Made by a program: the position numbers and the translations under genes. Of a DNA stretch of 64,000 nucleotides, positions 1 through 64,000 are shown piece after piece. The DNA comes from Saccostrea cucullata. Lineage: Eukaryota. The notes beneath the pieces are model-generated. The model had not been told where the DNA came from, made no database searches, and saw nothing but the letters and a program-made list of their open reading frames with translations. The stretch is from assembly GCF_032062105.1 (NCBI RefSeq), contig NW_026923836.1, positions 124,001 to 188,000 of the forward strand, read 5' to 3'. Positions within the stretch are counted from its first letter, which is position 1. The number at the start of each line of letters is the position of its first letter.

Positions 1-54
1 TCTTTGGAGGACCAAAGACCTTTAAACACAATGGGCAGTCAGCCATTTGACCTC

Positions 55-107
55 CGGTGGCCAGATATCTCAGTTGGTGGAGCAACTGGAAAAAAGTTCG
101 AATCACT
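55..107 (+). mobile_element. Truncated copy of the same tRNA-derived repeat
   Basis: GGTGGCCAGATATCTCAGTTGGTGGAGCA..GTTCGAATC matches 50247-50312. Confidence 0.5.
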
Positions 108-164
108 CTCCGCTATATTTTTTCTCCCTTTACATTTGTTTAATTGACCAGTACTCTTTTGCAG

Positions 165-3100
165 GCTAACAACCCAGTAGCTGTTGGGAAGGCCCGATCT
201 AAGCAACAGAATTTACAGTGTGGTGAATACAGCCCTGATCCCACAGAGGAGAAAGTATTGTGTGTGCAAGTGCACGGTGATGCTTCTTTTTCTGCTCAGG
301 TAGGAATATCGTCTCAGTTGTTTAAGGAGATGAAAGGGTCACACTTTCTTTTATGTCTTTGGATTTTTTATTTGTTTATGATGATGCATTCTGAAGTTAC
401 CATATTCCATAGTAGCTCACCTTTTGTAAAGATTTACTGTTAACACATTTTCAGTGACATATAAAGGAATAAGTTTACTTTTTCCTCATTATCATGCACA
501 AAATGAAGGTTGTAATTCCTAATATATGTGTGTAATGTATGAATGTTTTTATTGTATTTCAAAGGGTATAGTAGCAGAAACATTCAGTATTGCTGAGTGT
601 CCACACTTCAATGTCGGTGGCAGTATACACTTAATTGTTAACAACCAGGTGGGCTTCACAACGGAGGCTTCCAGAGGCAGGTCAGCGGTCAAACACTAAA
701 TAACTTTTAAACTTTAAGAAGTTAAATATCTTTTAAAATGTCCTGCATTTGGCAGAGTTTTATCTTAATTATCAAATATTTGAAAAAGTCTTTTTATTTT
801 GCTACCGCAGTGCATTTCATCCTCTGTGTGATTATTTTACGCAGGTCCTCTAGATACAGTAGCTGTCTGGCCAAAATAAATGCCTATCCTGTTCTACATG
901 TAAATGCAGACTACCCAGAGGTATTGTAAGAAAGATAAGAAAGGCTAAGGCAGTATATTAAAAATATTTACCCTTTTGAAATGATTTACCGATACATATC
1001 TTTAATTAAAACAGAATACCACTGAACATGGATCCAAAAAAAAATTGATGATAAACATTAACTTTATTCACAAAAATTTAATATTGTAGCACCAAAAATA
1101 TTACTTTTTTGAATTCTGAAATTTTCATTCACTTCATGAAGCTAAAAAAAATGCAATAAAAATTTTGCATTGTTTTTCAAACAAGTGAAATCTTAATCTG
1201 AGCGATTTTCAACAGATTTTCAACATTCACAAATTAAATTTCTTGTTTCATTTTCTTACTATGGTCTAGTTACTCTATAGAGGTTTTAACATACCGTATC
1301 TGTTTTATATTGTAGGAAGTTTTACGAGTGACTTCTATAGCCATGGACTACAGGAAAAAGTTCAACAAAGATGTCATCATTGATTTCATCTGCTTCCGCA
1401 AACATGGCCACAATGAACTAGACGACCCCTCCTTTACCCAGCCGACCATGTATAAAGCGGTGAGAGGGAGGGACAGTATTCCCAACCAGTATGCTAACCT
1501 TCTTGTGGTATGTCGTCATATTACTGGTTCTAGCTAAATACATATAAAGAGTCCTTGTCCTATCTCTATGTAATTATTGTATCGTTAGTATGCTTACAAA
1601 CAGATTGGATTCATGCATTTTTCTAAAGAATTTTCTGAAAGGATTTTAAGTGTTCAATAAAAATCCTTCATACCTGTGACGACTATTTTATGTAGATCGA
1701 TGAGTTTTGTTAGGGAAAATACAGTATACGTTCACAACAGTTACATTCAAACTAGCAATAAAGACGTAATAAATCAAGAACTGTGCCACTTATTTATGAT
1801 CTTTTTCTCCATCATTTTTATATTCTAGTCCCAGGGACTGTGTGAGCAGGAGACATTAAATGAATCTGTCAAGACTTGGAATGCTACACTATCTGACCAT
1901 ATGTCTCAAGTGGAATCATATACACCTCAAGTAAAATATTTTATTTATTGGGCCAGAAAGATCTAAAGGTTTAAAGAATTGTAATTATAGTGACTTTACA
2001 GAATTGGTTCTTGAAATTTTGAAAAAAGTGCTCAATAACAGTTACAATATATTTAATTAAAACAGTACTACTGATGTAAGGAATGAAAATGTAGGATTAA
2101 CATTGTCAGTTACTTTAATAAGCATCTGTTTTGTAGAAATTTGACATCATTTACTCTAATTGCTATCTGTTTTGTAGAGATTTGACCTCCAGAGTCAGTG
2201 GAGTGAGCTGGTACAGCCAGGAGACATGATAACACACTGGGACACAGGGGTCTCTGTAGATCTACTGAAATACATAGGACAGAAGTCTGTAACCTGCTCT
2301 GATCTGGTGAGTGTACATGAGATTGTGTGATAGTATTGGTGAAAATTTTGGCTTAGGGTTTACATGTATGTATTTGAAGAATTATGGTCTTCTTGTATTA
2401 TTTATTCCATATTGTTGGCAGCATCTTTCAGTCTTTTAGCAAATTCTAATTCAGAGGGTTTTCATTTTATTATTGATGCAGCCATAGCAAAATTAAATTA
2501 GGAAAGCTTCAAAAATGGATGAAATTTTCACTAAAACAGAATTCTTCCCTTTTTGATGTTTTATAAGTAAAGGAAAAGGCTTTATGCTCAAGATGAAAAT
2601 TAGACACGTCTATTTGATATTGTAGAAAATCCACCCCAATGTACAGAAGGCCCATGTGGACCGTCGTCTGGAGAGGATGAAGGAGGGACGGGGGCTGGAC
2701 TGGGCCACAGCAGAGGCTCTGGCTTTTGGTTCACTGCTCTACCAGGGTAAGCTTCACATAACCTAAACTAAAATGTTTTAAAAATTCATTTATGACAGTG
2801 CAGGTGCTAAAAATGCACAAATCTGTGTCAAATTTACATACACAATGACAATCACATGAAACATGTACATGTATGTTCAGGAAAATCTTTTACTGTGTAT
2901 TCCTGTATGGGGAAGAATAAATCAATTGAAGAATTTTAAAATAAGTTATTCAAACACTTTCTTAAGCAAAGATAAATCCTAGGTGGGGCAAAAAATGACT
3001 TGATTTTGGATACCTTCATGAGGGTGGTTTTTTTTTGTAGGTTATAATGTTCGAGTGAGTGGACAGGATGTTGGGAGGGGAACCTTCAGTCACAGACACG

Positions 3101-6100
3101 GTATGCTGGTGGACCAGGAGACGGATGAGATCCACATCCCCCTAAACCACATCAAGGAGGGTCAGACAGGCTTCCTGGAGGTAAAATAGAAAGGGTTATG
3201 ACTTTGGAGGGGGGACTTACCAGATATAACATCAGGAGATCAAAAAAGGGTTCTATAGCAATGAAGCTTAAGTGTCTGGTTTATATGGTGAATGTTACCT
3301 TATCTATAACACCATCCATTTAATATTTGGCTGATACAGTAAAACATGCTTTAACATTCCAGGAACAGTTGATTTTGTTTCTTCATGAATATAACGTCTT
3401 ATATCTGTTACGTTCACATACCATGGGAAATGAAAATCACTGCACTGTAAGAATCGGTTTATTTTTAGCAAGCAATAAGCATGTCTTACTGTATTGTTAT
3501 AAATTATAAACATGTTGTACATGGTACTTTTCCAGCTGGCTAACAGTGCCCTATCTGAGGAGGCGGTCCTGGGCTTTGAGTACGGGATGAGTATAGATAA
3601 CCCTAACAACCTGATTATCTGGGAGGCCCAGTTTGGGGATTTCTTCATTGGAGCACAAATCATCATAGATACCTACATTGCCAGCGGAGAATGTAAGTAG
3701 ATTACTGACAGACAGTCATATTAGCAGATTTTGCTTTGAAGAATTGAAATTTTCATTGAACAGAGCATTAAAAAATTGAAAATTTTATCTAATATGTAGC
3801 TGTTTATTTCACTGTTTCAAGAACTCTATTTTTCTTTGTTTTGCACTGGGAATTTTATACTCATATTATGAAGTCCCTGTTTCACTAAATTTTATCTAAT
3901 GATTGGTTATGGATAACAATGATATAGCTCCTAGCATACATACTTTTGGTCTTTCAGTGAAATGGCTGCTGCAGACAGGACTAGTGATGCTATTACCTCA
4001 TGGAATGGATGGAGCAGGACCAGAACACTCATCCTGTAGGATAGAAAGGTTCCTACAGGTTGGGATTTTAACAAATTAGGATTACAATCTATTTTCTTCA
4101 TCAGACTTTACATTGACCATGCAGTATTGGTCAGGTGGTATTCATAAATGACCTTGACATGTATCTGTTGTAGATGTGTGACAGCAGTGAGGTCAAAGTG
4201 GACGGAGACAACATTAACTTGCAGGTCGTGAACCCCACCACCCCCGCACAATACTTCCACCTCCTCAGGAAACAGGTGCTGTGGTACTCTGTACTGATAA
4301 AAATCAGTCCATAATAAATGGACAACCAAAACAATTCAGAACACAAGATAATATTTTCCTGTAGTTTTTTCACCTGTGCTGAGTTCTTGGAGATGATTGA
4401 ATCACAAATTATTCTAACACTTTTAGATGGTACGTAACTTTAGGAAGCCCTTAGTAGTGGTGGCTCCAAAAATCTTACTGCGTCTGCCAGAGGCCACCTC
4501 TACTCTTGATGAAATGGCCCCTGGAACCACCTTCCTCCCAGTATTTGGCGACCCTGATGTGTCTGCGAAGAATGTCTCCAAAGTTATTTTCTGCTCTGGC
4601 AAACACTACTACACACTAGTAAAGGAGAGGGAAAATCTCAAACTTCAAAATGTTGCTGTGATTCGTTTGGAGGTACATATTGTAAATAATTATACATGTA
4701 TTAAATACTGAATAAGAATGTGATTATTATTAAAATAATGATATTCATTTTTTAAATGGATGTCTATGAGACTGCAAACCAATTATTCTGAGAATTTTCT
4801 TGGAAATGAATTGTCAATTTTATGATAAAATATCCAGATTGCGTGTTTTTTTTTCTGTTAAATCCTTTATGTGGGTAAAATGAAATCATTTCTTAAAGTG
4901 TTGATGAACTGCAAACAGAGCTTAATAATCATAATTTTTTTAAAAAAATAGATTTCTTAAAAATGCAGCTGATTGGTATTTAAAGCTGTGTATGCAAAAA
5001 ACTTATTCTTTGAGAGAATTTATTTGACGAAATGAAAAATCATTTTGTCCCTTAAAAATGCTCCGACAGCACATTATAAATACATGTATGATTAATATTC
5101 TGGGATTTCTCTTTCAAGAGCTTGTGTCCATTCCCGGCTTCAGAAGTACAAGAAGAGCTGAATAAATTTTCTAATGCCACAGGTAAAAAAAAAATATCTG
5201 AAGCTACTGCTTTCTTTTGTTTACTATGTGTATTTGAGACCTTTCATTCTTGAAATTCACCAGCAAATATTAATCTCCATAAAATGGAGGTAAATAAGAT
5301 AAGAAGAAATCATTATAATTTTTATGTACAATATTATGATAAATATAGCTATCCAGTTAAAACATTATTAGTTACTAGTATGTAGACTGAGGGATAATAC
5401 AAAAATATGTATTTTTTTTCAAGGACCTCACATATTTCCATATTACCCCTCTAAGTGGCTACATAACAAATTTATCCTGTCAAAGATTTTTTAATAAAGT
5501 TCTTTTTCTCTGAGGTAACAAATTGTTCTGTAACAATTGTTTACATTGTGACGTCATTTTTTGTTCATATGACGTCAGTTATTAGGCTTTTGCGTGTTCA
5601 AATGAAAACAACTTATCTGTGCTGTATGGCACGCGGAGGGGATTTGATGTGATGTGTGGTGGGTAGGTCATGTGGAGGGGGCACATTAGCAATATGATGT
5701 GGGTAGACAGCATAGTATTGATTGATACAGTATTTTTCTCTACCAATGAAATTTCACAATTTTTATCAGAAGCAGAATAATGCAGCATACAGTATCACTA
5801 TTTATTTTCACAATTAAATTTGTGTAAATGGTGTGTGCCAGGAAATGTTTGTAAGTTGAATAAGGTCTCAAAAACCCACAAATATAGATCCAATGCAATG
5901 TGAACAAAGTTGGTTTACAGTTACATGTACTTGAATATTGTACATAACTAAAAGACATTAAGTACTGGTAATTATTTATATATCGGTTTTTGTAGACTTT
6001 GTGTGGAGTCAGGAAGAACACAGAAACATGGGAGCCTGGAGTTTTGTGTCACCTAGATTTGAAAATGTTTTAGGAAAGAAGGTAAATTATTAAGAAAGGC

Positions 6101-6445
6101 ATAAAATGATTTGCCACAAGAATGTTTTATTTAATGTTTCTTCAGGGCAATAAACAGTTGAATTTATTTATACCTAGTAAATCTAACACCTTTTCCCCCC
6201 ATTTATTAATGAATTAACCACTATATATATATTTTTTGTGGTGATTTTTATTGCAAGTTTGCAGCCATTTGAAAATTATGAAATTTAGCATGTTCTTGCA
6301 TTGTGTTTGATATTTATGTTGTAAATGTACATATTTTTTGTAGTTGAGGTATGCTGGTCGTGATCACCTGGGGACCCCCGCCACTGGTATAGGTCTGATT
6401 CATCAAGCTGAGGCCAAATCCATACTGCAGCAAACATTCAGTTGA
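165..6445 (+). CDS. DHTKD1: 2-oxoadipate dehydrogenase E1 (DHTKD1), 3' portion; 5' exons lie upstream of the window
   Basis: GT-AG exons that join in frame: 165-299, 565-680, 845-920, 1316-1507, 1829-1930, 2178-2306, 2626-2746, 3041-3180, 3536-3692, 3958-4058, 4174-4275, 4427-4672, 5119-5182, 5996-6081, 6344-6445 (TGA). Motifs include [11 protein letters not shown] (TPP-binding), [90 protein letters not shown] and [12 protein letters not shown]. The C-terminus [17 protein letters not shown] is DHTKD1-like rather than OGDH-like. Confidence 0.93.
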
Positions 6446-7280
6446 TCTCAAAAGGGAGCTAATAATAAATCGAAGTAATGGTATCTCAAAAGGGGGAATC
6501 ATAACAAATCAAAGTATTCTTGATAAATTTCTTTATTTTATATAAGCAGAGGTCTAATATTTCATGTTGTGATGTCAGTGTCTGAATTGTACATTTGGAG
6601 TATATTGTTTAAATGTATAGACTGCAAATTTTAAAGAATTTATTTTGTTCTGGTCTTGTGAGACACAAAGGTATTGTTATTACCGATAGTTAAGAAGTTA
6701 TACATTTATACTGAAAATAGGAATCTCGGGGTAATTTTCTGTTTGCATGCATTTAGTCATATAATATACCGGGTACATGAGTAGAAAGATTTATATTGCT
6801 AATCTAAAAATATGTGCATTTGCGATCAAATATAGTCATTTCATTTTTATGAAAAGGGCATTTATCAAATCCAAGGAAGTCAGTATTTAAACAAAATTTT
6901 ATTTTCACATTTTATTAATTTAATTTTTTTATTTATTAAAAAAAAAATATTAATTAAATATTTCCAAAGATTTATTTATTTTAAGAAGAAAAAATAGTGC
7001 TTGTTATACTAGTATACATTCTTATACAATGCTTAATATTATATAGAGATGGAAGGTCATATTTTTTTTACATTTGTCCTAGTCCGGTGCATTGAAGTAC
7101 AATTATCTTATTAGTTTATACATGTACCTATCTTTTTAAATGCTTGTAATTGTGATTTTTTTTAAAAGAATAAATTATTTACATATGCACATAATTTATA
7201 CATTAAGTGCTTTTTTTTAAGCAGAGGAAACCTGAAAAATAAATATAAAATATATTTAATAGATTTACTTATCTGAAGTA

Positions 7281-7509
7281 CTGTAAATCGTTTTAATTCC
7301 ACGAAGTTAAAATTTCACGATATCTCTAAAAGTATCAATCGCGATTGTTTTAATTTCACGCTGGAAGAAATTATTTTAAGTCTCTTTAAAGCATTTAAAC
7401 ATCTTTGAAAAGTAATGATAGCATTCACGATGGGTTTAATTTCGCGGAAAAATGATAAATCGCGAACATAGCGAAATTAAAACCATCGTGAATATTTGCC
7501 AATCTACAG
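7281..7509. mobile_element. TA-flanked MITE (Tc1/mariner-like)
   Basis: TA|CTGTAAAT...ATCTACAG|TA, with internal TTTAATTTCRCG repeats. Confidence 0.65.
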
Positions 7510-8059
7510 TAAATGTAAATATTTTCACCCAAATGAATATATCATGATGAGATTATTTTGTGTGTTTAACAGACTGTGTATTCTAACTTTTTAAAGGTAA
7601 TGGATGTATTTTTGTTTTTCTTTAAATTTAATAATCTAATGGTTTTGACACTATAAATATATTTGTGATATTTTGGTTATTAATTATTGTGCCATTTTTG
7701 TGTGAATAAAAACTCAGAACTCCCAAGTATCTTGTTTTTTATTATGCCCTCCTCACCAAAGATTCTTTTGATGTTTAGTGCCAAGGATTTCATTTTCTTA
7801 ATTGAATTCTTTGTGACTTTTTCATTACCATAAAAATATTCTTGACTTCTTGACTTCAGATTGACCTAGCTACTTTTGTTAGACTAACTTTGACCTTGAA
7901 AATTTTTTCATGTTTATTCGTTGTGACAAGGACTTTCTTTTGGTAACAAGATTTTTGGCTTACTTACTTTGGAGCTGACCTACATTGTAGCTAGAAAGCT
8001 GCATTTGAAAAACATGGTTTTAAGCTGCCATGGGAAGAGGAAGGGGAAGCATCTGTTTT

Positions 8060-8588
8060 AACAAGAGGCACATGGGCCACAACGCTCACCTGAGTAGCTT
8101 TGACCATGCTGTTCTTTACCAGATTTACCCCAAGTAATACATATTGTGACCCCACCCTACCCCACAGGTCATGATTTGGACAATTTAAAATCTACATTAT
8201 CCCAGGATGTTTTCACATAAGTTTCAGCTTTTCTGGTCCAGTGGTTCTTGAGAAGTAGATTCTTCAATTCAGTTCAATTCATTTATTGACAAAGATTTTT
8301 CCTTTTAAATTCTTTGTAAAACTTTGATTCCCTAGTGGCCCTGCCCTACCCCCACGGGTCATGATTTGAACAATTTAGAATCTACACTACCCTGTGATGC
8401 TTCCACATAAGTTTCAGCTTTTCTGGCCCAGTGGTTCTTGAGAAGAAGATTTTTAAAGATTGTTCCTATATTTTCTATGTTAAACTTTGATTCCCTATTG
8501 TGGCCCCACCCTGTGAAGGGACTTGGCCCTTAATTTTTACAATTTAAACTCCCCTTCACCCAAGGATGCTTTGTTCCAAGTTTGGTTA

Positions 8589-8625
<37 letters not shown>

Positions 8626-8682
8626 GTGAAAAGTTTACAGACGGACAGAGAGCTAGACAGAAGGACAGACATAATGTGAATT

Positions 8683-8723
<41 letters not shown>
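8060..8723 (-). mobile_element. Non-autonomous Helentron/HINE with ~2-3 internal ~166-bp Cg170/HindIII-like repeats
   Basis: One end is AACAAGAGGCACATGGGCC (hairpin) plus subterminal GCTCACCTGAG. The other end is GAGCCTTCGGCTCAGGTGAGCTAAAAA, with a (GACA/GACG) microsatellite just inside it. Confidence 0.8.
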
Positions 8724-8962
8724 CATCTTATTTCTTCTCTGTTGCAGATGTGCAAATAATCCATCAACTGACCATATTTTGGGACAATCGGTTTCATTTG
8801 GATAAAGCCTTCTTTTTACTCTTAATCCTTGTTTTGATTGCAAAGGGTATTTCTTGTAAGTTCACTTCACTTGGTACACTAATCTAGTACCGGTATATAT
8901 TGTATATTTTGTTATGATACATGTATCAAAACATGAACAATTCTTATTAATTCCTCATTTAA

Positions 8963-9165
8963 TTTTTAGTTTGTAAGAGCTGGAGGCTTAAGTGTCAGAG
9001 CTTTTCTTATTGAAATCTGTCATCATAAACTTTCATTCATTTTCATCTTCTTCTCCAAAACCACTGGGCCAACTTTGACCAACTTGCCAAAAAGCATCTT
9101 TGGGTGGAGGTGATTCAATTTTGTTCGAATGAAGATCACGCCCTCTTTCAAGGAGAGATCATTCA
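8963..9165 (+). mobile_element. Degenerate 5' fragment of the same Helentron family in the opposite orientation
   Basis: TTTTTAG..GAGCTGGAGGCTTAAGTG..AGCTTTTCT..CTTCTTCTCCAAAACCACTGGGCCAA is the reverse complement of the 8560-8723 type end. Confidence 0.6.
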
Positions 9166-9212
9166 AAATTGTTGTTCCTTGTAACCCTATTGCAACAACT
9201 GATTAAGTAGAG

Positions 9213-12200
9213 AAACCAGAAGTCTCTGTCGAGACTGTAGCTCTACTGGTTTGTACTTATAACAAAGGATGAGAAAAGAAGCCATTGCCATCAGACCAAA
9301 ACTGTAGAGGGAGTATCATGTTAAAGGAATTTCACAGAAATTTCTATTTTTAGTAACAATGGTAACACTGTACATCGAAATCAAAATCCAATGCACTATT
9401 TATGTATCTTAGTGTAGTCTACTTGTGTGCCAAGTTATATTGAAATCAGACCAAAACTGTAAAAGGAGTAGCATTTTTAAGGAATTTCACAGAAAATTCT
9501 ATTTTTAGTAACCATGGCAACACCATTCATTGAAATCAAAATTGAATGCACTATTTTTAGCTCTTCTGAGCCAAAGGCTCAAAGAGCTAATGCTATGGCC
9601 ATTTGTGTGGTGTGCGTCGTGCGGTGTGCGTTAACTTTTTAGAATATGGGCCATAACTCAAGAACCCCTTGGCCAATCAGTGTCAAATTTGTCACAGGGT
9701 ATCCTTGGCCCAAGGGCTACCATTTATACTAAAATAAGGGTTGGGACCCTAAAACAAGGGGAGATAATCAGGAAAACAAAACCAAAAGTACTGGTTGCAA
9801 AAAAATCTTCTTCTCCAGAACCACCAGGCAGATTTTCACCAAACTTACATACAATGATCAGGATATGTTGAAGATTAAAAATTGTTCAAGGCATGACCCT
9901 GGGGCAAAGGGCGTGGTCTCACACTTCAAAGTTGACCTAAATTTACAATTAATGAAAATGTCTATATTTTACTTACTATAAGGACTAGGATCATCAAATC
10001 TTGTAAGTAGATGCATCTTAGGACTTCACATCATGTTAACTCAAAAGTAGGTCACGGTGACCTACTTTTTTAATTTTGCGGGCATTTGTTTACAAATTGA
10101 TTTGAAGGCATATTTAGGACACTTTAAGGCCTATGATCATCAAACTTTGTCAGTTGATGCATCTTGGGTCCTTGAACAACGTAACTTAAAAGTAGGTCAC
10201 CGTGACCTACTTTTTGAACTTTATGACTTATCCTGTTTAAAACATTTCATCCCATTATTTCAGACACTGAGAGGGTTAGAATCATCAAATCTTGTAAGTT
10301 GCTGCATCTTGGGACCTTAAAACATATTTAAGTAAAAGTAGGTCACTGTGACCTACTTTTTGAACTTTATGACTTATCCTTTTTAAAACATTTCATCCCA
10401 TTATTTCAGACACTGAGAGGGTTAGAATCATCAAATCTTGTAAGTTGCTGCATCTTGGGACCTTAAAACATATTTAAGTAAAAGTAGGTCACTGTGACCT
10501 ACTTTTAGAATTTTGCAGGCATTTGTTTTCAAATTGTTTAAAAGGCATATTTTGATTACCTTCAGACCAATGATCATCAAACTTGGTCAGCTGATGCATC
10601 TTGGGACTCTGAAAAATGTGACCTACTTTCGACATTTTATGGCTATATTTCAGTATCTTAGGTATTTCTTGGCTTAGAATCATCAAACTTTGTGAGTTGA
10701 TGCATCTTGGGTTTTCGGAGAGTGATGACCAAAAATTAGGTCACGGTGACCTACTTTCAATATTTTATTGCTATATTTATGTATCTCCAGTACTTTTCAG
10801 CTTAGAATCATTAAACTTTGTCAGTTGATGCATCTTGGGTTTTGAATGTCGACCAAAAAGTAGGTCACGGTGACCTACTTTTGACATTAAATGGCTATAT
10901 TTATGTATTTCTGGTACTTATCGGCTTAGAATCATCAAACTTTGTTAGTTTATGCCTCTTGGGTTTTCAGAGAATGTCGACCAAAAAGTAGGTCACAGTG
11001 ACCTACTTTTGAATATCAGGTAATTGGCTTAGAATTATCAAACTTGGTTAGCAGATGCATCTGAGGCCTCTGATAAATGTCAACCAAAATGTAGGTCACG
11101 ATGACCTACTTTTGACATTTAATAGCTATATTTACTATCTCCAGTACTTATCGGCTTAAAATCATCAAACTTTGTCAGTGTATGCATCTTGGGTTTTCGG
11201 AGAATGTTGACCAAAAAGTAGGTCACGATGACCTACTTTTGACATTTTATGGCTATATTTAAGTATCTCCGGTACTTATTGGCTTAGAATCATCAAACTT
11301 TGTTAGTTTATGCCTCTTGGGTTTTCAGAGAATGTCGACTAAAAAGTAGGTGACGGTGACATACTTTTGAATATCTCCGGTACTTATTGGCTTAGAATCA
11401 TCAAACTTTGTCAGTTAATGTATCTTGGGTTTTCCAAGAGTGTAGACCAAAAAGTAGGTCAAGGTGACCTACTTTTGAATATCTCAAATACATATTGGCT
11501 TAGAATCTTCAATCTTAGTTTGTCTATTATGTATCTTGAGTCCTCAGAAAACTTCAGTCTTAAAGTTGGTCACCATGACCTACTCATGTTTTTTTTTTTT
11601 ATAGCTTTATTAAAATATCCTAGTCCTAATTGGCTAAGAATCATCAAACTTTTTATCAGATGATGCAGCTTAGGTTTTAGGATACTTAGGGTTAGAGGAT
11701 TCAAATACAAGTGATAGGTTGTACAATTTATCAGAAGAGCGATTCAAGGCCCTTGGGCCTCTTGTATGTATCTTAGTGTAGTCTACTTGTGTGCCAAGTT
11801 ATATTGAAATCAGACCAAAATTGTAGAGGGAGTAGCGTTTTTAAAGGTATTTCACAGAAAATTCTATTTTTAGTAACCATGGCAACACAATTCATCAAAA
11901 TCAAAATCGAATGCACTATTTTATGTATCTTAGTGTAGTCTACTTGTGTGCCAAGTTATATTGAAATCAGACCAAAACTGTAGAGGGAGTAGTGTTTTAA
12001 AGGTATTTCACAGAAAATTCTATTTTTAGTAACCATGGCAACACAGTTCATCGAAATCAAAATCCGATGCATTATTTTAGGTATCTTAGTGTAGTCTACT
12101 TGTGTGCCAAGTTATACTGAAATCAGACCAAAACTGTAGAAGAAGTAGCGTTTTAAAGGAATTACACAGAAAATTCTATTTTTAGTAACCATGGCAACAC

Positions 12201-12569
12201 CGTTCATCGAAATCAAAAACCGATGCACTATTTCATGTATCTTAGTGTAGTCTACTTGTGTGCCAAGTTATATTGAAATCAGATCAAAACTGTAGGAGGA
12301 GTAGCATTTTAAAGGAATTTCACAGAAAATTCTATTTTTGGTAACCATGGCAACACCGTTCAAGGAAATCAAAATCCAATGCACTATTTTATGTATCTTA
12401 GTGTAGTATACTTGTGTGCCAAATTATATTAAAATCAGACCAAAACTGTAGGAGGAGTAGCATTTTGAAAAATTGTTTACAGACAGACGGACAGCTAGAC
12501 AGACGGACGGACGACGGACACCTTACTATCGCATAAGCTCTTCTGGTCTCTGACCAGTAGAGCTAAAAA
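9213..12569 (-). mobile_element. Non-autonomous Helentron-type element with 156-bp internal tandem repeats, interrupted by a nested element
   Basis: The left end has hairpin AGTCTC-TGTC-GAGACT and subterminal AGCTCTACTGGT. The right end has the inverse ACCAGTAGAGCTAAAAA, preceded by a (GACG/GACA) microsatellite. The repeat register is 11784/11941/12097/12253/12409. Confidence 0.8.
9557..11764 (+). mobile_element. Nested non-autonomous Helentron-type element with 103-146-bp internal repeats
   Basis: It begins TTAGCTCTTCTGAGCCAAAGGCTCAAAGAGCT and ends TCAGAAGAGCGA..AGGCCCTTGGGCCTCTTG. It splits the host repeat GCACTATTT|TATGTATCTTAG within a T-run with no TSD, as expected for Helentrons. Confidence 0.82.
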
Positions 12570-13842
12570 TCTGGTCCATTTTTATGTAGAATTCATCCAT
12601 ACAACTGACAGAATCATGAGATGACCAATTTGCACACTATAACAACAAAACCTTTGCCTGTTTATTCCTTTTTTATTTTCATGACAATACAATATTTTAA
12701 TAACATGCTCTTCTGAAGACACCTGCAGAAGAATATACAGCAACACTTTATTGGAAAATAGCACAGGGCTTAGGAAAGGGTTTAGTTTTCTTTACATTTG
12801 ATAAGCTTGGTATCATGGTTTTTTTCATTGGATAACAATTACTTCAACTTATAGCTTTAACTTTTCCCAACAAATCTTGGACATGGAAATACTTCTCCAT
12901 TTCCATGATTTCTCTAGCTTTCAGCTACTTTCTAAATAAAAGGTCAAATATTTATAGTAAAACCATTAAGAATAAACCAAGGTTGATACACATATATACG
13001 GTACATGAATTATAAATAAATTGTGTGAATACCGGTAGAATTATGTAAGACATACTTTACTGTGTTAATTACTTTCACTTTAATATCTGTATACCGGTAT
13101 GTACTGTACGTAAAACTGGGTTTTGCTGGAATAAAATCATTGTGGTTTTCTATAAAGCCGTCCCAGGATTCTAGGTTCATGCATCGTAAAATTTAAATAT
13201 TTTTTTCTAATTAAAATGTAAAATCTTGTGAGGATTGGTTGGTTATTAACAAGTACAGGTCATATTATCTATTCCCATACTGGTATACCTAAATGCATGC
13301 CTGCATAGCACATCTGGACAAAACAACTCGAGTATATTTTACAATATGATCAGCATATATTCATATATATGACACAATAAACCTTTGAAAGTCACATGAT
13401 TAATCACATGACCAATATAATTTCATATCTTGCATGCATTATGAACACACCACTCTGGCATGATACTGCAAACTGAGAAAAAAAAAGTTCTATATATAAA
13501 ACATCAGATACATATCAAATAATATAAAGAAAATGAATATGACAGTAATGCTTAAAATGAAGATGAACTGCTGGCTTGCTTGAATACAGAAATAAAGCTG
13601 GGAAAAAATATGGATCAAAAATTTCACATGCTCAAGGTACATGTACTTTTCATGAGTTCCAACACTGTGGTTTCACTTTTTTCCTGCTATCCACATCTTC
13701 TTTTTCCTTGTTAAACGGAACCAAACATTCAGCACAAATAATGGATCGTATAGTCAGCAGTGAATATATTTGTTTTAACAGACTTTTAGGCACACTATTG
13801 CAGATCACAGATTTACACTTGTAAAGTTAAACACATGTAATT

Positions 13843-16800
13843 TCAGTACCATCCTCCAGTTAACTTATGAAATAATTCCTCATTGAGAGTTTGATTTTTG
13901 TCCGATGATCTCATGGAAAGGAAGATATATCCTCCAATGAACTCATGCACCACTTTACAGTCAGCACTCAAACAAGCAAAGGTCAGAGTCTCCCCCTCAA
14001 ATTCTAAAATAACATGTCTCACTTCCCAGTTCACATGCCATGATTTCAGACTTCCGTAACGCCATGTTTTTATGGAATCACCAGAGTTCAAGTCCATTCG
14101 CATTATTTTGTTTGGCGATACTCCCAAGAGCTCCTGTAAGAAAATACAAATGCATTCAATTTACATTTATAATACAATGACATAAAATACTATACACATT
14201 GTTTTCCCTTTCTTTTTCTCTTGTGCATTTTTTACCCAAAGATTAACAGTTTTTTCCAAAAACTCTTTACAGGCCCATAAATGATGAGGGTTAAAATAAG
14301 AATGGGAAAAATTTGCTCAAAATTTCTTTCAAGTGGTTAATCAAGACTAAAATTTACTGTAAATTAAGTTTGTCATTGATGAAAAAATAAATACCTCTTT
14401 CTTGGCATTCTTCTGCTTGATGATGAAGTAGCTGATGCCATAATCAGGAAGAGACTGCCAGGCTTTTATAAACGCCATCTTGGAATCCATCAGAGGCAGA
14501 TTCTGGACATTAGCATGGGCCTCTAGTATTCTCTTCTCCAGCTTAAAGGGAATAATGAACAAATTTAATATAGCAGGTTTGCACCTCTTTGAAAATCAGT
14601 AAGTTATGAGGCAAAGCTTTGAATTTTCTTGTTCGGAGGGCTATAAGATATAGAGCTGTTCTGTCTGTAAACATCTGATTTCAAAATGATTTCAATTAAT
14701 AAACAGTACATGTACAGTGTACTTAAAATTACATGTACTTAAATTTATACAGGGCTGTTTAATTAGGGTTCACAAATGTCAAAATAATAATGCTCCATGT
14801 ATATGTATTGCTCTTGCAATTTTTATTTGTAGAGAATATGCTGAATTTAAATATTCTTCCTTATTTCTTGAAATAGAAATTATTGAATTGTCTATCTAGC
14901 AATAGGACCTACTTGTTTCCCTTTTAATTTCTTGTAGAACCTGGGTGCCACATAGTCCTCTGGGTTCTTAATGTCCACCTGTATGGGGGTCACAGGGGCA
15001 TCTGTGGGGGTCTGTCGGCTCAGCAGGGTCCTCAGACTCTGGACCTCAGTGTCGTAAGAACTGTCCGCCATTGTTTTGCCCTGGGAAGCTAACTTACATG
15101 CTGCCATCCACTTGCAATATTCATCTTCCTGAAAAATCATAACATACCACACATTTATACATGGTTGAGAAAAAATATAATTGCAAGCTATTTGAGGAAA
15201 TATAATTAACAGAGCTTAAATGAGCTTAAATCTGTTAACTTTACTCTTATTGTAAACTAAACTGAACTTTTGGTCATTATCTCACATCAGATATAAAGAA
15301 ATATGCAGTATCCAAGATGTGAACCTTGGCTCCTTTCTTCACAATTTGTTTATCTTACCGTTTCAAACCTCAGCCACAGTTCAGACATTCCCTCAGGTGA
15401 TGGGATAAAAAGCTTTATTCCATACTTAGCATGAGAAATGTTCAGATCTGGTTGAGCTTCACAGCCTGTAAAAAGTTGAATGGATAATCTTGTCTTGATT
15501 TAATACACCTTCATTGAAAGAATCTAACACCTAAGCTTCAACTAGGAGCAATGATCATGAAGTAACGGTACACATATTAGATATGCATGTGAGAATAAAA
15601 ATTGTTTATAGTATTGAAATATACTATCTTTAATATTTTTAGCTTGTCATGCAACATCAATGGACTAAAATAAACTATAGCAGACAGACAAAGGAAAAAA
15701 AAAATTCCTTGTAAGGCCATATAAAATTGAAATCTTGGTTCTCAGGCCCGCGCGCATCCGTTTTGAGGTAGCCGCATTGCCGATTTTATTGTATTTTTGA
15801 TAAAATAAAAAGTTGGTGTTGCGGAGACCAATGGGAAAAAAAATTCCTACCTCATTTGTTTCGTAGTTTAGTATTCAAATATCACTTCCGGTAGCCATTT
15901 ACAATGAGATTTTGGCTACTTCGTTTGAAAATACATTCGAGGACATTACCTACGATTTTTACACGCTGTTAAGCAATAGATAAAGCAGAAGTTTTGACCA
16001 GAAATGGAAAGTATATCTGTGATTAAAAAAATTATCTTTATGTTTAAGAAATATATTAAAATTAAAAAAAATACCTTTTCTACTTTATTGCCAATAAAAT
16101 GAAAAATAAAATGCCGCCCTCCCGCATCTGTTTTGGAGAAAATTGGCCTGAGAACCAGGGAATTAAATATAGATAGCCTAATATGTCACAGCCTGCATTT
16201 CATTTTTCTCCCTTTTTTATGATCCCATTCAACAGCTGTTCCATGACCTTTGACCTTACCTTTGATGGATATTTTCATCATTGGACTTCCTGAAGCCTCC
16301 TCCTGACTCTTGAAGAAAGCTATAAATAAATCCTTACAGACACACCAGGCTCTCTTGTAGCTCTTCAAGGTGAACTTTTTAGGTCTGAAATAAAAAATTC
16401 AAAGTTACAACACCTGCAGAGAACTTTCTTTTCTTAGATCATCTTGATAATTTCTATCATTGATTTCTAAAATTTCCCATCCATTTATTGTGAATAATAC
16501 TTTCAATATTTATCTGCTGTCCATTTAGCTGCAGAACTGTAGCTTTCTGCTTGAGAAAATTTGGTGGTATAAATCGAAGGTTTTTACAATATATGGAACT
16601 GTAGCTCTCTGCTTTATCTGTCTGAATTTTCTTGAACAGAGAGCTACAGTTCTGCAGCTACTGTCCAATATAAATGAATGTTAACTCTCTTCATAACTTC
16701 ATACTTTCAATAAATACTTTTAAACTTTATTGATAGTTATAAGTAAACTTACTTGAACCACTTGACATAACCACCAAGTTCTGGTACTGATGTGATGTCC

Positions 16801-19800
16801 CCATGAGAGGAGATGTTGGCCACTTGTAAAGACTGCTCTAAGTTTGACAGATCAGCATCAATGTCATCTGCCTCCATGTGGGGGGAACTGTGGTCCATAA
16901 TGGAGGAATCACTGGGGGGCTGAGATTGACCCATCTGCATCTGAACCTGAACCTACACGGACAAAATGTTTACAAGTCAGAAATCAGAAATTTTAAAATC
17001 AGAGAGTTCTCTCCCTTGTAATCACTTCATCAAAATGTTTTTCAGGATTCAATGTGAAAATATGCTGTGTGAAGATATGCTGTACAAGTAGGTTTAATTT
17101 CACATAAGATTTAAAACCCATAAATAATATTCCAACATACTTTTATTGCTATTTTGACAATTTTTAATTTACATAATTAATTTTTTTTTTCTCAAAAAAT
17201 TGCTCTTTCATAAAATTCAGAAAAATGTGTACATTGCTGGCTGGGTGAAACTTTTACATACAAAAAAAACAATATGTCGGACAATGAACCACATTTCTGA
17301 AGCATTGTGCTTGTCAAAACAGGGAGATAATGCATTTAGAATAAACAACTAGGTGCAAAAACCTTGAATTCTCCACATAAGCCAAATTCTCAGGTGTAAA
17401 AAATGGAAAACACTTATTAACAAGTCTACTTCATGATTACCAATTAATTTTGATTTGGGAATAAAAATGTGGAAACTGAATTTCCACACAAGATTTATGA
17501 TATTTTTTCCATTTTATTTTGGCTTGCATTTTGCAACATGCAGCCAAAACTCATACTAAACAGAGACAGAATCTTGATAATTGGAATTCTGAGTCCATCT
17601 GCTTTTGCCAACAGAAGGAGATTTATTTTCTCCCTATAATCCTGCCTCTGTTCTGAAATGATTTATTCTAAGCATCACTTGGTTTACATCAACTCTTCAC
17701 TCCAAAAGCTCACCTGTAAATATTTTGTTTCCAAGGTAACTAAGAGGAGTGCATACAAAACTATTAAGTCTTTGAAGATTTTCATCTCCATTGAAACAGC
17801 AAAAAATCTATCATACTGTTTGCACATGCCAACAGAAAGAGGCAATTATTTTATTTAGATACTGACTTTCCCCTTCATTTTTTATAGCACCAGTGTTAAC
17901 CTCCATGCATTGGTCAAGTTTAATTCAAGCAAACTCTATCAAGTACCTGCAAACATTTCCAATTTATTACTGTTTTTTATCACAGAATTTTGGGTAGATT
18001 GTTATTTGCTTGAGACTTATAGGACACTTTTTTTAACCACCCTGTAAATTGTCCATGTTGACCTTGTGTTCTGAGGTCAAATTCTTTACCTGCAGCGCTG
18101 CAAACATCATCATTTCTTCTTCTGTACAGTCGATTTCCTCAGACATTATACTCCATTTGGCTTGTTCATAGATCTGGTTAATCCTCACAGCGTCGTACTG
18201 GAAGAAAAAAAGGAATCAAATCTTTCAGTTCACCTAATACTCGACAGACACCTTGATTGATACATGAATGAATCTTTGCAGTAAAAAAATTGCTGACTAA
18301 GACCTTGGAAGAACAATAGCATGGCTTAAAACATAATGTCTGATCAATGCAACAAGTTTTTTCTCTTCTTAATGCATATTGCATGTAGATTATATGAAAA
18401 TTAAGTTCAATGACCATGTAATTTTGAGATTAAGGGATAAAAAACAATTTATATACTGTAACAAAATATGCCAATAAAGGGATAATAACAAATTACATGG
18501 GGAAAAAAAAACAAAACCATGACAATAAAGTAATTGTAAGGGATTAGACAAGAGCCACTTATATTAACAAAGACTATAGGTCCTTTATGTTAGTGTATTG
18601 CAGAAGTCACTGTCCTTAAAAGATATTTCAACTTCTTAATCTTCTAAGGACAAAACTACATGGAGAAGAGGCAGATTTGCTTACAATTATACAGTATAGG
18701 ATGTGCTCACAGTGGATGACTATCAAGCCTCTATACAAAGCCTGCTGTGTGTGCCCTGCTGTATGAAATGAAGTTCAATGGCCATATGATAAAAAGAACT
18801 CTCAAGGGTCTTCCTGTACATTATGTATGGAATTTATGAAGAAAATTGAAGTTCGCCTGCCTTTCAGCAGATAGTGCTCACCGCAAGACTTCACTTGACA
18901 AGCTAACACATTCCTTGAAGGGTCTGCAACACTGTTAATTCTCTTATAATCAGTTGCATCACGGAAGTTTTTATCTCTCACCATTCCAAGCCTCAAGTCA
19001 GTTTCCAAGACAACCCAAATATTTATGTTTCAGTGTTACATGCCCACCAGCCCCCCTGGCTTATTATCACTGGAGCAAACCTCAAGGAGGGATTTCTTGG
19101 AAACAGATCATGTGTTTGTGTTTTTCTTTGTATGAGGGATGTCTCTTTGAAAGAGCAACATCTACCCTCTTGAACACTCAATGATAATTAACTATTCCCC
19201 TTCTGTGACATCAGATGTTATATTTTTTGTAACATGTAACAAATGTTGGCACTTCACTTATCTGAAACATGTTTGACACTTAGAACTCGACTGCTTATGA
19301 TCAAAAAATGTTTTTGGTAGTAAATGTTTTGCACAACTTGTAAACAAAAACACAATATTTACAGTTATAAATGGTTGACGGCTATATGTAGGTTAATTTG
19401 ATGATCAAACTAAGTTGGCTTCCTTAAAAGTACATAACCTTGACTAGAGGATGAATCAAAAATATATACCAAAACAAAATGAGACAGCCAAAAAAACAAA
19501 CCCTTCCAACCCACACAAACAAATGTTCCGCCATGGTTTAAATGAGATAAACAAAAATAAATTGTAACAATGCAGATTGAGCAGAGGCAGTCAGATAGGA
19601 GCAGGTATGGTTCATTATATGAGCTAAATACTTCAATACTGTACAGAACCCCAAGCTCTGGAGCCATTCCAAACACAGCATCAGGAATGTTATTAAATTC
19701 TGAATCCCTGTGCCTTCATCTTCAATGTGCAAGCTTTACCTTTACAATAAACTTGGGAGGGAAAGGGCTACTTTCTTTTTCATTCATTACAATAAACCTT

Positions 19801-22800
19801 GTTATTCTTGGGGGGGGGGTGTTATACTTTCTATCAAGAGATATCTCAACCTTTAATCTGGATCAATATACATATACTTGTCATAAAATCTTCACCAGAC
19901 AAAAATAGTAGTGGAGATCATGTAAAGAAAATAAAAGGTTTATTTGTTGAACTCTTGTATTGAATGACCTCATGCTTTCCTCCTCCAACAAGCTACTTGG
20001 GTATTTGTATGTATATAAAATATACCCTTTATCTTTATGATACAAAACTCCTAAGGCCCCCCTTGTCGGTATAGCTTCCCATCCTCCTGAGTGTGTCATA
20101 GCTTCATAAAAAAATTATTTTTCATATCCAGATTTTCTTTGCCTTATCTGACTCCCACATCTAGATTCCCTATGAATTACATGAATCATAACTACCTCCC
20201 CTATCTGATCTTGTTCTGATCCCCCTCTCATCACATCCATCAATCCAATTTATATCTGACAATATTATCCTAGTTTTATCAGGAATCAGGCAAGGATCAA
20301 GAGAATTGGGGGAATATCATGATATAAATATGTAGGGATTCCTACTATAGGAACTCAGTCTGTAAGGTTCACTTAAATACTTCATTATAAATACCCAGTT
20401 AATAAATATAAATGAGTTGCAAACTAACATAGGTGCCATTTAATTTTCTGTAAATGCTTGGAAATTTCCTGTCATTGTGAGGCCATTTTCAGGCATTCAG
20501 TGCTCATCATAATGGCAATGCTGTATAGAACTATTTCCTCTAACCCTCAATTAGCGGTCCTAGGCCAGGAAACTGTCCATTATGACCCTATAATTTGATT
20601 GGTCACAGCTGTGATGGCTAATCATGACACCTGATTGCATGGTCATTTGTTTTACATCAATTCAGCAAAAAAAAAAATTATGTATGTCATCATTCAGATG
20701 TGCTCAGGTAAAAAAAAATGAATGATCATTCATGTCTGCCATTTATATTTACAGCTGAGCTTTTCATTCACTTTTTGTTTGTGTGGCTTTTCTCACATTT
20801 AGACAGGTATTTACATATTTTTATGCTCTCTGAGCTCTTCGTCAACAGTGGGTGCACAAGTCTCCAGGTACAACGTCAAGTGTTGTGCACACAGGTTGAC
20901 GCATGCTAGCTTTTCATTTTCCGACCACTATTTACTTTCAGAAAAACATTAAATACATCTTTTTTGGGGCTGTATTACGGTAATCGTAAAGTTATTGTTG
21001 CATGATCTGGCCTAACGCCAGACTTCTCCGGTAAGACTGCTTATGTAATGTGACCACATTAAACCTTTGTGTGTCATAACTTTCAGCTCCTTAGCCAATA
21101 ATCCTATTACATTAAGAATTTTCCCTCTCTTACAGACCACCTTAGTCGGGTTTATAAACATAGATCACCGACATGTATAAACCAAATGCTGAACAAATAT
21201 TTACCTTAGTATTCAAATCGTAGAAGTTATAAAATTTAAATTTCAGTTGGAGGAAGTTATTATCTCGAACTCCCTGCTCCATTAAAGACCTGGAAGAATC
21301 AAGCCACCTGAAAAAAGATAAACATTTATAAATAGATACATCGTAGACTGACAAGCTGTAGCAACAGAGCAGAGAAGGCACACACTGTTCTGTTCCTGTA
21401 AACTGAGTAGGACAGAATACATCTTTATACATGTACATATAGAGTTGTATATTTATGTAGAATGATGTTCAGTGTCTTGAAACACATTTTTTCGGCAGGA
21501 AAGATTGATGGGAAACCTCCACAACTGGGCACCAGGCCCAGTCTATATTTACGCTACATAAATAAAAACAAATATCACAGAGTTCATACACCCATCAAGA
21601 CCTGGTCATTTAAGGGAGTCACTCCGAAATCTACACCTGTGTGGTTATAATGGTTTATATAAAAAAAAAGATGCATTAGGCGGCCTGAACTCCTGTACAT
21701 AAAACAGAGGATAAACCACATGGTGCTAGGGTCCCCACAAGATATTAAAAGATATCTGTTTACTAGGTAATGCAGAACAAGGGCTGAACACCCACACTTT
21801 ATATTTTATATCTGTACATATAATCTTTAAAATTGAACCTATAAAATACATGTTAACTTTGTCTTGGTATAACTTGATAAAGCATTTGTAGAACAAAAGA
21901 TAATGACTATAAACATGTACTTAATACAATTGTTGATATAGTATTATCATGTAACCTGTGTTATCAAACATATAAAAAAAGAAAAAAGGCTGAGGAGGGA
22001 GCGAGCGTAGGAATATTGATATTTTTTATTTGCATCCTACTTTTTAAGTTATTTTAATTTCTTAATTACACAACTTTACCATATAACAATAATGTTGTTT
22101 GCTTGTGAAGAGATTTTTATCATATGTGTGACCACACTTAATATCTTGCAATGTTTCGAATATATAGAAAAAGATGCATTCTGTCTGTACATAAAGCAGA
22201 GGATCACTTAAAATTTTGCTATCAACAGGAAATACCACACTTTATATTTTATATCAGTACACATAAGAAATTGAACCTATAAAATACATGACTTTGTCTT
22301 GTAACTTGATAAAGCATTTTAAAATCATTAAGATTGCATGTAACCTGGATTTTAACTTAATTTTTTCATATAACATTTTCCTCATATGACCACACAAAAC
22401 ATGTTCACTTAAAATTTTGCTATCAACAGGAAATACTAATAATTTCAGCAATAAGACACCCTGACCTTGAACTTTGTTTTAAAATCATTAAGATTCTGGA
22501 AACTTGATTTTCACATTTTCTTCTCAACATGTTCAGTATACAATGTTCCAGGGAATATAAGAGAAAAGTTTTCTTTTTTATAAACCTAAAAATCTTTTTT
22601 CTGCTGATGCATGTTTTGCAATAGACATGATGAAAGGCTCTGTTTAGATCTTTATTTACGAGTTGTTTAATCTTAGTTCCTTCAATGCTTTCATGACCTT
22701 TTTAATTATTTAATTTGTGATCTGGCAAAGGAGCCAGGCTTATCAGGGTTATTTTTGTAGTTATCTGTGTTTCCGGTAATTTGCTTGATATAAATATTTT

Positions 22801-25800
22801 TAGCAGCAGGTGAGATGTTATGACCCTACTCCCCCCACAGGTGTAGAAGTCTGTTAGATTCCTACATTTAATGCCACTGTCAATCATTATCTAACTGTAC
22901 TTATATCTATACTCTGAAACATATGCAGTAATGGTTCTCAGTACTTGATTTTTTTGTGTTTTTTTTGGGGGGAGGGGGGGTGTACTTGTTAGAATGTTTG
23001 GTTAATGAATGAATCATTTTATGTTGATTTGTATCACGACTTTGTCAATAAAATTGTTTAATTAATGAATGAATCATTTTATGTTGACATTTGTATCTCG
23101 AAGAAAAGTAAAATATTATATTTCTTGGTATTACTAAGAAGAAAATGTTGACTTATTTCTTAATTTCCAAAAATATACTTTCAGAAGCACACCAAAAATA
23201 TTAACATTAAAAGCTGAATCATACATCAGCTACTGAATCAGTAAATATTGATTTGCATGAGATTTTACCAGGATAAAAGATGCTGATCAGCAAGCTCATT
23301 TCAGCTAAGATGGAGAAAAGTAAAATATTATATTTGTTGGTTTTGAAAACTCGTGGCATTATGCCTTATTTTGAAGGCTTTGAAAATTTAAGCTTTGAAT
23401 AATTAGATTATCTTCAAACAAGTAAATAAATTGTCATTTCATTCCAAAACTGTACTTTCTAAAATAAATTATGTTTGTCCTTGCTTTTTATCTTTTCCTA
23501 CCACAATTTCTTTCTCCAAGAAATTCATTTAGATAAGAAGTAGACCCAACTGTATACATATAAAGCTTATAGTTAAATCTTAAAGTTTGACTTACGCAAA
23601 GTTAATGCGCGCTTTTTCTGTGAGATTTTTGGGTTTGTGAAGGTACTGCAGGGCCTCTTTCATGGGTATTGGTGGGCTATTAGCCAGAGCGGATTCCATG
23701 CCTCCCTCAAAAGACAAGCTGTACATGGATCCTGGGGACATTGTGCCATTCAAAGTGTTGTAGGGGGAGGGAGAATTAAAACCCGGCGAGCGGCCTAGTG
23801 TGTTCTGAAATAAAAAAGAATACTGGATACATTTTTTAAGCATGCACATGGCGAAATATGATAGGCCTGGAGCACATAGTGTGCAATTTTTTTGTATTAA
23901 GAAATTGCAGGTTTATCTTGTGTCACAGCATGTTGTTTGTGAGTGCTGGGAAAACATGATATCGAAAGAATGTGCTTTCTTCATCAAAATGTATTCTCAC
24001 TCATTCTTATTTTATACCAAGATTATTATTCAAATCTATTAATTATTTACATCTATCTCAATGCTATTTTCATCAAAAAATTATAAATGCAAGGATGCCT
24101 GTCTGATAATTTTTTCAAAAGTACGTCATTATAAGGTCATATCAGACTTCCATTCCTGATAAGTTTTTTGAACTTCTTCATTTATAAATACAGATGAACC
24201 TTGATATCTCTAACTTTTATATCTTGAATATCATGGATATGTTGAAATGATTTGGAAGTCTCTTCCACTTTTTTTCCTAAAACCTCAATGACTCAAACCC
24301 TTAGATATCTGGAAGTTTTTTCTCAGTCCCTTCAAGATGAGATAGTGACATTTGACTGCAAACATTGTGTTACACAGAATCTACAATAGTCCCTGGACTT
24401 ACATTAGGAGATGGACCGCCCGGACTCCTGTTTGGGTACGGACTGAGTCTGTCCAGACTCCCGGTGTTGGAGTGGTTAATGCCGTTACTTGTCGGCATCT
24501 GGTCGTGTAGGGAATCCCTCTTCTTCTTTGTATTTAAATGTTCCTTAATGTTCTTTTTTAAATCATCCTTGTCCATGAATTTCATCACTGACATTTCTTC
24601 AGGATTTCTAATTCCTACAAAAATATGGGTACATATGTACAAACCCTTTATATTTACCTTCAAATCTAAAGTTGTGTATGCTGTTTTAAAGTGTATCTTT
24701 TTTAAACAAGATATACAAAAAAAAAATCTGTAAAGTTGCAACAGATTTTTTGCATGAAACACATATATGTCAGTGTTTGCTGTTTTAAAGTGTATCTTTT
24801 TTAAACAAGACATACAAAAAAAAAATCTGAATATGCCAAAAAGTAATTTAAAGTTGCAACAGATTGGTTTACTGGTTATTCATTTATCGATTGTTGCACA
24901 CAAAAGAGAAGAAACTGAAATGCATTTAGAAAAGTCATATATAATGCATGTCCTATTTTGTGAGAATGCATCAGTTTCACCCACTTTGCAATCATCTTGC
25001 AACATTAAATGCTACACACAATTTACATATATAATGAAACAGAAAACATGAATCAATACACTTTTGTAAAAGAAGTTTCTTATAAATCCAGTTTTGTGTT
25101 GAAAACTGCAAGGAAATAAAATGAATGCAAGGTATTTGAGCAACCACTTTGATTTAGTTAACAGTATTTCCTTGTTTTATATACTTCAATCAAATCCAAA
25201 TATAGAAAATTTCAGAGGAGGAAAACATCTAGCAATAGGATTTTTTAAAATTGAAAAATATCATGCATCTTGGACAATGGGTGTTATGGACATCTTTTAC
25301 AAGGTGAAAAGCTCTGATCATCATATAACTGATCCTTTCAAATTTCAAAGATTTCAAGATTAACTTGTCATTCATGACAGAGCCCAATTGTTTTCTAACT
25401 TTGACTTTGCCTTCCTACCAGTTAAGTTTTATCATAATGTTGTTGATTAATATCAAAGGGAATTCCCAGGGGCCAGCTTTTGATCATAAATATATATACA
25501 CAATGCTAGACACTTCTAGAGCCACACCCTGGTGGCTACAAATCTCAAAGAGGCATCCTTCCGCCATAAATGACCAATTAAAGAGCTGGGCTTACTAAGT
25601 TGATTAACTATTACATCATGGTAAAAATCTTAATTCAATCAAACACTGCTTTATATGCATTTCAACATAGCTATGCACTTTGTTGGACACAAAAGAGAAG
25701 ATTTTCAAAGAGACAGATAATTTCTGGTGGATGAATCACAATTTTGGAAGGTCTTATTCAACGTGCCATTCACTTTGTTAGATGTCATTTAGAAAACTGG

Positions 25801-52700: not shown

Positions 52701-53055
52701 AAAAATAATAAATTATTAATTATAAGTTTATCAAAGGAACATAAAACTTACAAATATAAAATGTCTGTGCAACACATAAATTTAGTTTTCATATGCATGT
52801 AAAAGTTACACAAGTCCAAACTATACTTTCAAAGATGACCATTTTCTTGCAGGATGATATATTCCCTTATTAAGGGCTATTAACCTCTGACCTCTGGTGT
52901 TCCCATGGTGATGAGTGTGAGTGACATTGTAGTAAGAGTGACATCACTTCCTGTCTACTTGTAGGATGATTTACAGCATGTTGAAAGACGACACAACCAT
53001 GTTTGGAGTTCCGGCAGAGAAGGCTACATTAACAGATGATCCGTATGAACTTTAG
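49796..53055 (+). CDS. CNIH4: Protein cornichon homolog 4 (ER cargo receptor), complete; long C-terminal isoform
   Basis: Not in the ORF track. Exons 49796-49870, 50788-50856, 51166-51278, 52069-52209, 52965-53055 translate to [131 protein letters not shown] and P(S)GNxGxxDPxEIHNR are CNIH4 signatures. Confidence 0.93.
49871..50787 (+). other. U12-type (minor spliceosome) GT-AG intron, CNIH4 intron 1
   Basis: The 5' splice site is GTATCCTTT at 49871. A branch site CCTTAAC lies at 50772-50778, ~9 nt before the exon at 50788, and there is no polypyrimidine tract. Confidence 0.88.
50247..50345 (+). mobile_element. tRNA-derived repeat/SINE head inside the CNIH4 U12 intron
   Basis: GGCCAGATAGCTCAGTCAGTAGAGCACCTGA (A box/D-arm) and a decayed B box GGGTCCAAATTC; it does not fold to a canonical tRNA. 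Confidence 0.6.
51256..51915 (+). repeat. ~30-34-bp minisatellite (~20 units) derived from the CNIH4 exon 3 / intron 3 junction
   Basis: The unit is TGTACAGCATGGATAATCTATAT|GTAAGTC(TAA/AATT). The first unit overlaps the coding end of exon 3, and units degenerate distally. Confidence 0.93.
52853..52883 (+). CDS. CNIH4: CNIH4 alternative short terminal exon ([10 protein letters not shown])
   Basis: Acceptor attttcttgcag at 52841-52852 is in the same phase as the downstream exon. The peptide is paralogous to MIYSMLK and has the usual cornichon C-terminal length. Confidence 0.7.
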
Positions 53056-55433
53056 TAGGTGTGTAAATTTCAGTGTGAACTGTAGAATTTGTATGAGCTT
53101 TACATGTGTTATTTTTCAAGTGTTAAGTTGCATCGTCTAATACCCACGGATGAACTTGTCTTTTACTCATCAGTCACCATGAATAAAAGAACAAGATCAA
53201 ATGTGGATATAGATGATGGTTAAGTTGGTGCATAATGCTTTTTTTGAAAGGTTTTTTTTATGCTTTTGGTTGCAATAGTCCCTTAGTAATAGGATATTTA
53301 CAAGATTGTAGATGATATTTTCATACTTACTGAGTATTAAAAATATGTCAATTGTGTTTGTTCCTCATCTAACCTTAACACAATGCCTAGACTTTAAAAC
53401 AACAAAAAATATTATCAAAAAATGTTACATTGTAATACATGTACTACCAAGCAAATGATGTGTAGGCTAATAGTTATAGTGTATGTACAATATATTTAAA
53501 TGTATGTTTTATGAAATACATTACTTAACAAATTAAACATGAAATGTGTTTGAACAAATTTTGTAAATGGTACATATTTTGTGTATTGTTTTTCACCTCA
53601 ATACAATTTCTCATTTTAAAATTTTTATGTATAAAGCTACTTGCTGCAAAGAGAGTATTCATAAAACTGAACACGGCATGGAAGTAGACATTATCTATAT
53701 CAGTTTTTATACATGTATTTTTCTTCCTAGAGAAACATGGCAGACAAAGATTTTCTTCCTTTTATATGTCGTGTTCAGCTTTAGTAGCTCAAGACTCCCC
53801 ATTTTTAGGGAGCTCGAAATAAAATATGTTTTTCATTGTCTTCAGTCCTGTTTCAGAGCTTATTATGTACAATATGTTTAATTTCACTAAATTCTAGTAT
53901 TGGGTGGAGTGCCTTGTAGAGCCCCAAAAAAAATTATTTTGAAACAAGTGTTTACCCTAATTTTTATCTTCAGTGTCAAGTAGTATACAGTTATGTCCAT
54001 TTCCAATGTGATATACATGTATCATTTTATAAATCACTTTTCATGCATGAAAGTTTCTTGTGACTTTATTAAGACATACGCATGTACAGACTGTATTTAA
54101 TTGTTTTTTTTCTAATACATGTATATACAAAACAGCATTTTCCTACAAAAACAATTTTAGGAGAGTCAAAAGTATTAACATTATAAAGTAATGCAATAAG
54201 GCAGGAAGATGATATGTTTATGTACCACCGAACATGTTGTCTGTGTTGTCTGTTCTAAAACTCGACCTTTTTTCATGTTTGATGAATAAAAACATTTTTA
54301 AAAGATTTTTTGTTTTTGCATTTCATAAATTTCATATGAAGGTGCAATGCACATTGAGACAATATTTTGTTAAAGTGCATTAGAAAGCAGGGAGATAAAA
54401 TGTTGAATCATTTATAAACTCGGTCAATGATTGCTTTAAAGTTCTGTACAGAATAGAAGCTTATGGGCTTCGATTGTTACCTGAGTATACAGGTAATATT
54501 TTTGTGCTTGGTTGGTGTGACCAGTGAAGTCCCACATGGACCTGAACCTTGTGTGACTTGAATCATGCATTTTGTAGGAAATCTTATATTTGAAACTAAC
54601 ATTTTTCAAGCTGAATGCTACATGTGCTGATAATGGTATTAAGACTTGATCAATAAAGTGTCCTTTCCACTGGTTGGAGTAGATTTAGTCAAGTGCATAT
54701 AATGTTACCTTGCATCAAGTTTGTTTGCTCAAGGGTCATGCAACAAATGTTCAATTTTTTTATTTATAAAATGTTCACAAACTCAGTAATAGTGTTTGCA
54801 AACCGACCTTGTTTTGGTGATGTAATCAAGAAAAACTTATTTAAAGAACTGTTGAATTCATTCATCAATCAAGGATTTTGAGTTCAAATTTTTAAATTCA
54901 GGTAAAAGGTAAAGGACTGCCATCTTGTCCCAAAAATATTATGCATTTTCCTATGGCCTGAAATTAGTGGAAATGTAATCATTGGATGAAGGTAAAACAC
55001 CTCTGATAAAAATTAAACCATGATTGGGTCGATTACTAAATTTTTTCCACAGTCCAAGCATAAAAATGTCAAGGCCCTGAAGGAACATCAGAGTCAAGTA
55101 ACCATGATTTTTTGCTACTCCTAAAATAAGTCAAGAAGCCATGATTTTTTTCTACTCCCCAAATAAAAGGTTCAGTCTTTTAGAATTTTACATCTACAAG
55201 ATACTTCTCTGAACTCTGTGACATCAGCTTTAGTCATAGTAACAACTGATCAGGGTCATACCATATAATATTCTACCCCTAGGGCAATATGGCCTTTAAA
55301 CATGATTGGAATGAATTTCATACTTCACATGAAGTGTGTAATTTTCCAGTTTCACAATTCAAGGAAAGGGAATTTAAAGCACTTTTATTTTTGTCAAAAA
55401 AAGCATCTAGATACATCCCTAACTGCTTAAATG

Positions 55434-56144
55434 AATCAAAGGCCTGAAGGGCCTGCAAGTTGACTCGCTCGAGTCAATTGAGCTTTTTCACATCTGGCCA
55501 CCATACCTTAGTATATTCAGTTTATTTTGCATCTTAAGAGATTGAATATTATATGTCTGATCCATGTTCGGTTCATAAATAAAGTGTATATTGCTTTTCC
55601 TTTATATATACAGGTTGGCACTAATGGGCTTCCGTATTATTTTGACTGGATTCTATAATGAATTTCAGCACATTAGCTGAAGTGGTCAGTGTTATGGAAT
55701 AATTGGGTTAAAGATTCCCACAGCAAATCTTGATTCTAAAAATAGATTTTCAACAACAACTAGCTGCAGCTAATGAGAGCAGCAGGTGTTTGTGTTAGGG
55801 AGTATTCTAGGTCAATTATAAATAAACTTCAGATGGAAAGATTAGATATGCCTAACATGCTTGAACATATATTCATACGCAGTAATTGTACATCATACAG
55901 ATATTTAATCAAAAATTTCTTTGAAGGCATAAATAATGTTACAGTAGGAAATTTTACACAGTTTTTACCTTTTATAAATTTTATTATTTTATACAAGTTT
56001 ATACAATCACTCAAATCAAAGCATTTTTTGCTAGAACTATATTTGGCGTATGGATCACCTTGATGAATGCGTGATAAATTTTACAGCTCTGAAACGGCTA
56101 TGTCAAGACAGGGAGTAGCTCGCTACGCGAGCCAACTCAAAAAA
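55434..56144 (-). mobile_element. Probable non-autonomous Helentron-type element without an obvious satellite core
   Basis: The left end has hairpin AGGCCTGAAGGGCCT and subterminal AGTTGACTCGC. The right end has hairpin GAGTAGCTCGC-TAC-GCGAGCCAACTC plus an A-run and contains the inverse of the subterminal repeat. The end architecture matches the other elements. Confidence 0.55.
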
Positions 56145-59100
56145 TATATGACATAAAAGAAAGACAGAAATATTCAATATGATATTTATTGTACAAAAAA
56201 AAGTGATTTGTAATATACTCATTATGATCTGTTACATTGTAATTTACCTTCAAAGCAGAACAGACTCTAGATTAAGATTTTATAAAACACACTTTAACAC
56301 TCTGCATCTCTTTGGTCAAACCATGACAGAACATTTGTTTCAATTACACAGTAAATAATATTCTCATTGCATTATGATACTTCAAAGGAGGGGTGGGGTT
56401 CATTTACAACACAGTGATCAATTATAAACACTCGATAAATGTATCCTCATGTACACTCCCTTTTTCTATGCTACTAGCAAAAAAATGCTTTGGGTTTTCA
56501 AATGGTATATTCAGGAGGATTCTTTTTCAAACAAAACAGGCCGATTATTACCATGCAATTCATTTCAAAAATAAAAACACAAATACATGTACATGGCATG
56601 TTTAGCATGCATCCATAGAGTTTCCTATCTTATTTTGTGGTACATAGTGAAAGCACATAAAAATTATGGACATTGTGTGCTATAATTGGGTTATGAATAA
56701 CATGTACCATACATGAACTTGAATTTTAGAAGCTGTATTACACCTTAACACCTTCATAAAAACATAATACAAGTGAATTCCTAACTCTAATGGAATATTA
56801 GCAAAACAAAACTAACTACATGTGTGGTTATTATGTGGCAGTTTTGACTGTCTTGGAGGTCAACTATGTTTTTGACTATATCAACTTTCGTAAATGATCA
56901 TACTACATTAATTAATTAAAAAAAGTGTTAAACATGATATGATTTAATTGCAAGTACTGATAAATAATTTAAGTGGGTAAAAAATTGTTGTGGCCAGACC
57001 AAAATGATAAACTAAGAAAGAACATTAACACCAATGATTCATTACCTAATTCATAGTCAAAGATCAGAAACAGATATTTTGGTAGTACTGTACATGTGTA
57101 ATAAAAGAAAATACAATCCTAAATTATCTCAACAAAAAAAACCCAAAGACAGTGTTCATTACAAATTTCACCCCCTTAGAAACTGATGTTTAAAATACAG
57201 GGTTACACTCAAAAAGAACTTAATAATGGTTTCTTTTGATAAAAATTAATAAAAGCACTAAATAAAGAGGTTTAAATTCTATGTTGGTACATGTATTCAA
57301 GCACTCTGCAGTGTATGAAGAGAAAATAGTTTCATTCTTTTTTGCGCTGTCTATTCACAATAATTTTGCTCATTTCATTATGTTGATACAGGTATTTCAT
57401 ATATTCTGTACGATACCTAAATATTATATTAATATACAGAAACATGATCCTCCCAAGAAAAGAATTGACACACAGAGTTCATAGATTTGGAAATCTTGGA
57501 TCCCCCAACTTTTACCCATCACACAAGATCTATAATGGACATACTGCTAATCTACTTAAATATCATAACATGCAAAATTGAAAATAAGACATGAATACCT
57601 CATATATACTTAACATCAACTTCACCAAAACTCCATAAATACACTTACAAAAATAATTAGAGCAAATGAAACATAATCAAAAGCTACAAAAACCTATAAT
57701 CTTGATACATGGAATGATTATAAATTAAAAAGACATTCACACATTAAGATGTGTATGATTTTTTTTTTTTCATACAAACAATTCAACTGAACACTAATTA
57801 CACAAACTATTAAAAATATTCAAACTCAGAAATCAGACTTATTTTCAAACAAAGGAACAAAATGAAAAGTGATGAAAAAAAGCTCAAACTTGAAATTCTG
57901 TTTTGTATGTAAATACAGATCAAATTACAAAGTACAATGTAAAAAATGAAGTTCAAATGAAATTTATTCTAGAAATCACCTGGTAACTAAAAGCTTGCCT
58001 AACTTATGTATTGCATCCACATTATGAGACATTTTAATGAAAACAAGTGGACTTACAGGAAACCCCTATCTCCAAATCTACCAATTGGCAATTTAACTAT
58101 TGTTGAAGAAATGGACGTCATTTTATACACAATGTAAAATACCCCCCCCCCCCCCCCCCCCACCCACCATCCACCCTTCGCCTGTACAGGGTGACAAACC
58201 TTTAGAGATGTACCTCTTACTAGCTTGCCCCAACCACTCCCACCCACACCCAAAAATAGACTAGTTTCAAAACAGATAGCTCAAAATATTTCATGCTTTT
58301 AGAGTATTAATGCACTTTCTTCCATAGTTCAAGACATATTCCAATGCAGTTTTGTAAAGAGACACTCAACTGTTTTTTTTTTTCCCTTCCATGAAAGTAG
58401 AAATAAATCTTAAACTGTTGCATTTAAAAATCTTACCTCCTGCAAATAAACCTCTTAATCAAGAGTAGTCAATGGCAAATATAATCTAATCTTCCAATGA
58501 TCCATAGTCAAACTTTTTTAACATGAAAGACACAGCATAAGAAAAATCACAAAAGTCTGTGTGTTTTAGCTCCAAATATCCACACAATAGCACATGATTC
58601 TAAATATAAAATTTCATAAAAATGGTAAAAAGAATTCTTCTATACACAGAACTTTGCAAGACAAGACATACTGGTTTCAGTTACTCTTTTAGTGTATTTA
58701 AGTGTATGGCACTGACACAGCAGTTAAGATGTTTTTAATATTCTGATCTGTTAACTGAGCATACCTAATCATCACACTAATGAAGTAATGGATAGAATTA
58801 CCGGTATGTTGTATAGGTAAAAAATGATGGTGAAAGATGATGGACGTTTAACACTGCAGCAACTTAATATCAAATCAAGCAATCAGAAAAATGATAAAAT
58901 ATTTGTTTTTCTTTTTTTCCCATTCTAAAGATCTGTTTTAGAACTTTTTTGTCTACAGAGATGAAAACAAACTATTCTGAATCACCTGCATAATGAATGC
59001 TGCTAAAAAAAACAAGATTTGCATCTAAGGATTGTAATTAACAAAAACACTACAAAAAAGAAGGAAGTCCATAGATTTCTGGGTGATAGCATAAACATTC

Positions 59101-59973
59101 CGATTAACACTGGAGAAACAAAAAACAAAGAGAGAATTGCTATGTAATCAATGTGTAAGTAGTGGGAAAAACAGTTCATTGTAATTTAATATTTTAATTT
59201 TGACTAGAACAAAATGTCTTCTAACTTTTTATGTGGAGTGCAGATGAGAAATATACGCCAAAAAATGAAACTAGAAAAAGTTAAAAATAATGTTAAAATG
59301 ATATATAAATATGTTCAGTATTGACTGAAATCAATCCACTGTTCATCACAATGTGACGATTTCAAGACTTGAAGAATACTGACAAATATTTACTTCATTG
59401 TTCTAGGAATGAATAAAATGTGTTACCATGGGAACCTTACAGGATCTTTGTTGTTCAGAAATAATGAAGCAGATCTTTCTTTTGGTTATATTAAACAAAA
59501 AAAAAAAATCCTATAAATATTACAGTTTTATCCAACTGTTGAATTATAATTACCTTGACTAATAATTTTCTAGAATTCGTAAGAATGAATGACACTTTTT
59601 TGCAGTTTATGAAAAAAAATCTTTTAGAAAAGAAAAATCTAAAATTTCACTTAACCTATGAATACAATTTTCCATTTGTTTTTTTCTTCTAAAATTAGAA
59701 ATGTACCAACGAAATTATTTTCTTCAGGTTTGCTTGTCTGTTAATCAGAACATCCTGACACACTGTCAGCCCTCTTGAAGCCAACAGGCAAAGTTCCTTT
59801 TCTATGTTACCCAGTCTGTATAAAACTGGATTTCTCTATTCTTTTCTATTCTTTGCTTCCCTGTAATTGATCCTGGACTTGCAAGGTTTCTTTGTCCACA
59901 ACCAAGGTTCCATCAACACATTATGGCAGTGAGATCCTGGAGTAGTATTGGAATCCTTACATATCAGCCACTG

Positions 59974-60999
59974 TTATACAGGGGTACTCCTGCCTGACTC
60001 GCATCCATTGCCTACAGGAAAATCAAAATTACCTTATCACTTACAACAAAAACAAAACACTTCTGTCTGATTTCAAATTATAATGGAATGATGTTCTGGG
60101 GCTGAACAAATACTGCTGCTTGCCACCCAAGGGTAAGTGCTTTTATGGTAGGACAAGGTCTTCACAAATCTATTTGTCAGCCCTTGGTATTCATTTCATA
60201 ACAAGAGGCCCAGGGGCCACAGCGCTCACCTGAGCACATCGGGCTTGAATTTACCCCCCCCCTCCAGGTGTTCATCATTTGAACAAACGAGAATCTACAC
60301 TACCTGAGGATGATTCCATATAAAAATCACTAATCAATTCTTTGAAGTACTTGAAAAGAAGATTTTAAAAGGTTTCCCTATATATCCCTATGTAAAACTT
60401 GGGTCGGCCATTTTGGCCCCATCCTAGCCCCGGGGGGCATCTTTTTAACAAACTTGAATCTGCACTACCTGAGGATGATTCCACATGGGTTTCATCTTTC
60501 CTGGCCCAGTGGTTCTTGAGAAGGATTTTTTAAAGATTTTTCTTATATATTCCTATGTAAAAGTTGGGTCGGCCATTCTGGCCCCACCCTTGCCCCGGGG
60601 ATCATGATTTGAACAAACTTGAATCTACACTACCTGAGGATGATTCCAAATGAGTTTCATCTTTCCCGTCCTAGTGGTTCTTGAGAAGAAGATTTTTAAA
60701 GATTTTTCCTATACATTCCTATGTAAAACTAGGGTTGGCCATTTTGGCCCCACCTTTTCCCGGGGATCATGATTTGAACAAACTTGAATCTACACTACCT
60801 GAGGATGCTTCCACATGAGTTTCATCTTTCCTGGCCTAGTGGTTCTGGAGAAGAAGATTTTTTAAACATTTTTTCCTATATATTCCTATGTAAAAGTTGG
60901 GTCGGCCATTTTGGCCCCACCCTTGCCCCGGGGGTCATGATTTGAACAAATTTGAATCTACACTACCTGAGGATAATGCCACATGAGTTTCATTTTTCC

Positions 61000-61032
<33 letters not shown>

Positions 61033-61563
61033 GAGATTTTTCCTTTATATTCCTATGTAAAAGTTGGGTCGGCCATTTTGGCCCCACCCTTGCCCTGGGG
61101 TCATGATTTGAACAAAATTGAATCTGCACTACCTGAGGATGATTCCACATGAGTTCCATCTTTCCTGGCCCAGTGGTTTTGGAGAAGAAGATTTTTTAAA
61201 CATTTTTTCCTATATATTCCTATGTAAAACTTGGGTCGGCCATTTTGTCCCCAACCTTGCCCCGGGGGTCATGATTTGAACAAACTTGAATCTACACTAC
61301 CTGAGGATGCTTCCACATGAGTTTCATCTTTCCTGGCCCAGTGGTTCTGGAGAAGAAAATTTTTAAATATTTTTCCTATATATTCCTATGTAAAACTTGG
61401 GTCGGCCATTTTGGCCCCACCCTTGCCCAGGGGGTCATGATTTGAAAAAACTTGAATCTACACTACCTGAGGATGCTTTCACATGAGTTTCATTTTTCCT
61501 GACCCAGCGGTTCTGGAGAAGAAGATTTTATTAAAATGCCATTAAATTTTTAACAAATTCATG

Positions 61564-61630
<67 letters not shown>

Positions 61631-61666
61631 AACTTTGTACCAAGTTTGGTTGAAACTATAGTTCTT

Positions 61667-61702
<36 letters not shown>

Positions 61703-61721
61703 AACAACGACAACGACGACA

Positions 61722-61753
<32 letters not shown>

Positions 61754-63687
61754 ATTGAGCCTTCGGCTCAGGTGAGCTAAAAAGTCCAAAGAATTAATTG
61801 CTAAATATATCCAGCTTAATTCAGTAAATGAGTGACTTTATACATGCAAATTGTATTTTTACCATGTTGTATTCCAATGGGAATTAATTATTTTACAAAA
61901 CAGTTCTATTAAAAACCATATATCAAATCAGGTCTGACAGCAAACTTCTTCATAATTTCAAATCATAACTTTTTAAAAGAAATCATTTCTAGCAAGGATG
62001 ATTCAGGATAAATACATACAATGTATATCTACAAGTTTTTACCTAATCGTTCTGCAGGCCCCCATATCCTAACCGTGCCATCATCTGAGGCACTGGCCAA
62101 CATGCCTGGTAGCTTGGGATTCCAGTGAACACAGTTAACGGTCCTAGAATGGCCCTCCAGGACGGCAATTGGCTCCTCTTTTCTTAGATGCCATACATAA
62201 ACTTTGTGATCTGAAAATATTTAAAATGTACATTAACTTATATATTAACTTAAAGTTGATTTCCTTTTACACATCCTCAATTTTAATATACAGTGGACCC
62301 TCATTTATCCGGATGCTTTGGTTCCTAGTCAATTTGTTCGGATATGTGAATCATCCGGATATCTGATTTACCAGTTAAACAAGACAAAATAACTTTTAAA
62401 AAATTTGTTCCGATGAAAAATCGTCGGATACTGAAGCATCCGGATATCTGGTGTCCGGATATCTGAAGGTCCACTGTATATTTTACAGTACTGTATGATA
62501 TGTCACTAGTTCTCCTTAAAAGATGGACATCTATTAAAGACTTCAGAAAACAAATAAACCCATATGTTGGTCCACTTTAACATTTCTTTCTTGTTCTGTT
62601 AATGAATTTTACTTCTTGGAACTGACAAAGTGAAGTTCCACTGTCTATATAAAGGCCATTGGTTTGAATCCTACCTAAAATGCTAATATTCTCAACCTTA
62701 TTTTCATACCAAGTCATGAAGTTAATGAAATATGAACTTTACTGCATTTCATGAACTAGTATCTAATACACAATTCATTTTCTCCAATAAGTTTATTAGT
62801 ACTAACCTTCACTTCCACTGGCAATGAAGTCTTGATTTAGTCCTCCAAAACATGAATGTATTGTGTAAAATCCCTGTGTAACCCCTTGAAATTTCCTTAC
62901 TAAGCACCTATCATGCAAGTCCCATAAATGAATTCCCTGAAATAATGGTGCAGACAATTAAGGGTATTGTAAGATTTTGAAACAAAGGGACACTCTACCC
63001 TTTCAATTTCAGTTATGACCCTAAAAATTGAAACAATTCATAATTTGATCATTAAAAAAGATAGCTTTTAACTGATTGAATATCTCACAGTGCAAGTGAC
63101 TAAACTATATAGTCTACCCTCATGAACATTAAAATTTTTAATCCATATATCTAAATCACACCAAGAGGAAAACTTATTAATAGTTGTGTTGTTGGATCAA
63201 TGCAAGATGCAAGTACATTTGAATAGCTTCAAAAAGTCAAAAACCTTTTCATGTACATACCTGAGTAGCTACATTGAGTAATATTAATCTTCCTGTATCA
63301 TTTAATGTGAAAGACATGACTGGATGATCTTCTTGTATTCTGAAAAAAAAAAATCAAGGAAATTACAACATCCTTCAAAAATCTAAGTAAATATAAACAT
63401 TTCTTAGAGTAAAAGAAAGTTTACTTGTATTATGTTTTGAAAGATATAGTGTCTTTATATTCTTGTGTTATAATGAGAATTGAAGTAAGAGGTAATTCTT
63501 CATATTTGATCATGAATTCAAAACTTCTAACACCGTCTTACACATTGAAGTCTGCAAGTTCGTCAAAGTTATATCCCCTGACGCGATGATGGGTGTCGGC
63601 AGCGAGGACTGTTTTCCCGTCATTCTGGCAGGCTATACATTGTACACGCACACCTTCCCAGGAATCCAACACATTGCCGTCAAGATC
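59974..63687 (-). CDS. WDR26: WD repeat protein 26 (CTLH/GID7), 3' portion; continues beyond window end
   Basis: Not in the ORF track. Exons (minus strand): 63687-63542, 63339-63261, 62936-62807, 62210-62043, probable last exon 60011-59974. Peptides are [79 protein letters not shown], ending [12 protein letters not shown]. The last exon is less certain than the others. Confidence 0.93.
60200..61783 (-). mobile_element. Non-autonomous Helentron/HINE with ~8 tandem 165-168-bp Cg170/HindIII-like satellite units, in the last WDR26 intron
   Basis: It has the same ends as 8060-8723. The GAATCTRCACTACCTGAGGA register is 60456, 60621, 60786, 60954, 61120, 61288, 61454. Confidence 0.85.
62291..62476. 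mobile_element. pogo/Tigger-like MITE
   Basis: TA|CAGTGGACC ... GGTCCACTG|TA, with internal TCCGGATA repeats. Confidence 0.8.
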
Positions 63688-64000
63688 CTGTAACAAACAG
63701 AATTATATGTATGTCAACTTTTGTTGCTCATAAACAACAATTTTTACAAAATTTTTTAAATGAATTTGTTTTTATTCATTTACATGTAATTGTTAAATAG
63801 TATTTTTGGAAATTGTTTTGTTTTTATGCAAGTGAAAGTTGTAATGTTTGAAATCAACATAAAACCAGTTAATGTGAAAATTTTTTAAAAAGTAACTTTC
63901 AAACAGATTACCATATTTGGCCGAGTATAATACGCATTGATGTAAAATACGCACCCCCCATTTTTAAGTCTGAAACTGGGGAAAGTTCGGATGTATTATA

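Follow-up and report, generated by a model that had tools for sequence, protein, structure and literature searches.

The closest described systems to the locus analysed here are the older oyster ‘pearl’ elements and the Cg_HINE elements that Vojvoda Zeljko et al. (2020, PMC7492417) described in Crassostrea gigas. In the available text of that study, Cg_HINE has a modular design, with one group in which the flanks are related but the repeats are not, and a modular design is likewise described for DINE-1 in the available text of PMC4067079. Cg_HINE thus bears out the statement in the original prediction that satellite-bearing Helentrons are known in oysters. As described there, Cg_HINE elements have a 5′ subTIR with a complementary inverted repeat, a GTCY-type microsatellite, a 3′ subTIR with a palindrome, and central satellite-like repeats of ~140–180 bp; they use T-rich or TT targets without duplication, lie in both orientations and insert into other repeats. 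The elements reported here are alike in these respects, with a 3′ palindrome whose fold is clear in E2, and Cg_HINE also has monomer classes of 166–167 bp and 146–147 bp. They differ in residing in another genome (1.17 Gb), and Cg_HINE_1–13 were compared by described layout, not sequence.

The window, the whole 64,000-nucleotide stretch of Saccostrea cucullata DNA analysed, holds three non-autonomous Helentrons (HINEs; E1, E2 and E3) and one fragment at 8062–12569, with a 2-oxoglutarate-dehydrogenase-like gene (+ strand) on one side and kindlin (− strand) on the other, the two genes being convergent. The features are as follows.

1328–4711, + strand: exons of a 2-oxoglutarate dehydrogenase E1-type gene, originally named DHTKD1.
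8062–8723, − strand: E1, an old HINE copy (from layout, fold and genome copies).
Parts of E1, − strand, from sequence: 3′ terminal piece 8062–8083; 3′ subTIR 8084–8094; degenerate core ~8146–8617; microsatellite 8637–8671; 5′ hairpin 8689–8717; A-run 8719–8723 (T-run on the element strand).
9016–9172, + strand: HINE ‘conserved block’ fragment, counterpart of the segment behind the microsatellite in E1, E3 and E5.
9213–12569, − strand: E2, a HINE with a 156-bp core, split by E3 (layout, fold, genome copies).
Parts of E2, − strand, from sequence: 3′ palindrome 9221–9236; 3′ subTIR 9240–9250; core 9284–9556 and 11765–12469; microsatellite 12480–12519; 5′ hairpin 12537–12563; A-run to 12569.
9508–12354, + strand: five X-box-like GTAACCATGGCAAC sites in E2 monomers, by exact match, starting at 9508, 11873, 12029, 12185 and 12341.
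9557–11764, + strand: E3, a young HINE within the 156-bp array of E2 (layout, fold, genome copies).
Parts of E3, + strand, from sequence: 5′ hairpin 9560–9587; GT-rich microsatellite 9604–9631; internal block 9632–9985; 13 monomers of 103–146 bp 9990–11639; 3′ subTIR 11731–11740; 3′ palindrome 11748–11759.
10043–11476, no strand assigned: core palindromes AAAAGTAGGTCAC-N-GTGACCTACTTTT, one per E3 monomer (fold −10.5 kcal/mol, z −7.3).
13843–14127, − strand: last (C-terminal) coding exon of kindlin (E 1e-35 to FERMT2).
26190–26880, + strand: degraded array resembling E2, with X-box-like sites at 26232 and 26538, by sequence match.
60202–61783, − strand: E5, a fifth HINE outside the cluster, with a subTIR common to E1 and a 166-bp core repeated 7.6 times.

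The + strand exons match E1_dh, Transket_pyr and OxoGdeHyase_C, domains that give the family only and do not separate DHTKD1 from OGDH. The kindlin mRNA appears to end near 12656–12660 (one molecule ends at 12660, one contig starts at 12656), ~90 bp from E2. In a single oligo-dT run, RNA depth was ~0 over the unique spacers 7599–7996 and 8793–8991 and 40–100 over the kindlin 3′ UTR. The stretch is a pile-up of HINEs in an untranscribed gap between two convergent genes. The claim of four elements or fragments in 4.5 kb, one nested in another, was confirmed by their coordinates and by gap-free restoration of the host array (see below).

The subterminal repeats lie exactly where they had been predicted: GCTCACCTGAG at 8084 with its reverse complement at 8707 in E1, GCTCTACTGGT at 9240 with its reverse complement at 12553 in E2, and GCTCTTCTGA at 9560 with its partner at 11731 in E3. 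In all three pairs, and in the pair 60224/61767 of E5, the 3′ subTIR is the exact reverse complement of the 5′ subTIR. Folding energies of the 5′ hairpins range from −10.4 to −12.3 kcal/mol across E1, E2, E3 and E5 (z −4.4 to −7.5), values equalled by 0 of 200 shuffles, and behind each hairpin lies a microsatellite (61697–61732 in E5; E1–E3 as listed above) that is GTCY-type when read on the element strand, matching Cg_HINE. Tandem core units measure 156 bp in E2, 103–146 bp in E3 and 166 bp in E5, and their orientation relative to the ends is constant, E1 agreeing with E5 and 22 complete E3 copies with one another. The 3′ palindrome is present as sequence and constant among the E3 3′ ends listed; its fold beats shuffles in E2 (z −3.4), while those of E3, E5 and E1 are at shuffle level (z −0.6, −0.8 and +0.5). 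The common layout originally proposed therefore stands for 5′ hairpins, microsatellites, tandem cores and subterminal repeats, but three of the four 3′ ‘hairpins’ do not exceed shuffles.

Outside the window, 25 of 25 distinct E3 5′ ends listed read as a T-run followed by TTAGCTC or TAGCTC, and the 3′ ends listed, from ~25 distinct places, all read ...CTCTTG and then T. With a T after every listed E3 3′ end and a T-run before the 5′ ends, insertion falls between Ts, with no target duplication. The longest open reading frame in the elements, 98 amino acids, lies within repeats, and an Rfam search of the elements gave no match. In the genome, at least 150 Helitron_like_N matches exceeded the cut-off, many within open frames of 2000–2800 amino acids. 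These observations support the assignment of the elements as Helentron-type and non-autonomous, sharing an end architecture around satellite-like cores that are not related to one another.

E1 has genome copies of ~80% identity (8861 first-look candidates), and the similarity of reads stops at 8723, with loose ends. The 166-bp unit attributed to it is a period of its family; the units of E1 itself are degenerate, with offsets of 189 and 170 bp. The 9016–9172 fragment matches internal segments of E1, E3 and E5, and only query positions 294–450 are repeated in the genome, at ~84% identity (1080 candidates). For E2, genome copies stop at query 420–421 and begin at query 30–33 in separate comparisons, and 6,984 E2-type 5′ hairpins were found genome-wide. 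The corresponding number for E3, whose genome copies are 96–98% identical, is 1,578. With E3 removed, the E2 array aligns gap-free to intact E2 monomers (96/100, 91/99 and 93/100 identical). None of 54 other E3 flanks lay in E2 sequence, so no nesting preference that would build composite RFX+ER modules was seen.

The ERE consensus is AGGTCAnnnTGACCT. It occurs perfectly in 10 E3 palindromes, starting at 10049, 10194, 10340, 10486, 10738, 10862, 10990, 11093, 11220 and 11456, in agreement with the predicted ERE in 103–146-bp units. Complete E3 copies have 7–15 perfect EREs each, and the genome total is 18,516 (control 108), almost all of them within arrays of this kind. The repetition of motifs stems from tandem duplication of a single ancestral unit rather than from independent events. 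A 27-nt palindrome with 13-nt arms forms a hairpin in which the ERE provides the 12-bp stem and its spacer the 3-nt loop. In shuffled controls, a perfect ERE occurred in 0 of 20,000 monomers and in 308 of 500,000 palindromes with permuted arms. Chance does not account for the perfect ERE of one palindrome, a point against the explanation that we prefer below.

Across 12 paralogous monomers, the half-sites departed from the paralogue consensus at 3/144 positions, the outer stem at 11/156, block 1 at 40/396, the loop at 9/36 and the rest at 270/804. The half-sites are the least variable columns, below the outer stem at p = 0.054, a pattern that a dimeric receptor site would also give. That the palindrome is the best-kept part of these monomers points to constraint at the level of the element. 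In dispersed orthologous monomers, non-CpG changes affected 40/3432 half-site, 48/3431 outer-stem, 141/9711 block 1 and 353/18221 other positions; the gap between the half-site rate (0.0117) and that of ‘other’ columns (0.0194) weighs little because mis-assigned paralogues would inflate the latter. CpG changes in the same monomers numbered 59/424 in the ERE spacer vs 100/814 elsewhere. The ERE thus showed no site-specific constraint beyond its surroundings, with half-sites resembling the outer stem and the spacer CpG decaying like others. No compensatory stem changes proving a structural role were seen in the palindrome, and a literature search found no paper on receptor binding or receptor-dependent activity of these EREs.

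The X-box, a motif for the cilia regulator RFX, has the consensus GTNRCC(N0-3)RGYAAC. As predicted for the 156-bp unit, GTAACCATGGCAAC, which fits this consensus, occurs five times in E2. It is kept in 65 of 71 sampled monomers, an X-box arose in 13 of 20,000 shuffled monomers, and the variant has 12,956 genome copies vs 2 for the control, nearly all in such arrays. Its conservation rank is 14 of 143 windows, not above the rest of the monomer. By hand cross-tabulation, 22 of 42 E2-type 5′ hairpins checked had no exact X-box nearby, so subterminal repeat and motif are not strictly linked. The proposal that the elements amplify and spread motif arrays holds for their massive spread as sequence. 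The GC box ranks 57 of 159 windows. GGCCCCACCC, found once in E1 and four times in E5 (60202–61783), is present exactly as the KLF/SP-like motif claimed for the 166-bp unit, but in only 8 of 51 monomers; the family consensus is GGCCCCGCCC, of which GGCCCCACCC is a CpG-decayed form. CCMCRCCC is found in 37 of 51 monomers; shuffles give it in 441 of 20,000 and CACCC in 6,110 of 20,000. As sequence the transcription-factor payload is real; a functional payload is not supported by these comparisons.

We consider it probable that the locus is a pile-up of HINEs in which the palindrome matters to the element, the motifs are hitchhiking cargo and inserted copies decay more or less neutrally. Each non-coding element would be moved in trans by the Rep/helicase of an autonomous Helentron, whose recognition signals would be the hairpin of the 5′ subTIR and, at the other end, the 3′ subTIR plus palindrome; insertion is between two Ts, with no target duplication. 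E1 (~80% identical to its relatives) is old, E2 (~95%) younger and E3 (96–98%) youngest, its insertion point being a T-run within an E2 monomer. The tandem cores would be intrinsic cargo that multiplies along with the element, so that a short motif of the founding monomer is now present thousands of times. The palindrome may be kept for DNA-level needs of the element, the candidates being formation or maintenance of the tandem array and handling of a single-stranded intermediate, rather than as a host regulatory site. X-box and GC box would be ordinary parts of their monomers, and copies would decay about neutrally after insertion, with CpGs lost fast.

The arrays might instead be working docking sites, for ER/ERR-type receptors on E3, RFX on E2 and SP/KLF on E1 and E5. 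Such sites might benefit the element, for example by opening germ-cell chromatin for replication, or serve as host-recruited enhancers. The consensus matches are exact and numerous (18,516 vs 108; 12,956 vs 2), but motif names were picked post hoc among hundreds of possible ones. EREs and X-boxes are rarely produced by shuffles, and half-sites are conserved with a free spacer among paralogous monomers; in dispersed copies, however, the outer stem is preserved as well as the half-sites, and the CpG of the spacer is lost at the pace of other CpGs, giving no sign of germ-line protection. Neither X-box nor GC box is a conservation peak, the ‘KLF’ form is a decay product, and about half of the checked E2-type hairpins have no exact X-box nearby. 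Oysters do possess ER and ERR homologues, thought to be ligand-independent in the available text of PMC5041327, and Drosophila Helitron-type elements are reported to supply binding sites, DINE-1-like elements of Drosophila miranda supplying sites for the MSL complex (cited in the available text of PMC4067079). On balance we find the docking of host factors doubtful. It is also rather doubtful that, with two young HINE families supplying nearly all consensus EREs (~18,500, in arrays of 7–15) and ~13,000 X-box-like sites, selection on the element itself keeps the palindrome constant for its recruitment of an ER/ERR-type receptor that is constitutively active, while the X-box recruits RFX, both opening chromatin where the element has to be copied, with the host receptor network flooded, buffered or rewired by transposon arrays as a by-product.

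At the other extreme, motifs and palindrome might have no role, having arisen by chance in founding monomers and hitch-hiked since; the conserved blocks would then be a product of array homogenisation through unequal exchange and conversion. Post-insertion decay does look neutral, weak motifs are common in shuffles (CCMCRCCC 441 and CACCC 6,110 of 20,000), and among very many repeat families inspected some are bound to hold a named motif. A perfect palindrome with 13-nt arms is nevertheless hard to ascribe to chance (fold z −7.3), no other part is as well kept in monomers whose remaining sequence differs by 34% and in length, and homogenisation would not pick out 27 nt; we regard the absence of any role as improbable. 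Misassembly or segmental duplication, rather than a series of transpositions, is scarcely credible as the origin of the cluster: many copies do lie on short contigs, so repeats break the assembly, but E3 ends have 54 distinct flanks, the termini are exact and constant, the host E2 monomer is restored gap-free, and contigs from three other DNA runs contain the families in abundance. The pile-up of HINEs with an element-level palindrome remains our preferred explanation.

The anatomy is ordinary, adding new families to the satellite-carrying Helentron derivatives that scatter tandem repeats in oyster genomes. What is notable is the count, in that almost every perfect ERE of a 1.17-Gb genome (170 times the control number) belongs to one family of ~1,600 copies, and ~13,000 X-box-like sites belong to a second. 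If the molluscan ER, thought to be hormone-independent, binds these sites, a single transposon would dominate any study of the ER cistrome, of endocrine disruptors or of motif enrichment in this animal; should the receptor leave them unbound, the counts caution against taking motif matches in bivalve repeats for regulation.

MITEs in plants and Alu and ERV families in mammals are transposon families that amplify transcription-factor motifs. As in those cases, a single oyster family multiplies a single motif genome-wide; for the earlier families binding or function was measured, whereas the oyster arrays are described as sequence, and a hairpin lies where their motif does. The available text of PMC7492417 contains ‘transcription factor’ 0 times, and neither this term nor ‘binding site’ occurs in two oyster satellitome papers (0 times each). 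The oyster elements resemble the DINE-1/HINEs of Drosophila and mites, as described in the available text of Thomas et al. 2014 (PMC4067079), in composite structure, TT insertion and T strings at the boundaries; the sequences are different, and matching autonomous Helentrons were identified there, whereas the oyster partner is a predicted one. These elements are a known kind with new families, and the combination of modular ends with cores of unrelated sequence has been published for Crassostrea gigas.

Four elements or fragments make up the cluster at 8062–12569 of the window, as the original prediction had observed: E1, a 157-bp fragment, E2 and E3. A further complete element, E5, lies elsewhere in the window. 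E1, E2, E3 and E5 are non-autonomous Helentrons (HINEs) with subterminal inverted repeats (subTIRs) and tandem cores.

Anatomy of the HINEs (coordinates, element strand, feature)
8062–8723, minus: E1, delimited by sequence reading, TRF, an inverted-repeat scan and exact motif positions
8062–8083 and 8084–8094: E1 3′ terminal piece and 3′ subTIR GCTCACCTGAG
E1 core: about 2.5 degenerate units, at offsets of 189 and 170 bp
8637–8671 and 8689–8717: E1 microsatellite and 5′ hairpin, followed by an A-run up to 8723
9016–9172: HINE fragment of 157 bp, the sole genome-repeated part of 8723–9212 (about 84% identity; 1080 first-look candidates)
9213–12569, minus: E2
9221–9236 and 9240–9250: E2 3′ palindrome and 3′ subTIR GCTCTACTGGT
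9284–9556 and 11765–12469: E2 core of 156-bp units
12480–12519 and 12537–12563: E2 microsatellite and 5′ hairpin
9557–11764, plus: E3
9560–9587 and 9604–9631: E3 5′ hairpin and GT-rich microsatellite, then an internal block up to 9985
E3 core: 13 monomers (M1–M13) of 103–146 bp each
11731–11740 and 11748–11759: E3 3′ subTIR TCAGAAGAGC and 3′ palindrome GGCCCTTGGGCC
60202–61783, minus: E5, a complete HINE with the subTIR of E1, a 166-bp core repeated 7.6 times and a different, ACG/ACA-type microsatellite

The boundaries of E2 were set by 40 genome copies per end, which stop at query positions 420–421 and start at 30–33. Folding energies of the 5′ hairpins lie between −10.4 and −12.3 kcal/mol, a stability equalled by none of 200 shuffles. 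The 3′ palindrome is one weak point of the HINE assignment, folding better than shuffles in E2 (z −3.4) and no better in E3, E5 and E1. A terminus ending in GCCTCTTG is shared by E1, E3 and E5 and absent from E2, and a conserved block after the microsatellite is common to E1, E3, E5 and the 9016–9172 fragment. In E1 and E5 this block is part of the monomer, which favours repeats derived from the element’s own sequence. A known-RNA or coding origin of the cores was rejected (no Rfam match at E up to 0.1; longest open reading frame 98 aa).

Excising E3 leaves flanks that, once joined, match three intact E2 stretches without gaps (96/100, 91/99 and 93/100 identical), so that its removal restores an E2 monomer; the clean nesting that had been described is that of E3 within the E2 array. 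No empty-site joint for E3 was found among the 15 read joints listed of about 1,900, reads being swamped by family-level matches. Searches of the 1.17 Gb genome returned 8861 candidates for E1, 2302 for the 5′ part of E3 and 4737 for that of E2, first-look numbers that should not be taken for copy numbers. Counts of exact patterns are more solid: allowing one mismatch at most, the genome has 1,578 5′ hairpins of the E3 type and 6,984 of the E2 type (reversed controls, 0). Genome copies were sampled non-randomly, as the 40 best-scoring candidates per search. Copies of E3 at other loci sit between unrelated flanks yet keep the same ends: all 25 distinct 5′ ends listed from outside the window read T-run plus TTAGCTC or TAGCTC, and the 3′ ends listed from about 25 distinct places there all read CTCTTG followed by T. 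These constant ends bordered by Ts indicate insertion between Ts without duplication. Identity to relatives among the best-scoring copies (about 80% for E1, about 95% for E2 and 96–98% for E3) gives the order of events as E1, E2, E3, in agreement with the position of E3 inside E2.

The genome-wide motif counts are the striking result. The exact motifs attributed to the cores were all present: E3 holds ten perfect estrogen response elements (EREs; AGGTCAnnnTGACCT), E2 five X-box-like, RFX-type sites (GTAACCATGGCAAC), and the KLF/SP-like GC-box motif GGCCCCACCC is found at one site in E1 and in four monomers of E5. A degraded E2-like array at 26190–26880, with internal deletions, has kept two X-box-like sites (26232 and 26538). 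Across the genome, 18,516 perfect EREs were counted against 108 for the reversed control, 11,454 of them with the E3-type extension GTAGGTCA...TGACCTAC (control, 2), and the X-box variant has 12,956 copies against 2. The 22 complete E3 copies (1725–2703 bp) carry 7–15 perfect EREs apiece, 227 in total; a mean of 10.3 multiplied by 1,578 hairpins yields about 16,000, and by this reckoning the E3 family and its fragments would account for almost every perfect ERE in the genome. At the level of sequence these arrays are genuine and present in very large numbers, and they are candidate binding sites. Perfect EREs also recur every 147 bp at G000:C7:45388–45843; their spacer is TCT/TTT and they lack the E3-type extension, which would fit either another repeat family with EREs or an earlier subfamily.

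Shuffle controls were run for the three named motifs. The perfect ERE arose in none of 20,000 dinucleotide shuffles of an E3 monomer, the X-box pattern in 13/20,000 and GGCCCCACCC in 9/20,000, against 441/20,000 for CCMCRCCC and 6,110/20,000 for CACCC. When the arms of a 13-nt-arm palindrome of the same composition were permuted, an ERE appeared in 308 of 500,000 cases and one of six dimer motifs, a small, arbitrary set, in 2,201/500,000. In this narrow sense the exact motifs are not due to chance. The names were probably chosen post hoc, among hundreds of motif classes and very many repeat families scanned, and palindromes, abundant in rolling-circle elements, would favour matches to dimeric sites. 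TRF on 267 kb yielded just two further candidate HINE cores, too few for an out-of-sample test. Tandem repeats unrelated to E1–E3 adjoin HINE copies at L054 2882–3235 (171-bp units) and L034 1–463 (147-bp units), and could represent the cores of further HINE families.

Linkage of payload to family, which had been proposed, is loose for E2. All five E3 hairpins listed on the first contigs adjoin ERE arrays. In a hand cross-tabulation of E2-type hairpins on contigs up to C152, 22/42 have an exact X-box no further than about 1.3 kb away; in the other 20/42 the sites may be mutated, or the core may be a different one or absent. Nesting of E3 into E2, which had been proposed to build composite RFX and ER modules, is not habitual. 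Of 54 distinct 150-nt flanks of E3 elsewhere, from the copies most like the query, four lie in HINE sequence (two in E1/E5, two in E3) and none in E2, and the composite in this cluster is most readily taken as a one-off accident of the T-run target.

There is constraint on the palindrome at the level of the element, seen in the paralogous monomers of E3: the 12 that carry it are otherwise divergent in both sequence and length (M5, with half a palindrome, was omitted).

Differences from the paralogue consensus among E3 monomers
ERE half-sites: 3/144
Outer stem: 11/156
First conserved block: 40/396
3-nt centre: 9/36
Rest of monomer: 270/804

The half-sites differ from the first block with p = 0.002 and from the outer stem with p = 0.054. 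The palindrome has a stability like that of the terminal hairpins (−10.5 kcal/mol, z −7.3), and the loop of the predicted hairpin coincides exactly with the ERE spacer. A conserved stem with a free loop is therefore the same pattern as conserved half-sites with a free spacer, and these data fit a hairpin and a receptor site alike. Arm changes, inspected by eye, are uncompensated in M6 and M9 and less clear in M13, too few events to count. For the structural reading, the oyster satellite literature (PMC8268682, PMC11136912) offers that palindromes promote tandem-repeat formation, a role the E3 palindrome might share. As to the receptor, oyster ER and ERR homologues are thought to be constitutively active (PMC5041327).

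In dispersed copies, departures from the group consensus were counted in 11 groups of orthologous monomers from other E3 copies (17–34 copies each), omitting M3 (3 copies), M5 (0 copies) and matches below 90% identity or not full length.

Departures from consensus in dispersed E3 monomers (count, rate)
ERE half-sites, non-CpG: 40/3432, 0.0117
Outer stem, non-CpG: 48/3431, 0.0140
First conserved block, non-CpG: 141/9711, 0.0145
Other columns, non-CpG: 353/18221, 0.0194
CpG outside ERE spacer: 100/814, 0.123
CpG within ERE spacer: 59/424, 0.139

The half-sites are thus kept no better than the remaining palindrome in dispersed copies. A lower rate than in the other columns is common to all conserved blocks, and mis-assigned paralogues would give the same deficit. 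CpG sites in these copies (L014–L066) show roughly sixfold more change than non-CpG sites (0.12–0.14 against 0.012–0.019), and the spacer CpG is not spared. Such decay would fit methylated, unoccupied germ-line DNA, suggests germ-line methylation of many young E3 copies and points towards the arrays being passive cargo. In near full-length matches, the X-box is kept in 65/71 sampled E2 monomers, yet it comes 14th among 143 windows for conservation. At the GC box the E1-family consensus is GGCCCCGCCC (rank 57/159), and GGCCCCACCC, present in 8/51 E1-family monomers, looks like a product of CpG decay.

The cluster is flanked by plus-strand exons with E1_dh, Transket_pyr and OxoGdeHyase_C domains, a domain-level match to the predicted DHTKD1, and by the last exon of kindlin on the minus strand (13843–14127; E 1e-35 to FERMT2 chains), also as predicted. 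The stretch 7400–13350 was compared with three sets of contigs and one oligo-dT RNA run, the best read run reaching 0.33 of sampled words and none reaching half; the repeats were covered at family level in both orientations. Just 90–95% identity in 25,674 of the 32,642 RNA reads on this stretch indicates that these derive from other copies. RNA depth is about 0 in the unique spacers 7599–7996 and 8793–8991 and 40–100 in the kindlin 3′ UTR. RNA molecules stop at about 12660 and a contig begins at 12656, which apparently marks where the kindlin mRNA is polyadenylated, some 90 bp away from the E2 boundary. The empty spacers and these molecule ends place the cluster just outside the kindlin mRNA, with no read-through in that RNA sample. 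Elsewhere in the window, 51255–51916 and 48827–49514 hold a minisatellite with some 20 units of 34 bp and an inverted, foldback-like ACCCAAAAGG/TCCTTTTGGG array pair about 480 bp apart.

We found no publication tying EREs to transposable elements in oyster, or Helitrons to ATAC-seq in bivalves. “Transcription factor” and “binding site” each occur 0 times in the oyster satellitome papers PMC8268682 and PMC11136912; “transcription factor binding” occurs 0 times in PMC7492417, the Results and Discussion parts of which carry no mention of such motifs. A full-text search with two motifs for published oyster satellites returned unrelated papers only, published consensuses sitting in figures or supplements. 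At least 150 Helitron_like_N matches lie above the cut-off in the genome, many in open frames of 2000–2800 aa, which makes a transposase source plausible.

The layout of the window elements agrees, the fold of the 3′ palindrome aside, at every point with the DINE-1/HINE composite drawn in PMC4067079. With the eleven Cg_HINE elements of Crassostrea gigas, described with the HINE layout in PMC7492417, they have in common an 11–12 bp subTIR matched by a complementary inverted repeat, microsatellites of the GTCY type, repeat units of roughly 140–180 bp, a 3′ subTIR with a palindromic sequence after it (a clear stem-loop in E2), and T-rich or TT targets without duplication. Shared ends with unrelated cores, the modular design of the original prediction, are real and already in print, since PMC7492417 describes Cg_HINE groups with related flanks and unrelated repeats. 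Judged by description, with Cg_HINE, Cg170 and pearl as candidate relatives, the families reported here are probably new members of a known element type with a known modular design.

Follow-up and report, generated by a model that had tools for sequence, protein, structure and literature searches.

The locus considered here raises the question of whom a transcription-factor site serves when it is carried repeatedly within a mobile element: the genes of the host, the element itself, or neither. The first-pass annotation of the window (the whole stretch of 64,000 nucleotides of Saccostrea cucullata DNA that was analysed) had described a Helentron whose 156-bp units each carry a perfect RFX X-box. 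The box is found at every place claimed: GTAACCATGGCAAC is exact at 9508, 11873, 12029, 12185, 12341 and 26538, and the near match at 9353 is GTAACAATGGTAAC, which differs from GTAACCATGGCAAC by two mismatches. With up to two mismatches allowed there are nine matches in the window compared with 0.31 expected from shuffles, but since one box per unit follows from tandem duplication, this test proves the repeat to be real and nothing more. The RFX consensus string is GTNRCC-N0-3-RGYAAC. The motif fits the 14-bp X-box, validated examples of which in C. elegans include GTTTCCATGGTAAC and GTTGCTATAGCAAC (PMC3245922), and a cognate RFX is present, with a genome search for the RFX DNA-binding domain giving 10 matches to PF02257 on 8 contigs. 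In the host Helentron unit a second motif, AARTTT..AAATC (the core), follows 64-65 bp after the box. The sites in the window are:

9353..9366, plus strand: variant X-box (2 mismatches), its core lying 64 bp downstream
9508..9521, plus strand: exact X-box, parted from its core (11795) by a nested element
11873..11886, plus strand: exact X-box, core 11952-11968
12029..12042, plus strand: exact X-box, core 12108-12124
12185..12198, plus strand: exact X-box, core 12264-12280
12341..12354, plus strand: exact X-box, core 12420-12436
26224..26570, plus strand: remnants of the host family within an intron of kindlin, decayed and rearranged, with boxes at 26232 and at 26538

The box at 26538 belongs to a decayed fragment of the host family, of which more remnants lie at 26224-26445. 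The host element itself is a non-autonomous Helentron (HINE), an identification that agrees with the earlier description and is made on the following structural features:

9214..12569, minus strand: host HINE, subfamily A, split by the nested element; ends common to dozens of copies
12553..12564, minus strand: 5' subTIR, 12 bp, followed on the plus strand by an A-run (the element's 5' T-run) to 12569
12536..12547, minus strand: inverted repeat (IR) partner of the 5' subTIR
12480..12518, minus strand: GTCY-type microsatellite, from the sequence and genome copies
11765..12466, plus strand: tandem central repeats, 4.5 copies of a 156-bp unit, 93% matches
9558..11765, plus strand: nested second HINE, T-run insertion, repeats with ten AGGTCAnnnTGACCT palindromes
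9239..9250, minus strand: 3' subTIR, 12 bp, matching the 5' subTIR
9221..9236, no strand: 3' palindrome (hairpin)

Six units of the host element bear a box, five of them exact, and the unit with the box at 9508 is interrupted by the 2.2-kb nested element; when this was excised in silico, the second host unit and its 65-bp spacer were restored exactly, with no duplication. Read on the minus strand, the order of T-run, 5' subTIR, IR, GTCY microsatellite, 156-bp units, 3' subTIR and palindrome follows the HINE plan in the available parts of PMC7492417 and PMC4067079. Cg_HINE of the Pacific oyster likewise has a 5' subTIR with its IR, a GTCY microsatellite, central repeats of 140-180 bp, a 3' subTIR and palindrome and a habit of nesting in other repeats, and its T-rich insertion site is matched by that of the nested element (PMC7492417, in part). 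A repeat of 156 bp is therefore ordinary for oyster Helentrons, and the roughly nucleosome-length spacing was rejected as evidence. Four X-box strings had no matches in the array supplement of that paper, which places the host repeat family outside clusters CL1-13, and the host unit had no BLAST match to the 166-bp Cg170-like array of the window, itself matched by eye to CL1 rows. By description, in the portions available of PMC5874043, PMC3879986 and PMC11136912, the element also resembles pearl CvA in its modular build, CvA having 2-6 copies of a 156-bp core, and DTC84, each unit of which has a conserved palindrome; it differs from CvA, whose repeats have been described as a variant of Cg170/HindIII.

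In the 1.17 Gb of genome searched, dozens of copies share both ends of the host element and have unrelated flanks that end in A/T-runs, and the 5' end has 7,808 matches at no more than two mismatches. By our estimate the units of the family number about 40,000. Helentron Rep/Helicase open frames that run for 2,600-2,850 aa free of stops occur by the dozen, so that the family was probably active recently; none of the 20 Rep loci examined, of at least 150 in the genome, bears the ends of the host family as its own. The host family is also present in sequencing runs of two organisms and in RNA contigs, a run-level presence that we do not read as expression.

The first-pass annotation had further linked the array to spermatogenesis or ciliated tissue. 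The genes of the window are:

1316-4708, plus strand: exons of a 2-oxoacid dehydrogenase E1 gene
12660-33147, minus strand: kindlin exons
12660..14160, minus strand: kindlin last exon and 3' UTR, transcripts stopping near 12660, which leaves some 90 bp to the element
39552-48807, minus strand: exons of a TPR-repeat gene
62032-62220, minus strand: exons of a WD40 gene

The host element sits between two 3' ends, those of the 2-oxoacid dehydrogenase E1 gene and kindlin, neither of them ciliary, and this copy is not shortly upstream of any ciliary gene start, which argues against such a role at this locus. At 15255-17024, RNA reads on both strands cover parts of kindlin introns and are probably repeat-derived.

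Conservation of the box across family copies bears on the question more broadly. A motif-blind sample drew on the first 100 of the 7,808 terminus matches: regions surrounding most of these were taken, 80 in all, and 78 of the regions were used; the listed terminus matches were all exact, so this sample leans young. The motif was spanned by 462 of 627 BLAST rows, from 74 loci, and the box was exact in 164 of the 462. The claim of a perfect X-box in each unit thus stands for the host copy, with five of six boxed units exact, and fails for the family. Among 449 near-full units, 186 belong to subfamily A (129 exact) and 263 to subfamily B (29 exact), the majority box of the latter having a C at position 8 that creates a CpG. 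At the 12 non-CpG positions, changes counted by parsimony came to 0.78 of the base-matched expectation (P 0.10) and private changes to 0.85 (P 0.17); changes were 0.82 of expectation on terminal branches (P 0.13) and 0.70 on internal branches (P 0.11), and 0.69 (P 0.14) and 0.81 (P 0.25) when assessed by frequency. A second phasing, of 424 units, put box changes at 0.75 of background (P 0.054) and core decay at 0.91. Spacer lengths were non-modal at 12% for the box-core spacer and 13% for the other spacer, so that the former is no better kept. The comparison across copies that had been proposed as a check therefore came close to the background-rate decay named beforehand among the refuting outcomes (0.69-0.85, P 0.054-0.25): the box decays slightly slower than background at best. 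Special conservation within the family was rejected, none of six tests giving P <0.05 save for a subset of seven positions chosen post hoc (0.64 of background, P 0.017), and an apparent excess of motif over flank identity in divergence bins was set aside as confounded by subfamilies, CpGs and truncated first units. Some master copies (L107, L154 and L158) multiplied even though part of their units had broken boxes. These three loci are separate insertions with one common ordered series of unit variants, broken boxes included, as is described for DTC84.

Uptake of the arrays by the host as RFX enhancers of ciliary or sperm-tail genes has in its favour a valid X-box and the presence of RFX genes in the genome; Helitron-borne HSEs rewire genes in Caenorhabditis (PMC6927752, in part), and the mild deficit of change at the seven post hoc positions would be compatible with constraint on a minority of copies. 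The copies are nevertheless dispersed, number in the thousands and decay at near the background rate. Host ciliary control by the box is unsupported, and we regard this explanation as very improbable. Like the HSE Helitrons, the host element is a rolling-circle element with many sites for one host factor; binding and gene regulation were shown there, whereas the site described here is defined at the level of sequence (PMC6927752, in part).

The CpG of subfamily B brings in another role for the host, in which the box would recruit a repressive RFX complex and the elements so tamed would be tolerated and persist. RFX1 binds methylated sites and recruits HDAC1/mSin3, and at some genes it increases H3K9me3 (PMC8106159, in part). 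The box CpG of subfamily B decays like other CpGs, from which germ-line methylation of this subfamily is probable, and its decay leans towards TG, the product of which is a perfect box (51 TG against 19 CA, compared with 108 against 79 at the other three CpGs; P 0.03, although copies are not independent). This lean may perhaps have come about by conversion from subfamily A. Host selection acting copy by copy should, however, deplete private mutations clearly, and the observed 0.82-0.85 is not significant; moreover, the fixed distances that separate the box from a second motif and from the end of the element, considered next, suggest an assembled complex more than a tag for silencing. We therefore judge silencing to be improbable.

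In a direct count, the genome holds 748 box-core pairs at 63-68 bp compared with 23 at 70-95 bp, and the wider pairs are mostly indel derivatives of the same families; these searches for the pair were seeded with the box. Most of the 748 lie near the ends of TTAA-ended elements, and their spacers are largely unalignable. The palindromic form of the box, GTTRCCATGGYAAC, occurs at 4,320 places and its reversed control at 12; the majority of 35 GTTRCCATGGYAAC loci examined lie outside the host Helentron family, and many have a core-like motif 63-66 bp past the box. With a profile of the core built from window repeats only, 4 of 23 box clusters had their best match at 62-67 bp (P 0.02), the three top scores among them. 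The array had been read as one of a lone motif, and this reading has to give way to one in which the box is one half of a two-part module common to another element class.

Most of these other carriers are non-coding, measure 1.7-7.5 kb and bear an outward-facing module at each end, and their shared terminus, TTACAGAGAAT-N5-TTAA, has 2,660 matches compared with 13 for a control. Eight TTAA end types align with the Helentron unit without gaps at box and core, whilst the spacers are near random (z of -1.6 to 3.1 for the unit against the families, mean z of 1.1 among the families), one pair of end types that aligns at z 4.7 being the exception. Given that the eight end types form one clade with one terminus, the genome provides two carrier lineages and not nine. 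At 64 TTAA ends, most of the loci for which came from box searches, the nearest box is 157-159 bp inside at 32, 146-150 bp inside at 19 and elsewhere at 3, with none at 10, and the two distance classes differ by about one helical turn. In twelve loci for which the search used the terminus pattern and nothing else, 12 of 17 ends had a box by hand count, and one more box-core-TTAA end was met unsought. Derivation of the 156-bp unit by copying of a whole TTAA end was rejected since the tails are unaligned (z -0.3 to 1.2). For Crypton as carrier of the TTAA ends no link was seen, neither box nor terminus being found at any of 20 DUF3504 loci with 1.5-kb flanks, and 18 ORFs scanned for the TTAA-ended elements gave no transposase family, with Crypton, Kolobok and piggyBac considered. 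Some TTAA-ended elements (L244 in G000:C424, L247, L248 and L250) are non-coding, 6.5-8 kb long and have inverted arms of about 2 kb made of internal repeats; another (L182/L183/L210, for example G000:C6:3817-5566) is 1.75 kb long with at least six internal X-box-like sites.

It may be that the pair is a passenger, captured once long ago and inherited since, or that it is read by a transposase or another protein with RFX incidental. Near-background decay of the box is in keeping with this, as is the finding that a control 14-mer from the host 156-bp unit is intact 29,194 times in the genome and the exact word GTAACCATGGCAAC 12,956 times; DNA capture is known for Helentrons (PMC7492417, in part), and the length of the TTAA module (147-158) resembles that of the 156-bp unit. 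On the other hand, box and core alone stay fixed whilst spacer and tail are near random, the variation among families stays within the known range of X-boxes (GTT, GTA or GTC at the start and GGCAAC, GGTAAC or AGCAAC at the end), and a single transposase acting on a Helentron as well as on a TTAA-ended element would be unexpected. Taken together, we consider a passenger or non-RFX site somewhat unlikely.

Starting from the observed module, its spacing, its spread and the near-background decay of inserted copies, our preferred reading, to which we give about an even chance, is that the module is an old cis-acting one that docks host RFX for the benefit of the elements, and is kept by selection on transposing lineages rather than on host genes. 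Host RFX would bind the candidate box, and the core would be bound by a second protein at a constant helical face; acting jointly in the germ line, the two may mark the element or open it up, leaving it within reach of a transposition enzyme supplied in trans. That RFX on the box and a second protein on the core make the element accessible in the germ line is a step on which we are evenly poised. Over long times, loss of the module would cause a lineage to fade, and single copies would drift after their insertion. A pair that is kept across rewritten lineages and yet drifts in inserted copies fits selection on the elements, and near-background decay of box (0.75) and core (0.91) is the pattern expected under constraint at the level of lineages. 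MDBP/RFX1 accepts methyl-C in place of T (PMC3185043, in part), and by analogy the CpG form of subfamily B, in which the central T is replaced, may bind mainly when methylated.

A precedent outside transposons is provided by AAV, where RFX1 and RFX3 bind the subterminal sequence of the terminal repeat; like the present module, the D sequence places an RFX site immediately within the end of a piece of mobile DNA (PMC5760533, in part). It differs in being viral, with one site, with binding established by EMSA and pull-down and, in the part of PMC5760533 available, no partner motif at 65 bp described. Against docking, shared ancestry could explain the box-core pair, given two lineages only, and the window has Helentrons that bear the core without the box, whilst copies with broken boxes still spread. 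The box array was absent as part of 20 autonomous Helentron loci of at least 150, and an array acting as a promoter upstream of Helentron genes was not seen in these 20. A wider generalisation is that unrelated classes of animal DNA transposon share an RFX docking module, its site phased at 64-65 bp to a universal core and set some 147 or 157 bp inside the element end, that nucleosome-length satellite-like monomers are often tandem copies of it, that RFX is a general germ-line cofactor of transposition, and that the CpG variant is a methylation switch; this we hold to be distinctly doubtful.

HINEs with repeats and transposons with sites for host factors were already known; what is new is the box-core pair at fixed spacing, and it is this pairing with a second motif, common to another element class, that sets the host element apart from the HSE Helitrons. 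A literature search returned nothing on RFX sites in bivalve Helentrons or on the pair, although the supplements of PMC11136912 and PMC3879986, sources available in part, may hold such repeats, and six box strings had no matches in the supplement of PMC8268682. The conserved boxes of satellite and Helentron repeats in bivalves have a long history of interpretation as protein sites, the protein going unnamed in the available part of PMC3879986, and the Cg_HINE paper notes conserved boxes with no factor named in the portion available (PMC7492417). These boxes now gain a named candidate in RFX, together with a partner motif and a spacing rule. If correct, our reading would link the central repeats of Helentrons to the ends of another transposon class and would point to a host factor used by many DNA transposons. 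There is also a caution here, for in mollusc genomes repeats dominate both the counts and the enrichments of RFX motifs, with some 13,000 exact copies of GTAACCATGGCAAC alone.

A scan of metagenome contigs (at least 120 contig stretches) for the box-core pattern, with a gap of 50-80 bp and no requirement for the GT start, extended the search to other DNA. Among the matches listed there were 122 in 39 clusters, one of them a cluster of 54, and the GT start of the full box was present in 78 of the 122 matches and 20 of the 39 clusters, compared with 1 of 29 matches in a prokaryote control of 596 Gb of genomes. Among the listed matches the spacing ran from 50 to 80, with its mode at 64-68 (14 of 39 clusters, P 0.002); 8 of 29 control matches fell within this modal range (P 0.08). 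Several of those listed consist of tandem units, 132-182 bp long, that each hold a single box, and some end in Helentron-type microsatellites and some in TTAA; it is because of this anatomy that we take the repeats to be animal DNA. One metagenome contig (L383) has a 170-bp tandem unit with X-box, core and a TTGTCCGGACAA palindrome. That palindrome is given for DTC84 of Donax (PMC3879986, in part), and DTC84 may itself bear the box. An animal-like repeat is also matched by two short contigs of bacterial assemblies (L414, L417 and L387), which are probably host contamination.

The remaining repeats of the window show the core in other company. Its two other Helentron families have the core and lack the box. 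The nested HINE at 9558-11765, many copies of which occur elsewhere (L124, L195, L462 and L471), has the core about 45 bp from its AGGTCAnnnTGACCT palindrome, which we take to be nuclear-receptor IR3/ERE-like. Cg170/HindIII-like HINEs with a 166-bp unit, at 60200-61790 and 8060-8723, also have the core, and about 60 bp before it, in the slot of the X-box in the host unit, stands the word GGCCCCACCC, presumably KLF/SP-like. An inverted pair at 48827-48932 and 49412-49514, made of 10/21-bp minisatellites, probably represents the arms of a small foldback element, and a minisatellite array of about 20 copies of 30-34 bp lies at 51255-51916.

What the first reader, a model, noticed from the sequence alone, without database searches (positions are those of the whole stretch)
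10049..11581. Transposon-borne tandem array of ten perfect estrogen response elements
Seen: nearly every internal repeat of the nested Helentron carries the palindrome AAAAGT-AGGTCAnnnTGACCT-ACTTTT. Perfect 15-bp sites start at 10049, 10194, 10340, 10486, 10738, 10862, 10990, 11093, 11220 and 11456. Imperfect sites lie at ~11348 and ~11567, and a half site at ~10619. The 3-nt spacer varies (CGG, CCG, CTG, CAG, CGA, AGG) and unit length ranges from 103 to 146 bp, yet the half-sites stay intact. Known: AGGTCAnnnTGACCT is the consensus ERE (IR3), and characterised mollusc ER orthologues are ligand-independent activators that bind EREs. Inference: a mobile cassette that could deposit clustered ER/ERR-responsive enhancers, act as a receptor sink, or time its own activity to the gonad.
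Basis: partly seen in the sequence, partly recalled or inferred. Interest (0 to 1): 0.85.

Follow-up and report, generated by a model that had tools for sequence, protein, structure and literature searches.

The report
Transposon arrays of nuclear-receptor palindromes
One young rolling-circle transposon family supplies roughly three quarters of this genome's 18,500 perfect estrogen-response-type DNA sites, and keeps them intact mainly in the copies that go on spreading, which suggests the sites serve the transposon more than the neighbouring genes.

Summary
In detail: ten perfect AGGTCAnnnTGACCT sites at the stated places. They lie in the tandem units of a non-autonomous Helentron (HINE, 9557-11764) nested in another HINE, between the convergent 3' ends of DHTKD1 and kindlin. 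The family has about 1,750 copies and holds an estimated 69-78% of the genome's 18,516 perfect IR3 sites (reversed-pattern control: 108). The palindrome is constrained: its 16-bp core is invariant across ten diverged unit types, and inherited changes in the arms are almost absent (1 against 16 expected). Changes private to single copies are only mildly reduced, and this copy has lost one site. The ER-specific reading is weaker than proposed. The flanks are constrained too, and make each arm a ROR/Rev-erb-type extended half-site; no unit has the ERR extension; most spacer variation is CpG decay. Arm changes are uncompensated, which argues against hairpin maintenance. Best reading (0.45): selection on the element for host nuclear-receptor binding, receptor unresolved; binding is untested. 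It works like the HSE-bearing Helitrons of Caenorhabditis. Earlier scan notes reported the general pattern (TF motifs in Helentron units) on other DNA of this genome, but not this array.

The parts
9557..11764 (+). Non-autonomous Helentron (HINE), 2,208 bp, inserted between two T residues without target-site duplication
   Evidence: Same termini in most of 70 genomic loci; removing it restores an intact host unit
9557..9590 (+). 5' terminus: subTIR (9560-9569) inside a short inverted repeat (9557-9565 / 9582-9590)
   Evidence: sequence; about 1,758 genomic matches
9604..9630 (+). GTGC-type microsatellite of the left module
   Evidence: sequence; left-module consensus
9917..9925 (+). Place of an ERR/NR5A-type extended half-site present in 53 of 58 copies, destroyed here by a private 4-bp deletion
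9986..11700 (+). Central array of 13 palindrome-bearing units plus a terminal unit without one. Each unit is a fixed 84-bp module (two upstream boxes, linker, 27-bp palindrome 63 bp after the anchor) plus a variable tail
   Evidence: offset 63 in 617 of 727 anchored units
10043..10069 (.). First 27-bp palindrome: IR3 core (10049-10063) with 6-bp A/T-rich extensions; each arm matches the ROR/Rev-erb extended half-site
   Evidence: consensus from PMC7406977
10194..11470 (.). Nine further perfect IR3 sites (10194, 10340, 10486, 10738, 10862, 10990, 11093, 11220, 11456), one degenerate site (11348) and one half site (10619)
11567..11581 (.). Last, one-mismatch IR3 site; same variant in two sister copies
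11731..11764 (+). 3' terminus: subTIR (11731-11740) and 3' hairpin (11747-11760)
   Evidence: sequence; conserved right module, median divergence 1.3%
9216..12566 (-). Host HINE with 156-bp units, into which the element is inserted; five units carry an RFX X-box-like palindrome (9508, 11873, 12029, 12185, 12341); outer boundaries read by eye
   Evidence: X-box consensus from my own knowledge
6344..6445 (+). Last coding exon and stop of DHTKD1, about 3.1 kb from the element
   Evidence: gene identity from an upstream exon (E 1e-28)
13843..14127 (-). Last coding exon and stop of kindlin (FERMT), about 2.1 kb from the element
   Evidence: E 1e-35

Best explanation
The array is the central repeat of a young, high-copy HINE. 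Its 27-bp palindrome is most likely kept by selection on the element rather than on the host: copies with intact sites give rise to more new copies. The likely reason is binding of a host nuclear receptor, either a dimer on the IR3 core (ER/NR3A) or NR1F/NR1D/NR1P-type monomers on the two extended half-sites, or both. Ten or so sites per copy would open or mark the chromatin in germline or early embryo, so that the Rep/helicase of an autonomous Helentron can copy the element. Any effect on neighbouring genes would be a by-product. Shown: anatomy, copy number, share of the genome's IR3 sites, sequence-specific constraint, lack of compensation. Inferred: receptor binding, its identity, and the benefit to transposition.
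For: Core 16 bp invariant in 10 unit-type consensuses against 24 of 68 other columns (Fisher p about 1e-6; against the upstream boxes alone 4e-5). On a tree of 41 copies the arms have 1 internal-branch change against 15.8 expected (p 1e-5) and 30 terminal changes against 46 (p 0.02); the unbiased subset gives 1 against 9.9 and 18 against 34. Shared against private alleles: half-sites 3:20, rest of unit 81:116 (p 0.011). Of 526 arm changes only 1 is symmetric, with 3 expected by chance. IR3 18,516 against 908 for IR4-6 together and 108 for the reversed control. 577 of 615 units have at least one arm matching the published ROR/Rev-erb site. Two repeat families with no detectable homology also cluster the same hexamer, and about 1,500 further IR3 sites mostly share one other context. 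At least 150 Helitron Rep domains, many in 2,000-2,800 aa open frames, are present. Oysters have NR3A, NR1D, NR1F and eleven NR1P receptors (PMC4070562); mollusc ERs bind EREs and are constitutive (PMC2529310).
Against: No binding, chromatin or expression data. Only 62 independent copies of about 1,750 were read, and 30 of the 70 loci were chosen by similarity to this one. In the unbiased subset the internal-against-terminal contrast is borderline (p 0.05). Terminal changes are also reduced, so host selection or a lower mutation rate is not excluded. An invariant stem cannot show covariation either way. The 3-nt spacer length (637/640) is no more fixed than the background indel rate would predict, by my rough estimate. 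One degenerate site (11348) was inherited by at least three sister copies. CpG decay suggests the arrays are methylated in the germline.
Confidence: 0.45

Rival explanations
1. Structural role. In the single-stranded rolling-circle intermediate each palindrome folds into a 12-bp hairpin that pauses replication, promotes unit slippage or is bound by the element's own Rep/helicase; the ERE likeness is incidental.
For: A perfect site folds with about -10.5 kcal/mol as DNA. The whole 12-bp arm, not only the hexamer, is constrained in units 1-3. Unit number varies widely between copies.
Against: Common inherited variants break the stem without compensation (position -3 left, 99 units; -2 left, 46; -6 right, 101), and symmetric changes are not in excess. 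The same hexamer clusters as direct repeats, which cannot form hairpins, in other families.
Confidence: 0.2
2. No function. A founder carried the palindrome, the family amplified recently, and unit-to-unit conversion or slippage keeps resetting the most similar stretch.
For: Copies are young (median 1.3-1.6% from consensus). Private changes in half-sites are close to neutral (20 against 26 expected, p 0.43). Spacer variation is mostly CpG decay.
Against: The longer upstream boxes, equally available for conversion, do differ between unit types while the core does not. Unit types differ at 26% of linker positions, so there was time for change.
Confidence: 0.13
3. One reading: host-selected ER-responsive enhancers or a genome-wide receptor sink.
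For: Perfect consensus IR3 in clusters of about ten. Terminal-branch changes in the arms are about 0.55-0.65 of expectation. Precedent in Caenorhabditis HSE Helitrons (PMC6927752).
Against: Constraint is far stronger on inherited than on private changes. This copy lies 3' of both genes and has lost one palindrome and the ERR-type site (assembly error not excluded). No ERR extension in the units.
Confidence: 0.1
4. A sequence-specific dimeric protein that is not a nuclear receptor (for example a zinc-finger repressor or an element-encoded DNA-binding domain) recognises the palindrome.
For: Sequence-specific, uncompensated constraint fits any dimeric binder; the fixed 63-bp spacing to two upstream boxes suggests a composite site.
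Against: The constrained letters match two published nuclear-receptor motifs at once, and most copies also carry an ERR/NR5A-type site in the left module.
Confidence: 0.12

Closest known systems
Cg_HINE elements of Crassostrea gigas (PMC7492417); DINE-1/HINE (PMC4067079)
   Same: subTIRs, 5' IR, microsatellite, central tandem repeats, 3' hairpin, TT target, no TSD, insertion into other repeats
   Different: About 8-16 heterogeneous units of 103-146 bp per complete copy, against mostly five or fewer units of 140-180 bp. The parts of the paper that I read report no receptor motif. I could not compare with their consensus sequences or with Repbase, so the family may already have a name.
HSE-bearing Helitrons of Caenorhabditis (PMC6927752)
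   Same: A rolling-circle element carries dense clusters of a host transcription-factor site and holds most of the genome's sites (about two thirds there, 69-78% here); the authors also propose a selfish origin
   Different: Different factor. Binding and gene induction were shown there and are untested here. Here there is evidence of constraint on inherited changes.
Drosophila miranda Helitron carrying MSL binding sites (as reviewed in PMC9301316)
   Same: Helitron-type element spreading a host protein's binding site
   Different: There the sites serve host dosage compensation; here the sites are perfect and tandem, with no host benefit shown
EREs in mammalian repeats such as Alu (as reviewed in PMC9301316)
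   Same: EREs residing in mobile repeats
   Different: Retroelements rather than a DNA transposon; ligand-dependent ER; here arrays of about ten perfect sites per copy

Membership tests
HINE (non-autonomous Helentron) | Subterminal inverted repeats at both ends | tested here: met
   10-11 bp, 9560-9569 and 11731-11740; conserved across copies
HINE (non-autonomous Helentron) | Short palindrome near the 3' end | tested here: met
   11747-11760
HINE (non-autonomous Helentron) | Insertion at TT without target-site duplication | tested here: met
   Empty site restores an intact host unit; T-rich flanks in all complete copies
HINE (non-autonomous Helentron) | No coding capacity; microsatellite and central tandem repeats | tested here: met
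   No ORF above 98 aa
HINE (non-autonomous Helentron) | Autonomous partner sharing the subTIRs | tested here: inconclusive
   At least 150 Rep domains in the genome, but their ends could not be fetched
ERE (IR3) | Two AGGTCA half-sites inverted with a 3-nt spacer | tested here: met
   10 here; 504 of 615 units
ERE (IR3) | Bound and activated by an ER dimer | not testable with these tools
   Only literature on other molluscs (PMC2529310)
RORE (NR1F/NR1D monomer site) | Half-site with the 5' extension (A)A(C/G)T | tested here: met
   Left arm 407, right arm 510, either arm 577 of 615 (consensus from PMC7406977)
RORE (NR1F/NR1D monomer site) | Bound by ROR/HR3 or Rev-erb/E75 | not testable with these tools
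   None
ERR/NR5A monomer site | 5' CA extension of the half-site | tested here: not met
   0 of 615 units; present once in the left module of 53 of 58 copies, deleted in this copy
Rev-DR2 | Extended direct repeat with a 2-nt spacer | tested here: not met
   Array is inverted; only 3 matches to the pattern in the genome
Conserved DNA hairpin | Compensatory changes that keep pairing | tested here: not met
   1 symmetric change, 3 expected by chance; the invariant core is uninformative

The most novel reading that the evidence does not exclude
Helentron central repeats in this genome are arrays of host transcription-factor sites under selection at the level of the element. This family uses a dual site (an ER-type IR3 built from two ROR/Rev-erb half-sites) to recruit ligand-independent nuclear receptors, with about 13,000-14,000 perfect sites dominating those receptors' binding map and tying transposition to gonadal, developmental or clock state.
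Probability: 0.25. Interest if true: 0.8.

Novelty: new variant of a known kind. Interest (0 to 1): 0.55.

Why it matters
What the ligand-independent mollusc ER does, and where it binds, is a long-standing open question. If one transposon family holds most perfect EREs, any binding map or ERE-based target prediction in this animal is dominated by it. It also offers a testable reason why HINEs carry central repeats at all, which is unexplained: they may be selected landing pads for host factors. If binding fails, the result remains a caution against reading EREs near mollusc genes as evidence of estrogen signalling.

Tried and rejected
Hairpin maintenance by arm-to-arm repair: no excess of symmetric changes. 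Spacer variability as evidence of half-site selection: mostly CpG decay. Strict 3-nt spacer as evidence: about 3 length changes seen, about as many as my rough estimate from the background indel rate. ERR monomer site in the units: absent. Rev-DR2 family in the genome: 3 matches only. Homology of the unit to the host unit, to the 166-bp array at 60272, to its own left module or to the other hexamer-rich repeats: scores within the shuffle range. Promoter position: the array is 3' of both genes. Literature searches found no report of ERE or nuclear-receptor arrays in bivalve Helentrons, but the library is incomplete. The supplement table of Cg_HINE termini was illegible. One generic pattern went out in the same batch, and one search used a literature Rev-DR2 consensus that shares a half-site word with the array.

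Full report
Observation. At up to two mismatches the window has 15 matches against about 2 by chance. They recur at 103-146 bp spacing.

Anatomy. The array is the centre of a 2,208-bp element (9557-11764) with a 5' subTIR and inverted repeat, a microsatellite, a 3' subTIR and a 3' hairpin. The same ends recur in most of 70 genomic loci, with T-rich flanks. Removing the element restores an intact unit of the host repeat, with no duplication. This meets the published HINE definition (PMC4067079, PMC7492417). The host is a second HINE on the minus strand. The cluster lies between the stop codons of DHTKD1 (about 6445, plus strand) and kindlin (13843, minus strand), so it is downstream of both genes; UTR extents are unknown.

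Genome scale. The 1.17-Gb assembly has 18,516 perfect IR3 sites against 108 for the reversed pattern and 908 for spacers 4-6 together. 11,454 carry this family's flanking dinucleotides, and about 1,758 family 5' ends exist. A few sampled loci were duplicates with the same flanks, so the true number may be lower. Two estimates put 69-78% of all perfect sites in this family. A further 1,547 sites lack T flanks and mostly share one other context, probably a second repeat family. Copies are young, with median divergence of 1.3-1.6% in the terminal modules. At least 150 Helitron Rep domains are present, many in long open frames, so mobilisation in trans is plausible.

Constraint. Units were extracted by their upstream boxes, without using the palindrome. 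Each has a fixed 84-bp module. Ten unit types differ at 26% of linker positions and 7-8% of box positions, but at none of the 16 core positions. On a tree of the first three units in 41 copies, the 24 arm positions per unit show 1 inherited change against 15.8 expected, and 30 terminal changes against 46. Shared-to-private allele ratios agree (3:20 against 81:116). Terminal branches include unsampled lineage history, so the mild terminal deficit need not mean host selection, but it does not exclude it. The window's copy differs about 1.2% from its sisters and has privately lost the left arm of one palindrome and the ERR-type site of the left module; assembly error is not excluded.

What is being conserved. 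Pairing does not appear to be the target: frequent inherited variants in the outer arms are one-sided, and only 1 of 526 changes is symmetric, with 3 expected by chance. The invariant core cannot be tested this way. The bare ERE is not the whole target either: over short times the 6-bp extensions are as constrained as the hexamers. Each arm matches the extended half-site preferred by ROR, Rev-erb and PPAR (PMC7406977; PMC7310410), in 577 of 615 units on at least one side, whereas none has the ERR/NR5A extension. The tolerated variants fall mostly at positions -2, -3 and -6, and -1 and -4 are nearly fixed. This resembles the ROR consensus as I recall it, but rests on few independent events. Spacer diversity is 90% CGG, CCG, CGA or their CpG-decay products, which also implies germline methylation (inference).

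Mechanism. The best-supported reading is selection on the element for a sequence-specific host binder, most likely a nuclear receptor. The Pacific oyster has ER, ERR, NR1D, NR1F and an expanded NR1P group, and early embryos carry maternal receptor transcripts (PMC4070562, PMC5041327). Mollusc ERs bind EREs and activate without ligand (PMC2529310). This genome has 80 zf-C4 exon matches, which I could not assign to receptor groups. Clustered binding could keep copies accessible to the Rep/helicase; this step is inference. Supporting generality, two repeat families without detectable homology, seen in fetched flanks, cluster the same hexamer as direct repeats. The host element's units carry an RFX X-box-like palindrome, a lead taken from earlier scan notes. 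Rivals are a hairpin role, neutral amplification with conversion, host-selected enhancers or sink, and a non-receptor binder.

Comparison and novelty. The element is an ordinary member of the HINE class. It works like the HSE-bearing Helitrons of Caenorhabditis, which hold almost two thirds of that genome's HSEs and were proposed to have gained them selfishly (PMC6927752). I found no report of nuclear-receptor arrays in bivalve Helentrons. It is a new variant of a known kind, with real evidence of constraint but none of binding.

Limits. The species is unidentified.

Noticed in passing
window 9508, 11873, 12029, 12185, 12341; also 26538: Host HINE 156-bp units each carry the same 14-bp RFX X-box-like palindrome; one more copy lies at 26538.
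   Followed up: partly
window 8057-8722 (-) and about 8964-9175 (+): Two more HINE-like elements (one apparently complete with about 170-190-bp units, one truncated left module) in the same intergenic spacer, making a cluster of four; read by eye.
   Followed up: no
L023 and L056, 3' flanks (last ~600 bp): Two other tandem-repeat elements with clusters of the nuclear-receptor hexamer in direct-repeat arrangements; L056 has the same extended half-site as this family but no detectable unit homology.
   Followed up: partly
G000, about 1,547 sites: A second abundant perfect IR3 context with A/T flanks and a nearly fixed spacer, mostly one site per place; probably another repeat family.
   Followed up: no
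G000:C7:45388-45843: A 147-bp-period array of four perfect IR3 sites that lack this family's flanks; possibly a third IR3-bearing family.
   Followed up: no
L016 and L020: Element followed directly by a partial tandem duplicate of its 3' part, as expected of rolling-circle read-through.
   Followed up: no
window 48827-48932 and 49412-49514: Inverted pair of 10/21-bp tandem arrays about 480 bp apart, suggestive of a small foldback element.
   Followed up: no
window 60272-61535 and 51255-51916: A 166-bp x 7.6 tandem array (length typical of the oyster Cg170/HindIII family) and a 34-bp x 20 array.
   Followed up: no
G000: At least 150 Helitron Rep domains, many in open frames of 2,000-2,800 aa: a large and probably active Helentron population.
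   Followed up: no
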